Source: an uncultured Chloroflexia bacterium (lineage in GTDB: Bacteria > Chloroflexota > Limnocylindria > QHBO01). From it: 64,000 bases of DNA. Positions within the stretch are counted from its first letter, which is position 1. Each line of letters opens with the position of its first letter. The stretch lies in NCBI GenBank assembly GCA_963814375.1, contig CAWFCQ010000008.1, positions 96,001-160,000 of the forward strand. Reading direction: 5' to 3'. The position numbers were made by a program, and so were the translations under genes. This document shows positions 1-64,000 of the stretch, in pieces. The notes under the pieces were generated by a model, which worked only from the letters and a program-made list of their open reading frames with translations, was not told where the DNA came from and made no database searches.

Positions 1-3000
1 ACCCGTCAGGCGCGCAGTCGCCGCCCCAAGCTTCCGCCTCATATCCGGGGATATCGAAGATCTCCGAGGCCACATGGTCGCCGGGTGTCACCTCGTTTGT
101 CACCCCCCATTCGACGTCGACGCCATCGATCTGTGGCTGGAAGTCGTCCGCGGTAGCGGTGCCGCCGACGACCGTCTTCAGCAGGGTCAGTGTCGGTGCG
201 ATGTCGTCGTTGGTGATCGAGCAGGTCACCGGCTCGTCGCCGGCGGCGACGGTCACCGAGCCGGCGTCGAAGGCGCCGCCGTCACCGTTGCTGCAGGTCC
301 AGGCGCTGGGCTCGTAGCCGAGGACGGCCAGCTCGGCCAGGGTGTAGGTGCCGGGCGCGACCTCCAGCGTGGCGGCGGTGTAGGTGAAGGTGTCGGTCGG
401 GTCCTCGACCGCGGCGCCGAAGGTGAGCGCGCCGGCGCTGGTGGTGATGCCGAAGTCGTCGACCACCGCCGTGCCGCCGTCGTCGTTGACGACGACCTTC
501 TCGATGATCAGCTCGATGGGCTGGTCGTCGTTGGTGATCGAGCAGGTCACCGGCTCGTCGCCGGCGGCGACGGTCACCGAGCCGGCGTCGAAGGCGCCGC
601 CGTCACCGTTGCTGCAGGTCCAGGCGCTGGGCTCGTAGCCGAGGACGGCCAGCTCGGCCAGGGTGTAGGTGCCGGGCGCGACCTCCAGCGTGGCGGCGGT
701 GTAGGTGAAGGTGTCGGTCGGGTCCTCGACCGCGGCGCCGAAGGTGAGCGCGCCGGCGCTGGTGGTGATGCCGAAGTCGTCGACCACCGCCGTGCCGCCG
801 TCGTCGTTGACGACGACCTTCTCGATGATCAGCTCGATGGGCTGGTCGTCGTTGGTGATCGAGCAGGTCACCGGCTCGTCGCCGGCGGCGACGGTCACCG
901 AGCCGGCGTCGAAGGCGCCGCCGTCACCGTTGCTGCAGGTCCAGGCGCTGGGCTCGTAGCCGAGGACGGCCAGCTCGGCCAGGGTGTAGGTGCCGGGCGC
1001 GACCTCCAGCGTGGCGGCGGTGTAGGTGAAGGTGTCGGTCGGGTCCTCGACCGCGGCGCCGAAGGTGAGCGCGCCGGCGCTGGTGGTGATGCCGAAGTCG
1101 TCGACCACCGCCGTGCCGCCGTCGTCGTTGACGACGACCTTCTCGATGATCAGCTCGATCGGCTGGTCGTGTTGGTGATCGAGCAGGTCACCGGTCGTCG
1201 CCGGCGTCGATGGTGACCGAGATCGACGTCACCGGCGTCGAAGCCGTCGCCGCCGCCGTTGCTGCACGTCCAGGCGGCACGATGCGGCCGATGACTGGCT
1301 CGCGGCGCCGGTGCAGGCGATGCCGTGAGCGTCCAGCCGGCAGGCACGTTCTCAGTCACGATCTTCCCGTCGAACTGGCCTGGGCCGAAGGTGATGGGGT
1401 TGCCCGCGAGGGCCGGCGCCCCCGTGGTGGTGATGCCGAAGTCGTCGACACCGCCGTGCCGCCGTCGTCGTTGACGACGGTCTTCTCGATGATGAGCTCG
1501 ACCAGTTGGGTGTTCGTGTAGGTGCAGGTCGAGCCGCGTCACCGGGCAGCAGGGCGATGCTGGCCAAGCCGGTGGCGAGGGTGGTCGTGCCCTTCGAGCA
1601 GACCAGGCTGGCGAGCGGTCCAGCCGAGGACCGGCGAGGTCTCCTGGATGGTCGTGTTGGTGCCGGTCGCGTCGGCGCCGGTGAAGGTGAAGGTGACGGT
1701 GTTCGCTGTGCCCGAGGCGGCGTCGTCGTCGAGGCAGAAGGTGCCGCGCCTGGAAGAGCGTCCCGCCGCCGGTGCCGGTCGTCGCGTAGGTGAAGAACTG
1801 GGCGGCATCGGGCACGGCGTCCTTGGTGACCGAGACGTGGCATCCGCGGTGTTGGTGAACGTGCAGGTCGGGGCATCCCCGCCCGTGATGACCGCGCGCA
1901 CGGTGGTGTCGCCCGGATCGAAGCCGAGGGTGGCGCCCGGGGCGAAGGTGGCGCCGATGCCGGTGCCGATGGTGATCTCGGCGCCGACGGCGGAGCACAC
2001 GATGTTCGTGAGCGTCCAGCCGGCCTCAGGCAGCTCCTGGACGTCCTTGGTCCCGAGCTGGAGGCCGCTGAAGGGGAAGGGCGCGCTGGTCGTGGGGTTG
2101 GCGACCGCGGTGTTGCGGGTGAAGGGCGCGAGGCCCGTGCCATCGACCGCGTAGTCGAAGGTCGCCGTGCCGCCCACGGTCGTCTTCTCGATGTCGAGCG
2201 AGGCGTTCTGGGTGTTGGTGTAGGTGCAGGTCACCGCGTCACCGGGCAGCAGGGCGATGCTGGCGAGGCCGGTGGCCGGATTGGTCGTGCCCTTCGAGCA
2301 GACCAGGCTGGTGAGGGTCCAACCGGGGACCGGCAGGATCTCCCGGATCGTCTTGGGGCCGGTCGCGTCGGCGCCCGTGAAGGTGAAGGTGCAAGGTGTT
2401 CGCGGTGCCCGAGGCGGGATCGTCGTCGAGGAAGAAGCTCCCGCCCTGGAAGAGGGTCCCGCCGCCGGTGCCGGTCGTTGCGAACTGGAAGAGCTGGTCT
2501 GCGTTGGGCACGGCGTCCTTGGTGACCGTGATGGTGGCATCCGCGGTGTTGGTGAACGTGCAGGTCGGGGCATCCCCGCCCGTGATGACCGCGCGCACGG
2601 TGGTGTCGCCCGGATCGAAGCCGAGGGTGGCGCCCGGGGCGAAGGTGGCGCCGATGCCGGTGCCGATGGTGATCTCGGCGCCGACGGCGGAGCACACGAT
2701 GTTCGTGAGCGTCCAGCCGGCCTCAGGCAGCTCCTGGACGTCCTTGGTCCCGAGCTGGAGGCCGCTGAAGGGGAAGGGCGCGCTGGTCGTGGGGTTGGCG
2801 ACCGCGGTGTTGCGGGTGAAGGGCGCGAGGCCCGTGCCATCGACCGCGTAGTCGAAGGTCGCCGTGCCGCCCACGGTCGTCTTCTCGATGTCGAGCGAGG
2901 CGTTCTGGGTGTTGGTGTAGGTGCAGGAGACGTTGTTGCCCGCCTCGATGGCCACGCTCACGGTGGTGTCACCCGGATCGAAGCCGTCGCTGCCACCGGT

Positions 3001-6000
3001 CTGGAAGACGCCGCTCACAAAGCGGCCGATGATCAGGCCGGCGGGGTTGCCGGTGCAGACGATGTTCGTGAGCGTCCAGCCGGGCTCGGGCGTCTCGGTG
3101 ACCATCTTGGTGCCGAACTGGGTGGCGGTGAAGGCGAAGGGCGCACTGGTCGTGGGGTTGGCGACCGCGGTGTTGCGGGTGAAGGCGGTCGGGACGTTCA
3201 GGCCGGAGCCGGTGAAGTCAAAGGTCGCGGTGCCGCCGCCCACGCTCTGCTTCTCGATGTCGAGCGAGGCGTTCTGAGTGTTGGTGAACGTGCAGGTCGG
3301 GGCGTCATCGTCCCCGAGGTCAGCCCGCACGGTGGTGTCGCCGGGTTGAAGTCGGCAGCCGCCCGGCGAGGCGAAGCCTAAGCCGATGCCGGTGCCGATG
3401 GTGATCTCGGCGCCGTTGGCGGTGCACACGATGTTCGTGAGCGTCCAGCCGGGCTCCGGCGACTCCTGGACGTACTTGACTCCGAACTGGGGGGCGGTGA
3501 ATTCGAAGGGCGCGCTGGTCGTGGGGTTGGCGACCGCGGTGTTGCGGGTGAAGGGCGTGAGGCCCGTGCCGTTGACCGTGTAGTCGAAGGTCGCGGTGCC
3601 GCCCACGCTCGTCTTCTCGATGTCGAGCGAGGCCGAGCAGAGGGCGAGCGCGAGCGCGCGGAGGGCGTCACCGAGCTCGTCGGCCGTCCCGACGAGGTAG
3701 TCGTTTGCGAGGACGTTGGCTTGGTTCGTCACCGGGCCCGCGACGCCCCAGAAGTTCTCCTGCGAGATCGTGCCGGCCCTACCGGCCCCGATCGCGAAGA
3801 CGCGCGACTCAGGCTGCGGGCCAGCGCCGTCACCGCTCTTCAGCCGGTTGGCCGACGTCACGGCCTCCGTGTAGTCGTCCCAGTTGACCTCGCCGGTGCT
3901 TGTGGCGCCGCCCGGCAGGTTGTTGGCGGTCGGGTTGCCGTCCGTGATGAAGACCACGAGGTGCGGGTTCGGGTCAAACGATGTTGCCGAGAGCTGCAGC
4001 CCGCCATCCCAGTTCGTGCCGCCGCCCAGGTTGTCGTAGATGGCTGCGATCACAGTGTCGAGGGTGCCGTTGCTGGCCTGGACGTTCTGGTAGGGGGAGC
4101 CCAGGGGCGAGGCCGCCGACGCCGTAGCCGCGAACGACACGATGCCGATCTCGGTGTTGGTGCCCACGAGGTCATTGACGAAGGCGAGCGCCGCCGTCTC
4201 GTAGTTGGCGGACCCGTTGTCGTTGATGGAACCCGACCGGTCGAGCACGAGCACGACGCGGAGGAGGTCCGCACACTGCAGGGCAGGGAGCGGCGGGTTC
4301 ACCCGGCTGTTGGCGAACCAGTCAGTCACCTTATGGCTGTTCAGGCCGTTGTTGGCGTTGCCGTCGACGACGAGAGGATAACCATCGAAATTGGGGCTCC
4401 GGTCGGCCGCGGGATCACCGTAGCGGTGGGCCGCGTACGGCAGCGGGGGGTTGTCGATGATGAACGAGCCGGGGGCCCAAGTAGTGATGGTGTTGAAGGC
4501 GGGATTCGAGACGGAAATCTCCTGGACCCAGTAGCCGCCAGCCGCGAGGTTCACGAACACGCATTGCCCGGCCGCCGCGCCCCCGGCGCCAGTCACGCAG
4601 CTGGTGACGAACACGTCACCGGTGCCCGGCTCGAACTCGCCGTCGCCGTCGTCTCTCCAGAGGCCCATCGTCGCGCCGTTCAGTGGCTGGTTGGTGCCAT
4701 CGGCTGCGCGATCCCCCCACTTGCGCGCCGTGATCGTGCTCAGGGCGTTGGCCCGCGGATCGGAGAGGCGGAAGTGGGCGACGCTGCAGACTGCCCAACC
4801 GGGGTCAGTCACGCCTTCCGCCGTCGTCTCGTTGAGGCGTGCGGCGATCGAGTTGTCCTCCTCCCCGAACAACGTGGCGCCAACCGAATCGCACTCGAAG
4901 CCCGTCAGCTCCCATCCAGGCGGTGGCTCGCCGGTGTCGTCTCCCGGCTCGGTGGGGCCGGGTGGCACCGTGACGAGAGGTCCGACCTCGATGACACGGT
5001 AGTGGCGGTCGGGATCGAGTTGGTCCCACGTGAAGGATTCTCCGTGGCTCAGAGTCACAGGCTGCGGATTGGTGATGGTGGGACCGAACTCCTCCGGATT
5101 CACCCACAGGCGCGTTGGCTGCGGCGTGCACGCCGTGGTGCTTCCGGTCTCGCTGCATTCCTCGAGGAAGAAGTTGAATTCAGCGGCGGGATCGACACTG
5201 GCGCTGACCGTGACCGTGAACGTCCAGGGGTCCCGGGGGACACCTAGCCCGCCCGGGTCATCGATGGTGCCGTCGGCGCGGAGGTCCTCGTCGCCGGCCC
5301 CGCCGTCGACGAGTGTCACCGTGACCTCGTCCGTGGCGTGGTCGGCGTCGGCGCGGGCTGTCAGGTCCGACCAGCGCCCGTTCTGGAGGACCCAGAACTC
5401 GGTATCGACTTCATGCCTGATCGTGCCATCCGGGAGATGGAACGTGACGGCGGCTGCATCGCCTGGCTCCGCGACCACGACTTCGTATTCGAACAGGCCG
5501 GCGGGGAAGAAGATGCCGGGTGGCGGCGGGGGATCCGTGGGGACCGATACGGCGCGGACGTTCTGGAGGATCGTCCCTGGCGGCGACTCGACGGTCACCA
5601 GGTCGTCGAACGCACCGTTACGGTCGATGTCGGCGGCAGCGACCAATGTGACACGGTTGCGTTCAGTGCTCGCGCGCGAGTCTGCTGGTGCAGATGCCGA
5701 TGTCCCGGGCGCCGGCGATGCCAATTCATCGGCACTCGACGATGGCGGCGCGGATTCGACTGGTGGGCTCGCCTCGGGCAATAGAGCCGGGTCCGAGCTG
5801 GGTTCAGCCGACGAGCTCGCCTCGGGCGACGCCGACGGCTCGGGTTCGGGCTCTACGGACGGCTCGCCCTCCTGCTGCGATCCCGGAGCAGGCGGATCTT
5901 GGGCGATGACCGGGGCAGGGACCGTGATGACGCTGGCCAGCAGCAGTGCGGCCTGCAGCAGAACGATGCCCCTGAAGGAGGCTCGCACGCGGTGAGGAGG

Positions 6001-6009
6001 CTGCGTCAC
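1..6009 (-). CDS. Giant surface adhesin: signal peptide, choice-of-anchor-U-like domain, vWA domain, many SpaA/prealbumin-like repeats; frameshifted and runs off the left edge
   Basis: GTG start at 6009 gives a signal-like N-terminus (GIVLLQAALLLASVITVPAPVIA). vWA MIDAS elements DRSGS, GGTNW, FITDG are present, followed by LDIEK...CTFTN repeat units. Coding-like repeats continue across ORFs 2239..6129 and 1539..2840 and on to position 1. Confidence 0.85.
203..1159. repeat. Three near-identical 321-bp tandem repeats (107-aa domain) inside the adhesin
   Basis: gtcgtcgttggtgatcgagcaggtcacc recurs at 203, 524 and 845; identical spurious ORFs at 384 and 705 confirm the 321-bp period. Confidence 0.95.
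1838..2926. repeat. About 390-bp near-identical duplication (approx. 1838-2229 and 2535-2926) inside the adhesin
   Basis: catccgcggtgttggtgaacgtgcagg at 1841 and 2538 (offset 697). Confidence 0.9.
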
Positions 6010-6061
6010 TCGTATCCCTCGAGTCGGACGCTCGGGACCGAAGGGTGGCACATCGATCGTG

Positions 6062-6097
6062 GGAATACAATGCGTATGCTGGAATACATTGCGGATG
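6062..6097. promoter_or_regulatory. Imperfect 17-bp direct repeat upstream of the adhesin, putative regulator site
   Basis: ggaatacaatgcgtatg (6062) and ggaatacattgcggatg (6081) in a locally AT-richer intergenic stretch. Confidence 0.45.
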
Positions 6098-6317
6098 GGC
6101 AGGCCTGACCACGCGGATCCACTTTTCATAAGGAATCCGGTATGCGGTTCCAGGTTCTCCGTCGTCCCGATTCGGAGGGTGCATAGGGCTCCAACCGTGG
6201 ACGCGCAATCCGCCTTACCTCAAGGCGGTGGTCGGTCCGGGTCGGCCGCGCGCAGTCGGTACAGGTCAGGCGCGGGCGAAGGTCGTCGTCACGGTCACAT
6301 GACCGCGAGACTGCTGG

Positions 6318-6785
6318 CTACGGGTCCGGTGCTGTGAGGAGCCAGAGCGCAAGCGCGACCTCGGCGACACCGCCGAAGAGGACGACCGCGAGCGTGGCCC
6401 AGGTCGGGACCCCGGGCACGATGGCGATCAGCCACGCCAGCCCTGCGAGAGCAATGAGCACGCCAAGGGCGACCGGCGCGAACGTCGACTGCGCGATGAG
6501 GTATCCCAGCACCAAGAGGTAGGCCGCGAACGGGAGCAGCGCGAGACGAAGCATTCCGGCGTCGGCCCGCACTTGCCCGACACCCTGGATCGCGTAATGG
6601 ATGAACGCCAGCGGCAGCAGCGCCAGGGCAATCTGCGGGTCGGCAGGCGCGAACAGCCGATACAGCAACACCGCGAGCACAAAGCCGGTGGCACTCCCGA
6701 CGAGCTGAAGCGGCAGGTTCCGGAGCGTCATGCCTGCCAGCGAAAGCAGCAGGAACGCAACGTACACGAGGCCAACGATCCTCAC
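6318..6785 (-). CDS. Small polytopic membrane protein (DUF4386-like)
   Basis: Several hydrophobic segments; LGYLI...P..LG.L...AG and E....LWLL pattern. Confidence 0.65.
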   Translation of the reverse strand: MRIVGLVYVAFLLLSLAGMTLRNLPLQLVGSATGFVLAVLLYRLFAPADPQIALALLPLAFIHYAIQGVGQVRADAGMLRLALLPFAAYLLVLGYLIAQSTFAPVALGVLIALAGLAWLIAIVPGVPTWATLAVVLFGGVAEVALALWLLTAPDP

Positions 6786-6892
6786 GGCTCCACCAGCTGA
6801 ACGAGCTCGCGCACTCCGTCACCCTACCGTCCGGCTGTGGGTGCCGCACCTGAGTCCGAGCTGACCGTCGGTGGACGGCCCGTCCAGCGTGG

Positions 6893-7378
6893 CTACCGGG
6901 GCTCTCGTTTCTTCCCCCCGAAACCCGGGATAGCGGTGGCCTGTTTCATCCACGACGCGAGTTGGCGTTCGTCGATGTCGTCCACTGATTCGAGGTCCAC
7001 GCCTCGAGAGTCCTTGCCCATCCCGATCGGCGCCACCGGCGGTACGGGCGTGAGTGCCGTGCCGCGCCCGAACGTGAGCTTGACGTGGCCGGCGAAGCCG
7101 CCGCACGAGAAGCACCAGCCGTCGCCGACGCCATACCACGCCATGCCCCACTTCACAGAGCGATGCAGGGCTGGCAGCGTCTTGGCCGCCAGGGCATCGA
7201 CGCGTTCGGCGATGGAGCGTTGCGGCTGCGGCAAGCTGCTGATGTAGGCAAAGACCGGCTTGTCGCCGACCGCGGCCTTCGCGGGGCTTGCCCTGCCAGT
7301 CATGGCGGCTGGCAGCGTCGTGAGGACGTTGCCTTGCGCGGCCGGGCGCTCTGGCTGCTTTCCGTTGTCAGCCGACAT
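6893..7378 (-). CDS. DUF1801 (YdhG-like) protein
   Basis: YISSLPQPQR...VKWGMAWY...HVKLTF.RG..L; GAGGAG RBS upstream of ATG 7378. Confidence 0.85.
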   Translation of the reverse strand: MSADNGKQPERPAAQGNVLTTLPAAMTGRASPAKAAVGDKPVFAYISSLPQPQRSIAERVDALAAKTLPALHRSVKWGMAWYGVGDGWCFSCGGFAGHVKLTFGRGTALTPVPPVAPIGMGKDSRGVDLESVDDIDERQLASWMKQATAIPGFGGKKREPR

Positions 7379-7526
7379 CACACACTCCTCACGAACAGCT
7401 CGACACAACGATCTGTCGCACGCGGTACACCTCCGATCGGTCTCGATGCTCGAATTGACTCATCGAGCCGCCGAAACTCATCGTGCGAAGTGCCCCATCG
7501 GATCCATGCCGCAGGCTCGCGGCGTC

Positions 7527-8303
7527 TCAGGCGGCCGACTGGAGCGTGATGGTCCAGGTTCGATTCCGTCCGATGGGCGGATCGACCTCGAGAGACCAGC
7601 GTGTGGCCAGAAGGTCGGCGATGTCGAGGGGATCCTCCGGTACCGCCACCGACGAGAGGAGGTGGCTTGCTGCCTCGCCGCGAATGCGTTTCGCGATAAC
7701 GTCGCCGATGCGAGCCGGGCCTCCCGGCCGCGGTCTGATCCGCAACCTCGCGCTCTGGTCATCGAGACCGGTGGGGCGACCGACTGCCTGGTAGGCCGGC
7801 GAGCGCAGATCGACGACCGGCCCGCGCCTCTCGGCCGCATCGGCGAGGATGGGAGGCAGGAGGGTGCGCCAGCCCGGCTCCAAGCGGTCCATGCCGGCCA
7901 GCCGCGCGCAGACGTGGAGGCGGTACGGCGGGATGCGATCCGCGGGGCGCACCGCGCCCCACAGCGCTGACACGATGACCAGTTGCCTTGCGGCACGTTT
8001 CTCAGCGTCGGCCGACCATGATCCGACGTCGAGTCCCTCGTAGAGCGGCCCGGCATACGTGTCGACGGCACGCCTCGTCGGGAGGTCGCGCAGGTACTCG
8101 TTGCGTGCGACCTCGCCGGCGAGCGACGGCCCGACCATCAGGCGCCGAAGCGCATCGGGGCGTTGGCTGGTCGCGACGAGCGCGTCCATGACGCGCTCGC
8201 GCATCGCGGACAGTGACGGGAATGACAGCTGGCCGAGATCGAGTGGCGACCCGCCCTCAGGTGGCGGCAGCTTCGTCTCCGACGGCGGGAGGACGATCAG
8301 CAC
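7527..8303 (-). CDS. yaaA: Peroxide stress protein YaaA (UPF0246)
   Basis: MLIVLPPSETK N-terminus, Y.G.LY..L, SALWG.VRP.D.IPPYRL, DLRS..Y, AK..RG. Confidence 0.9.
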   Translation of the reverse strand: MLIVLPPSETKLPPPEGGSPLDLGQLSFPSLSAMRERVMDALVATSQRPDALRRLMVGPSLAGEVARNEYLRDLPTRRAVDTYAGPLYEGLDVGSWSADAEKRAARQLVIVSALWGAVRPADRIPPYRLHVCARLAGMDRLEPGWRTLLPPILADAAERRGPVVDLRSPAYQAVGRPTGLDDQSARLRIRPRPGGPARIGDVIAKRIRGEAASHLLSSVAVPEDPLDIADLLATRWSLEVDPPIGRNRTWTITLQSAA

Positions 8304-8319
8304 GACCGCATCCTAGGGG

Positions 8320-9819
8320 CTACGTCGCAGTGGGTGGTCCAAACCACGCGGTGAGCGCATCTGCCAGGCCCGCCTGCGTTCCGTCTCCCACCCAGGCCAC
8401 ATATCCATCCGGCCGAATCACCACGGCGGTGGGGGCAGCGACCGCCCCGAGTGCCGGAAGCTCCCACGTACCGTGATATGTGGCGTCGATTGACTGAACG
8501 CGATCCGCCCATGGAGTGATGTCGAGGTCTCCGGGCTCACCGAGGTTGAGCAGCGCGGGCCGGGCCTGGTGCAGCAGGGTGAAGACCCGTAGCGGGCCGT
8601 CGGCGGTGACCAGGTCGAGGTCGGGCATGCGGCGTCCGAGGAGCGGGTGACCCTCGCCGAGGTCGTATCGGATGTCGAGACCGGACATTCTCGCGGCGAA
8701 TCGCTTGCGCGGCTCGTCCATGCTCAGTAGCTCGGACACGGAGTCGCGCAACGCCTCGATGCGATCATCGGCACGCATCAGCGCGACCTGTGCCATCGTG
8801 TCGCGCAGCACGCGGGCGGCGACCGGGTGGCGCTCCGCTTCGTAGCTGTCCAGCAGGCTGTCCGATGAGATGCCGTTCACGACCTGGCCCAGCTTCCACC
8901 CCAGGTTCACCGCATCCTGCACACCGATGTTGAGGCCCTGCCCACCGACCGGGGAGTGCACGTGCGCCGCGTCGCCGGCCAGCAGGACCCGGCCCTCTCG
9001 GTAGGCCGCGGCCTGCCGCGTCATGTCGGTGAACCTGGAGACGAAGGTGGGACTGTGGACCCCGTAGTCGGTCCCGTAGACCGCGATGAGCCGCTCGCGG
9101 AGATCGTCGAGGGTCGGTTCGGCCGCCGCGCCGACGTGTTCCTCGGTCAGCATCACCCCCACCCGTCCGCCCTCCTGATAGACGATCTGACCTTCGCGAA
9201 CCTCGTACTCGACCTTGCCCAGTGCATGGGTGCCGCTGGCGTCGCGGCGAATGCCCAGCTCCGGCTCATCCGCCATTTCGACCTGGGCGATCATGCTGCT
9301 CGTCGTCGCGTCCCAGCCGGGGAAGTCGATGCCGGCGGCCTTCCGGATCAGGCTGCGTCCTCCGTCACACCCGACCAGATACTCGGCCCGCAGCGACCGG
9401 CTGTCGGACAGCTCAACGTCGACTCCGGTGTCGTCCTGCGCGAAGCCGATGACCTCGATGCCGTAATGGATCGGGACCCCAAGCTCGCCGACCCAGCCGG
9501 CCAGGATGCGCTCGATGTGGTTCTGCCACAGCCCAAGCCCGTAGGGGTGCCTGGTGGGAAAGTCGCTGATGTCCAGACGGACGCTGGCGAAGCCCGCGAC
9601 CTGAGCCACCTGCCCCTCCGCGAGGAACCGATCCGCGATGCCACGTTGATCGAGCACCTCAATGGTGCGTGACTGCAGGCCGCCCGCGCGCGATCCGGCG
9701 AGCTCCTGGTTCGGGCGCCGCTCGACGATCGCGACATCGACGCCCGCCAACGCCAACTCGCCCGCCAGCATCAGCCCCGTCGGCCCTCCACCGACGATCA
9801 CCACCGCGTGCTCGATCAA
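8320..9819 (-). CDS. FAD-dependent monooxygenase (class A aromatic hydroxylase, Rox/OxyS-like)
   Basis: GGGPTG, VGCDGGRS, LLAGDAAHVHSPVGGQGLN, C-terminal IRPDGYVAW; GGAGG RBS before TTG 9819. Confidence 0.92.
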   Translation of the reverse strand: MIEHAVVIVGGGPTGLMLAGELALAGVDVAIVERRPNQELAGSRAGGLQSRTIEVLDQRGIADRFLAEGQVAQVAGFASVRLDISDFPTRHPYGLGLWQNHIERILAGWVGELGVPIHYGIEVIGFAQDDTGVDVELSDSRSLRAEYLVGCDGGRSLIRKAAGIDFPGWDATTSSMIAQVEMADEPELGIRRDASGTHALGKVEYEVREGQIVYQEGGRVGVMLTEEHVGAAAEPTLDDLRERLIAVYGTDYGVHSPTFVSRFTDMTRQAAAYREGRVLLAGDAAHVHSPVGGQGLNIGVQDAVNLGWKLGQVVNGISSDSLLDSYEAERHPVAARVLRDTMAQVALMRADDRIEALRDSVSELLSMDEPRKRFAARMSGLDIRYDLGEGHPLLGRRMPDLDLVTADGPLRVFTLLHQARPALLNLGEPGDLDITPWADRVQSIDATYHGTWELPALGAVAAPTAVVIRPDGYVAWVGDGTQAGLADALTAWFGPPTAT

Positions 9820-9855
9820 CCCACCTCCAGTCGGTATCACCGGGGCGGCGATGAA

Positions 9856-10371
9856 TCAGAACCGCCAGCGGGTCTGGCTGAACGTTTCCCCCTTGGCGAA
9901 CCCGAAGGCCTTGCGCGCCCGCACGTCGTATACGAGGACGGCGCCAATAGCGCCCGGCGCCGTGAACTTGCCGTCGACGAGGCGGAAGCCGAACCAGTCG
10001 TCGTACTTGTGCCGCCATGCGTCGACCAGGCGGCCGAGGCGATCGGGATCGGTCACATCAACCGCGTCGCCCTCGAGGATCACGTCCATGCCGTCCCAGC
10101 CCGAATTGCCTGCGGTGACGATGACGTGGTCGTTGCCCGCCTCCAGGTTGTGCGCCTTCTGCTCGCCGCTGCTGGTCGTGAACGAGAAGACCTCGTCTAC
10201 CCAGACGCCGCCGATCGTCGTCTGGTGCGGCCGCCCGTCAGGCCGGACGGTGGTTAGCTGGTAGGTCTTCGCGCCGCGCAGCTGATCAAGGGCGGTCGCC
10301 CAGTCCGTCGGCGTCGCGTCCTCGCTGCTGAATCGCGGGTCGAGGGTGGTCTCGGTGGTCATGGTCGGCAT
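9856..10371 (-). CDS. Pyridoxamine 5'-phosphate oxidase-like (split-barrel FMN/F420) protein
   Basis: LTTVRPDGRPH...K..NL; family-typical FSQTRWRF end. Confidence 0.88.
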   Translation of the reverse strand: MPTMTTETTLDPRFSSEDATPTDWATALDQLRGAKTYQLTTVRPDGRPHQTTIGGVWVDEVFSFTTSSGEQKAHNLEAGNDHVIVTAGNSGWDGMDVILEGDAVDVTDPDRLGRLVDAWRHKYDDWFGFRLVDGKFTAPGAIGAVLVYDVRARKAFGFAKGETFSQTRWRF

Positions 10372-10459
10372 CGGTCTTTCCTCAGGCGTGCGTCGAGGGC
10401 GTGCATCCAGGGCCCGCAAGTTGTCGGCCAGAAGAGGTGCGGCGTGGCGACGACTGAAC

Positions 10460-11686
10460 CTACCCCAGCTGGTCGCGGCGGCGGGTCAGGTAGGCGGTCT
10501 CGGCGGTGTTGCCCGCCAGTGCGATGGCTTTGTCATAGGCCGCGCGCGACTCCTGACTGCGGCTCAGCCGGCGCAGCAGGTCGGCGCGGGTGGCGTGGTA
10601 GGCGTGATAGCGAGCCAGCCTATCCTCGAGGGGGCCTATGGCCGATAGTGCCACCTCTGGGCCGTCAAGCTCGGCTACCGCCACGGCCCGGTTGAGGGCG
10701 ACGATCGGGGAGGGGTCGAGGCGGACGAGCTGGTCGTAGAGAGCGACGACCTCGGCCCAGTCGGTGTCGCGCGCGTCGCGGGCTGAGGTGTGGACGGCGT
10801 TGATCGCCGCGAGGACTTGGTAGCGACCCGGAGCCACCCCGGCGGCAAGGCGCTCGCGCACCAGCCGATGACCCTCGGCGACCATGGCCGCGTCCCAGGC
10901 GCCACGGTCCTGCTCGTCCAGGGTGACGAGCTCGCCGCTCGCCGAGACCCGGGCGGCGCGGCGGGCCTCGGTGAGGAGCATCAGCGCCAGCAGCCCGGCC
11001 ACCTCACCGTCCTCGGGCAACAGGGCACGGATGAGGCGAGTGAGCCGGATGGCCTCGGCGGTCAGGTCGTGACGTACGGGATCGGCGTCGGGGCCTGACG
11101 CCAGGTAGCCCTCGTTGAAGACGAGGAAGAGGACGGCGAGCACGCCCGAGACGCGCGCCGGGAGATCCTCCGCGGACGGCACCCGATAGGGGATGCGAGC
11201 CGCCTTGATCTTGGCCTTCGCGCGGGTGATCCGCTGCCCCATGGCGGCCTCCTGCACCAGGAAGGCACGGGCGATCTCGGGGACGGTCAGACCGCCGACC
11301 ATGCGGAGCGTCAGAGCCACGCGCGCCTCAATCGCGAGCGCCGGGTGACAACAGGTGAAGATCAGCCGGAGCCGGTCGTCGTCGATGGCACCGAGAGGCT
11401 CGGGCGAGGCGTCGTCGTGCAACGTCCGAGCCTCCCTCTGCTTGTCGCCGCGCTTGTTCTCGCGCCGGATCCGATCGATAGCCTTGTGATTGGCCGTGGT
11501 GGTCAGCCAGGCGCCGGGGTTGGGAGGTACACCATCGGAGGGCCATCGCTTGACGGCCGTCGCAAATGCCTCGGCCGCCGCCTCCTCGGCGATGTCGAGG
11601 TCACCGAAACGCCTGGTCAGGGCGGCGACCACCCGCGCCCAATCGTCGTGGTGGGCCTGGGTGATCGCCTCCCGGACCTCGATCAC
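10460..11686 (-). CDS. ECF sigma factor with C-terminal extension (ECF42-type)
   Basis: DLDIAEEAAAEAF, DDRLRLIFTCCHPAL, EIARAFLV...QRITRAK, LDEQDRGAWD; directly downstream of a YciI gene. Confidence 0.93.
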   Translation of the reverse strand: MIEVREAITQAHHDDWARVVAALTRRFGDLDIAEEAAAEAFATAVKRWPSDGVPPNPGAWLTTTANHKAIDRIRRENKRGDKQREARTLHDDASPEPLGAIDDDRLRLIFTCCHPALAIEARVALTLRMVGGLTVPEIARAFLVQEAAMGQRITRAKAKIKAARIPYRVPSAEDLPARVSGVLAVLFLVFNEGYLASGPDADPVRHDLTAEAIRLTRLIRALLPEDGEVAGLLALMLLTEARRAARVSASGELVTLDEQDRGAWDAAMVAEGHRLVRERLAAGVAPGRYQVLAAINAVHTSARDARDTDWAEVVALYDQLVRLDPSPIVALNRAVAVAELDGPEVALSAIGPLEDRLARYHAYHATRADLLRRLSRSQESRAAYDKAIALAGNTAETAYLTRRRDQLG

Positions 11687-11703
11687 GCTTGCGTGTTTCT
11701 CAC

Positions 11704-12045
11704 TCAGGTCGGCGGGTCGGGGAGCAGCTCGCGGACCTCCTGCGTGCACCGACAGGCGGCGGCCATCTTGGCGGCCCAGTGCATGGCCTCCTCGCGCGAG
11801 GCCACGTCGACGACGGTGAACCCGCCGAGGAACTCCTTGCTCTCCGGGTACGGGCCGTCGCTGACCGTCCCGTCGGCAGCGACGACGCTCACCTCCTCGT
11901 GGCCGTTCAGCCCGCCGCCGAAGACCCACGCGCCCGCTTCCGTGGCCTCCCTCTCCACGGCCTGGGCTGCCCTGGCTACCTCGGGCAGGTCCTCCTCGGG
12001 CGCCGTCCAAGCGGTCGCGTCGAAGCTGATCAGGTATTTCGCCAT
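11704..12045 (-). CDS. YciI family (DGPF-type) protein
   Basis: DGPYPESKEFLGGF...EA..WA...EVR. Confidence 0.92.
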   Translation of the reverse strand: MAKYLISFDATAWTAPEEDLPEVARAAQAVEREATEAGAWVFGGGLNGHEEVSVVAADGTVSDGPYPESKEFLGGFTVVDVASREEAMHWAAKMAAACRCTQEVRELLPDPPT

Positions 12046-12088
12046 CTCGATCGTCTCCTCATGATTGGGTGCCGCCTCTCACCATTGC

Positions 12089-12115
12089 TACGAACGACAC
12101 TCGCCCGATCCGACA
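12089..12115 (-). promoter_or_regulatory. Putative ECF42-dependent promoter of the yciI-sigma operon
   Basis: Minus strand reads TGTCGG-N17-CGTA, resembling the ECF42 TGTCGA / CG(A/T)C type consensus. Confidence 0.55.
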
Positions 12116-12150
12116 CCGGCGTCCGCCATCTGGCCAACGGCGAGTCGACA

Positions 12151-12375
12151 TTCAAGCCTGAAGCTCAGAAGGGACCGGCCAGCGGTCTGCTGGTGGTGTT
12201 CGTGGTCAGCGACGTCGACGCCGACCACCGGCGCCTCATGGAGCGCGGCGTCGAGATCACCACCCCGCTGCAGACCGAGCCGTGGGGCGAGCGATTTCTC
12301 CAGGTGACCGACCCAAATGGGATCGTGATCCAGCTCGTGCAATGGGTGACGAGCCCAGCCGACCAGCCCGCCTGA
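12151..12375 (+). pseudogene. 5'-truncated VOC/glyoxalase remnant
   Basis: VFVVSDVDA...TEPWGERFLQVTDPNG is the C-terminal VOC half; no N-terminal half or convincing start. Confidence 0.7.
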
Positions 12376-12444
12376 CCTTACCGCTCGCCATTCACCGGCT
12401 CTCCTCGGGCACAACGATGTCTATGGCGCGATGACCCCAGCGGA

Positions 12445-12873
12445 TCAGTCGGGTGAGAGCCGGAACGCCGCTCCGCGACCATACCGCGCATCGCCGACAT
12501 ACCGCTTCCGAATGCGTCGGATCGCGCCTTCGCGCTCGGTACCGCTCAACTGGCGTGCCACGTAGCGACGGGCCTTCCCCCGCACGGCGAACTCGCACCG
12601 CGGATGACTGCCGAGGTTTGCGGCCCACGCGCTCTTCGGCCCCTGGGCTGCGACGAGGATGGTGCCGTCGCCATCGCGTACGAAGCCGACCGTCACGTTG
12701 TGCGCGCGCCCGCTACGTATACCGGTCGTGGTGAGGTCGCCAACGTAACCGACGCGCCGCTCGAGGGCGACCACGACGCGCTCAAGTCGTTGGAAGGTGC
12801 CCATCGGCGCATCTCTCTCAACGGCTCGGCTGGGTTGTCCTTGCGGTGTGGGCATCGGTTGTGGGCTGATCAA
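12445..12873 (-). CDS. Deazaflavin (F420)-dependent nitroreductase family protein
   Basis: LTTTG.RSG..H, W..NL...P; the start overlaps the upstream regulator stop (alternative ATG at 12804). Confidence 0.75.
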   Translation of the reverse strand: MISPQPMPTPQGQPSRAVERDAPMGTFQRLERVVVALERRVGYVGDLTTTGIRSGRAHNVTVGFVRDGDGTILVAAQGPKSAWAANLGSHPRCEFAVRGKARRYVARQLSGTEREGAIRRIRKRYVGDARYGRGAAFRLSPD

Positions 12874-13610
12874 CCGGCAGCGCCGACGGCGTGCTTCGGC
12901 TCGCGCAGCGAAGGGCTTGCTTGTGCGTCCTCACCTTGCACAACCGGCAGGAACCAGCTCGGGAGCTGGGCGACGAGGCGCGGATCCCCGAAGAGGCGCA
13001 CCGCGCCATCGGCGACCGCATCGGTCCAGGAGCGGACGCCGCGGGCAATGGGATGCAGGGCGGCCGCATCGGCCTCGACGTACACGTAACGATCCTCACC
13101 GATCATCGGATCCTCTTGACAGAGCTCCGGTTCGACGCCGGCCGCCAGCAGGAGCCATTGGCGCCCGGATTCGTCGAGCGGAAGCGCGAATTCGATCGCG
13201 ACCTGCCGCTCGGGAAGGGCCCTGGCCTCGGTTCGATGGCGCAGCCACCACAGGAGCAGTGTTGGATCGCGCTGCGCAGCCGCGGGATCCTCCGGGATCC
13301 AGTGCTCCGCCCAACCCCAGAGCGACTTGAGAGTCGGCATGAGCTGCTCTCCGGCAGGCGTTAGACAATACGGTGCCGACCGTCGGGTGACAGACGGATC
13401 GCGAGCGACGATGCCGATCTCTTCGAGCTTGTGGAGCTTATCGGTGAGCACCGACCGCGAGATGTGGCCGGGCAAGCCGGTGGCCAGCGTGTTGAATCCC
13501 TGCCGCCCGAACAGCGCAAGCTCGCGGACGATCAGCAGGCTCCATCGGTCGCCGAGGTGCTCCACCGCCTTGGTGAAGGCGCAGTACTCGGTCTTCTCAC
13601 TCGAGCCCAT
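12870..13610 (-). CDS. HxlR winged-helix regulator with C-terminal SCP2-like domain
   Basis: YC...AVEHLGDRWSLLIVREL...ISRSVL...Y.LTPAG. Confidence 0.9.
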   Translation of the reverse strand: MGSSEKTEYCAFTKAVEHLGDRWSLLIVRELALFGRQGFNTLATGLPGHISRSVLTDKLHKLEEIGIVARDPSVTRRSAPYCLTPAGEQLMPTLKSLWGWAEHWIPEDPAAAQRDPTLLLWWLRHRTEARALPERQVAIEFALPLDESGRQWLLLAAGVEPELCQEDPMIGEDRYVYVEADAAALHPIARGVRSWTDAVADGAVRLFGDPRLVAQLPSWFLPVVQGEDAQASPSLREPKHAVGAAG

Positions 13611-13643
13611 GCGCCCATTGTCCCATCGGCGCCAACGCCGACC

Positions 13644-13660
13644 AGTTCGGAGTCCGAACT
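13644..13660. promoter_or_regulatory. Perfect inverted repeat, likely HxlR operator
   Basis: AGTTCGGA-G-TCCGAACT between the divergent regulator and monooxygenase. Confidence 0.7.
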
Positions 13661-13729
13661 AGGCGCTCCACGGCACTGCCCGCATCGTGGGACCAGGGTA
13701 CGTGACAAGCTCCTGCGGAGGCTAGACCG

Positions 13730-14881
13730 ATGAAGACTCCATCTCCTGAGTATCACGAGGCCGTCGTCGTTGGCGGCGGGCAGGCGGGCCTGGCGGCCGG
13801 ATACCACCTGGCGCAACGCGGTATCGACTTCGTCGTCCTCGAGGCAAGTGCCCGCGTCGGCAACGTCTGGCGCGAGCGCTACGAGACGTTGCTCCTGTAC
13901 TCGCCGGCAAAGTACAACGCGCTGCCGGGGCTGCCGTTTCCGCTGGCAGCCGACGCCTTCCCGACAGGTCGCCAGATGGCCGACTACCTCGAGTCCTACG
14001 CCGACCACCACCGCTTGCCGATCGAGACCGGCGTCCGAGCCGATCGCCTGCGAGCGTCGAGTGAGGCGGACAGCGCGGGAGGCTACGCGATCTGGGCCGG
14101 CGATCGCCGCTACGGGGCGAGCCAGGTAATCGTCGCTACCGGCGCGTTCCAGCGGCCGTACGTCCCCGAGATTGCCAGCCGCCTCGATCCCGGGATCCGG
14201 CAGCTGCACTCGGCCGACTATCGTGGGCCGCACCAGCTCGACGACGGGCCGGTACTGGTCGTGGGCCTCAGTCACTCCGGTGCCGATATCGCGCACGAGC
14301 TGGCGAAAGCCGGTCATCCCACGATCGTGTCGGGCAAGTCGCATGGTCAGCTGCCGTTTTCCGTCGATAGCCGGCGCGCGCGGCTCGCCTGGCCGGTGAT
14401 GCGGTTCGTGGCGTGGAATGTCCTGACGTTGAACACGCCGATCGGGCGAAAAATGGCGCCGAAGGTTCGCGCCGGCGGTGGGCCGCTGCTCCGCGTTCGC
14501 CGGGGCGATCTCGAGGCGGCCGGTGTCACGCTGCACGACGCGCGGACGATCGACGTCGACGGGCGACGCCAGCCGGTGCTGTCCGACGGGACCGCGCTGG
14601 ATGTGGCGAATGTCGTGTGGTGCACCGGGTTCCGACCCGACTATGGCTGGATCGAGCTGCCGGTGACCGGCGAGGACGGCTGGCCACGGCAGCACCGCGG
14701 CGTGGTCGACGACAGCCCGGGCCTCTACTTTCTGGGCATCCCGTTCCTCTATGCCTTCACCTCGATGCTCGTCCTCGGCGCCGGCCGCGATGCCGCCTAT
14801 GTGGCCGATCGACTGGCGGCTCGCGCCGCCGGGCGAGCGCAAAGGATCGGTGGGCCGGAGACGAGTTCGAGAGCCGCATGA
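13730..14881 (+). CDS. Flavin-containing monooxygenase (CzcO/ArsO-like)
   Basis: GGGQAG, W..RY..L.L, ATG, QLHS..Y, VVWCTGF, PGLYFLG. Confidence 0.9.
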   Translation: MKTPSPEYHEAVVVGGGQAGLAAGYHLAQRGIDFVVLEASARVGNVWRERYETLLLYSPAKYNALPGLPFPLAADAFPTGRQMADYLESYADHHRLPIETGVRADRLRASSEADSAGGYAIWAGDRRYGASQVIVATGAFQRPYVPEIASRLDPGIRQLHSADYRGPHQLDDGPVLVVGLSHSGADIAHELAKAGHPTIVSGKSHGQLPFSVDSRRARLAWPVMRFVAWNVLTLNTPIGRKMAPKVRAGGGPLLRVRRGDLEAAGVTLHDARTIDVDGRRQPVLSDGTALDVANVVWCTGFRPDYGWIELPVTGEDGWPRQHRGVVDDSPGLYFLGIPFLYAFTSMLVLGAGRDAAYVADRLAARAAGRAQRIGGPETSSRAA

Positions 14882-14899
14882 CGCAGGGCGGGGCGGCGC

Positions 14900-17800
14900 T
14901 CAGTCGAACACCCGGCCGCTCAGAGACGGCCCGTCCTCCGGCGTCAAGGTCGCCGTCAGGCTTTCGAGCAGCGCGCGTGCGCGGGCCGCGCCCGGGATGA
15001 CCTCCTTCGCCTCGTAACGTCGAAGCGCGTCGCCGGCCGCCGTGGCCGCCTCCTGGTAGCGCCCGCTTACCCGGAGGACCTCGGCCAGGTCCATCAGCGC
15101 CTCCGTCTGGGTGTCGACGCGATCAGTCCGCAGCGCAAGCTCGACGGCGTCTCGTGCGAGCTGCTCCGCCGCGGTCGCCTCGCCCCGGTGGGCGAGCAGC
15201 AGCGCCCGCGCACCCCGCCAGGACACCTGGGCGGCCACCCAGCTCTTCGCGCTCGCCTGTTCGGCGGCCGTTGCGAGCTCATCGGCCTCGTCGAATCGGT
15301 CCAGTGCGTAGAGACAATGCGACAGCCATCCGGCGGTGAGGGCGAGGTAGCTCTTGTCGCCCATCGACGATAGCCCGTCGTATGCCTGCCGCAGCTCTCG
15401 CTCGGCCGCCTGCCAATCGCCGCGGACCATCTCGACGAAGTAGCCGAGGCCCTCGCCCCGACTCATCGCAGCACCGGGAAGGTCGCCGAGAACCTGCCGA
15501 TCCGCGACGCCCTTGAGGATCATCTCGCGAGCCGCGTCGCGCTCACCGAGCATGCCGCGCAGCTGGCCGAGGAAGCACAGGGCATAGGCCTCCGCACCGC
15601 GGTGACCGCGCACCCGCTCCAGGACCTCCGAGCCCTCCACGAGTGCCCGCGACGCGGGCGTCGGTCCGAACGAGAGCGCGACGATGATGCCGACAAGGTC
15701 GTCGTGCGGGTAGTGCGGGTCCTTGGCCCGCAGGTCGAACTCGTACGCGCGCTCGGCGGGCTCGCGCATGCCCTCGAGCTGGCAGAGCCCGTACCGCGCC
15801 CAGCTCACGAGACGCCATGCGCGAGCCGCACTGAAGTCGTCGCCATTCGCCTCGCATCGCGCCGCCAACGCCAGCCCTTCGGCCTCGAGCTCGGCATAGT
15901 CCACGTCCGGGTCGACCTGGAATCGGAGGCGCAGCTCCGAGAGATGCGATCGGACTCGCGTGCGCTCGTCACCCGCCCGTTCGGCCAGCTCGATCGCCTC
16001 GGCCAGGGCCTCGTGTGCCTCGTCGAATCGCCCTGCCCACAGCAGTGCGTCGCCGAGGTCACCGAGCAGCTGCGGGCGTCGGCCGTCGTCCGGCGACATC
16101 AGGGCCAGCGCGCGAGATCGGAGCTTGATCCCCGCCGAGGTGTCGCCACGCGACGAGGCGGTCCACCCTGCCCCGGCCAGGCGGTCGGCCGCGCGTCGCG
16201 CCAGGTCGGCACCCCTGTCGTCGATCGGACCCAGCTCGGCGAGATACCGATAGCCCCGTTCGAGATGCCAACCCGCGATCTCCGCGTACTCGGCCAGCCG
16301 ATCGCCGGCAGTCGCCTCGAGCCAATCGGCGAAGCGCGCGTGCAGGTCCGCCCGGGACTCCTTGGTGACCCCGTCGTAGGCGGCGTCCCGGATGAGCAGG
16401 TGGCGGAACTCGAACGCCTCCTCGTCGCGGAACTCGGATCGAGTGGGACGGATGAGTTCCTTCCGCACGAGCTCGAGCAGCATCGACGGGATCCGGGGTG
16501 CAAGCTCCGGAGGCGACAGCTCGGCAACGGCGCCGACGTAGAACGTCTGCCCCATCACGGCGGCGCGGCCGAGCAGGGAGCGCTCGTCGCTGCCCAGGAG
16601 CTCCAGTCGTGCCGCGAGCAGCGCATGGATTCCCGGCGGGATGGTGATGTTGTCGAGATCGCCCACCGCGACCCAGCGACCGTCCACGCGCTCGAGCCGC
16701 CCGTCGTCGATGAGCATCGAGATCATCTGCTCGATGAAGAGCGGGTTGCCCTCGGCCCTGGCCGCGACGTGATCCCTGACCTCCGCGGAGCCCTGCGGCT
16801 CGCCGAGCAGCTCGGCGATCAGCCGATCGCAGGCCGCGTCGTCCAGTGGCTCCAGCCTCACGATCGTGCTCGGGGCCGCGCCGGCGGTGTGGCCCCACTC
16901 CGGACGTCGATCGAGCAGCTCCGGCCGGCTGGTGCACAGCAGGACGATCGGCACCGATTCGGTATGACGGGCAAGGTTCTCGACGAGCTCGAGAAGCGTG
17001 TCCTCGGCCCAATGTGCATCGTCGAGAGCCACGATCAGTGGGCGCTCGGCCGCGATGGTCGCGAAGAGCTTTCGGACCGCCCAGGCGCCCTCGGCCACCA
17101 CGGCGGTCGTCTCTCTGAGGCCGGTGAGGTGGGCAATGGTCTCGGCAATCGACCGGGCATCGCCATCGGGCTCGAGCAATGCCTGGATTCGAGCCACGCT
17201 CGCGTCCGGTCCGTCGCTCTCGTGAATGCCCGCAGCCTGCCTGACCATCTGGGCGAGCGGCCAGAACGTGATCCCCTCGCCGTACGGAAGACAGCGTCCG
17301 CTGAGCACGGTCGCGTCTCCGTCAACGGAGGCGACGAAGTCCTGGACGAGGCGCGACTTGCCGATGCCCGGTGCTCCGACCACGGTGACGAGCCGGCAGC
17401 TCCGCTCGGCGATTGCCCGCTCCATGGCCCATTCAAGCTGAGCGACGGAGTCGCGGCGGCCAACGAGGGATGCGTCCGGTCGGTACGCACCGGCGGGGTG
17501 CTCACCGATGCCGATGAGACGATAGGCCGCGACTTTGCCCTGCTTTCCCCTGAGGGCCAGCGGCGCCAACGGCTCGGCTTCGGCCGAGTCGCGAACGAGC
17601 TTGAAGGTCGACTCGGCCATCAGGATCTCGCCGGGCTCAGCGTGCTGCTGGAGACGAGCCGCCGCGTTCGCCGCATCACCTGCAACGAAGTTGCGGTCGG
17701 GGACGATGCCTCGCCCGGCCACCGTGCCGGTGTTGATGCCCGTCCGCGTCGCGAGCGCAATCGCCGTAACGCGGCATGAACAGGTCGCCGTTCATCCGCG

Positions 17801-18152
17801 TCAGGGTCTCGCGCATTTCGACGGCGGCGCGGACCGCGCGCAGCGCATCGTCTTCGTGCAGCTCGGTCAGCCCGAAGACCGCCATCACCGCGTCCCCGAT
17901 GAACTTCGCGAGCTTCCCGCCGTGGCGCTCGACGACGGGACGGATCCCCTCGACGTAGTCGGTCAGGACCTGGTCGAGGGTCTCGGGATCGAGCCGCTCG
18001 CCGAGCCCGGTCGAGTCGACAACGTCCGAGAAGAGGATCGTCACCACTCGGCGGAACCGCTCCGAGGGCTCCTGCGCGAGCTGCTCGCCGCAGGCGAGAC
18101 AGAACCGGGCGTGCTCCGGGTTCTCCTCGCCGCAGTTTCCGCACCTGGGCAT
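14900..18152 (-). CDS. Zn-ribbon / class III adenylate-guanylate cyclase / STAND ATPase / TPR-like protein; frameshift near 17762
   Basis: CxxC..CxxC, ILFSDVVDST, KFIGDAVMAVFG; RTGINTG is restored by removing one base; GDAANAAARL, GAPGIGKS, LDDAHWA, GNPLF. Confidence 0.9.
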
Positions 18153-18220
18153 CGATGGAGTGTACGGCCGCCGTGCCGTCGTCGGGGTCACCCGGCGCTT
18201 GGGGTATGTTTCAGCGGCTC

Positions 18221-18685
18221 ATGGCCGAATCCTCGCCGTTGCAGCCGCATGCTTCAGTTGGACTGGTGGACCGCGTGGCCGCGCTCCACCGCGTCGACCT
18301 TTTCGCCGCGGTCCCCGGCCGGGTGCTCGCCGCGGTAGCCGAGGTCGCAACGGAGGTGCGGACGGAGGTCGGCGGCGTGCTCATCGACGAGGGGGCCGTC
18401 GAGGCGAGCCTGTATGCCATCGTCGAGGGCCGCGTCCGTGTCCATCGCGGCGACGAGACGCTCGTGGAGCTTGGTCCCGGAGTCACCGTGGGTGAGTTGG
18501 CCGCCCTCGTGCCCGAGCCGCGCAGCGCGTCGGTGACCGCGCTGGAGCCGACACTCGCGTTGCGCATCGACAAGGCGGTGCTGGATGAGCTTCTCGCCGA
18601 GTGGCCCGAGCTCGGCCACGGTGTGATCGCGGCGCTCGTTTCACGCCTTCGCGCAATCGCCCTCCGAGCCGACAGAGAGCGGTGA
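18221..18685 (+). CDS. Stand-alone cyclic nucleotide-binding domain protein
   Basis: LY.IVEG.V.V...VGELAAL..EPRSASV.A phosphate-binding cassette. Confidence 0.9.
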   Translation: MAESSPLQPHASVGLVDRVAALHRVDLFAAVPGRVLAAVAEVATEVRTEVGGVLIDEGAVEASLYAIVEGRVRVHRGDETLVELGPGVTVGELAALVPEPRSASVTALEPTLALRIDKAVLDELLAEWPELGHGVIAALVSRLRAIALRADRER

Positions 18686-20997
18686 GCAGCGCGCCGCCCC
18701 GCGGCGTCATCGGCCTCCTGACCGCGGAGGCGCTGGCCTTCGGGGTGACGCTGGCGCTGCTCATCATTCCGGCCAACGCGCTGTTCCTTGACACGTACGG
18801 GTCCGAGTGGCTCCCGGCCACGTACATCGCGATTGCGGTCTTCGGCACGGCCATCTCGGCGCTCATCGCTCGCGCCGCGCGGCGCACCCGCCTCGTTCGC
18901 GTCGCGACCGCCAGCCTGGGAGGCTTCGCCGCGCTCTTTGCTGCCTCGTGGGTCGTGCTCCTTGCGGGTGGCATCTGGGTATCGGCGGTGCTGCTCGTCC
19001 TCTTCCCGATCGCGCTCCAGGTGGGCTTCGTGCTCATCGGTGGCCAGGCTGGACGCCTCCTCGACGTCCGCCAGATGAAGGAGCATTTCCCCCGGATCGT
19101 CTCCGGCTTCGCCGTGGGGTTCTTCCTGGGCGGCCTCCTGGGAATCCCGCTCCTGGCCCTGCTCGGGTCGACCGAGCACATGCTGGTCGCCACCACCGTC
19201 GCCCAGCTCGCATTCCTGGCGTTGCTGATCGTGACCGAGCGGCGCTTTCCCGAAGCCGGCAAGGCGCCCGCAGGCGACGCGCCGGTCGTGGCGCGTCCGC
19301 CGCTCCGCACCCTCTTCACTTCTGGCCTCGTTCTCCTGCTGCTCGTCTACCAGGTCCTCTCGGCGATGGGGTCGCAGGTTGTCGATTTCCTCCTTTTCGA
19401 CCGGGCGGCGGCGCACTACAGCGGCGACGACCTGACGCGCTTCCTCGCCGGATACACGGCGGCCCTCAATCTCGTCGACATCGTCTTCCTCGCCGTCGTG
19501 GCCGGTCCGCTCATGCGACGCTTCGGCCTGCGCTTCGGCCTCGTATTCAACCCAGCCCTCGTAGCCGCGATCCTCGCCGTCATGGCGGTGGTCGTGATGG
19601 GCACGGGCGCCGCCGCGTTCAGCGTGCTCGTCCTGGCGGGAGTGCTTCGCATAGCCGACATCGCCGCGACCGATGGCACGACCAGGACGTCGATCAATGC
19701 CGCCTACCAGGTCGTCCCCATCGGCGAACGCCTGGCGGTGCAGGCCGTCGTGGAGGGCATCGGCGTACCGGTGGCGATGGGCGCCACCGGCGTCATGCTG
19801 CTGGCCCTCAATCTCCTGGGTCTCGGGACCGAGGCGGTGATCGTGTTCGGCCTGGTCCTGGGGCTGGTCTGGGCCGGGATAGCCGTCGCCGTCTATCGCT
19901 CATACACCGGCTCGCTGGCCGATGAGATGCGCCGGCGCGTGCTGGGCACGACGGATCTCGTGACCGACGCGGACGGCCTCGCTATCCGAGCGCTCCTCGG
20001 CTCCGAGGACCCACGGGACGTGCGTCTTGGCCTCGACCTGCTGAGCCCGGTCGTCGCCGACACCGCGACCCTCGAGCTGCGCCAGCTGTCGGCCCACGCC
20101 GATCTCGAGGTCCGGGTGCGAGCCCTCGGCCAGCTCGCCGCCGCCGGCGATGGGTCCGCCTCGTTGGAGATCGCGGCGCTGCTCCCGGCACTGCTCGACG
20201 ACCCCGACGTCAGGGTCCGAAACGCGGCGCTCGATGCCGTCGACGCTGACGACGCCCGCGATTCGGCCATCGTGGGGCGCGTCATCGCGGCGATCGGAAT
20301 GCCGCGCACGATGGGAAGCGCCACCGCCGCGCTGCGACGCCTCGGGGAACCCGCGGTCCCCGCGCTCGTGGAGGCGCTCGCCGCCGGAGGGCGAGATCGT
20401 CGGTCCTCCCTCGTGCGTGCCGCAGCCTCGGAAGCAGCGACGCACGGAGCGGCGCTCATCGAGCCCTTGGTCCGTGACCCGGATCGCTCGGTGGTGCTGG
20501 CCGCGCTGGAGGCGCTCGAGGCATCCGGAGGTCGTAACGTCCTGGCTGGCGGCACCCTCGACGGCGTGCTGCGCGACGCCGCGGCGCTCGCGACGCGCGC
20601 CGAGCAGGCACGGGCAACCCTCGGCACCCACGACGATTCGTTACGGCGTGCCCTCGACGACGAGGTCGAGCTCGCTCGCCGGCTTGCGATTGCGGCGCTC
20701 GCGGTTCGGCACGGCCAAGCTGTCAGGGCCGCGGTCCGGGTCGTGGATCACGCAGACCGGCAGCGGAGCGCGCTCGGCATCGAGTCGCTCGATGTCATCC
20801 TCTCCCGCGAGGAGGGAGCCATCGCGCTCCCGCTGATTCGCCGCGAGGCTTCGAAGAGCATCGCCGATGCGGTGCCCATGGGGCGGGAGGAATGGATCGC
20901 GGACCTCGCGAGCGATCCAGTCGGGTTCTGGCGATCGTCGTGGCTCGCCGCTTGTGCCCGCCATGTGATGGGGAGAGCGCCTCGCCCTCCGGCTTGA
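18682..20997 (+). CDS. MFS/TLC(Npt)-like membrane transporter fused to HEAT repeats
   Basis: About 12 TM segments with ALFL..YG.E.LP..YI and RLLDVRQMKEHFP, then D.D.RVRNAAL.A HEAT units; GTGA overlap with the cNMP gene. Confidence 0.8.
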   Translation: MSSAPPRGVIGLLTAEALAFGVTLALLIIPANALFLDTYGSEWLPATYIAIAVFGTAISALIARAARRTRLVRVATASLGGFAALFAASWVVLLAGGIWVSAVLLVLFPIALQVGFVLIGGQAGRLLDVRQMKEHFPRIVSGFAVGFFLGGLLGIPLLALLGSTEHMLVATTVAQLAFLALLIVTERRFPEAGKAPAGDAPVVARPPLRTLFTSGLVLLLLVYQVLSAMGSQVVDFLLFDRAAAHYSGDDLTRFLAGYTAALNLVDIVFLAVVAGPLMRRFGLRFGLVFNPALVAAILAVMAVVVMGTGAAAFSVLVLAGVLRIADIAATDGTTRTSINAAYQVVPIGERLAVQAVVEGIGVPVAMGATGVMLLALNLLGLGTEAVIVFGLVLGLVWAGIAVAVYRSYTGSLADEMRRRVLGTTDLVTDADGLAIRALLGSEDPRDVRLGLDLLSPVVADTATLELRQLSAHADLEVRVRALGQLAAAGDGSASLEIAALLPALLDDPDVRVRNAALDAVDADDARDSAIVGRVIAAIGMPRTMGSATAALRRLGEPAVPALVEALAAGGRDRRSSLVRAAASEAATHGAALIEPLVRDPDRSVVLAALEALEASGGRNVLAGGTLDGVLRDAAALATRAEQARATLGTHDDSLRRALDDEVELARRLAIAALAVRHGQAVRAAVRVVDHADRQRSALGIESLDVILSREEGAIALPLIRREASKSIADAVPMGREEWIADLASDPVGFWRSSWLAACARHVMGRAPRPPA

Positions 20998-21018
20998 GCT
21001 CGACATCCCACGGTGTGG

Positions 21019-22089
21019 TCAGTTGCAGCCCGCGACGCAGCGCCAGGCCCCGTCCCACTCCCACGTGTCGGCGAGCGACGCGCCGGACGCCTCGAAGCCA
21101 CCGTAGAGCACCATCACGTCACGCTCCTGGTCGTAGCCGAGGGCGGGCATCCCGCGGGCCGATGGCGCGTCACCCTCGAGCTGGGTCCAGGCCTCGTCGG
21201 CCAGGATCCATGTCTCGTCGGTCAGCGAGCCGAAGGTCGAGACGCTCGTCGCGCCGCCGAACAGGAGCGCGCCGTCCCGACCGACCGCCATCCCGGCATG
21301 CGACCGCGCACTCGGTCCGGCGATGTCGAGCTCCCTCCAGGCGCTCCCGTCCCACGCCCAGAAGTCGTCATGGACGCGCGAGCCGTCGTAGCCGCCCCAC
21401 AGCAGGACGCGCTCGCTGGCGGCATCGTCGACGAGCTCGAAATGCGCGCGGAACGGTGGTCCGTCATCGGCCACCCGCTGCCACGTGCCGCCGTCCCAGG
21501 CCCAGGTTGACGTCTGCTCGGTTCGATCGGCGTCCTGGCCACCGAAGAGGAGGGTCCGTGCACGCGTCGAGTCATGGACGAGCTTCATGTGGTCGCAGGC
21601 CGGCGGCGGCTCCGCCTCGATGCGCTGCCATGTGTCGCCGTCCCACTCCCATGTCTCGGCGACGCAGGCGTTGCTCCCGTACGGCAGCCCGCCGTAGCGG
21701 ACGATGACTCCGCGCCGGACATCGCGCGCGGCGCCGGCTACCACGGTCGCGTCCGGGCCGCTGTCACCGACGAGGTGCCACGCCAGACCGTCCCAGCTCC
21801 AGATCCGCTCGACGGCGTCGGGATCCTCCTGGTCGACGCAGCTTGCAAGCAGCATCGTCCCAAGGTCGGCGTCGAAGAAGAGTTCGGCATCGAGGCATGC
21901 CGGCGGCGCCTCGGCCGATGGCACGGACGGCTCGGCTTCGCTGGCCGATGGGCTCGCCGCGACACCACTCGCCGAGAAGGACGGCGCATCAGAGTCCGCT
22001 GAGCGGTCCGCTGTCGCGCTGCAACCCGACAGCCCAAGCGCCAGCGACGCCATCACCACGAACCGATTGCGCGGCTTCACACCACTCAC
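21019..22089 (-). CDS. Kelch-like beta-propeller lipoprotein
   Basis: LSGC lipobox; repeated L(F/Y/W)GG...(E/D)TW.WDG..W. Confidence 0.85.
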   Translation of the reverse strand: MSGVKPRNRFVVMASLALGLSGCSATADRSADSDAPSFSASGVAASPSASEAEPSVPSAEAPPACLDAELFFDADLGTMLLASCVDQEDPDAVERIWSWDGLAWHLVGDSGPDATVVAGAARDVRRGVIVRYGGLPYGSNACVAETWEWDGDTWQRIEAEPPPACDHMKLVHDSTRARTLLFGGQDADRTEQTSTWAWDGGTWQRVADDGPPFRAHFELVDDAASERVLLWGGYDGSRVHDDFWAWDGSAWRELDIAGPSARSHAGMAVGRDGALLFGGATSVSTFGSLTDETWILADEAWTQLEGDAPSARGMPALGYDQERDVMVLYGGFEASGASLADTWEWDGAWRCVAGCN

Positions 22090-22198
22090 TACGTGGCCGC
22101 CCGGCCCATTGGTTCACCGAAACCAGGCCGCCGGTGCCGGGCGCCCGGTGGAGCCAGCGTGCTGCGATGCGCGCTACCCCACCGTAGACTCACCGCGC

Positions 22199-23335
22199 AT
22201 GGCAGCGCGTGCCCACGACGTCATCGTCATCGGCCTGGGCGGGATGGGGTCGGCCGCGGCGTACCACCTGGCGCGGCGCGGCAGCCGCGTGCTCGGGCTG
22301 GAGCAGTTTCAGCCGCTTCACGAGCGGGGCTCATCCCATGGGCTGACCCGGATCATCCGCCTCGCCTATCACGAGGACCCGTCGTACGTCCCGCTTCTGC
22401 GTCGGGCGTACGAGCTCTGGCACGACCTCGAGACCGATGCCGGCGAGAAGCTTCTCGTCACCACCGGATCGCTTGAGGGCGGCCCGGAGGACGGCGCGAC
22501 CTTCCGCGGCGCCGTCGCCGCGGCCGAGCTCCACGACATCCCGCACGAGGTCCTCGATGCTGCGGAGCTTCGCCGCCGATTTCCGGCCTACGCCGGGTTC
22601 GATGCTTCCACACGCGTCGTCCTCCAGCCCGACGGCGGCTTTCTCCTGGCCGAGCCGACGATTTCGGCCCACCTCGACGGCGCGCGGCGTGCCGGCGCCG
22701 ACCTCCGCTTCGATGTGCCCGTTGGCGGCTGGGAGCCAATGGGCGATGGCGTTCGCGTCGTGACCGATGCCGGTACGTTCGAGGCCGACCGGCTGGTGAT
22801 CTGTGCCGGCGCGTGGGCACGGAAGCTCGTGCCATCACTCGCCCGGATGGCGGTGCCCGAGCGACAGGTCCTCGCCTGGCTCGCCCCGATGCGGCCCGAT
22901 CTCTTCGACATCGATCGGTTCCCGGTCTTTCTCATCGACGTGGAGGAGGGCAGCTTCTACGGCTTGCCGGTCCACGACGGCCACGGGTTCAAGTTCGGCA
23001 AGTACCACCATCTCTTCGAGCCGATGGACCCGGATGATCCTGACCGGTCGGTCCAGCCGACCGACGAGGCGGTCCTTCGCGCCTTCGCCGAGCGCTATTT
23101 CCCCGATGGCGCCGGGCCGACCGAGATGCTCAAGGCATGCATCTTCACGAACTCACCGGATGAGCATTTCATCCTCGACTCGCTGCCCGATGCGCCGCAG
23201 GTCAGCCTCTTCGCAGGCGAGTCGGGCCACGGCTACAAGTTCTGCAGCGTCGTTGGCGAGATCCTGGCGGACCTCGCCACCGATGGCGCGACCCGCCACG
23301 ACATCGGCCTCTTCCGGCTCGACCGGTTCGGTTGA
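22199..23335 (+). CDS. solA: N-methyl-L-tryptophan oxidase / monomeric sarcosine oxidase family
   Basis: GLGGMGS, GSSHGLTRIIR, C.FTNSPDEHF (FAD-linking Cys position), SGHGYKF. Confidence 0.88.
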   Translation: MAARAHDVIVIGLGGMGSAAAYHLARRGSRVLGLEQFQPLHERGSSHGLTRIIRLAYHEDPSYVPLLRRAYELWHDLETDAGEKLLVTTGSLEGGPEDGATFRGAVAAAELHDIPHEVLDAAELRRRFPAYAGFDASTRVVLQPDGGFLLAEPTISAHLDGARRAGADLRFDVPVGGWEPMGDGVRVVTDAGTFEADRLVICAGAWARKLVPSLARMAVPERQVLAWLAPMRPDLFDIDRFPVFLIDVEEGSFYGLPVHDGHGFKFGKYHHLFEPMDPDDPDRSVQPTDEAVLRAFAERYFPDGAGPTEMLKACIFTNSPDEHFILDSLPDAPQVSLFAGESGHGYKFCSVVGEILADLATDGATRHDIGLFRLDRFG

Positions 23336-23345
23336 CGCCTGCGGA

Positions 23346-26300
23346 TCAGCGTCCCGTTCGGCGCCGGCCCGGCGCAAGCGCCTGTCGCCCCCGTGTGCCC
23401 GGCCGTACCGGCGACCGCTCCATGCCGCCGACCGCGAGGGCGGCGCAGATCATCGAGACCGCGACGATCCATGGAAGCAGTGAGACGAGCGGCGGCAGCG
23501 GCATGGCGGTGTCGGGCAGCTCGCCCGATCCTGGCTCCGCACTTGGGGAGGGGGACGCGGCCGGCGGATCGCTCGGGTCGGGAGTCGGCGTCGGAGTCGG
23601 CGTCGGGCTCGGCGGGCCAGCGGCCACCGCGATCGTGAACGTCGCGGCGTTCGAGACGGCTGTCACGGTCGGGACGGCGGTGCCGTCGTTGGCGGAGAAG
23701 GTGAAGCTGTCGGTGCCGTTGAAAGCGGGTCCGGCGTCGTAGGTGAACGTGCCGTCAGGGTTGAAGGTCAGCGTGCCGTTGGCCGGGTCCGTGTCAGATG
23801 CATAAGTCAGCGTGTCACCGTCGACATCGGTGCAGGTGACCGAGCCGGCCAGGGATGTGTCCTCGTTCGTGGACGCCGCGTCGTCGGCGCACACCGGCGC
23901 GTCGTTGACGGCGGTGACCGTGATGGTGAAGGTCGCCGTGTTCGAGGTGTCGCTGCCGTCGCCGGCGGAGAACGTGAAGCTGTCTGTGCCGTTGAAGTCG
24001 GGGTTTGGGGTGTAGGTGAAGTTGCCGTCGGCGTTGAGCACCAAGGTGCCGTCGGACGGACCACTGACCTCGGCGTAGGTCAGCGTGTCACCGTCGACAT
24101 CGGTGCAGGCCAGGCTGTCGCCCAGCGGTGTGTCCTCGTCGGTGGTGGCCGCGTCATCGGCGCACACCGGCGCGTCGTTGGCGGTTGTCACCGTGATGGT
24201 GAACGTCGCGGTGTTGGATGTATCGGTGCCGTCATTGGCCGTGAAGGTGAAGCTGTCGGTGCCGATGAAGTCGGCATCCGGGGTATAGGTGAACGTGCCG
24301 TCCGCAGCCATCACCAGCATGCCGTTGGCCGGGTCCGTGCCCGATGCGTAGGTCAGCGTGTCACCGTCGACATCGGTGCAGGTGACCGAGCCGACCAGGG
24401 GTGTGTCCTCGTCGGTGGATGCCGAGTCGTCGGCGCACACCGGCGCGTCGTTGACGGCGGTGACGGTGATGGTGAAGGTCGCGGTGTTCGAGGAGTCGGT
24501 GCCGTCGTCGGCGGAGAACGTGAAGCTGTCGATGCCGTTGAAATTGGCATCAGGGGTATACGTGAATGTCCCGTCGGGAGCCAGCACGAGCGCCCCGTTG
24601 GTCGGGCCGCTGACCTCGGCATAGGCCAGAGCCATCGCCCTCGACGTCGGCGCAGACGAGGCTGCCGCCCAGGGGTGTGTCCTCGTCGGTGGTGGCCGCA
24701 TCGTCGGCACAGACCGGCGCGTCGTTGGCGGCCGCGACCGTGATGGTGAAGGTCGCTGTGTTCGAGCCGTCGGCGCCATCGTTGGCGGAGAAGGTGAAGC
24801 TGTCGGTGCCGGTGAAGTCCGGATCGGGCGTGTAGGTGAAGGTGCCATCGGGATTGAGGGTCAGGCTGCCGTTAGCCGGGTCCGTGCCCGATGCGTAGGT
24901 CAGCGCATCACCGTCGACATCGGTGCAGGTGACCGAGCCAGCGAGGGGCGTGTCCTCGTCGGTGTTGTCCGCATCGTCGGCGCACACCGGCGCGTCGTTG
25001 ACGGCCGTGACCGTGATGGTGAAGGTCGCCGTGTTCGAGGACTCGGTGCCGTCGTCGGCAGAGAAGGTGAAGCTGTCGCTGCCGTTGAAGTCGGCATCGG
25101 GGGTGTAGGTGAAGCTGCCGTCCGTGTTGACCGCGAGCGTGCCATTCGATGGGCCGGTGACCTCGGCGTAGGTCAGCGTGTCACCGTCGACATCGGTGCA
25201 CGAGACGAAGCCGGCCAGCGGGGCGTCCTCGTCTGGTCGTGGCCGTGTCATCGCCGCACACCGGCGCGTCGTTGACGGCCGGGACCGTGATCGTGAAGGT
25301 CGCCACGTTCGAGACGGCGGAGTCGTCATCGGCGGTGAAGGTGAAGCTGTCGCTGCCGTTGAAGTCCGGATCGGGCGTGTAGGTGAATGTGCCGCCGGGG
25401 TTGAGCAGCAGTGTCCCGTCGGAGGGACCGGCGACCTCGGCATAGGTCAGCGTGTCGCCCTCGACATCGGTGCACGCCAGGCTGTCGTTCAGCGGCGTGT
25501 CTTCGTCGGTGGACGCCGCGTCATCGGCGCAGGCCGGCGCGTCGTTGACGGCGCCGACGGACACGACGAACGACTGCGCTGCGCTCGTGTCGATCCCGCC
25601 GTTCGCGGTCCCGCCGTTGTCGGCGATGACCAGTGAGATCGTCGAAGTCCCGTTCGCGTTGGCGGCCGGCGTGAAGGTCAGGGTCCCGGTCGGACTGACC
25701 GTCGGGCCGGCCGAGAAGAGGGCGGCGTTCGAATTGCCGGTGATCGCGAAGGCGAGGGTCTGGCCGGACTCATTCGCCGGACCGCGGCTGAGGCTGGTCG
25801 CCCAGCCGGCCACGGACTGTGCACCGGCGTCCTCGGCAACGACCTGATCGCCACCCTTCGTGAAGCTCGGCACGTCGTTCACCGACAGCACGGTGATGGC
25901 CGCCGTGTCCGTCGCCGAGCTGAATGCGGTCGTGCCGCCGCTGGTGGTCGTATTGGCGAGCCCGCCGTTCGTCCCGGTTGTCTGATCCCACGCCCGCAGG
26001 GTGACGGTGGAACTTCCGAAGTAGTTTGCGTTCGGGACGAACCGCAGGCGGTTGGCTGGTGCCGACGCCAGCAGCCGAGCATTGGCAACGGCGACGGCCC
26101 CGATTGCTGTCCATGCGCCGCCACTGTTCGTGGAGTACTGCCACGTGCCGTTCGTGGTGTCCGCGGCGACGATGGCGATCCCGCGCAGCGCACCCGCATC
26201 GGCATCGGTGATGTAGCCGGCGCCGCCTGCGGCGATGAGAGTCGGGATGTCATCGCCGTCATCGGCTGCCGGGTCTTCCAGGATGGTGCCGAGCGTCGGA

Positions 26301-26873
26301 TTGCCTGCCGGGGCGAGCACGGGAGCCGAGTTCGGCGGCGGCGAGACCGTCACGGCAGGGTTCGAGCCGGACTGGGCGAACAGCTGACCAGCGCAGTTGT
26401 TCTGGCCGAAGGCCGTCGTCGTGAACGTCAGGCTGCCCGCGGACGCGGCGGTCCCGGTGAAGGTCACCTGGACCCGTCCATTGGTGTCGATGTCGTTCGC
26501 AGCCACACCGCTTCGGACCGTCTGTCAATGCCCCCAACACAACGGTCGGCGCACTCCAGGTTCGGGCGGTCCCGGGTGGAATTGGCGGGTCCTGGGCGAG
26601 GACGGTCGGGGTCCCGCTCAGCGTGAATCCAGCTGGCATCGTCACGCGCACACAGCCCATCAGCGTCTGTCCCGGGCTGACGCTGACATTGTTGAACGTC
26701 ACTGTGAAGGTTGTCGGCGTGCCTGCCACTGCTGTCGTGGGACTGATCGTGGCGGTATTGATCTGGACTGCCGCGACCGGCATCGGGCCGGCGAGCGCCG
26801 CAACCAGCGCGCCGACTTGGACGGCGACGAGGGCCAGCCGTCGCGCTGACGTGCCGGATCGACGATGGTGCAT
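23346..26873 (-). CDS. Large sortase-anchored surface protein with about 7 cadherin-like Ig (Big_9/tandem-95) repeats; frameshifts near 26530, 25235, 24635
   Basis: Signal peptide from ATG 26873; NDAPVCADD...DEDTPL...DVDGD...FTYTP..DFNG.DSFTF units; PT linker, LPDTA, TM and basic tail. Confidence 0.87.
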
Positions 26874-27159
26874 TTCCTGATGACAACCTCGGCAAGAGCG
26901 TGGATGGGCACGCCACGCCGGCGAGCGACGGGAGCCTAGCAACGACCGGCACCAACTCCACCGGTACGGATGGCTGGCCGCCAACGGGCATCCGGGTCAT
27001 GGCGCCACGACCGACATCACGAAGATGTGGACAACTTTGGTGGACAGACCCCTTCCGGTTGGCGGGCAAGCGAGCCTACGATCCGGGCCGGCCGTGCAGC
27101 CCCGCCAGGGCTCGCGGACCAAGCAATCATCTCGATCCTGCATCGGAGGGTGCCATCGA

Positions 27160-27504
27160 ATGAACCAGCGGTCGTCGGTGTCCGCCGCCGCCCCGCGGAC
27201 GGACCCGCCGGAGGAGCAACCGCCTCCTGATGTCGAAGCCTTCATCCGCTTTTGCCACGCTCGACGAGGCGCCAGTTGGCCGGAGCTCTATGACGAGATG
27301 TGCGGCGTCGCCGCCCGTCGCGAGTTCAACGGCTGGGACCATGAGCAGCTGGCATCGCGCGGACTGACCTTCTCACTGCTGGAGATGCCGCGGCTGGCCG
27401 CATGGGCGCGAGCCGTCCTGGCCGGCCTGGCCGAGCAGCGGGAGGCCGATGGACACCGAGGATCCGCGACACCCAGGCTCGAGGCGCAGGTCGCCGTCGT
27501 CTGA
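27160..27504 (+). CDS. Hypothetical protein (114 aa)
   Basis: GGAGG RBS, coding-like codon use, followed by a terminator; core FIRFCHARRG..WPELYDEMC.VA. Confidence 0.75.
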   Translation: MNQRSSVSAAAPRTDPPEEQPPPDVEAFIRFCHARRGASWPELYDEMCGVAARREFNGWDHEQLASRGLTFSLLEMPRLAAWARAVLAGLAEQREADGHRGSATPRLEAQVAVV

Positions 27505-27531
27505 GAGCGACGACGCCTGCGCCGTTCAAGC

Positions 27532-27569
27532 GCGGCCCCGGTCCTTTCGAGGATCGGGGCCGTTGTTTT
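27532..27569 (+). terminator. Intrinsic terminator between convergent genes
   Basis: gcggccccggtcct-ttcg-aggatcggggccgt followed by tgtttt. Confidence 0.85.
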
Positions 27570-27867
27570 AGTAGGAGTGCCGCCGGGCCATCTCGCGCTC
27601 GATCATGCGCTCCATGACCATGTACTTCTCGATCCTCCGTCGAAGCTCGTTCGCCTCGGGCGTGTAGAGGTGGACGAACTGCTGCAGCTCCAGGCTGAGC
27701 TTGCGGCTCGTGATGCGGGCGTGATCGAGGTTGCGCCGCAGCAGCACCTGGTCCATGCGGCGCAGGTGCTCCTCGTTGAGGAGATCCTCGTCGCGCAGGA
27801 GCTCGCGATCGATATCGAGCTGGGTCCGTTGCAGCTGGACCGGGGCGATGATCGGATCGTCGGCCAT
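27568..27867 (-). CDS. Hypothetical charged helical protein (99 aa)
   Basis: ATG 27867, strong GC3 bias, 10 bp downstream of the receiver gene. Confidence 0.75.
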   Translation of the reverse strand: MADDPIIAPVQLQRTQLDIDRELLRDEDLLNEEHLRRMDQVLLRRNLDHARITSRKLSLELQQFVHLYTPEANELRRRIEKYMVMERMIEREMARRHSY

Positions 27868-27877
27868 CGGCGCCAGT

Positions 27878-28285
27878 CTAGCCCGCGGCGCGAAGTGGCT
27901 GCCCGACCAGGCTTCCGACCAGATCCGTGACCTCGTCGATCCCGAACGGCTTGGCCAGGACATGGACGTTGCCGATCGCCTCGAGCTCGCCGATCCGATC
28001 GCGCAGCGCCGTCACATCGGCCGAGCACACGACGATCGGGATGTGCGCCAGGCGGGCATCGGCACGGCACAGAGTGACGATCTCCCAGCCCGAGGCGCCG
28101 CCCAGCAGGAGGTCGATGATGATGAGGTCGGGGTCTGACGCCGACAGCTCGGCGACGCTCGTCTCCTGGCCGTTGAAGAGGCTGACGTTGTAGCCGGCGT
28201 CCTCGTCGAGGATGGCAGCCATGAGCTCGAGGAATTCCGGGTTGTCGTTGAGCACGCTGATCCGCGGGCTCCGGTCATCGGTCAT
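27878..28285 (-). CDS. Single-domain response regulator (receiver)
   Basis: VLNDN, PDLIIIDLLL (phospho-Asp), VVCSA, KPF. Confidence 0.9.
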   Translation of the reverse strand: MTDDRSPRISVLNDNPEFLELMAAILDEDAGYNVSLFNGQETSVAELSASDPDLIIIDLLLGGASGWEIVTLCRADARLAHIPIVVCSADVTALRDRIGELEAIGNVHVLAKPFGIDEVTDLVGSLVGQPLRAAG

Positions 28286-28355
28286 GGGCCACCTCCGGGG
28301 CGCGCCGAGTATAGGCTCGGGTGGCCGGCTGTGCCCAAGTTATGCTTTCGAGCGG

Positions 28356-28432
28356 GTCCCCGTAGCTCAGTGGACCAGAGCAGCCGCCTTCTAAGCGGCC
28401 GGTCGCAGGTTCGAATCCTGCCGGGGACGCCA
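28356..28432 (+). tRNA. tRNA-Arg(TCT)
   Basis: GTCCCCG/CGGGGAC acceptor stem, GCCGC-CTTCTAA-GCGGC anticodon arm, GGTTCGAATCC T-arm, encoded CCA; TATGCT -10-like box at 28341. Confidence 0.97.
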
Positions 28433-28435
28433 AAG

Positions 28436-29653
28436 TCACAGCGTGGCAGCGGCCTCGATGGCGGCGATCGAGGCGCCGAGCCCATCCTCGACGCTGATGC
28501 GGCGGGCAAGGGCGCCCGCGCGGTCGCGCAGCACCGGGTCCCCGGCGGCCGCCAGCGCGGCCTCGGCCAGTCGGTCAGCGCGGAGGCCACTCACCGGCTG
28601 TGGCGCCGGCGCGACACCGAGCTTGAAGAGCCGATCACCCCAGTAACGCTGGTCGCCCACGTGCGGGACCACCACCGACGGGACACCCGCGGCGCACGCT
28701 GCGTGAGTCGTTCCCGCGCCACCGTGGTGGACCACGACGCCGGCGCGGGGGAAGAAGGTGCGGTGATCCAGGGCGCCGATCCGCAGCAGGCTGGGCGACG
28801 CGACCGAGGCTGCTTCCGGCCCCTGGACGATCACGCGTCTTCCGGCCTCCAGCATCGATTCGACGGCCGCGTGCAGCGCCACGTCGGATGCGCCGGCCAT
28901 CGACCCGAAGGCGATCACGATCGGGGCTCCGCCATCGGCGAGGAAGCGGTCGACCTCGTCGGGAAGCGCAGGGGCAGGCGACGGGTCGAACCAGGCGCCG
29001 GTCACGCGAGTTCCCGAGGGCAGATCGTGAGGCACGGTGATGATCGACGGCGAGCAGGCGACGATGTGGAGCAGCGGCGAGCGGGCGCGAAAGAGCGGGA
29101 GCCCGCGCTGCGCCGATCCAGCGTGCTGAAGGAGCTCGTCGAGCGGTCGCCCGGTGCGCGCGAGGACGCGATCCAGGATCGACCACGCAAGCCGATTGAG
29201 CGGGCCGAGGCTCGGCATGCCTGGCGGTGGTGCGCTGGCGGTCGGCAGCAGAACGGGGTCGAAGACCACGGTCGCCCAGCGCAGCCCGGCGTCGAGGACC
29301 GCCGCATGCGCCAGCGTGTGGATGCCGTGCAGCAGCACGAGGTCGTGGCCGGGCAGGAGCGAGCGCAGGCGCCGGTAGTGCGCCTCGCCATCGGCCAGGT
29401 GGAAGTCACGCAGGACGGCGACCTGGTCCATCGGCCCGCGGCTGGCCGCCTCGGCCGCAACGGCCGCGATGCGAGCCGGATCGGCATGCGGCCCGGCGAC
29501 CTCGACGTGCACGCCAGGCTGTGAGAGGGCGGCGCGGTGCACCGGCCAGGTGATGGCGGTGACCTCGTGGCCGCGCGCCACGAGGGTCCGGGCAAGGAGC
29601 GCGAAGGGAGCCACGTCACCGGTGGTCCCGACGGTGGCCAGGGCGATCCGCAT
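28436..29653 (-). CDS. GT1 family glycosyltransferase (sterol glucosyltransferase-like)
   Basis: GTTGDVAP, FGSM, VVHHGGAGTT...GVP.VVVP..GDQ.YW. Confidence 0.92.
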   Translation of the reverse strand: MRIALATVGTTGDVAPFALLARTLVARGHEVTAITWPVHRAALSQPGVHVEVAGPHADPARIAAVAAEAASRGPMDQVAVLRDFHLADGEAHYRRLRSLLPGHDLVLLHGIHTLAHAAVLDAGLRWATVVFDPVLLPTASAPPPGMPSLGPLNRLAWSILDRVLARTGRPLDELLQHAGSAQRGLPLFRARSPLLHIVACSPSIITVPHDLPSGTRVTGAWFDPSPAPALPDEVDRFLADGGAPIVIAFGSMAGASDVALHAAVESMLEAGRRVIVQGPEAASVASPSLLRIGALDHRTFFPRAGVVVHHGGAGTTHAACAAGVPSVVVPHVGDQRYWGDRLFKLGVAPAPQPVSGLRADRLAEAALAAAGDPVLRDRAGALARRISVEDGLGASIAAIEAAATL

Positions 29654-29655
29654 CC

Positions 29656-30549
29656 TCAGATGGCGGCGATGCTGCGAGGAGCCATTCGCGGCCCGTAGCG
29701 CGGCGCCACGACGCGGCCCACCTCGAGCAGTCGTTGGACACGGCCGCGTTGGCCCCGATACGGCTCGAGCAGCTCGAGCATTCGCTCGTCGCTTCCCCGC
29801 GGCTCGCCGGCCAGGGCCCAGGCAACAGTGTGTGGGATGTGGTAGTCCCCGATGCTGACAGCGTCGGGATCGCCGAAGGCGACTCTCACCACCTCGGCAG
29901 CCGTCCACGCACCGATGCCCGGCAGCGCCCGAAGCCGGCGATCGCCCTCGGCCGAGGTGCGTGAGCCTTCGAGCCAGGCGGCGCGCCCCGCGGCCCGGCG
30001 TACGACGTCGGCTCGGCGGCGTTCAACGCCCAACGGATGGAACGAGTGGTAGGGGAGTCCGGCCAGGGTCGCGGGATCCGGTGGAAGAATGAGGTCAGCG
30101 GGACCCGGCGCGGGCTGGCCGTGGCGCCGGAGAAGGCCCGCGTACGAGCGAAACGCCTCCGTTCCGGTCACCTTCTGCTCGAGGATGGTCGGCACCAGCG
30201 CATGGACAATCCGATGCGTGCGGGGCATGCGCAGGCCGGGATGCCGCCGCTGGAGGTCTCGGACGATCGGATGGTGGGCCACGAGCGCCTGCGGCTCATC
30301 GGCCTCGCCGATGAGGTCCGGGGTGGCATCGAGCGCCTTCTCCGCCGCCTCGCCCCACGCCGTGGCGATCACGTGTGCCGTGCCATCGAGGACGATCCTG
30401 AGGCTGGCCGGACCGTCCGGCATCCGGAACGCGAGCCATGCCTCCGAGCGGCCGATGCGGATGGTGCGATCGCCGCGCCCGTGCGCCAGCGGCCCGAGTG
30501 TCGTAGGCAGATCCAGCGGACCGGCAAGCTCGATCCGGCGCGAGATCAC
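29656..30549 (-). CDS. AlkA-family HhH-GPD DNA glycosylase
   Basis: ILEQKV, LPGIGAWTA, D.V..GD.H; likely GTG start overlapping the upstream stop. Confidence 0.88.
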   Translation of the reverse strand: MISRRIELAGPLDLPTTLGPLAHGRGDRTIRIGRSEAWLAFRMPDGPASLRIVLDGTAHVIATAWGEAAEKALDATPDLIGEADEPQALVAHHPIVRDLQRRHPGLRMPRTHRIVHALVPTILEQKVTGTEAFRSYAGLLRRHGQPAPGPADLILPPDPATLAGLPYHSFHPLGVERRRADVVRRAAGRAAWLEGSRTSAEGDRRLRALPGIGAWTAAEVVRVAFGDPDAVSIGDYHIPHTVAWALAGEPRGSDERMLELLEPYRGQRGRVQRLLEVGRVVAPRYGPRMAPRSIAAI

Positions 30550-31546
30550 CGCCGCATCGAGAGGAGAATCGGCGACGCGCCGGCCTGCGCGGCCTCGAAC
30601 TCGGCGCGGCTGCGGATCCCGCGATATCCCTCCGCGACGATGTTCTGCGCGCAGGCGGCCCCCAGCGAGGCACCAGGACCGGGGAGGAGGACGACGTCGG
30701 GCGCGTACTCCCGCAGTGCGACCCGCAGGCCGGTGGCGAAGTCGTAGGCGCGCGTCGCCTGCCCGCGCAACGTGTGCTCCGCCAGCTCGGCCGGATCGGT
30801 CGACCACGGCGTGAACCGGATGCCACGACCGTCGATCAGGGTCACGTTCGGTCGATCCCAGCTGAGCTCGCCGATGCGGTCGACTGCGGTGGCCGCGGCG
30901 CCGGCCCGCAGCGGGGTGTGCCACGCATCGGCGCCCACGAGCCTCAGCGGGAACGCGCGGTCGCCGATGGTCACCTGTGGGAGACGATCGGCGAGGGCGC
31001 CGATGCCGGCGGCACTGCCGGCCAGGACGGCAAACGCACCGAGGTCCAGCGAGAGCGCGACGTCGTCATCGGCCTGGTCGAGCGCGTCGCGCAGCTCGCC
31101 GATGCGACCCGGGTCGGGCTGCCAGGCGTCATCGGTCAGCGGGTAGATGAGCTCAGCCGCGCGGAGCTCTCCGGGCAGCGGCGCGTCGGCGGCGAGAGCC
31201 ATCTCCTGGACGAGGCTGAACGCGCCGTCGAAGCCCAGGACGCCGGATGCGGCGAGCGCGGTGTACCAGCCGGTCGAGCTGGCCACCACCACCACGACCT
31301 CGTGATCGCCCGCGATGCGCTCTGCGTCGAGCAAGCCGCACAGGAAGGTGAGCGGCCACGCGTTCGACGGTCGACCGTGAAGATCCGGATCGAGCCGCGC
31401 CGCGCCATCGAGCTCGGACAGGGCGGGAAGGTCTCGCTCGGCGCGAAGCTCGTCCGCCCGGCGCACCCACGCGTGGGAGACGGGCAGGGATCGCAGGGAG
31501 GCGGCGCCGTACGAGCCACGACCCGGGAAGGCGACGGCCGCCCGGC

Positions 31547-31550
<4 letters not shown>
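30546..31550 (-). CDS. FabD-like acyltransferase (divergent malonyl-CoA:ACP transacylase fold)
   Basis: FPGRGSY, ASSTGWYTAL nucleophile elbow, WHTP, LPGPG..LG. Confidence 0.8.
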
Positions 31551-33814
<2,264 letters not shown>

Positions 33815-33874
33815 CCGTTCTGGAAGGCTCGGCGGGTTGGTGGGCGGGGGCGCCCATCATAGCGCCGCCGAAGC

Positions 33875-33994
33875 TCACCTCCACATCGGGAAGTCACCCC
33901 CTCCCGTGGCGGCGATGTTGACCGCGAGCACCACCGCCATGAGCAGGCCGGCCGTTGTCGGGCGGCCGATGACGAGGCGAAGCTGGTTCAGCAT
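33875..33994 (-). CDS. 39-aa small peptide MLNQLRLVIGRPTTAGLLMAVVLAVNIAATGGGDFPMWR
   Basis: Hand-translated; GAGGG RBS 7 nt before ATG, GC3-rich codons, fills an otherwise empty gap. Confidence 0.75.
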   Translation of the reverse strand: MLNQLRLVIGRPTTAGLLMAVVLAVNIAATGGGDFPMWR

Positions 33995-34070
33995 TGGTGC
34001 ACCCTCGTTGTGGCCGGGCACGAGCCCCGAGCTCGCGCGTGCGGCGCGGGGCCATGGGACGCTTCTCCTG

Positions 34071-34098
34071 CTTACCGGTGCATTACCAGCCGCTTACC
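34071..34098 (-). promoter_or_regulatory. Triple direct repeat GGTAA(G/T) with 11-bp period
   Basis: TTACC at 34072, 34083 and 34094, upstream of the peptide gene. Confidence 0.6.
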
Positions 34099-34131
34099 GA
34101 CGGCGGCGTACTCGAGCTGCCGGATGGTCGA

Positions 34132-34968
34132 TCAGCCGCCGACCGAGATCAGCACGATGCCGACGATTGCCAGTGCTACGCCGAGCTGGCCGAGGCGCGG
34201 CAGCCGCTCGTCGAGCACGACGCGGGCGAGCACCAGCGTGACGATCGGATAGAGGCCGACGAGCGCCGCCGCCAGGCCGATGTGCATCTCCTCGCGGGCG
34301 ATGACATAGAGGGCGTTGCCGCCGACGTCGAAGAGGCCGGCGGCGACCAGGACAGCCCACGGCACGGTCGATCGATCGAAACCGCGGGCGATGACGACCG
34401 CGGCGGCGAGCGCCGCCGACATCGCGCGGCTGAAGACGAGCGCCCAGAGTGGATCGCCGGCCCGCGCGGCTAGGTCAATGAGGACGTACCAGGCCCCGAA
34501 GCCGAGCGCCGCCAGAGCTGCCAGCCCGAGCGCCTGCCGGCCGACCTCGTCTCGCGAGGCGCCACCGGCTGCGGCCGCCGCGCCCGCTGCGCATGCGACT
34601 CCGACCAGCTGCGGCGCCGTGATCGCGCTGCCGAGGAGCGCACCGGCGACCAGGGGAATGGCGAGCGATCCGGACCCGGCGAGCGATGTGACGAGGCCCA
34701 TGCTGCCGATCGACATCCCGCGGTACAGCGCGGCGAGACCCACCACGCCGGCGAGTCCCGCGGCGGCCCCGATGAAGATCGCGCCGGGGTCGGGGAATGG
34801 CGGCCGGACGACCAGCAACCCGACGAGAAGGGCGACGAGCCCGATCCCATGGGCGCCAGCGACAGCCACGAGCGCCCCAGCGCGTCGGGCGGCGAAGGCT
34901 CCGGCGAAGTCGCCCGCGCCGAAGGAGAGTGCTCCGAGCAGCCCGGCGACGACTCCGGTCAGCGGCAT
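34132..34968 (-). CDS. EamA/DMT family transporter
   Basis: About 10 TM segments; FGAGDF.G, LYP.VT.VLA..VL.ER. Confidence 0.9.
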   Translation of the reverse strand: MPLTGVVAGLLGALSFGAGDFAGAFAARRAGALVAVAGAHGIGLVALLVGLLVVRPPFPDPGAIFIGAAAGLAGVVGLAALYRGMSIGSMGLVTSLAGSGSLAIPLVAGALLGSAITAPQLVGVACAAGAAAAAGGASRDEVGRQALGLAALAALGFGAWYVLIDLAARAGDPLWALVFSRAMSAALAAAVVIARGFDRSTVPWAVLVAAGLFDVGGNALYVIAREEMHIGLAAALVGLYPIVTLVLARVVLDERLPRLGQLGVALAIVGIVLISVGG

Positions 34969-35120
34969 GGGCTCCTCTCAGCGTGTCGTTCTGGTCCCGG
35001 ATCCGACTCTAGCGCGGTCCGCGGCGCTGCGACGGAGCCGGAATCCGCCCTCACGGTCGCCCGGCGACACCGATCCCGTTGCCACGACCGCGTTGTGCGG
35101 CGGATTTCGCAGTCTTGACC

Positions 35121-35150
35121 TTGACACTCCAACCTCGCCGGTCTGATAGT
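35121..35150 (+). promoter_or_regulatory. Sigma70-type promoter of the polyamine ABC operon
   Basis: TTGACA-N18-GATAGT. Confidence 0.6.
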
Positions 35151-35230
35151 GCGCGGAGCCCTGAGCGACCACCTCCGAGCCGCCGGATCTTGCGCTGGCG
35201 CGGGCGGTCGCCCGGCTGCACGAGGTGTGC

Positions 35231-36340
35231 GTGGCGGTCGAATCCAGTCAGGCGAACGCGGCGGAGACACGGGGCGAGCGGCCGGCGGCCGTGCGGCTCG
35301 AGGGCATCGTCAAGCGCTTCGGTGAGGTGACGGCGGTCGCCGGGATCGATCTCGAGATCGCCGATGGCGAGTTCTTCAGCATGCTCGGGCCATCGGGGTC
35401 GGGCAAGACCTCCACGCTGAGGATGATTGCCGGCTTCGAGCTGCCGACCGAGGGGACGATCTGGCTTCACGGCCACGACGTCACGGGTGTGCCCCCCTTC
35501 GATCGGGACGTCAACACCGTCTTCCAGGATTACGCGCTCTTCCCGCACATGACGGTCGATGACAATGTCGCCTACGGCCTCGTCGTGCGTGGCGTCCGCG
35601 GCGCTGAACGGCGCGCGCGGGTGACCGAGGCGCTCCGCATGGTGCGACTCGAGGGCTACGAGGCGCGGCGCCCGGCGCAGCTGTCAGGCGGCCAGCGCCA
35701 GCGCGTCGCATTGGCCAGAGCGCTCGTCAACCGGCCGCGGGTTCTGCTCCTCGATGAACCGCTCGGCGCCCTCGACCTGAAGCTGCGCGAGGAGATGCAG
35801 ATCGAGCTCAAGGCAATCCAGGCACAGGTCGGCATCACGTTCATCTATGTCACGCACGACCAGGAGGAGGCGCTCACGATGAGCAACCGCCTGGCCGTCT
35901 TCAACCAGGGCAGCATCGAGCAGGTCGGAACCCCGGCCGACGTGTACGAGCATCCGGCGACGACATTCGTCTCCGGGTTCGTGGGGACGTCGAACCTGCT
36001 CACCGGCGACGCGGCTCACGCCGTCATCGGAGCGGACGGCACCTTCACGATTCGCCCGGAGAAGCTCCGCCTGGCCGATCCGGCCGAGACGCCCGCCGAC
36101 GACGAGGGCTCGGCGCTCGGCACGATCCGCGAGATCGTCTATCTCGGGCCAGACACGCGATACATCGTGGCGCTGGAGACAGGCAGTGAGCTTGTCGTGA
36201 CCCAGCAGAACCTGCAGACATCGTCGATGGAGGCGCTCTCCGCGCAAGGCCGAGCCGTGCGGCTCGTCTGGAAGCGTCGCCACGTATTGAGCCTTGCGCG
36301 AAGCGAATCATCGGGGGCATCGGAGGAAGAACCTGCATGA
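35231..36340 (+). CDS. Polyamine-type ABC ATP-binding subunit (PotA/YdcT-like)
   Basis: GPSGSGKT, VFQDYALFPH, LSGGQRQR, LLLDEP, TOBE-like C-terminus. Confidence 0.93.
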   Translation: MAVESSQANAAETRGERPAAVRLEGIVKRFGEVTAVAGIDLEIADGEFFSMLGPSGSGKTSTLRMIAGFELPTEGTIWLHGHDVTGVPPFDRDVNTVFQDYALFPHMTVDDNVAYGLVVRGVRGAERRARVTEALRMVRLEGYEARRPAQLSGGQRQRVALARALVNRPRVLLLDEPLGALDLKLREEMQIELKAIQAQVGITFIYVTHDQEEALTMSNRLAVFNQGSIEQVGTPADVYEHPATTFVSGFVGTSNLLTGDAAHAVIGADGTFTIRPEKLRLADPAETPADDEGSALGTIREIVYLGPDTRYIVALETGSELVVTQQNLQTSSMEALSAQGRAVRLVWKRRHVLSLARSESSGASEEEPA

Positions 36341-37497
36341 GACACCTGCGCATACCCGTCCTCTTCGTGGTCCTCGGCCTGCTGGTCGCGGCCTGCGGCA
36401 CGGGGGACGAGCCATCCGCCAGCGCGATCACCGAGATCGGCGAGGGAGAGGGCGAGCTCAACCTGGTCATCTGGGCCGGCTACGCCGAGAGCGGCGAAGC
36501 CGATGCGGCCTACGACTGGGTCACGCCGTTCGAGGAGGAGACAGGCTGTATCGTCAACACCCAGGACATGAGTGACTCGAACAACGGCGTGTCTCTCATC
36601 GAGTCGGGCCAGTACGACGGCATCTCGGCGTCCGGTGACGCCACGACCCGGCTGATCGCCAGCGGGCTGGCGGCGCCGGTCAACACGGACATCTTCGAGA
36701 ATTACGATGCCGTCTTCGATGGGCTCAAGGACCTGCCGCACAACACCGTCGACGGTGTGAACTATGGCGTGCCACACGGGCGAGGCGCGAATGTGCTCGC
36801 GTGGAACACGGAAGAGGTCACGGAAGCGCCGTCGAGCTGGGATGTCATCTGGGAGCAGGGCTCCGACCATGCGGGTGACATCAGCATCTACGACTCGTCG
36901 ATCTTCATCGCCGATGCCGCGCTGCACCTGATGACCACGCAGCCCGATCTCGGGATCGAGAACCCGTACCAGCTCAACCAGGAGCAGTTCGACGCGGCGA
37001 TCGCGCTGCTCGAGGAGCTCGACGCCAACGATCCGCTCTACTGGGGTGCGGCCGCCGACCAGATCGGCTCGTTCGAGTCGGGTGACGTCGTGGTCGGGAC
37101 GACGTGGCAGTACCAGGTGAATGTCGCCGAGGCACCGCTTGAGGCGACCCTGCCTGATGAAGGATCAACCGGCTGGTCGGACACGTGGATGATGTACTCG
37201 GAGGCCGAGCATCCGAACTGCATGCTCATGTGGATGGACCACATGATGGCGCCGGAGGTGTCGGCCATGGCCACGGTCTGGTTCGGTGAGGCGCCCACCA
37301 GCGAGGCGGCGTGCGAGGCCGCAGAGGAGCTCTCGCCCGGTCACTGCGAGACGTTCCACGCAACCGACGAGGATTACTTCGACCGCGTCTGGTTCTGGAG
37401 CACCCCGCAGGAGGACTGCGCCGATGACGACGACGCGACCGAGTGCGTGACCCAGGAAGCATGGGTGGACGCCTGGACCACGCTCCGCGGGGGCTGA
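36337..37497 (+). CDS. Polyamine-type ABC substrate-binding lipoprotein (PotD/YdcS-like)
   Basis: VAAC lipobox, W.GY, FEEETGC, EGSTGWSDTWM. Confidence 0.9.
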   Translation: MRHLRIPVLFVVLGLLVAACGTGDEPSASAITEIGEGEGELNLVIWAGYAESGEADAAYDWVTPFEEETGCIVNTQDMSDSNNGVSLIESGQYDGISASGDATTRLIASGLAAPVNTDIFENYDAVFDGLKDLPHNTVDGVNYGVPHGRGANVLAWNTEEVTEAPSSWDVIWEQGSDHAGDISIYDSSIFIADAALHLMTTQPDLGIENPYQLNQEQFDAAIALLEELDANDPLYWGAAADQIGSFESGDVVVGTTWQYQVNVAEAPLEATLPDEGSTGWSDTWMMYSEAEHPNCMLMWMDHMMAPEVSAMATVWFGEAPTSEAACEAAEELSPGHCETFHATDEDYFDRVWFWSTPQEDCADDDDATECVTQEAWVDAWTTLRGG

Positions 37498-37522
37498 TTC
37501 ACGCCTCGACCTGCTGAGCCCG

Positions 37523-37556
37523 ATGCTCCCCGGGGATTCGTCCTCGGGGAGCATCC
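37523..37556 (+). terminator. Intra-operon stem-loop after the binding-protein gene
   Basis: gatgctccccgggga-ttcg-tcctcggggagcatc. Confidence 0.7.
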
Positions 37557-37589
37557 TTCGGCCCTGACTCATGAGCCACCGCTGAGCCG

Positions 37590-38501
37590 ATGACGACTCC
37601 AGAAACTGCGACGTCCGCGGACCCTGGCGCGCCACGGCGCATGCGGCGGCTTGCTGGCTGGCTCCACGCACGGCCGAGGACCCAGCGCCGGCTGCTCCTC
37701 GCCGCCCCGATGGCGTGGATGGCCATCGCCTACCTCGGCTCTCTCTTCGTCCTGCTGCTCAATGCCTTCTGGGACACGAACAGCTTCACGGGCCAGGTCG
37801 AGCCCTTCAACTGGAGCCTCGATGCGTTCGAGACCATCGTCTCGAATCCCGTGTACCAGACGATCGCGGTCCGGACGATCGCGATCGCCGCCGCCGTGAC
37901 CGTCACCGACGCCCTCCTCGCCTTCCCGATCGCCTACTACCTGGCGCGCGTGGCGTCGCCGCGCGTGCGCGGCGCGCTGCTGGTGGCGATCCTCATGCCG
38001 CTGTGGGCGGCGTACCTGGTCAAGGTCTACGCGTGGCGCACGATCCTCCAGGAGAACGGGTTCCTGGAGTGGGCGCTGTCGCCGTTCGGGGTCGACGCGC
38101 CCGGCCTGGGACAGATCCTCAACGCATGGCTCGTGCTCAGCTATCTCTGGCTGCCGTACATGATCCTGCCGATCTACGCCGGGCTCGAGCGAATCCCCAA
38201 CTCGCTGCTCGAGGCCTCCGCCGATCTCGGCGGGCGCGGGTTCGTCACGTTCCGGCGCGTGATCCTGCCGCTCGTCTTCCCGGCCCTGGTGGCGGGGTCG
38301 ATATTCACCTTCTCGTTGACCCTCGGCGACTACATCACGCCGGACCTCGTCGCCGATGCCAAGTTCATCGGGAACGTCATCTATGACAACTCGAGCCTCG
38401 GCAACCTCCCGTTGGCCGCGGCGTACTCGCTCATCCCGATCGCGATCATGGTCGTCTATCTCCTCATCGCCCGGCGTCTCGGCGCCTTCGACTCGCTGTG
38501 A
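37590..38501 (+). CDS. ABC permease (PotB-like)
   Basis: LPYMILPIY, EASADLG EAA loop, LGDYITP. Confidence 0.92.
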   Translation: MTTPETATSADPGAPRRMRRLAGWLHARPRTQRRLLLAAPMAWMAIAYLGSLFVLLLNAFWDTNSFTGQVEPFNWSLDAFETIVSNPVYQTIAVRTIAIAAAVTVTDALLAFPIAYYLARVASPRVRGALLVAILMPLWAAYLVKVYAWRTILQENGFLEWALSPFGVDAPGLGQILNAWLVLSYLWLPYMILPIYAGLERIPNSLLEASADLGGRGFVTFRRVILPLVFPALVAGSIFTFSLTLGDYITPDLVADAKFIGNVIYDNSSLGNLPLAAAYSLIPIAIMVVYLLIARRLGAFDSL

Positions 38502-38514
38502 GGGGTGTGCACCG

Positions 38515-39318
38515 ATGACCGAGTCACGCCTGGTGCGCATCGGCCTTCGGGTGGTGTCTGCGCTCGTCCTCGCCTTCCTCTATCTCCCCCTCATCATCCT
38601 CGCCATCTACGCCTTCAACGAGGGACGGTCGCAGGCGTGGCCGCCGAGCGGGCTCGGGCTCGATTGGTTCGCCGATGCAGCGGGCAATCCGGCGATCAGA
38701 GAGGCCCTGCTGAACTCCCTCATCGCGGCGTCCGGGGCGACCCTGATCGCCCTCGTGCTTGGCACGCTTGCCGCGCTCGCCGTCCAGCGCTTCACCTTCT
38801 TCGGCCGCGAGACGATCTCGTTCCTCTTCGTGCTGCCGATTGCGCTCCCGGGCGTGGTGACCGGCATAGCGCTGCGCACGACGTTCCAGACCGCCGGCGT
38901 CGACTTCGGGCTGATGACGATCATCGTCGGGCACGCCACGTTCTGCGTGGTCATCGCCTACAACAACGTGATCGCCCGCCTACGGCGCGTACCGAAGAGC
39001 CCCGAAGAGGCGTCGGCCGACCTCGGCGCCGACACGTGGACGACCTTCCGACGGGTCACCCTGCCCGCGATGCGGACGGCGCTGCTCTCCGGAGCCCTGC
39101 TGGCGTTCGCGCTGTCGTTCGACGAGATCATCGTCACGAACTTCACCGCCGGCCCGGGCACGCAGACGATTCCGATGTGGATCTACTCGGCCATCCAGCG
39201 GCCGAACGAGCTGCCGGTCGTCAACGTGGTGGCGTTCGTCCTGATCCTGGTCTCGATCATCCCGGTCTACCTCGCGCAGCGCATCAGCGGCGAGGCGGGA
39301 GGTGGCGGCCGGTACTGA
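38515..39318 (+). CDS. ABC permease (PotC-like)
   Basis: FLYLP, EEASADLGA, FALSFDE. Confidence 0.92.
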   Translation: MTESRLVRIGLRVVSALVLAFLYLPLIILAIYAFNEGRSQAWPPSGLGLDWFADAAGNPAIREALLNSLIAASGATLIALVLGTLAALAVQRFTFFGRETISFLFVLPIALPGVVTGIALRTTFQTAGVDFGLMTIIVGHATFCVVIAYNNVIARLRRVPKSPEEASADLGADTWTTFRRVTLPAMRTALLSGALLAFALSFDEIIVTNFTAGPGTQTIPMWIYSAIQRPNELPVVNVVAFVLILVSIIPVYLAQRISGEAGGGGRY

Positions 39319-39410
39319 CCGATTCGTCCGGTGCAGACGGGATCGATCGGTCGTACCCTAGGCGCCAGCCGGCCACCCGAGCGCCGGGTTTTAGGGGAGA
39401 GCCACCCGCC

Positions 39411-41153
39411 GTGTCCATCTCGAGCACCTCGGCAAGCCTGCCTGTCTGGCGCGTCGCGGTCATCGGCATCGTCGGCCTCCTGGCCGTCGGCATCGGTGTC
39501 GCGGCGGGAGCGTTCCTCCTCAACACCCGTGCCGCGGCCCTCGGCGCCGGAGCGGCCTACGTGCCGGCCAGCGCCCCGCTCTACTTCGAGGTGCGCATCG
39601 AGCCATCGAGCGACGAGGATGTCGCGCTGCGCGAGCTGCTCGGCAGATTCCCGCCGATCGAGGGCATCGACCTCGCGCAGCCGCTCTACAGCCAGCTGGT
39701 CGAGAGTCTCGACGAGATGCTCCTCGAGGAGGGCGCCGAGCTCAGCTGGTCCGAGGACATCGAGCCGTGGTTCGATGGCACTGTCGCCGCAGCCGTGCTC
39801 GAGATTCCCACCGAAGCGCTCGGCGCGCAGACCGATCCGATGGAGGCGGCGATGGAGCCTCCCATGGTCGTCCTGATTGGCGTGACCGACCGCGCCGCCG
39901 CCGAGGCCGCGATCGCGGACCTCTTCGCCCAATCTCCAGACGGCCCGACGGAGTTCACCGAGCAGGTGCACGACGGCGTCACGATCCGGTCCGACGTCGA
40001 GGAGCAAGGCGCCTACGCGGTCACCGACGATCAGCTGATCGTCGCTCCCGGGCCCGATGACATCATCGCCGCGCTCGACGCTCACGGCAGCGGCGAGGCG
40101 GCGCTTTCCGGGGCCGAGTCGTTCGCTGAGATGGCTGCAGCGCTGCCCGACGATTGGCTCGCCTTCAGCTTCTACGACTTTACCGATCTGATGGCCGCAG
40201 CGCTCGCGCAGGCCGGCGCCGAGTCGCCCGCGATGGCGGACGCGCTGGCCCCGTTGCTCGAGAGCCAGCCGCTTCGCGGCGCGGTGGCGGTCACCGCTGC
40301 CGGCGATCGGATCGCGGTCGACGCGACGACCGACGCGCCGACGGGGCCGTTCGCGGCCACCAACACGGATCGTGGCCTGGCCGACGAGGTGCCGGGCGAC
40401 GTCCTGTACTACGCAGAGGGCGGCAGCATCGGCACCTCGCTCGGCGCGCTCATCGGCCCCATCAAGGACGCTGCCGCCGAGACGCCGGAGGGAGCCGAGG
40501 GGGTCGCCATGATCGAGGCGGCGCTCGGCGCTGATCTGGAGGAGGTCGTCGCCTGGATCGGCGACGGCGCCATGGCCGTTGGCTGGGACGGGAGCGAGCC
40601 GTACGGCGGCCTGGTCCTCGTGCCGACCGACATCGACGCGGCGGAGCGGCGGCTCGACCAGCTTGCCACCTTCGCGGGGCTCGGCTCGCTCGATCCGTCG
40701 AGCGGGATCAGCGTCGCCGAGCGCGAGGTCGGATCGGTGACCGTCACGGCCATCAGCTTCGAGGCTCCCGCCGAGATGATCGACCCGACGCTACCGGTCC
40801 CGGAGACGGTCACCGTCGAATACGCAGTCACCTCTGACCGTGTCATCGTCGGCGTCGGCGAGACGTTCGTGGATCGGGTCCTGGGACTCGATGCCGGCGA
40901 CTCGCTCGCCTCGAACGATCGCTTCACCGGTGCGGTGGACGACCTCGGCGGTCCGAACAACGCCGGTGTGGCGTGGGTCGACCTGACGGGCGTGCGCGAG
41001 GCAGTCGAGTCCGCGCTCCCGATGACGGGGGCCGACGCCGACAAGTACACGACCGAGATTCAGCCCTGGCTGCTGCCACTCGATCGGCTCGTGGCCGTGA
41101 CGCGGCTCGAGGGCGACCAGCTCGTCCAGCGCTCGGCACTGCTGGTCGAGTGA
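39411..41153 (+). CDS. Membrane-anchored DUF3352-like protein
   Basis: N-terminal TM then an acidic domain with YVPA.A..Y and DIEPW.G and internal duplication. Confidence 0.75.
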   Translation: MSISSTSASLPVWRVAVIGIVGLLAVGIGVAAGAFLLNTRAAALGAGAAYVPASAPLYFEVRIEPSSDEDVALRELLGRFPPIEGIDLAQPLYSQLVESLDEMLLEEGAELSWSEDIEPWFDGTVAAAVLEIPTEALGAQTDPMEAAMEPPMVVLIGVTDRAAAEAAIADLFAQSPDGPTEFTEQVHDGVTIRSDVEEQGAYAVTDDQLIVAPGPDDIIAALDAHGSGEAALSGAESFAEMAAALPDDWLAFSFYDFTDLMAAALAQAGAESPAMADALAPLLESQPLRGAVAVTAAGDRIAVDATTDAPTGPFAATNTDRGLADEVPGDVLYYAEGGSIGTSLGALIGPIKDAAAETPEGAEGVAMIEAALGADLEEVVAWIGDGAMAVGWDGSEPYGGLVLVPTDIDAAERRLDQLATFAGLGSLDPSSGISVAEREVGSVTVTAISFEAPAEMIDPTLPVPETVTVEYAVTSDRVIVGVGETFVDRVLGLDAGDSLASNDRFTGAVDDLGGPNNAGVAWVDLTGVREAVESALPMTGADADKYTTEIQPWLLPLDRLVAVTRLEGDQLVQRSALLVE

Positions 41154-41476
41154 CCCCACGGGACCTGCCGCCGCCGCTGCGGCCGCTGGATCCCGCGAGT
41201 GGCTCCGGAGTCGGCCCTGCGCGCGACCTGATTCGCGACCACGGCCTCGAGCCGATGGTCTGGAGCAACGGCCCCGGATATCGCTACACGTCCCACATGC
41301 ACGCCACCACGAAGCTGCTGGTGTGCGCCGACGGCTCGATCACCTTCCTCGTGGGCGATGATTCGGTCCCCGTCGAGCTGCGGGCCGGTCAGGGGTTCGA
41401 GCTGCCGCCCGGCACCTGGCACGCTGCGGCGGTCGGCCCGGAGGGCTGCACCTGCGTCGAGGGGCATCGGCCCTAG
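41150..41476 (+). CDS. Cupin domain protein
   Basis: WSNGPG.RY..H.H...L..G....LPPGT.H.A. Confidence 0.85.
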   Translation: MTPRDLPPPLRPLDPASGSGVGPARDLIRDHGLEPMVWSNGPGYRYTSHMHATTKLLVCADGSITFLVGDDSVPVELRAGQGFELPPGTWHAAAVGPEGCTCVEGHRP

Positions 41477-41769
41477 CGCTTGGCTATCCGGTCCGCCGCC
41501 TTGCGGGCCTCGACCTCGAACGGGTTGTCGCGGTACCAGCTCCCGCCACTACGGCGCGCGCCGAGCGATGCGGCGAGGTAGGTGATGGGGAAGACCACCC
41601 CGTGCCGAGCCCACTGGCGGACATGCTCCAGCTCGTGCTCGAGCTCGGTCTCATCGAGCGTGCGCCAGGCGATGATCGTGCGTCCGAGCGTGATCGCCAG
41701 CCAGTTGTCGAGCACCACTCGTCCCGGGCGGCGCATCCAGGGCAGGACCAGCACGCGATGCGGGGTCAA
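41473..41769 (-). CDS. Small HExxH zincin-like protein (DUF4157-like)
   Basis: AITLG..I...HELEHVRQW...Y..NPFEVEA. Confidence 0.8.
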   Translation of the reverse strand: MTPHRVLVLPWMRRPGRVVLDNWLAITLGRTIIAWRTLDETELEHELEHVRQWARHGVVFPITYLAASLGARRSGGSWYRDNPFEVEARKAADRIAKR

Positions 41770-42692
41770 CGTTGCGGGTCGGGGTGGAGAAGGAGATCGC
41801 GCCGGTCTCCCCAGCGGTCGCGGAAGCGGTAGAAGTTGCGCTTGCTCAGCCGATCGCGCTCTGTCTCGGGCAGGCTCGTCCAGCCGCGGTGCTCATGGCG
41901 CTCGAGTGGCAGGGCCACGGTCCGGATGGCGCGCCAGCCCGCGTCGCGAACGGCGAAGCTGAAGTCGAGGTCCGCGTTGCGATACCAACGGAAACGCCGG
42001 TCGAAGCCGCGGACGGCGCGGAGCGCGTCGCGCCGCACCGCGAGGCAGTAGCCCTCGATGGCATCGACCTCTCCGGGCGGCGCCTCGGAGAACTCGCGGG
42101 CGTCGCCGCTCGTTACGCCCCAGCCACCGGCGACGCCGACGTCCGGATCGGCGAGGGCTGCCAGCAGCGGCGAGACGAAGTCGCCGACCGGCTCGAGCGA
42201 AGTGTCGAGGAGCACGGTCGCCTCGCCCCCGGAGCTGCGCATCCCGAGCGTCCGGCTGTCGGCCCAGCCGAGCCGGCCCTCGGTGGCAAGCATCACTGGC
42301 TCGACGGGAAGCTCGACAGCGGCCACGAGGCCCGCGACCTCGAAATCGGGCGCGTTGACCACCAGGACCAGCTCCCAGGCCACCGGCGGCGGATGCGCCG
42401 CCAGCCCGCGCAGGCAGCGCTCGAGATCGTCGGGATGGTCCTCCGCCACCACCTGGATCGATGCCTGCACCGTGGCGTCAGCATCGAGCCGCTCCGCCCC
42501 GTCCGCGGCCGTCTGCGGGCGAGTCAGCGCGGGTCGAGCGGTCGAGCCATCGAGGCTGTCGACGACCTCCCAGCCGAGTTCGGCCAGCTCGTCGCGGATC
42601 GCATCGGCGCGATGCCAGTCCCGGTCCGAGCGCGCCGCCGAGCGCTCGTCGAGCAGGCGTCGGACATCGTCGGGAAGGGTCGGGGAGGGCAT
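41766..42692 (-). CDS. GT2 glycosyltransferase with N-terminal CysS/YqeB C-terminal-like domain
   Basis: L..R..AR...DW..AD.IRDEL...G..V.D...G, then a GT-A fold (ELVLVVN, LLDTS, GFDRRF..Y..D.DFS). Confidence 0.85.
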   Translation of the reverse strand: MPSPTLPDDVRRLLDERSAARSDRDWHRADAIRDELAELGWEVVDSLDGSTARPALTRPQTAADGAERLDADATVQASIQVVAEDHPDDLERCLRGLAAHPPPVAWELVLVVNAPDFEVAGLVAAVELPVEPVMLATEGRLGWADSRTLGMRSSGGEATVLLDTSLEPVGDFVSPLLAALADPDVGVAGGWGVTSGDAREFSEAPPGEVDAIEGYCLAVRRDALRAVRGFDRRFRWYRNADLDFSFAVRDAGWRAIRTVALPLERHEHRGWTSLPETERDRLSKRNFYRFRDRWGDRRDLLLHPDPQR

Positions 42693-42842
42693 GAAACGGA
42701 AGTACTCCTGCCCCTGGCCCGAATGTACCGGGCGGCGAGAGGGCACCGCAACCTTACTATCCGGCCACGAGCCGCACCTTTCCGCACCTGCCCGTGCGGA
42801 CGGCACGTGCGAAGTGCCCGAACACGAGGTCGAACGCAACCG

Positions 42843-43028
42843 ATGATGACGAACGAAGTCGGGAAGCTGCTGACGGCGGCCGAGGTCGCCGAGATGCTGC
42901 ACCTGCACGTCAACACCGTCAAGCGTCTCGGAGACCGCGGCGAGCTTCCCTTCTTCCGGGTCTGCAAGCGTGGTGACCGTCGCTTCCGGTACGACGACGT
43001 GCTCGACTTCCTGCACCGCGCCAAGTAG
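42843..43028 (+). CDS. Small MerR-like/excisionase HTH (BldC-like) DNA-binding protein
   Basis: LLTAAEVAEMLHLHVNTVKR...GEL...R..RGDRRF; GAGG RBS; own terminator. Confidence 0.88.
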   Translation: MMTNEVGKLLTAAEVAEMLHLHVNTVKRLGDRGELPFFRVCKRGDRRFRYDDVLDFLHRAK

Positions 43029-43089
43029 CCCACCCCAATTGAATGCCCCCGGCCGATTGCCGGGTGCGGGCCCTGCCAGGGGCCGCCGC

Positions 43090-43130
43090 GACGACCGCCG
43101 AGGTGCCATTTCTCGGCGGTCGTCTGTTTC
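43090..43130 (+). terminator. Intrinsic terminator
   Basis: gacgaccgccgag-N9-ctcggcggtcgtc followed by tgtttc. Confidence 0.8.
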
Positions 43131-43147
43131 TCGCATAATCGCGCGGC

Positions 43148-44314
43148 ATGACTGACGAAGCGACCCAGCGCCTGGACGAGGGCCGGCGCCTCCTCGACTC
43201 GGGCGACCCCGAAGCGGCGCTGACGATCCTGGCGCCGCTGGCGGCTCACCCAGATCCCGAGCTCGCCGGTGAGGCGTGGCTGCTCACCGGAACCGCCCGC
43301 TACCGGATGGATGACGAGCCGGGCGCCAAAGCCGCCTGGCAGGCGGCGGCGGAGCGTGGAGGCAGCAGCGCCTGGCTCGGATGGCGCAGCGTCGCCGAGC
43401 AGCAGGTGCGTGATGGCGAGATCGAGGCCGCGATAGCCTCCTATCGCGAGGCTGATCGCCGGGCGCCGGCGGCCGAGCGGGGTGCGATCGCCAATCGCAT
43501 CGCCTGGCTCCTCAAGGAAACCGGCCATGACTTCGCCGCGCGGAGGCAGTTCAACCGAGCCCGCGGGGCATACGGCTCCCAGACTCCGATCGTCACCTAT
43601 GCCCTCATCTCGATGTGCGTCGTCCTCTTCGGCATCGACGTCATCCTCAGCCAGGGCGCGACGCTGGGTGGCGGCTTCTTCGGGGGTGTCGGCCCGATCG
43701 GTCAGCAGCACCTCATCAGCGCCGGGGCAGTCGCGGAGGGTGAGTGGTGGCGCATCTTCACCAGCGCCTTCATCCACCTGGGGCCGATTCACCTGGCCTT
43801 CAACATGTACGTGCTGTTTCTGTACGGCCCGCTCGTCGAGCGCATGTACGGGCACGTGGAGTTCGCCGCGATCTACCTGCTCTGCGCAGCGGGCGGCAGC
43901 GTGCTGACGATCCTCGTCGACCCTGCCCAGTCGGCGGCCGGAGCGTCGGGGGCCATCTTCGGCCTCATCGGCCTCCTCTTCGTCGTCTCTCGGCGGCATC
44001 ACACCGTCCTCGGACGGGAGGCTCGCAGCATGGTCGCCGGGATCGGCAGCTACCTGATGTTCCTGCTCGTCTTCACCTTCCTCGTCCCGGGCATCAGCTG
44101 GACCGGGCACGTCGGCGGCCTCGTGGTCGGTGCGACCCTCGGGTTCCTCCTGCCGCCCACCGGGGTTGCCACCATGGCCGGCATGTGGCGCACGCCCAGC
44201 GGCGAGCGGCTGATGGGCGCGATGCCGCGGCCGGTGCGCGCCGCGATCTACGCTGCGGTGGGCCTCCTGCTCGCGGTCGGGTCGTACGTGGCAATCGAGC
44301 GGCTGGTGGGGTAG
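43148..44314 (+). CDS. Rhomboid intramembrane protease with N-terminal TPR-like domain
   Basis: WWRIFTSAFIH, HLAFNM, GASG (Ser), GHVGG (His). Confidence 0.93.
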   Translation: MTDEATQRLDEGRRLLDSGDPEAALTILAPLAAHPDPELAGEAWLLTGTARYRMDDEPGAKAAWQAAAERGGSSAWLGWRSVAEQQVRDGEIEAAIASYREADRRAPAAERGAIANRIAWLLKETGHDFAARRQFNRARGAYGSQTPIVTYALISMCVVLFGIDVILSQGATLGGGFFGGVGPIGQQHLISAGAVAEGEWWRIFTSAFIHLGPIHLAFNMYVLFLYGPLVERMYGHVEFAAIYLLCAAGGSVLTILVDPAQSAAGASGAIFGLIGLLFVVSRRHHTVLGREARSMVAGIGSYLMFLLVFTFLVPGISWTGHVGGLVVGATLGFLLPPTGVATMAGMWRTPSGERLMGAMPRPVRAAIYAAVGLLLAVGSYVAIERLVG

Positions 44315-44319
44315 CGAAC

Positions 44320-44751
44320 GTGCGAGGATTGGCCGCGGCCGGATGTCTCCTCGTCGTCCTTGCGGGCTGCGCGACCGAGCCGCCGACGCCCAGCGGATCG
44401 GCTGTCTTCTTCCCCCGCCATGACTCGCCGCTCGGGACCGGCGAAGCGGCGCTGCTCGAGGGCAGGGCGAGATTCGCCGACGGCTGCCTCTGGGTAGTGA
44501 CCGAAGCGGGCGACCGGTTCCTGCTGCTGTGGCCCGCCGATACGGAGCTCGGGTTGCTCAACAGCCAGCCGGCGGTCTTCGGCCCTGACCGTGCGCTGCT
44601 GTACGAGGTAGGGGACATCGCCGACGATATCTACGGAATCGGCGGCAGCGAGACGACGCCGGAGATCGCCCAAGAGCTCGTCGGCGAGATCCCGGAGCCC
44701 TGCGCTCGCGACTCGTTCTGGGTGGTGTCGGAGGTTGTGGACGGACCCTGA
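44320..44751 (+). CDS. Hypothetical lipoprotein
   Basis: LAGC lipobox; ALLEG...DGCL...LLWP. Confidence 0.75.
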   Translation: MRGLAAAGCLLVVLAGCATEPPTPSGSAVFFPRHDSPLGTGEAALLEGRARFADGCLWVVTEAGDRFLLLWPADTELGLLNSQPAVFGPDRALLYEVGDIADDIYGIGGSETTPEIAQELVGEIPEPCARDSFWVVSEVVDGP

Positions 44752-44778
44752 GGCACGCGACGTGCGATCCTGACCGGC

Positions 44779-45549
44779 ATGTGCTTTGACACCGACGCCC
44801 GACCTCCGCTCCCCCCGATTCGCGGCGGGGCAATCGACGCCAGATCCGTGACGCTGACGAGCCGCGACGGGACCTCCGTCCCGGCTCATGCCGCCCGAGC
44901 CGAGAGGCCGAGCGGGGCGGGGATCGTCATCATCCCCGACGTCCGCGGGCTGCATCCGTACTACGAGGAGCTCACGATGCGCTTCGCCGAAGCCGGCGTC
45001 GACGCGGTGGGCATCGACCTCTACGCCCGCACGGCTGGCAGCGAGGTCCGCGCCGAAGGATTCGAGTACGAGCCGCACGTGACCCAGCTCGACACCGGGA
45101 CCGTGAACGACGACGTCGCCGCCGCGATCGACCATCTGCGCACGACAGAAGGGGGAGCGCCCGAGCGCCTCTACACCGTCGGGTTCTGCCTTGGTGGGCG
45201 TGTCAGCCTCCTCCAAGCAGCGTCCGGCCACGGGCTGGCGGGCGTCATCGGCTTCTATCCGTGGCCGGTCGGGCCGCACCGCAGCGGTCTGCCGGCCCCG
45301 GCGGACGAGGCACCCGCCTTCGGCTGCCCGGTGCTCACGCTGTACGGCGGGACGGATGCCGGCATCCCGGCCGAGACGCGTGAGGCGTTCGACCGCGCCC
45401 TCGACGCGGCGGGGGTGGAGCACCGCACCATCCTCTACGAGGATGCGCCCCACTCGTTCTTCGATCGCAAGGCGACCGACTTCGCCGATGCCAGCGCCGA
45501 CTCGTGGCGCCAGGTGCTCGACTTCATGAAGGTGGCGTCGACACCGTAG
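44779..45549 (+). CDS. Dienelactone hydrolase family protein
   Basis: GFCLGG nucleophile, G..D, APHSF. Confidence 0.93.
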   Translation: MCFDTDARPPLPPIRGGAIDARSVTLTSRDGTSVPAHAARAERPSGAGIVIIPDVRGLHPYYEELTMRFAEAGVDAVGIDLYARTAGSEVRAEGFEYEPHVTQLDTGTVNDDVAAAIDHLRTTEGGAPERLYTVGFCLGGRVSLLQAASGHGLAGVIGFYPWPVGPHRSGLPAPADEAPAFGCPVLTLYGGTDAGIPAETREAFDRALDAAGVEHRTILYEDAPHSFFDRKATDFADASADSWRQVLDFMKVASTP

Positions 45550-45565
45550 GCAGACGCCGGCCGGG

Positions 45566-46012
45566 TCAGCCTTCCGATCCCTCCAGCAGGGCGATCAGCG
45601 CCTCGGTCGCGGCGTCCACCTCGTCCGGTGGCGCCAGCTCGTCGATCAGCCGAGTCACGGTCGCGAAGCCCTCCTGCAGCGCGGCGGCACGCTCCGGGGC
45701 GAGGGCGTCAAGCGGGGCAGCGACTGACTCGACCGCCGCGCTGGCGCGCGCCACGGCCGCCTCCGCCGCCGCGTACTCAGGCTCGCTAACGATCGCGCCG
45801 TCGGGTGCTCCCTCCCGATACTCGATCGCGGCCACCTCGAGCAGCCCACCCGCATCGGTGAGCTCGGCCTGCACCGCCGCCGCCGCCGCGTCGAGGTCGG
45901 GCGGCCGCGTGCCGAAGATGACGTAGCCGGCGAGGAAGCCGACCAGCAGCGCGACCACGGCGAGCCCTGCGGCGAGCGGCCAGGGCGACCGACGCGGACG
46001 ATAGATCGCCAT
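45566..46012 (-). CDS. Membrane-anchored helical protein, last gene of the FTR1 operon
   Basis: N-terminal TM; IEYREG...EY..A motif; start overlaps the upstream stop. Confidence 0.75.
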   Translation of the reverse strand: MAIYRPRRSPWPLAAGLAVVALLVGFLAGYVIFGTRPPDLDAAAAAVQAELTDAGGLLEVAAIEYREGAPDGAIVSEPEYAAAEAAVARASAAVESVAAPLDALAPERAAALQEGFATVTRLIDELAPPDEVDAATEALIALLEGSEG

Positions 46013-48118
46013 CAGGCGGCGCCCAGCAGGACGGCGACGACGTCATCGTCCCCCATGGCGCACTCGGCCAGGACGGCGGACCGGACCTGTGCCGGATCCG
46101 AGATGAGGCCGAGGTCGACCAGCCGAGGCCCGCGCAGGACGCGCACGACGGGCGCCACCGCGATCGGGCCCAGTCGTCGCGATGCACCGTCGATCGCACT
46201 TGCCACCCGAAGCCCCAGCTCCGTCCCGGAGCCCGTCAGGATGGCCGCCTCGCCCTCGGCATCCACCGCGCCGCCGGCGTCCACGACGACGTAGCGCTGC
46301 CGCGCGCCATCCGACCCGGTGACGAAGAGGTGGTGTGGGCCGACGCGGACGAGGCGACGCGCGTCCGGTCCCAGGCGCTCGGTGGCGATGGCCGCAACCG
46401 CCGCATCGGCAAGCTCGACCGACGGCGCGCCGGGGATCGTCAGCGGGCCGTGCGCAGCGACACGCAGCAGCCGACGCTCGGGGTCGGTCTCGGACTCGAT
46501 CTGGAGCGTCTCGGGGTCGGCTCCGGCTTCGATCGCCGCCCGCTCCGCGGCTCGATGCAGCTCCAGGACCCCCGCCGCATCCTGGCTGGCGATCACCCGC
46601 TCGAGCTCGATGCGGACCAGCGAGAGAGCGTCGCCGACCGAGCTGATCACCTCGGCCTCGGCCGGGATCCGCCACGCCAGCCGCCGGCGACGCCCGACCT
46701 CGGGAATGAGCGCCCCCGCGCCGCCGCCGAGGCCGACGAGGTCCGGCTTGGCGAGGCGATGTTCGGCGAGCAGGTCGTCGACGATGGGGGTGACCTTCCC
46801 GGCCGCCGCCTCGAGCGCCTGGAGCGCGAGGCGCTCGCCCGGCTGACCCAGCAGCCGCCCCAGCGCGGCGAACGCTGCCCTTGCCGACGCCGGGTCGCCC
46901 GCCGCGTAGGCGCCGGCCGGGACGCCGTCGACCGCGTTTGCGGCACAGGTCAGGGTGATGGCGAATCGCTCGCCGCTCGGTGTCTCGAGCATCGCGTACT
47001 CGGCGGGGTCGCCCTCGCGGGGCGCGACGAGCCGCGCGACGGCGCCGTCGAGGCGGGCGGCATCGGTGAAGGTGGCGTAGGGAAGGCCGGCGATATGCGC
47101 CGACCGGGGACCGACGTCGGCGATTCGCGAGCGGCCCCAGCGTCGCTCGATGCGCAGCATGCTGCCGCCGCCGATCCCGGCGACACGGACGTCGAGGCTG
47201 CGCACGCAGGTCAGATGGTCGAGCACCCGGACGTAGGCGAGGACCGGTCGCCCGCCCTTGACGATGCTGACATTGGTGCTCGTCCCGCCCACTTCGACCA
47301 CGATCCCGTCGAGGAGCCCGGTGTGCCGCAGTGCGCCGGCGACCGATGCGGCCGGGCCGCTGAAGGCGGTGAGCAGCGGATGGCGCCGCATCGTGCGCAC
47401 GTCGGCCGCACCACCGTCGCCACGCATGACCAGCAGCGGCGCATCGGGTGCCACGCGACGCACCGAGGCGTCGACCACGTCGGCGGTTGCAAGGGCTCGG
47501 GGCAGGATGCCGGCATTGATCGCGGCGGTGACGGTGCGCATCTCGAGGCCGTACATGCCGGTCAGCTCGTGTCCGGCGCAGGCGGGGATCCCGAGCCGTG
47601 CGGCCACGGCGAGCGCCTCCGACTTCGATCGACGGGTCATCGACGCCGAACGCCTCGTTGACGGCCAGGGCCTCCGCGCCCGCGTCGATCAGCCGGCGGA
47701 TGGCGGCTTCCAGCGCGGCCTCATCGGTGCCGTCGGTGACATCGACCACGGCCGACACGGTCTCGAGCCGACGTCCCGGCGCGAGGGCGATCGAGCCGAT
47801 GGCGGTCCGCTTGCGCACGCGGCCGAGATCGGGCCGCCGACCGAGGCCGAGGATGCCCACCCGCGCCGTGTCGCCCTCGAGCAGCGCGTTGACCGCCTGG
47901 GTCGTCGAGTGGGCCACGCTCGAGATCGGCCCTCCGCCGATTGCGGCGACCTCGTCGGCGACGCGCTCGACCGCGGCCGCGACGCCGGCCGCGACGCCGT
48001 CCGGGTCAGCGTGGGTGGTCGGTACGACGGCGCGGGCGACGATCGCCAGCGTCGCGACGTCGCAGGCGACGGCCTTCGTGAACGTGCCGCCAACGTCGAC
48101 GCCGATCCTCACCGCCAT
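46012..48118 (-). CDS. Hydantoinase/oxoprolinase A-like ASKHA protein; frameshift near 47625
   Basis: IGVDVGGTFT, HSTT.AVNALLEG, RTVTAAINA, SGPAAS, EVGGTST, GGGS. Confidence 0.88.
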
Positions 48119-48123
48119 CGGCG

Positions 48124-49377
48124 TCAGCCCGGGGCGCCAGTCGGCTCGGGCGTGGAGGCTCGCGCGGCGCGACGGGGAACGATGACGAACAGCCAGATCG
48201 CGCCGGCGATGTAGACCGCGGCGAGAAGGAGCTGCGCGACGATCGTCTCAAGGGTCGGGTGCCAGCCGGTCAGATCGGCGAGGAAGATCGGCAGGCGTGG
48301 GAGCGACTCGAGGAAGGTGACGGGCAAGAGCGCCGCCTGCTGGAAGGCGCGCACCGTGTTCCCGGCGAACGCCACCGACATCACGATGAGCACGATGACG
48401 GCGACGCCGAGGAACAGCCGGACCGGGATGCGCCGCCCGGCCCGGAACACGGCCCACGCCACGACGCCCAGCGCCGCCGCAGCCACGGCGACGCCGAGCA
48501 GCACGAACGCCTCCAGCCCGCGGGAGAACCCGAAGAGAGCCTGGTAGAAGAGGGCTGTCTCGAGGCCCTCGCGGTAGACCGCCGTGAAGCCGACGCCGAA
48601 GAGAGCGACCATCGAGCCGGTGGCGGCCGCCGCCCACACCCTGGCCTTCACGAACTCCATCCAGCGCCGATGGTCGATCTTCGAGAGCAGCCAGAAGCTG
48701 ACATAGAAGAGGACCGCCACCGCCGCCAGCGCGGTCAGCGCCTCGAGCAGCTCGCGCTGTGCCGGCGCGATCTGGAAGACGGCGCCGATGAGAAAGTAGG
48801 TGGCCACGGTCGCGACGAGCGCCGCGGCGACGCCCATCAGCACGGGCCGTCGATAGGCACGGTTGCGGCTCGCTTCCAGGTAGGCGAGCACGGCTGCCAC
48901 GATGAGGACCGCCTCGATGCCCTCGCGGAAGAGGATGGTGAACGAGAAGAAGGTCGCGATGAGCGGTGCCGCGATTCCCGGCTCGGAGAGGGCGCGCTCG
49001 ACGTCGTCGAGGCCACGCTGGACCTCCGCCGCGGTGGCGCGGACCGTCGCGAGGGGGGCGCCGTCCTCGATCTGGTTGCGGAGGGCGGCAAAGTCCTCCT
49101 CGAGCGCCAGGGTGAGACCCTCGTCGCGGACGCGCAGCGGGATCTCGACGTACTCGAAGTGGTCGAGGTACGCGTTGCGCGCGGTCGTGTAGGCGGCCTC
49201 CGCATCCCCGGCGGCGTACTGCCGCACCGCCTCATCGACCATGAGGCGAGCCACGTCGAGCTCGGCCAGGGCCTCCTCGACGCTGACGTCGGCGGCGTGC
49301 GCCGGCGCCGGCATGCCCGCCGTCAGGGCCACTGCGGTGAGCAGCCCTCCGACGGCGAGCAGGGACCGAAGCCTCAC
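48124..49377 (-). CDS. FTR1-family iron permease with N-terminal extracytoplasmic helical domain
   Basis: Two RExxE motifs (FREGIE, YREGLE); signal peptide. Confidence 0.93.
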   Translation of the reverse strand: MRLRSLLAVGGLLTAVALTAGMPAPAHAADVSVEEALAELDVARLMVDEAVRQYAAGDAEAAYTTARNAYLDHFEYVEIPLRVRDEGLTLALEEDFAALRNQIEDGAPLATVRATAAEVQRGLDDVERALSEPGIAAPLIATFFSFTILFREGIEAVLIVAAVLAYLEASRNRAYRRPVLMGVAAALVATVATYFLIGAVFQIAPAQRELLEALTALAAVAVLFYVSFWLLSKIDHRRWMEFVKARVWAAAATGSMVALFGVGFTAVYREGLETALFYQALFGFSRGLEAFVLLGVAVAAAALGVVAWAVFRAGRRIPVRLFLGVAVIVLIVMSVAFAGNTVRAFQQAALLPVTFLESLPRLPIFLADLTGWHPTLETIVAQLLLAAVYIAGAIWLFVIVPRRAARASTPEPTGAPG

Positions 49378-50441
49378 TCGTGATCCTCTCCGTGCCCGAG
49401 TGCCACGAGCGCCTCGTCCAGCAGCCCGCGGGCCTGCTCGACCATCGCCTCGATCTCCGAGAGCGGGGCGTCCTCGAGGATCGCAGCGCGCAGGTCGGCG
49501 CCCAGGAGCGGCTCGAGCTCCTCGTTGATCTCCGGAGCCGCGGCGATCACATCGGCTTCGATCACTTCGTAGTTCTCGAGGTAGGCCTCCGCGGCGAGCT
49601 CGGCGGCCGCCTCGCGGTCACCCTCCTCGACCAGGACGAGGATCTCGTCCAGAAGCCGGTTGATCTCCTCGACCACGGCGACCGGGTCCGACTCGGTCAC
49701 CGCAAGGGCGCCGACGGTCTCCTCCAGCTCGTGGCCGATGAGGGCCGCGGCCGCGACGACATCCTCGACGGTGGCCAGGGTCGCGGGAGCGTTGGGGCTC
49801 GGCAGCGCGCTGGCAAGCACCTCGAACGCTTCCTCGATCTCCTCCGCCTCCTCGGCGGCGGCAGACTCGACCTCGCCCGCGATGGTGTCGTAGCGGGCTC
49901 GCGCCTCGAGCGTGAAGCCGTAGGCGTCCTGGAACTCGGCGAGGTTGACGAGCTCGCCGTCGATGACCGCCTCCTCGTACTCGTGGCCGACGGTGTTGAG
50001 GAGCGAGGCGATCACCGAGCCAATGTAGGCCGGATCATCGGCGAGGTCACCTGCAAACGCCGCCTCGGCGGTCGCGACCTCCTCGAAGGCCGTGTCGATC
50101 GCATCGGCCGCCCCATCCTCGCCTACGGCATCGCTCGCGGCCTGGAGGTCGGTCGCCAACGCGTCGACATCGGCCCCGGCCTCCTCGAGGTCGCCCCGCA
50201 CGACGTCGAGCAGCTCCGCCGCCGGGTGCCCGGTGTGCACCGCGGCGCCGTCGATGTCGCCCGCGGCCTCGAGCTCGGTGGCGACCCGCAGGTGCCCGCG
50301 CATCTGCGCCATGGCCGCCCCGATTGCCACGGTTTCGGCGTCGAGAGCGGCTCCCTGGGAAGGGGACGCGCCCGGTGACGCGCCACAGGCGGCAAGGGCA
50401 AGGCTGATGGCGGCGGCCGACACGGCACGGCGAACGAACAA
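49374..50441 (-). CDS. Acidic His/Glu-rich lipoprotein, putative iron-binding partner of FTR1
   Basis: LAAC lipobox; GHL, HTGHP..E, HEYEEA...EFQDAYGF, YLENYE..E; AGGGAG RBS before TTG 50441. Confidence 0.8.
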   Translation of the reverse strand: MFVRRAVSAAAISLALAACGASPGASPSQGAALDAETVAIGAAMAQMRGHLRVATELEAAGDIDGAAVHTGHPAAELLDVVRGDLEEAGADVDALATDLQAASDAVGEDGAADAIDTAFEEVATAEAAFAGDLADDPAYIGSVIASLLNTVGHEYEEAVIDGELVNLAEFQDAYGFTLEARARYDTIAGEVESAAAEEAEEIEEAFEVLASALPSPNAPATLATVEDVVAAAALIGHELEETVGALAVTESDPVAVVEEINRLLDEILVLVEEGDREAAAELAAEAYLENYEVIEADVIAAAPEINEELEPLLGADLRAAILEDAPLSEIEAMVEQARGLLDEALVALGHGEDHE

Positions 50442-50483
50442 TTCGGTCTCCCTGGATCTCGGATGGGGTGGCTGCAAACGCGA

Positions 50484-50503
50484 GTTAGGCTAGCCTAACC
50501 CCT
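50484..50503. promoter_or_regulatory. DtxR/IdeR-like iron box
   Basis: Perfect palindrome GTTAGGCTAGCCTAAC (50484-50499); 50485-50503 matches TTAGGTTAGCCTAACCTAA at 15 of 19 positions. Confidence 0.8.
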
Positions 50504-50651
50504 GAGGTTCGTCAACGCGAACTACCGACCGTCTAGTCGGAATTGGCCACCGCCTCGACCCGATACGTCTGCCACGGCTCCGGCAGGCCCTTCTGCCGCC
50601 TCGGGCGCATCGGTCTAGAATCAGCAGCCCCGCCCACCCCACGGAGTACCG

Positions 50652-51848
50652 ATGATCGACTTTTCGCTGACCGATGCGCAGCGGGAGGTGCAGCGCACCG
50701 CGCGCGCCTTCTCCGAGCGCGAGATCTTGCCGCGCATCCAGGAGCTCGACGCGAGCTCGACGTACGACCGCTCGCTGTACGAGAAGATGGGCGCCGAGGG
50801 TCTGCTGGGCCTTCCGATCCCCGAGAAGTACGGCGGCGCCGGGATGGACTACATCGCCTTCGCGCTGCTGTGCGAGGAGATGGAGCGCGCCGACACGGCG
50901 TTCCGCGTGATCCTCTCGGTGCACACCGGGCTGAACTCGCTGACGCTGCTCCAGTGGGGGAGCGAGGAGCAGAAGCAGAAGTACCTCGCTCCGCAGGCGC
51001 GCGGCGAGAAGCTCGCCACCTTCGGCCTCACGGAGCCGGGTGTTGGCTCCGACGCGGCGAACCTCGCGACCACGGCGCGGCGGGATGGCGACCGCTACAT
51101 CCTCAACGGCAGCAAGATCTGGATCAGCCTGGCCGATACGGCCGATCATTTCCTGGTCTTCGCCAACGTCGATCGTTCGCAGGGGCACAAGGGCATCACC
51201 GCCTTCATCGTCGAGCGGTCGTTCCCCGGCTTCAGCTCCGAGTCGCTGCACGGCAAGCTCGGCGTGCGCGCCGGCAACACCGGAATCCTGACCTTCTCCG
51301 ACTGCGAGGTCCCCGCCGCCAACCGGGTCGGCGAGGAGGGGGAGGGCTTCACGATCGCGATGAGCGCCATCGACCAGGGCCGCTACACCGTGGCCGCGGG
51401 AAGCGTCGGCCTGGCCCAGGCGTGCCTCGACGCATCGGTCAAGTACGCGCACGAGCGAAGGACGTTCGGCTCCGAGATCGGCGAGCACCAGCTGGTCAAG
51501 CAGATGATCTCGAAGATGGAGCAGGGCACCCAGGCCGGGCGACTGCTGGTGTGGAAGGCGGGCTGGATGAAGAACCGGGGAGAGCGCAACACGCGCGAGA
51601 CCTCGCTGGCGAAGTGGTTCTGCACCGACCACGCGGTCGCATCGGCCATGGACGCGATCCAGGTCCACGGCGCGTACGGCTACTCGAACGAGTACCCGGT
51701 CGAGCGCTACCTGCGCAACTCCAAGGGATCGGTCATCTACGAGGGCACCTCGCAGATCCACACCCTCATGCAGGCCGATTACGTCCTCGGCTACCGCAAG
51801 GACAAGCCGCTGCGGATGCCCCAGCTTCCCTACGAGGGCGAGATGTAG
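50652..51848 (+). CDS. Acyl-CoA dehydrogenase
   Basis: FGLTEPGVGSD, LNGSKIWIS, KLG.RA, QVHGAYGY, IYEGTSQI. Confidence 0.95.
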   Translation: MIDFSLTDAQREVQRTARAFSEREILPRIQELDASSTYDRSLYEKMGAEGLLGLPIPEKYGGAGMDYIAFALLCEEMERADTAFRVILSVHTGLNSLTLLQWGSEEQKQKYLAPQARGEKLATFGLTEPGVGSDAANLATTARRDGDRYILNGSKIWISLADTADHFLVFANVDRSQGHKGITAFIVERSFPGFSSESLHGKLGVRAGNTGILTFSDCEVPAANRVGEEGEGFTIAMSAIDQGRYTVAAGSVGLAQACLDASVKYAHERRTFGSEIGEHQLVKQMISKMEQGTQAGRLLVWKAGWMKNRGERNTRETSLAKWFCTDHAVASAMDAIQVHGAYGYSNEYPVERYLRNSKGSVIYEGTSQIHTLMQADYVLGYRKDKPLRMPQLPYEGEM

Positions 51849-51947
51849 GGGGGGGGGGTTCCGGGCGGAGGTTTTCGGCGGCCTGGGGCAACGGGCTGAG
51901 CGAGGGCTCCGCGTGCGTGCGCCTCCTGCGCTCGCTTCGCCCGGGGG

Positions 51948-54255
51948 TCAGCCGGGTCGGAGGAGCAATCGGTCGGTAGTGGCGGCGACGACCGCCGCGT
52001 GGCTCCACGGCATGGGCACACCCTCGCCGCGCTGCCACAGCTCGAACAGGTCGCCGTAGTGCGGCGAGAGGGGATTGCCCGACTGGCCACCGGCCAGGAC
52101 GAAGCGGCTGAGCTCCGGGTTGCCGAGATCGAACACCGTCCGATGATTGGCGATCGCCGCGGGGTTCGCGGTCGGGTCGAGAGGCAGGACTCCCGCCTGT
52201 GCCACGGTGTTCGTGTCGCCGCCGAGGGGGACCGGGCCGAGGTTGAGGCGATCGAATGGTCCTCGCGCGCCGATGGGATGGAGCAGGCGCAGCGGTCGCA
52301 CGCGTCCCCATGCCCACCCAGCCGGATCGTCACCGAACCGCGAGCGCAGAGTGGTCACGGTCGCGGCCAGCGCCGGCGCTATCAGATCGTGTCCATCTCC
52401 TGCGCGCAGGCGGCTCACGAGCTGGCTCACGATCCGCGCGCCGAACGACGTGCGCGGCACCGGCTCGCCGAATCCGCCACCGACGGCCCACCGCCAGCCC
52501 GACGGCGCGTCGGACCGGGCCATGGCGGCGGCCAGCTCGGTGATGAACAGCTCGTACACCGATGCCGCCGGGGAGCTCGCCGTGACGGCGCCGTCCCACG
52601 CGCGCAGGAGGTCGAGGGCCGGACGGACGGCCTGGTCACCGGGCATCGCCAGCACGAGGTCGCGGAGCTCGCCCCACGGCAACGAGGTGACATCGTTCTG
52701 GAGATCCATCGTGGCGGCGACGTCCCACTCATCCTTCGCCGCCAGGGCCTCGACGATCCGCGCCGCACGATAGCCATCGAGCCAGTCGACGCCGAGGAAC
52801 GGGAGGTCGGCCGAGTCGGAACGGGGAACGTTGTTGGCCGAGGTGATGAATCCCGCCTCGGGATCCAAGGCGTGCGGCAACGCCTCGAACGGCAGGTGCT
52901 CGTCCTCCCAGCCCGGGCCCCAGGCGGGTGCGGGCAGGACGCCGTTGCCGCTTCGGCGCTGCGGCAGGGTGCCGATGAGCTGCCAGCCGATATGACCGTC
53001 TCGATCGGCATAGACGACATTTAGCGCGGGACCGGGCCAGCCCCGGAAGGCATGGCGGAAGGTGTCGAAGTCGCGGGCGCGGTGGACGTCGAGGAAGCCT
53101 CGGACGGGCACCGGCTCGAGCCAGGTCGCCCGCAGGGAGAGCGCCGTGCCGACGCCGTCGAGCAGCCCGCTGACGATCGGACCGCGCGGGGTGACGAGCA
53201 CCTCCTCGTGGACCGATGCTCCGCCCCGCACCGCGATCTCCTCGTCGATGCGCTGGACGGGATCGAGACCCTTCGGGTCCACGCGCAGCATCGCCGGACG
53301 TGTCCAGCTCCTCCCAGAAGAGGTCCGCCGAGTCGCTGCAGCCGGCAGTGATGCCCCATGCGGCGTGACCGTTGAACCCGGTCGGGAAGGCCGGACCGCC
53401 AACGAACGAGGCGCCGCCGATCTCCCAGTCGGGGTGCGCAGATGGGCGAGATACCACGGTGGCGGCACCGCCGGGGCGAGGTGCGGGTCGTTGGCGAGGA
53501 TCGGGGCGCCGCTCGCGGTGCGGATGCCGGTGATGGCCCACGCGTTCGAGCCGCCAGACCCGCCGACCAGGTCGCGCAGTGCAGAGACGTCGGCCACAAG
53601 CCTCCCGAGCGCAGCTCCGGCGGTCGCGCCGACCGGCGTGACGACAGGAAGCCAATCGCCATAGGTGGGCTCGACCTTCGCCAGGGCATCGGGGCCGTCG
53701 GCGAGCAGGATCTGGAGGCGGGCGAGCTCGGTGTCCCAGTTGCCCGCCAGCGCCAGCGCCTGGAGCCCCAGAAAGGCGAGGACGTCCTCTACCACCCACG
53801 CGGCTTCGTGGCGATCGCAGGATCGCCAGCTCGTGGGGTCGCGCCACCGATCGGAAGGAGGCGTTGATGCCGGCCACGTAGGCCTCCACGGTCGCGGCGA
53901 CATCGGCATCCAGGAGCGGAAGCTGTGCATCGGCGACCCGGCGAAAGCCGAGGGTGCGGGAGAGCCGATCGATTGGCAGCGCGGCGCCTCCGACGAGCTC
54001 GGCGAGTGTTCCCCGGCCGGCGCGGGCGATGAGCTCGAGCTGGAACGCACGATCCTGGCCGTGGCAGAAGCCGAGGGCGAACCAGGCGTCGCCGTCCGTC
54101 GCCGCGGCGATGTGCGGGATTCCCCAGCGATCCCGGTTGATGACGACCTGCGCGCTGAGGCCGTCGAGGCGCACGAGCCCGCGGGTCTGCGGGAGGCGCC
54201 GGCCGAGGAGGCGCAGCAGCGATCGAAGGCCGGGGCGCTCGGGCATCGGCCGCAT
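51948..54255 (-). CDS. Penicillin acylase (S45 Ntn-hydrolase) family; frameshifts near 53815, 53435, 53270
   Basis: RD.WGIPHI, GF.HGQDR.FQ, GSNAW (nucleophile Ser), ANDPHL, SANN, GQSGNP.SPHY.D. Confidence 0.9.
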
Positions 54256-54278
54256 GATGCCACCGTATACTCGGGCGC

Positions 54279-54824
54279 GTGAGTCGCACGATCGAGCTGC
54301 TGGCCGGGCTGGTGCTCCTGATCGTCGGGGCCCTGATCCTGCTCAGCGAGCCGCTCCTCGGCTTCATCCGCGGCCTCGGCATCGGCGACGAGGTGCTGCG
54401 CTGGTGGCCGATCCTGATCATCGGTCTCTCGCTCTTCTTCCTCGTCCCGGGCCTGCTGGGAGGGCCGAACCGACGGCTCCGCGCCGGGATGGTGATCCCC
54501 GGATTCATCCTGGCCGGCGTGGGCGTCGCGCTGCTCTACACCAGCCTCACCGACCAGTGGAGCGCCTGGGCCTACCTGTGGAGCGTCATCCCGTTCAGCT
54601 TCGGCATCGGCATGTATGCCGCCGGATGGATCGCCGATGCGCCCGCCTTCAAGTGGATCGGCTCGGGCATCGCCGTCGGCGGCGTGGTCGCCTACCTCGT
54701 CTTTGCGACCGCCTTCGGTGGAGAGGCGTTCCGGCTCGTGGCGGCGATCGGGATCCTGTCGCTCGGGTTGGCGCTGACGATCGGCGGGCTGGCGGAGCGG
54801 CTCAGCCGCAAGTCACCGGCCTAG
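54279..54824 (+). CDS. Membrane protein (LiaI/LiaF-like TM repeats)
   Basis: GLVLLIVG.L.L, WWP.LII.L; about six TM segments. Confidence 0.7.
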   Translation: MSRTIELLAGLVLLIVGALILLSEPLLGFIRGLGIGDEVLRWWPILIIGLSLFFLVPGLLGGPNRRLRAGMVIPGFILAGVGVALLYTSLTDQWSAWAYLWSVIPFSFGIGMYAAGWIADAPAFKWIGSGIAVGGVVAYLVFATAFGGEAFRLVAAIGILSLGLALTIGGLAERLSRKSPA

Positions 54825-56804
54825 GCGCGTCGAACGAACCGGTCGAACCAGGCCAGGATCCGCTCCTGCCGGTCGATCCGCCGGTCGGGGCGCCCGTACG
54901 ACTTCATCTCGTGGTGCTCGTCGGGATAGAGGACGTACTCGACCTCTCGCCCGAGGACCTTCAGCGCGGTGAAGAGCTGCTCGTTGTCGGCGGGCGGGCA
55001 GATGCGATCCTCCTCGGCCTGGAGGATCAGCAGCGGCGTCCGGATCTTCGCGGCATTGCGCAACGGCGAGGAGCTCCACAGCGCCCGCATCCCCTCGTCG
55101 GAGAGCGGGTCAGCGAGGCCGGCGCGGCGGTTGTAGTGGATGCCGAAGTACGAGTTGGCCCAGGTCGAGACCTGGTTGGTCACCCCGTTCTCCGAGGCTC
55201 CCGCGGCGAAGCGGTCGGTGACCCCGATCAGCCATTGCGTCAGGAAGCCGCCATACGAGAGGCCCATCAGGCCGATGCGGCGCGGATCTGCCAGCCCGCG
55301 TCGCACCAGGTCGTCCACCGCCGCGATCGCGTCGGCGGCGTCCGCCTTGCCCCAGCTCGCCGAGAGGCCCTTCACCCATTTCGCGCCGTACGTCGCCGAG
55401 CCGCGGATGTTCGGCATGAGCACCCGGTAGCCGGCCGCGCACAGCGCCATCTCGTCGAGCGTTCCGCCCGGGCCCCAGGCTCCGGTCGGTCCGCCATGGA
55501 TGTGCAGGATCGTTGGCAGCCGGCGGCGCCCGGCCCCCGGCGGAGAGGCCAGCCAGGCATGGATCGGCCCGGCCGGTCCCTTCAGCTGCAGCTCGGACAG
55601 CTCCACCCCCGGGAAGCGCCGCTGCCATGCGGAACCCTCGCGCGTGACTTGTCTCAGCCGGCCCGCCTCGATCGCCCACACCTCGCCGGCCCGGCCATCG
55701 ATCGCTCCCGAGATCGCCATCGCGCCGTTGGCTGCGTCGACGCCCGAGGCCGCGAGCCGGGTATGCGGATCGATGAGCGGCTCGGCGCCGCCGTCGAGCT
55801 CGACGCGGTAGGGGATGTCGCGGCCGTTGGTGCCGACGATGACGGCGAGGCTTCCGTCGTCGAGCCACAGCGGCCCGGGCGCCGCCTCGGCCATCTGAAG
55901 GTCGCACCACGCCCACTCGCCGATGGGCCGATCCAGCGCCGCCGTGAGGTTCCGCGGAGCTCCGCCGGGCAGATCCATCACCCACAGTGACGGGGGGACG
56001 TCGTCCGGCGGGTCCTCCACGTCGGTGCCGATGAAGGCCAGGCGCCGGCCATCGGGCGAGAAGGCGGGCCGCTCCGCGTCGCCGGCAAGGCTGACGAGCT
56101 CGCGGACCTGCGGCCGCGTCGACTCGGTCCCGACCGACCAGATCTGGTAGCGAGGAGTGATGTTCGTGTCCGGACCCCGGTCCGCCGAGAACGCGATGCG
56201 GCGGCCGTCGGGGAACCATGCCGGATCGATGACGTCGAAGTCGCCGCGCGTCAGCTGCCGCGGCGTCGCGCCGCTGCGGAAGGGAAGGACCCAGAGGTGC
56301 GATCGGCGCACGACGTGGCCGGACTCGTCGTCGCGGAAGTCGAGCCGCGTGATGCGGCGCGCGGTCGGCGTGTGGCCCTTCCGCTCCTTCCCGACGATGA
56401 AGCGGTGGTCGCCGGCCTGCGCCACGCACGGCCAGCCGGTCGCCGGTGGGACTCCAGTGGGCACTGCCCACGCCGTGCTCGAGCTTCGTCAGCTGCCAGG
56501 GCTCCCCGCCCTCGAGCGGTAGCACCCAGACCTGTCCGACGGCATCGTCCACCCCGACCGGCGTCCTGACGAAGGCGACGGAACGACCGTCCGGCGAGAT
56601 GGCCGGTGAGACATCGCGGACCCTCCCACGGGTGAGCTGGCGCGGCCGACCGCCGCCGTACGGACGTACCCACACGTGCGACACGTAGTCGTCTCCGGCA
56701 ACGCGGCGAAGGACGTAGACCACGGCCGATCCGTCGGGGAGAAGGCGAAACGCCTCGAGCGCCACCTGGGCGTTGATCAGGGCGCGGGGGGTCGCTACCG
56801 TCAT
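54821..56804 (-). CDS. S9 family peptidase with PD40-like propeller; frameshift near 56430
   Basis: SPDG repeats, IHGGP, GLSYGG, EDRIC, YPDEHH triad motifs. Confidence 0.92.
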
Positions 56805-56869
56805 TCGCCGGAGTATGCCGTACCTCGGCCGGGGCCCGACCGCAGGATTCGGCCGCCTCGCGAGAAACG

Positions 56870-56899
56870 TTGACCCGATTCCGTGGCGTGTGCCATCCT
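56870..56899 (+). promoter_or_regulatory. Putative sigma70 promoter of the peptide ABC operon
   Basis: TTGACC-N18-CATCCT with extended TG. Confidence 0.45.
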
Positions 56900-56965
56900 C
56901 CCGCGGTCGGAGGACCCGGTCCGCGCCGGACCGATCAGAAGACCCTGGATCAGGAGGTTCGGTCC

Positions 56966-58735
56966 GTGCCCCGTCGCGCATTCGTCGGCATCTCGGTGAT
57001 CGGTTTCGTGCTCGTCGCCTGTGGCGGAGCTCAGCAGAGCGCCCCGGCCGGCGGAAGCGGTGCCGCCAGCCCGGGCGGTGCGCCAACCGGACAGTGCGAG
57101 CCGGTGGCGGAGGCGGCAGAGGCGGGGACGGGCGGCACGCTGCGCGTCGGCATCGGCGGCTCGACCGACAGCCTGAACCCCGGCCTCGCCCTGCTCAGCG
57201 AGGCCTTCGAGTTGTTCGAGATCGTGTACGACGCGCCGCTCGCCATCACCGCCGAGGGCGACTACGTGCCCGAGCTCGCGACCGAGTGGTCGGTTGCGGA
57301 CGATGACGTCACATGGACCGTGACCCTGCGTGACGACGTGACCTTCCACGACGGGACGCCGATGACGGCCGAGGATGTGAAGTTCTCGCTCGAGCTGTAC
57401 CGCGACAACCCCGACTTCCCGTACCAGTCGTCGTACCCCGACGTCTTCGAGACGATCACGGCCGTGGATGAGACGACGCTCGAGATCGTCACCAGCGAGC
57501 CGGTCGGCAACTTCGAGTACCGGCTCCTCTTCATGTACGTCCTGCCCAAGCACATCTGGGAGAACGAGGACCCGCTCACCTTCGAGAACGCCGAGATGAT
57601 CGGAACCGGACCATTCGCGCTCGAAGCGTACGAGCAGGGCATCTCGGTCGAGCTGGCTGCTTTCGATGATTACTACGGCGGCCGGCCTGTCCTCGACGGC
57701 GTCATCTTCCAGACCATCGAGAACGCAGATGCGCGCGTCACCGCACTCACCAACGGCGAGATCGACTACCTCGACGAGTTCCAGCCCACCGCCATCCCGC
57801 AGCTCCAGGGCGCCGAGGACGTCCAGGTCTGCATCACCGATGTCGCGGCCGGGGGTAGCTTCACCGACCTCATCTTCAACGTCGTGAGCGAGGAGAACTG
57901 CCCGACCGATGACCCCGAAACGTCCGACACTGACGAGACCGGCCTCTGCACCGGTCATCCGGCGCTCCAGGACGTCGAGGTGCGGCAGGCGCTGGCCATG
58001 GCCACCGACAAGGAGGAGCTCATCACGGTCGCCGAAGGTGGCCTGGCCACCCCGGGACTCGGCCTCGTGCCCGTTGGCCTCGGGGATTTCTATGCATCCG
58101 AGCTCACCGACTACGCATTCGATCCCACAGCGGCTGCCCAGATGCTCGAGGACGCGGGGTACGTCGACGAGGACGGCGACGGGATCCGCGAGTGCAAGGC
58201 CGACCAGGATTGTGAGACCGGCAACCTCACGTTCCGCTTCAACTTCCCGACCGACGACGACTCGGCTCCGAGAGAGGCCGAAGTGCTCTCGGGCCAGTGG
58301 GGCGAGATCGGTGTCGCCCTGGAGATCCAGGGCCTGGATCCCGACACGCTGACCAGCGTGTGCTGCCCGGGGTTCGACTACGACGTGATCCTGTGGGGAT
58401 GGGGCTCGGATCCAGATCCGCAGTTCCTGTCCGGGGTGCTGCTGTGCACCGAGATCCGGTACGGCTTCAACGAGAGCGGCTACTGCAACCCGGAGTACGA
58501 CGAGCTGTACGACCAGCAGGCGGTCGAGACCGATGCGGAGGTTCGCAACGACATCATCCACGAGATGCAGCGGATCGCCCTGGAGGACGTCCCGTACATC
58601 ATCCCGTACTACCCGGCCAGCTACGTCGCGTGGCGGACCGACGGCTTCACCGGATGGTCATTCGACGATCCGAGCCTCGGTCAGACCGACCCGAGCGTGC
58701 TGAGGGTCCTCGCGCCGGTCGCCGGGAACCAATAG
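56966..58735 (+). CDS. Peptide/nickel ABC substrate-binding lipoprotein (family 5)
   Basis: AGGAGG RBS, LVAC lipobox, P.LA..W, FHDG.P.TA.DV.FS, GTGPF. Confidence 0.93.
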   Translation: MPRRAFVGISVIGFVLVACGGAQQSAPAGGSGAASPGGAPTGQCEPVAEAAEAGTGGTLRVGIGGSTDSLNPGLALLSEAFELFEIVYDAPLAITAEGDYVPELATEWSVADDDVTWTVTLRDDVTFHDGTPMTAEDVKFSLELYRDNPDFPYQSSYPDVFETITAVDETTLEIVTSEPVGNFEYRLLFMYVLPKHIWENEDPLTFENAEMIGTGPFALEAYEQGISVELAAFDDYYGGRPVLDGVIFQTIENADARVTALTNGEIDYLDEFQPTAIPQLQGAEDVQVCITDVAAGGSFTDLIFNVVSEENCPTDDPETSDTDETGLCTGHPALQDVEVRQALAMATDKEELITVAEGGLATPGLGLVPVGLGDFYASELTDYAFDPTAAAQMLEDAGYVDEDGDGIRECKADQDCETGNLTFRFNFPTDDDSAPREAEVLSGQWGEIGVALEIQGLDPDTLTSVCCPGFDYDVILWGWGSDPDPQFLSGVLLCTEIRYGFNESGYCNPEYDELYDQQAVETDAEVRNDIIHEMQRIALEDVPYIIPYYPASYVAWRTDGFTGWSFDDPSLGQTDPSVLRVLAPVAGNQ

Positions 58736-58756
58736 CGGACCGCACGACAGGGTCAA

Positions 58757-59764
58757 ATGGCCGGCCGCGGCGGGTACCTGCTCGGGAAGGTCGGATGGGC
58801 GCTCGTCACGATCGCCGTCGTCCTGACCTTCAACTTCTTCCTGTTCCGCGTGCTGCCTGGCGACCCGGCCAAGGCCGGCACCCACGACCCGCGGCTCAAC
58901 CCCGAATCGGTCGCCGCCCTGCGTGAGCGCTTCGGCCTCGACAAGGAGGTCTTCCTTGACCTCGACGGCGGGAACCCGATCGACACGCAGTACTTCGCCT
59001 ATCTGGGTGCCCTGGCGCGGGGAGACCTCGGCGTCTCGTACGCGTTTCGCGATCGCCAGGTCATCGATCTGCTCGGGGAGGCGATGGTCAACAGCCTCTG
59101 GCTGATCCTGCCATCGCAGGTCCTGTCGATCGTGCTCGGCGTGATTCTCGGCCTCATCGCGGCGTGGCGGAGACGCACGGCGCTCGATGTCGGCGCCCTC
59201 TCGTTCAGCCTCTTTACCTGGTCGCTGCCGACCTTCTTCCTCGGGATCGTGCTGCTGTACCTGGGGGCCAACTGGTTCGGCCTGCCCACCTCCGGCCGCA
59301 CGACGATCGGGATCGACTACGCGTCGTTCTGGGATGCGTCCGGCGACATCCTCAGCCACCTCTTTCTGCCGACGCTGACCCTCACCCTCGTCCTGCTGGG
59401 TGAGTACATGCTCATCATGCGCAGCAGCGTTCTCGAGGTCTTCAGCGAGGACTACATCCTCACCGCGCGCGCCAAGGGCCTCTCAACCCGTCGCATCATC
59501 CGTGACCACGCCATGCGCAATGCGATGCTGCCGATGGTCACGCTCATCGCGCTCAACCTTGGCTTCACCGTCTCCGGCGCGATCCAGGTTGAATCGGTCT
59601 TCAGCTGGCCCGGCCTCGGCAGCCTCACGGTGAACGCCGTCGATCAGCGCGACTACGCCGTGCTCCAGGGCGCGTTCCTGCTCATCGCGGTCGCCGTCGT
59701 CGTCGCCAATCTCATTGCCGAGATCGTCTACAGCGTGCTCGACCCACGGGTGGTCGAGGCATGA
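58757..59764 (+). CDS. Peptide ABC permease (OppB/DppB-like)
   Basis: PGDP, GDLG.S, DYILTARAKGL, DPR end. Confidence 0.93.
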   Translation: MAGRGGYLLGKVGWALVTIAVVLTFNFFLFRVLPGDPAKAGTHDPRLNPESVAALRERFGLDKEVFLDLDGGNPIDTQYFAYLGALARGDLGVSYAFRDRQVIDLLGEAMVNSLWLILPSQVLSIVLGVILGLIAAWRRRTALDVGALSFSLFTWSLPTFFLGIVLLYLGANWFGLPTSGRTTIGIDYASFWDASGDILSHLFLPTLTLTLVLLGEYMLIMRSSVLEVFSEDYILTARAKGLSTRRIIRDHAMRNAMLPMVTLIALNLGFTVSGAIQVESVFSWPGLGSLTVNAVDQRDYAVLQGAFLLIAVAVVVANLIAEIVYSVLDPRVVEA

Positions 59765-61725
59765 CCGCCACCAGCCAGGTCATCCCCGCCGCTCCGACCG
59801 AGCTGCCCAGGCCGCGCCGATACCGCGCGCTGCTGCGCAACCGGGTCGGCGTAGTCGGCGCCGCGATGATCGCGGTGGCGATCTTCGTCGCCGTCTTCGC
59901 ACCGGTGCTGGCTCCCTACGATCCGTACGAACGGGTGCCGGTCACGATCTTCGACATCTACCAGCCGCCATCGGCGGAACACCCCCTCGGGACCGATGAC
60001 GGCGGGGGCGACGTGCTCTCGAAGCTCCTGTACGGCGCGCGCGTGTCGCTCGTCGTCGGCTTCGCCGCCGCGTTCATCTCCCTGCTCATCGGTGGCGCCA
60101 TCGGACTGGTGGCCGGCTACTTCAGGGGTGGCGTGGGCGGCTTCCTGATGCGCTTCACCGACTTCTTCCTCGTCATCCCGGACATCGCGCTGCTGATCGT
60201 GATCGTGGCTGTCCTGCGAGACCGGTCGTTGTTCAACCTCATCCTCGTGATCGGCGTGCTCGGCTGGACCACCACCGCCCGCCTCGTTCGTTCGCAGGTC
60301 CTGAGCCTGCGGGAGCGCAAGTTCGTCGCGCGCGCCCAGGCGGTGGGCGGGAGTGATTGGTACATCGTCCGGCGCCACATCCTGCCGCTGGCCCTGCCGC
60401 TGATGCTGGCGAACACCGTGCTCGTGATCAGCCTCGCCATCCTGTCCGAGTCGACGCTGTCGTTCATCGGCCTCGGCGACCCGACTGTCATCAGCTGGGG
60501 TCAGATGCTGAACTTCGCGTTCGAGCGTGGGGCGGTCTCGGCCGGGGCGTGGTGGGCGCTCATCCCGCCGGGGTTGGCGATCGTGTGGGTGGTGCTTGGC
60601 ACGACCCTGGTCGGAACCGCGATGGAGGAGGCCTTCAACCCGAAGCTGCGCCGCCATCACCTGGAAGCCGATGAGGCCACCGTCGTCGCCGACCTGCCGG
60701 CGGCGCCGATCGCCCGGCCCTCGATCGCCGCCCCAGCCTCGGTTCGAGGCCAGGCCGACGAGCCGATCCTCTCGGTGCGCGACCTGTCCGTCGAGTTCGA
60801 CTCGCCGCAGGGCCCGCTGCGTGCCGTGGATGGGGTGAGCTTCGATCTGCGACGGGGCGAGACCCTCGGCCTGGTGGGCGAGTCGGGGAGCGGGAAGACC
60901 ACGACGGTGATGGCGATGCTGCGGCTCCTGCCGCCCGGCGGGCATGTCGTCGGGGGATCGGTGCTGTTCGACGGGGTGGACATCCTGGCTCTCGGTCCGG
61001 ACGACCTGCGCGCGCTGCGCTGGTCGCGTCTCTCGATCGTGTTCCAGGGCGCGATGAACGCGCTGAATCCTGTGCGCCCGGTGGGCGACCAGATAGCCGA
61101 GGCACTGCGCACGCATGAGCCAGGCCTGCGAGCGAGCCAGGTGCAGGCCCGCGTCGACGAGCTTCTGCAGCGGGTCGGGATCGGTCCTCGGCGCGGTCGC
61201 GAATACCCACACACGTTCTCCGGCGGCATGCGCCAGCGCGCCATGATCGCCCTGGCGCTGGCCTGCCGCCCGGACGTGATCATCGCCGACGAGCCGACGA
61301 CCGCGCTCGACGTGATGATCCAGGCCCAGATCCTCGAGCTGCTCGTTGGCCTCGCGGAAGAGTTCAAGATGGGCACGATCATCGTGACTCACGACCTCGG
61401 CGTCGTCGCCCAGGTCTGCGACCGTGTGGTGGTGATGTACGGCGGGCAGGTGGCAGAGGATGCCGAGGTCGGCACGATCTACGCAGCGCCTCGGCACCCG
61501 TACACCCAGCTGCTGCTCAACGCGTTTCCGAACGTGGCCGACGAGGACCGATCGCTCCGGGCCATCCCGGGCACGCCGCCGCGCCTCGACGCGCTGCCGC
61601 CGGGCTGTCGCTTCGCACCGCGCTGCCCGCACGCCTTCGAGCGCTGCGCCGTCGAGGTCCCACCGCCATACGAGCAGGGTGACGGTCACCGTGCGGCCTG
61701 CTTCCTGGTCGAGACCCGTGGCTGA
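59761..61725 (+). CDS. Fused peptide ABC permease + ATPase (OppC-OppD-like)
   Basis: HPLGTD, GARVSL, then GESGSGKT, SGGMRQR, DEPTTALD, HPYT and Cys-rich tail in one frame. Confidence 0.92.
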   Translation: MTATSQVIPAAPTELPRPRRYRALLRNRVGVVGAAMIAVAIFVAVFAPVLAPYDPYERVPVTIFDIYQPPSAEHPLGTDDGGGDVLSKLLYGARVSLVVGFAAAFISLLIGGAIGLVAGYFRGGVGGFLMRFTDFFLVIPDIALLIVIVAVLRDRSLFNLILVIGVLGWTTTARLVRSQVLSLRERKFVARAQAVGGSDWYIVRRHILPLALPLMLANTVLVISLAILSESTLSFIGLGDPTVISWGQMLNFAFERGAVSAGAWWALIPPGLAIVWVVLGTTLVGTAMEEAFNPKLRRHHLEADEATVVADLPAAPIARPSIAAPASVRGQADEPILSVRDLSVEFDSPQGPLRAVDGVSFDLRRGETLGLVGESGSGKTTTVMAMLRLLPPGGHVVGGSVLFDGVDILALGPDDLRALRWSRLSIVFQGAMNALNPVRPVGDQIAEALRTHEPGLRASQVQARVDELLQRVGIGPRRGREYPHTFSGGMRQRAMIALALACRPDVIIADEPTTALDVMIQAQILELLVGLAEEFKMGTIIVTHDLGVVAQVCDRVVVMYGGQVAEDAEVGTIYAAPRHPYTQLLLNAFPNVADEDRSLRAIPGTPPRLDALPPGCRFAPRCPHAFERCAVEVPPPYEQGDGHRAACFLVETRG

Positions 61726-62728
61726 CTTCGCGCTCGAGGTGGAGGACCTGGCCGTCGCATTCCCCGGCCGGCGAAGCCTCGGCGACGTGATCGCCCGCAG
61801 GCCCGCTCGCCCCGTGCGAGCCGTTGACGGCGTCAGCTTCCGCGTTGCCCCCGGCGAGGTGCTCGCGCTCGTCGGCGAGTCGGGCTGCGGCAAGACGACG
61901 ACCGGGAACCTGCTGCTCGGCCTCATCGCGCCCGATGCAGGACGGGTATCGGTCCAGGGTCTCGAGCTTCGAGGGCTCGGCAGCCGTGAGCTGCGGCGGA
62001 TGCGGAGCGGGATCCAGATGATCTTCCAGGACCCCTATGAGTCGCTCAACCCGCGGTTCACGATCGGCGACATCGTCTCCGAGCCGCTTCGCGTCCACGG
62101 AGTCGCGCGCGGTAAGGCCGAGCTGCGACGGCGCGCGACCGAGGCGCTCGCGGAGGCGGGCATGACGCCGCCCGAGGCCTACCTCGACCGGCTGCCGTAC
62201 GAGCTTTCGGGCGGGCAGCGCCAGCGGGTCGTCATTGCCGCCGCGCTCGCGCTCCGGCCCGGCGTCCTGGTGGCCGACGAGCCGGTCAGCATGCTGGATG
62301 TCTCGATCCGTGCCGAGATCCTCAACCTGCTCGCCCGCCTGGCAACGGATCTCCGCATCGCGGTCGTCATGATCACTCACGACCTGTCGACGGTGGCCGC
62401 GTACGCCGACCGTATTGCGGTCATGTACCTCGGGCGCATCGTCGAGATCGGCCCCACGCATGCGGTGCTGGCCGATCCGCAGCATCCCTACACCCGCGCG
62501 CTGCTGTCCGTCGTGCCGGTGCCCGATCCGACCGCTCGGCGCCGACCGGTCATCCTCACCGGTGAGACGCCGGACCCGTCGAACATCCCCACCGGCTGCC
62601 GCTTCCACCCGCGCTGCCCGGTCGCCTTCGATCGTTGCCCGCAGGTCGACCCTGCCCTCTTCGTGGTGGGGACGGATCACGCGGCCGCGTGCCTCCTCGT
62701 CGAAGGGCCGATGGCTCCGGAGGGCTGA
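61718..62728 (+). CDS. Peptide ABC ATP-binding subunit (OppF/DppF-like)
   Basis: GESGCGKT, FQDPYESLNP, LSGGQRQR, GCRFHPRCP. Confidence 0.93.
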   Translation: MADFALEVEDLAVAFPGRRSLGDVIARRPARPVRAVDGVSFRVAPGEVLALVGESGCGKTTTGNLLLGLIAPDAGRVSVQGLELRGLGSRELRRMRSGIQMIFQDPYESLNPRFTIGDIVSEPLRVHGVARGKAELRRRATEALAEAGMTPPEAYLDRLPYELSGGQRQRVVIAAALALRPGVLVADEPVSMLDVSIRAEILNLLARLATDLRIAVVMITHDLSTVAAYADRIAVMYLGRIVEIGPTHAVLADPQHPYTRALLSVVPVPDPTARRRPVILTGETPDPSNIPTGCRFHPRCPVAFDRCPQVDPALFVVGTDHAAACLLVEGPMAPEG

Positions 62729-62733
62729 CCAGC

Positions 62734-63804
62734 GTGGACTCCGACCGAACGCCACCGCCTGAACCGACCCTCGCCGACCAGGTCAGCCGGCTGTACGACC
62801 TGATCGGCGGCTATCACGCCACGCACCTGCTTGAGATCGCCCGTGAGCTCGGCGTCTGGGACGCCCTCGCCGAGCATGCCGGAACGACGAGCGATGCTCT
62901 CGCAGACCGGCTCGGAACCGACCCCTTCTACACCGATGTGCTGTGCCGGACCGCCCTCGCCTTCGGCTTCCTCGAGCGCGACGGCGGCGGGTGGCGGATG
63001 GCGCCGCACTTCGACCAGATCCTGGGCAACCCCGCGTCGAGCTTCTACCTGGCGCGCGCCGCACGCGTTCACATGCGCGTCGGCGAGGACTACGCCGACT
63101 ACGTGAGCCACTTCCGCCAGGGGACGACGACGTCCTACCAGGCGCACGACGATGCGTTCATGGGCGAGGTCGCGTCCGCGCTCGAGACGCTGCCGCGGAT
63201 CTTCCTGGATCTCGTGCTGCCGCGGCTCGCGGGCCTCGGGGCCCGGCTGGAGGAAGGCGGCCGGGTGCTGGATGTCGGCTGTGGCGGTGGATGGGCGGTC
63301 GTCCAGATCGCCGAGCGCTTCCCACGCGTCTCGTGCGTCGGGATCGACGTCGAGCCTCGTTCCGTGGGGCTGGCGAGGCGCCTGATCGCCGACCACGGCC
63401 TCGAAGGGCGCTGCGAGGCACGCGTGATGAGCGTGGACGAGCTGACCGAGGACGCGTCGTACGACGTCGCCACCAGCTTCCTGGTGGTCCACGAGATCGC
63501 GCCGAGGCTCAAGCCCGGCGCCTTCACCGCCGTGGCGCGGGCGCTTCGGCCGGGCGGCCACTTCCTGATCTTCGACGAGGCGTACCCAGAGACGGACGAA
63601 GCGCTGCGCACCATGCCAACTCGCTTCGCCGCCCTCGCCCAGTGGTACGAGCTGACCTGGGGCAATGTCGTCAGCACCAGGACCGAGCTGCATGCCCTCT
63701 GCGCCGATGCGGGTCTGCGCGTCAGCGACGAGACGAGCTTTTCGCGGTTCCACATCATCGTGGCAACCAAGGACGAGGCGGAGCGGGAGCCCGCTACAGC
63801 CTGA
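62734..63804 (+). CDS. Class I SAM-dependent methyltransferase with N-terminal wHTH
   Basis: VLDVGCGGG, GID, YD, LRPGG. Confidence 0.9.
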   Translation: MDSDRTPPPEPTLADQVSRLYDLIGGYHATHLLEIARELGVWDALAEHAGTTSDALADRLGTDPFYTDVLCRTALAFGFLERDGGGWRMAPHFDQILGNPASSFYLARAARVHMRVGEDYADYVSHFRQGTTTSYQAHDDAFMGEVASALETLPRIFLDLVLPRLAGLGARLEEGGRVLDVGCGGGWAVVQIAERFPRVSCVGIDVEPRSVGLARRLIADHGLEGRCEARVMSVDELTEDASYDVATSFLVVHEIAPRLKPGAFTAVARALRPGGHFLIFDEAYPETDEALRTMPTRFAALAQWYELTWGNVVSTRTELHALCADAGLRVSDETSFSRFHIIVATKDEAEREPATA

Positions 63805-64000
63805 AGATGGCGCTCACGCTGGCGACCGCAGCGACCGCACCCGCGGCCATCGCCGGGCCGAGGCGCGCGAGCCTTGGTCGACGGCTCCCGGAGACGACCA
63901 CCACCAGTGCGGCCACCACGGAGCCGATCACCCCGGCCGCGGCCGCGGCGGTAGCGTGCGCCAGCTGCGGCGACGCGCTGCCGACCTGGCGCTCCCCGCT
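63794..64000 (-). CDS. C-terminal end of a membrane protein (partial)
   Basis: Open frame from the window edge with two hydrophobic segments, ending SAIFRL-stop. Confidence 0.55.
   Translation of the reverse strand, partial: SGERQVGSASPQLAHATAAAAAGVIGSVVAALVVVVSGSRRPRLARLGPAMAAGAVAAVASVSAIFRL

Follow-up and report, generated by a model that had tools for sequence, protein, structure and literature searches.

The gene at positions 41766..42692 (minus strand) of the window, the whole 64-kb stretch of chloroflexotal DNA that was analysed, raises the question of why a glycosyltransferase should begin with the domain by which cysteinyl-tRNA synthetase (CysRS) reads an anticodon, and on which acceptor such a protein could act.

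Domain organisation of the protein

The stop-free open reading frame is translated into a protein of 308 aa, designated P0001; its ATG start codon is kept in close relatives and lies about 13 nt downstream of an AGGAG sequence. P0001 is a two-domain protein, consisting of a copy of the CysRS C-terminal domain (CysS_C), a linker of about 20 residues, and a GT2-type GT-A domain. The preliminary description of this DNA had proposed an in-frame join of a CysRS C-terminal pattern to a GT2 domain and had called for a profile-based check of both parts; the join is borne out by the uninterrupted frame, and both PF23493 (CysS_C) and PF00535 (Glycos_transf_2) matched above their cut-offs, which establishes the identities of the two domains. 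In the AF2 models, the folds are of the CysRS C-terminal and GT-A types, respectively. The full-length model has a pLDDT of 93.7 and a pTM of 0.85, with the minimum of the whole protein (block means of 67–70) falling in the poorly conserved linker, residues 55–74 (42471..42530, minus strand).

P0001 itself can be ruled out as a cysteine--tRNA ligase, since the cysS equivalog model TIGR00435 matched only over positions 420–462 of 466, with 20.9 bits against a cut-off of 340, and a Pfam search found no class I catalytic domain (PF01406). The same search detected no membrane-associated domain. The closest NCBIfam models, the mycofactocin glycosyltransferase MftF (TIGR03965) and EpsD, both scored far under their cut-offs, and identification as MftF was rejected at 32.8 bits versus 280. 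In the databases, members of this family are labelled 'glycosyltransferase', 'hypothetical protein' or, wrongly, 'cysteinyl-tRNA synthetase'.

The N-terminal domain and its putative anticodon-contact residues

The N-terminal domain (residues 4–54; 42531..42683, minus strand) was recognised by its homology to the CysRS C-terminal anticodon-binding domain. Pfam model PF23493 matched residues 4–43 with 36.9 bits (cut-off 23, E = 3.9e-9), and it is present in 118 of 120 homologues among the matches listed. The likeness of the first 50 or so residues to a CysRS C-terminus, read in the preliminary description from a string that corresponds to residues 13–50, is therefore confirmed, and a mismatch of the N-terminus to the CysS profile, which that description had named as a refuting case, was not found. 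A sequence search of the PDB returned CysRS C-termini only (3tqo, E = 5e-6), and residues 415–459 of E. coli CysRS (1li5/1u0b) align without gaps to residues 9–53 of the query. The AF2 model of residues 1–60 alone (pLDDT 81.6) had as its top Foldseek match in the PDB chain B of 1u0b, the E. coli CysRS–tRNACys complex, with an rmsd of 1.2 Å over 46 columns, 39% identity, a query TM-score of 0.71, a probability of 1.00 and an E-value of 5.5e-3. The domain is modelled as two helices (8–22 and 26–38) followed by a beta-hairpin (41–46, 49–54).

According to a published account of 1u0b, Arg427 and Asp436 form hydrogen bonds with G34, Trp432 stacks on this base, and water bridges join it to Asp436 and Arg423 (PMC12684709); in a second source, positions 427, 432, 436 and 439 are the anticodon interaction sites that were mutated (PMC13449415). 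In the gap-free alignment, the E. coli residues R423, R427, W432, D436 and R439 that these texts indicate correspond to R17, R21, W26, D30 and R33 of P0001, which also has G40 and D45. Across the 66 representatives having the N-domain (one per 50%-identity cluster), R17 is kept in 65 (98%), R21 in 63 (95%), an aromatic residue at position 26 in 65, and D30 in all 66, followed by R33 in 59, G40 in 64 and D45 in 66. No column of the glycosyltransferase domain reaches 100%, the highest being G142 and G189 (97%) and R221 (96%). Few columns of the family alignment are thus as well conserved as those of the residues aligned with the G34 contacts. Such conservation suggests that the domain may bind tRNA, but the contact residues could instead be kept for the stability of the domain.

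The glycosyltransferase domain

The GT-A (GT2) domain, together with a family-specific basic C-terminal helix, occupies residues 75–300 (41793..42470, minus strand) and contains the strings RHEHRGW (265–271) and ERDRLSKRNFYRF (278–290). Pfam model PF00535 matched residues 87–202 barely above its cut-off (24.4 versus 23.3 bits). A profile of the family matched the GT2 enzyme 6yv7 with an E-value of 2.4e-17, as well as chondroitin synthase and DPMS, and a Foldseek search with the full-length model returned GT-A enzymes, including ppGalNAc-T2 (E = 5e-13), 6p61 and WrtF.

The DxD metal/nucleotide-sugar motif is not found in P0001. Its place is taken, according to the profile alignments, by D163-T-S165-L-E167 (42192..42206, minus strand), and the family consensus is D-x-S-x-E. 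The atypical LLDTS (residues 161–165) that the preliminary description had placed at the DxD position does stand there, since the corresponding column of the family profile is aligned to DAD in 6yv7 and 6p61 and to DCD and DSD in chondroitin synthase (2z86/2z87). The aspartate after strand 2 (motif VVDDGS.D), which binds the nucleotide in GT2 enzymes, is not found either: P0001 reads LVVNAPDFE (V112, N113), while this column has D in 40 of 75 representatives of the family and the fused CysRS-GT2 relatives described below carry VVDNGS.D. The string ADLD stands where GT2 enzymes carry an 'EDxD' motif, and D241 may be the catalytic-base aspartate, judging by GT2 motifs.

At least 98% of 121 close homologues retain D163, S165, E167 and D241; the strings YRNADLD and RHEHRGW are retained in about 98% or more, and for D210 and R220-R221 the figure is 90% or higher, so that the domain is under purifying selection. 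Over the 75 representatives, the candidate catalytic residues vary, D163 being found in 80%, S165 in 75%, E167 in 83% and D241 in 66 (88%), and the variation of D163, E167 and D241 counts against the mechanism proposed below.

Distribution of the family and fusions to cysteinyl-tRNA synthetase

In a sample of 301 Chloroflexota genomes, 77 (roughly a quarter) contained homologues, and 64 of 301 (roughly a fifth) did so in a sample of Actinomycetota. A search for cultured or model organisms with the gene yielded MAG records only. The family set comprised 75 representatives, one per 50%-identity cluster, aligned with hmmalign.

In 11 of these 75 representatives, a CysRS catalytic part lies upstream of the glycosyltransferase, and eight of the 11 are full length (722–818 aa). 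The N-terminal parts of the full-length fusions match TIGR00435 over positions 1–464 of 466 with 357–422 bits (cut-off 340), the HIGH and KMSKS motifs and the Zn ligands are kept in seven of the eight, and their GT2 scores reach 39–72 bits, again in seven of the eight. At least 26 of the 77 Chloroflexota carrier genomes have matches to PF01406 and to the glycosyltransferase within one open frame. The fused CysRS was additional to a canonical cysS in all three near-complete fusion genomes checked, and each of five near-complete genomes had, apart from it, a canonical cysS that includes a CysS_C domain. In the tree of glycosyltransferase domains, P0001 falls within a clade of standalone forms only. 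The possibility that the fusion would not be found elsewhere, raised earlier as a second refuting case, can be set aside, for the architecture is conserved and widespread in Chloroflexota and Actinomycetota, and the tie of the family to CysRS is stronger than could be seen from a single sequence. That some relatives are fused to a whole second CysRS suggests that tRNA-Cys is the target of this sugar enzyme.

No aligned N-domain was present in nine of the 75 representatives. About 11 of the 64 Actinomycetota matches begin only at profile positions 52–65, and in five of six such loci examined there was no N-domain within about 1.5–2 kb. The glycosyltransferase part can therefore exist without the N-domain.

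The genome that carries P0001 has its canonical cysS on contig C2 and two near-identical, ordinary tRNA-Cys(GCA) genes. BLAST searches of three fusion genomes revealed a single tRNA-Cys-like gene per genome, and one match was obtained in one of two standalone-form genomes searched. A dedicated second tRNA-Cys was accordingly dismissed, the single gene per fusion genome being a weak negative that gives no sign of one. A CysRS paralogue resembling MshC, without a CysS_C domain, is located about 22 kb away on contig C8; it scored 380.6 bits with TIGR03447 against a cut-off of 485.

Genomic neighbourhood

Immediately 3' of the gene, the list of open reading frames contains a frame of 97/98 aa with an HExxH string (41473..41769, minus strand), whose listed TTG start overlaps the stop codon of the glycosyltransferase gene, and the two are probably co-transcribed. 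Of the 20 closest loci, 17 have this frame; at the more distant loci L021–L035 it was not found. A divergent gene (42843..43028, plus strand) encodes a 61-aa protein of the HTH_17/excisionase family (BldC-like); 19 of the 20 closest loci carry it with 87–100% identity. A terminator-like hairpin (43090–43124) follows this gene. The arrangement DLH-rhomboid-HTH, divergent from GT-small ORF-cupin-DUF3352, is shared only among the close relatives L001–L020; since 11 loci of other families have no neighbour in common with it, conserved operon partners were dismissed. No conserved tRNA-modification neighbours were found in the related loci, including these 11, and neither the window nor the 11 other loci examined contain a glycan or cell-wall cluster around the gene. 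No match to a riboswitch or T-box was obtained with Rfam at E ≤ 1 in 40500–44500, no sigma-70-like promoter was found, and a role in anti-phage defence was rejected, as PADLOC matched neither the glycosyltransferase nor the small frame. Six of 35 related loci have another CysS_C-like match close to the gene in tail-to-tail orientation, and in one of these (L027) it was confirmed to be cysS.

Phylogenetic profiles and neighbourhoods, proposed in the preliminary description as a check, showed CysRS fusions and a tail-to-tail cysS at some loci, and no consistent link to que or tgt genes; the interpretation offered there is partly supported.

Possible functions

It is conceivable, and in our judgement nearly an even call, that P0001 is docked on tRNA-Cys by its N-domain and that the substrate of its GT-A domain is tRNA-Cys or Cys-tRNA-Cys. 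The N-domain, as a copy of the alpha/beta module by which the GCA anticodon is recognised in CysRS, would dock the protein on the anticodon loop, and the GT-A domain would next act on the docked tRNA-Cys or its cysteinyl ester. The fused relatives would combine this step with charging on a single polypeptide; in the genome studied here, charged tRNA-Cys would reach the standalone protein from the housekeeping CysRS (contig C2). The identities of the domains, the fold, the conservation of the G34-contact residues throughout the family and the occurrence of the CysRS fusions are established by the analysis; the binding of tRNA, the catalysis and the choice of donor and acceptor are inferred. Points against this mechanism are also the homologues that lack the N-domain, the absence of conserved tRNA-modification neighbours and, weakly, the single tRNA-Cys-like gene of each fusion genome. 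Action in cis on the cysteinyl ester would be geometrically awkward, since the glycosyltransferase adjoins the domain that presumably binds the anticodon, far from the acceptor end of the tRNA.

A different acceptor is possible as well, if rather doubtful: P0001 could be an ordinary cytosolic GT2 enzyme whose acceptor is not RNA but, for instance, a protein, a lipid-linked glycan or a small molecule. Its CysS_C domain, a legacy of a CysRS fusion, would then serve in regulation or docking, for example by coupling activity to tRNA-Cys status or by tethering the enzyme to CysRS. The resemblance of the glycosyltransferase part to classical soluble GT2 enzymes (6yv7, E = 2e-17; chondroitin synthase; DPMS), the ADLD string, the distant affinity to MftF and EpsD, and the homologues without the N-domain, including nine of the 75 representatives, fit such an enzyme, but it leaves unexplained why the anticodon-contact residues are the best-kept columns across two phyla, and neither a membrane-associated domain nor a glycan or cell-wall cluster was detected in the places searched. 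It is unlikely that the GT-like domain is non-catalytic and that the protein is an accessory factor sequestering, chaperoning or delivering tRNA-Cys. The non-canonical DxD, the loss of the strand-2 aspartate in P0001 and in 35 of the 75 representatives, the lack of any invariant acidic residue in the domain and the marginal PF00535 score would agree with this role; however, D163, S165, E167, D241 and D210 are strongly kept in the close homologues, and the fused relatives combine higher GT2 scores with a canonical VVDNGS.D.

Two known pathways were also considered. The preliminary description had invoked queuosine (Q), and a bacterial queuosine glycosyltransferase would be analogous to the animal QTGAL (B3GNTL1), which together with QTMAN glycosylates animal Q (PMC11755703). 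The fused gene adjoins queA or tgt in two loci (L056 and L059), but among the 77 carrier genomes only two, members of a single genus, have a tgt neighbour, and nine of the 77, six of which are 94–96% complete, have no tgt match at E ≤ 1e-30; on the latter ground the link was rejected. The N-domain moreover keeps the residues that read unmodified G34, and, to our knowledge, tRNA-Cys (GCA) is not a substrate of TGT, so that the queuosine reading is highly improbable. Scarcely more credit is given to a mycothiol-like thiol pathway, in which P0001 would substitute for MshA beside the MshC-like paralogue and an MshB-like deacetylase (204.9 bits versus a cut-off of 224). Profile searches of the genome found no MshA or MshD match over the cut-off, with nothing near it for MshA (best 150 versus 462), and a glycosyltransferase fused to a cysteine ligase would suit such a route. 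The gene distributions disagree with this coupling, which is retained as a weak rival only: ten carrier genomes of one family (f2) have a single PF01406 match, whereas families without the glycosyltransferase always have two (f13, 18/18; f30, 7/7; f17, 6/6). The fused CysRS parts, unlike MshC, are full cysS equivalogs with an anticodon domain, and the anticodon-contact residues would be left without a role.

Returning to tRNA-Cys as the target, one could propose, with considerable reserve, a wider tRNA-Cys-directed glycosyltransferase system, so far undescribed in bacteria, in which the portable 50-residue reader aims the GT-A domain at a nucleoside of the anticodon arm, which would be glycosylated, or at Cys-tRNA-Cys, whose activated cysteine would be modified or transferred. 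On this view, the fusions present across much of Chloroflexota would be self-contained 'charge-and-modify' enzymes, and the retention of an extra complete CysRS by those genomes would be explained. No CysRS-glycosyltransferase protein was found in full-text literature searches; we know of no bacterial enzyme that glycosylates tRNA, nor of a glycosyltransferase aimed by the anticodon-binding domain of a synthetase. Should the mechanism hold, a tRNA modification or an aminoacyl-tRNA-dependent pathway new to science would be revealed, the additional CysRS of many Chloroflexota would have an explanation, and a minimal, transferable module for recognition of the GCA anticodon would be at hand. Should it fail, the family would still show clearly how a metabolic enzyme has recruited a domain from a synthetase.

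Comparison with known systems

With the CysRS C-terminal domain (PF23493; about residues 403–461 in E. coli, PDB 1U0B), P0001 shares the fold and the sequence signature, including, in the light of the publications cited above, the counterparts of R423, R427, W432, D436 and R439. It differs in that the domain is N-terminal on a non-synthetase protein without the CysRS catalytic and helical-bundle domains; also, G40 is followed by an aromatic residue (W/Y/F) in 60 of 66 members of the family and mostly by I, V or M in the aligned CysRS sequences. With GT2 enzymes of GT-A fold, such as that of Pyrobaculum (6YV7), chondroitin synthase (2Z86) and ppGalNAc-transferases, it has in common the fold, profile homology and collinear motifs, including the strand that ends in the first Asp of DxD. 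In contrast to these enzymes, the family has D-x-S-x-E for DxD, P0001 lacks the strand-2 aspartate, and RHxHRxW, the basic C-terminal helix and a putative RNA-recognition domain are added.

The CysRS-GT2 fusions, MAG records from Roseiflexaceae, Dormibacteria and SAR202 annotated 'cysteine--tRNA ligase', belong to the same glycosyltransferase family and have the same order of CysS_C, linker and glycosyltransferase, residues 5–302 of P0001 aligning to about 430–760; P0001 lacks their catalytic and helical-bundle part of about 420 aa.

The proposed logic of these fusions would resemble that of mycobacterial LysX, a LysRS fused to an MprF-type lysyl-phosphatidylglycerol synthase: an extra synthetase copy is joined to a transferase that consumes its aminoacyl-tRNA and is found standalone elsewhere. 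LysX differs in its synthetase, in the fold of its transferase and in being a membrane protein. In MshC, as in P0001, parts of CysRS are in non-translational use, but MshC keeps the catalytic domain without the anticodon domain, a pattern also shown by the paralogue on contig C8, and P0001 is the reverse. QTGAL has a GT-A fold, and the family of P0001 differs from it in being independent of the queuosine pathway and in a tRNA recognition that would proceed by other means. As a glycosyltransferase acting on an anticodon-loop nucleoside, QTGAL is the nearest functional precedent (PMC11755703).

Domain organisation and predicted fold

The gene at 41766–42692 (minus strand) encodes a protein of 308 residues, and an AGGAG motif lies about 13 nt 5' of its ATG, which is kept in close relatives. 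Pfam assigns residues 4–43 to CysS_C (PF23493; E 3.9e-9, 36.9 bits with a cut-off of 23) and residues 87–202 to Glycos_transf_2 (24.4 bits with a cut-off of 23.3). NCBIfam gave sub-threshold matches only, such as MftF (32.8 against 280) and cysS (20.9 against 340), the latter covering positions 420–462 of 466. Searched by sequence, the single protein matched CysRS C-termini and no other solved structures. An AF2 model built from a 50-sequence family alignment (pLDDT 93.7, pTM 0.85) comprises helices 8–22 and 26–38, a hairpin at 41–54, a linker and an alpha/beta domain, and as a whole it matches GT-A enzymes, including ppGalNAc-T2 (E 5e-13), 6p61 and WrtF. Residues 1–60 modelled alone (pLDDT 81.6) have as their best structural match 1u0b_B, where they align with the C-terminal domain of tRNA-bound E. 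coli CysRS (rmsd 1.2 Å over 46 columns, 39% identity), with an E-value (5.5e-3) that is modest because the domain is small. In the family profile alignment, the LLDTS motif (residues 161–165) stands opposite DAD, DCD, DSD and DAD in four solved GT2 domains. Pfam, structure and motif alignment therefore bear out both parts of the preliminary description, which had recognised a CysRS C-terminal type of N-terminus joined in frame to a GT2 domain with an atypical motif at the DxD position.

Judged from sequence, the family consists of GT2 enzymes with the putative anticodon reader of a synthetase attached. Automatic annotations already show this pairing of domains; full-text searches covering the main text of openly accessible articles turned up no work on it or on CysRS–GT fusions.

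Conservation of the two domains

In the E. coli complex, Arg427 and Asp436 form hydrogen bonds with G34, Trp432 stacks on it, and water bridges it to Asp436 and Arg423 (PMC12684709); positions 427, 432, 436 and 439 were re-engineering targets as anticodon interaction sites in a second report (PMC13449415). An ungapped HMMER alignment of residues 9–53 with E. coli 415–459 maps these contacts to R17, R21, W26, D30 and R33 of the window protein. Among the 66 representatives having the N-domain, D30 and D45 are present in all, R17 in 65, an aromatic residue at position 26 likewise in 65, G40 in 64, R21 in 63 and R33 in 59. In a separate N-domain alignment of 27 sequences, drawn from loci in the two phyla, R17, R21, A29, D30, R33, G40 and D45 do not vary.

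No invariant column was found in the GT domain across family representatives. Its top columns are G142 and G189 (97% each) and R221 (96%); the candidate catalytic residues D241, E167 and D163 are at 88%, 83% and 80%, and S165 is at 75%. In this glycosyltransferase family of two phyla, constraint is strongest at the residues predicted to read G34 of tRNA-Cys. Of the 75 representatives, 40 have the Asp after strand 2; the fused forms have a canonical VVDNGS.D there, while the window protein has LVVNAPDFE and lacks it, and the predicted donor site is unusual. Within the close subfamily (121 sequences), conservation is about 98% or higher for D163, S165, E167, YRNADLD, RHEHRGW and the basic C-terminal helix and at least 90% for D210 and R220–R221; therefore, the GT domain is under selection.

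Fusion to complete CysRS

Eight representatives of 722–818 aa are a complete CysRS followed by the same GT domain as in the window protein, and three more are N-terminally truncated fusions. The N-terminal halves of the fusions score 357–422 bits on the cysS equivalog (cut-off 340), with matches spanning nearly the whole model, C-terminal domain included, and HIGH, KMSKS and the zinc ligands are kept in seven of the eight full-length proteins. In the eighth, the metagenomic P0222 (745 aa), these positions are degenerate, CysS_C and GT look intact, and aminoacylation activity may, to judge from its motifs, have been lost. The public label of the fusions is 'cysteine--tRNA ligase' (Roseiflexaceae, Dormibacteria, SAR202).

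Combining GT and PF01406 searches of the 77 Chloroflexota carrier genomes, both matches shared a single contig and open frame in at least 26; among the matches listed, six genomes have fused and standalone (CysS_C–linker–GT) copies together. All five near-complete genomes checked have, as a gene apart, a canonical cysS that includes a CysS_C domain, three with the fusion and two with the standalone form, and the fused CysRS is therefore an additional copy in those three. The genome of the window has a normal cysS (470 aa, contig C2). Six of 35 related loci have another CysS_C-like match within 1–2 kb of the GT gene, in tail-to-tail orientation, confirmed as cysS in one (L027). On a FastTree phylogeny of the GT part (75 representatives, midpoint-rooted without outgroup), all 11 fused forms fall into one large clade, intermixed with standalone forms, and the clade of the window protein holds standalone forms only. 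Evolution has repeatedly kept a GT of this family physically joined to CysRS.

Distribution

The window comes from a Chloroflexota bacterium of Limnocylindria type, as do the MAGs of all the closest loci, and its genome is 2.5 Mb and 89% complete; a look-up of organism names of family members returned MAG records only. The architecture is common: of 8000 candidates scored in a word-indexed search, 2048 matched at E<=0.001. Among the best 120 of these (68–98% identity), 115 have both Pfam domains, under the source names 'GT2 family glycosyltransferase', 'hypothetical protein' and 'cysteinyl-tRNA synthetase'. When the representatives of all 50%-identity clusters, one for each, were searched exhaustively, 476 matched at E<=1e-10 and, at the stricter E<=1e-30, 108. 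ESM Atlas clusters automatically named for both domains come from Chloroflexota and Actinomycetota. Homologues were found in 77 of 301 sampled Chloroflexota genomes (E<=1e-15) and in 64 of 301 sampled Actinomycetota genomes (E<=1e-30; 61/298 in the published count, three carriers being flagged unpublished). About 52 of the 64 Actinomycetota matches start at profile position 12 or before and therefore include the N-domain; about 11 start at positions 52–65. Five of six examined Actinomycetota loci without a fused N-domain have none within 1.5–2 kb, and the sixth has one in another frame. One Actinomycetota genome (L102, G418:C4) has a CysS_C-like N-domain at 2261–2410 (minus strand, HMM E 4.8e-21) immediately 5' of its GT part at 1513–2226 (minus strand), but in a different frame, which a frameshift, a natural split of the gene or a sequencing error could explain.

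Genomic context

On its upstream side, the GT gene has as neighbours a very conserved HTH_17/excisionase-family gene, divergently oriented, and a TPR-rhomboid gene, and on its downstream side a small HExxH ORF, a cupin and a DUF3352 gene; this order is shared only among the 20 closest loci. The first of these, BldC-like (42843–43028, plus strand, 61 aa), is 87–100% identical in 19 of the 20, much above its neighbours, and a terminator-like hairpin follows 3' of it (43090–43124). The HExxH (HELEH) ORF (41473–41769, minus strand, 97/98 aa), found in 17 of the 20, starts, as listed, at a TTG that overlaps the GT gene's stop codon; Pfam, NCBIfam and PADLOC gave no match for it, and ESM Atlas offers DUF4157/eCIS_core clusters as a lead (score 0.94). 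No Rfam element was found around the GT gene, and no defence-system match for it or for the small ORF. A hydantoinase/oxoprolinase-like gene at 46012–48118 (minus strand) is apparently split into two overlapping frames near 47600–47640: a 691-aa ORF matches Hydant_A_N in its first 165 residues only and is then Arg-rich, and a 542-aa ORF in the other frame appears to continue the protein. A frameshift or assembly error could explain this.

Just outside the window, 22 kb from the GT gene, profile matches identify a 436-aa MshC-like CysRS paralogue (contig C8, about 160.3–161.6 kb; 825–2135 of locus L052; minus strand) with HIGH, KMSKS and zinc ligands and no anticodon domain; it scores 380.6 bits against an MshC cut-off of 485, and 403 bits with the cysS model. 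The same genome has an MshB-like gene (C7:63179–64030, 204.9 bits against 224); searches for MshA and MshD there gave nothing near either cut-off. Limnocylindria could have a partial or variant mycothiol-like pathway. This genome also has two tRNA-Cys(GCA) genes (C4:432704–432777 and C8:553296–553370), differing by one inserted D-loop base, and ARAGORN reports odd 'tRNA-???' genes at C5:276821–276921 (four-base anticodon ccgc) and C6:85218–85310. In one Chloroflexota genus, tgt adjoins the CysRS–GT2 fusion (L059, G104:C75, divergent; G203:C348), its PF01702 match being in two pieces (model positions 1–90 and 91–355).

Possible function

Since the predicted G34 readers are the top constraint and CysRS joining is repeated, we favour, tentatively and at somewhat less than even confidence, the most economical reading: the N-domain would have kept its binding to the anticodon loop of tRNA-Cys, and GT function would need this tRNA. 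An ordinary GT2 enzyme with a non-RNA acceptor, using CysS_C for regulation or docking, would agree with the GT2 layout, which is classical, and with the existence of homologues that lack the N-domain, but it gives no account of the conservation pattern and seems rather unlikely. Still less probable is a tRNA-binding factor with a non-catalytic GT domain: the degenerate donor motifs would suit it, while the active-site positions strictly kept in the close subfamily conflict with it. A role in a mycothiol-like pathway, together with the MshC-like and MshB-like genes, is very improbable, being contradicted by gene distribution: ten carriers in family f2 have a single PF01406 match, whereas two occur throughout the GT-less families f13 (18/18), f30 (7/7) and f17 (6/6). 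The queuosine glycosylation mentioned in the preliminary description has hardly any likelihood left; queA or tgt adjoins the fused gene in two loci, but tgt is adjacent in only two of the 77 carriers, which belong to a single genus, and nine carriers, including six that are 94–96% complete, gave no tgt match.

The tRNA-Cys reading builds on domain identity, fold, conservation and distribution, from which we infer binding, catalysis, donor and acceptor. Against it count the subgroup without the N-domain, the variation of candidate catalytic residues across the family, and tRNA-modification genes not being consistently nearby. The prediction is specific, directly testable and surprising to tRNA and synthetase specialists. 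The N-domain would dock on the anticodon loop and the GT domain would require the docked tRNA-Cys, which could be the substrate through either an anticodon-arm nucleoside or the cysteinyl ester. Action in cis on the ester would be awkward, since the anticodon is far from the acceptor end, and this too counts against the reading. Mycobacterial LysX is an extra synthetase copy fused to a transferase that consumes aminoacyl-tRNA, and the cysteinyl-ester option would follow a similar logic.
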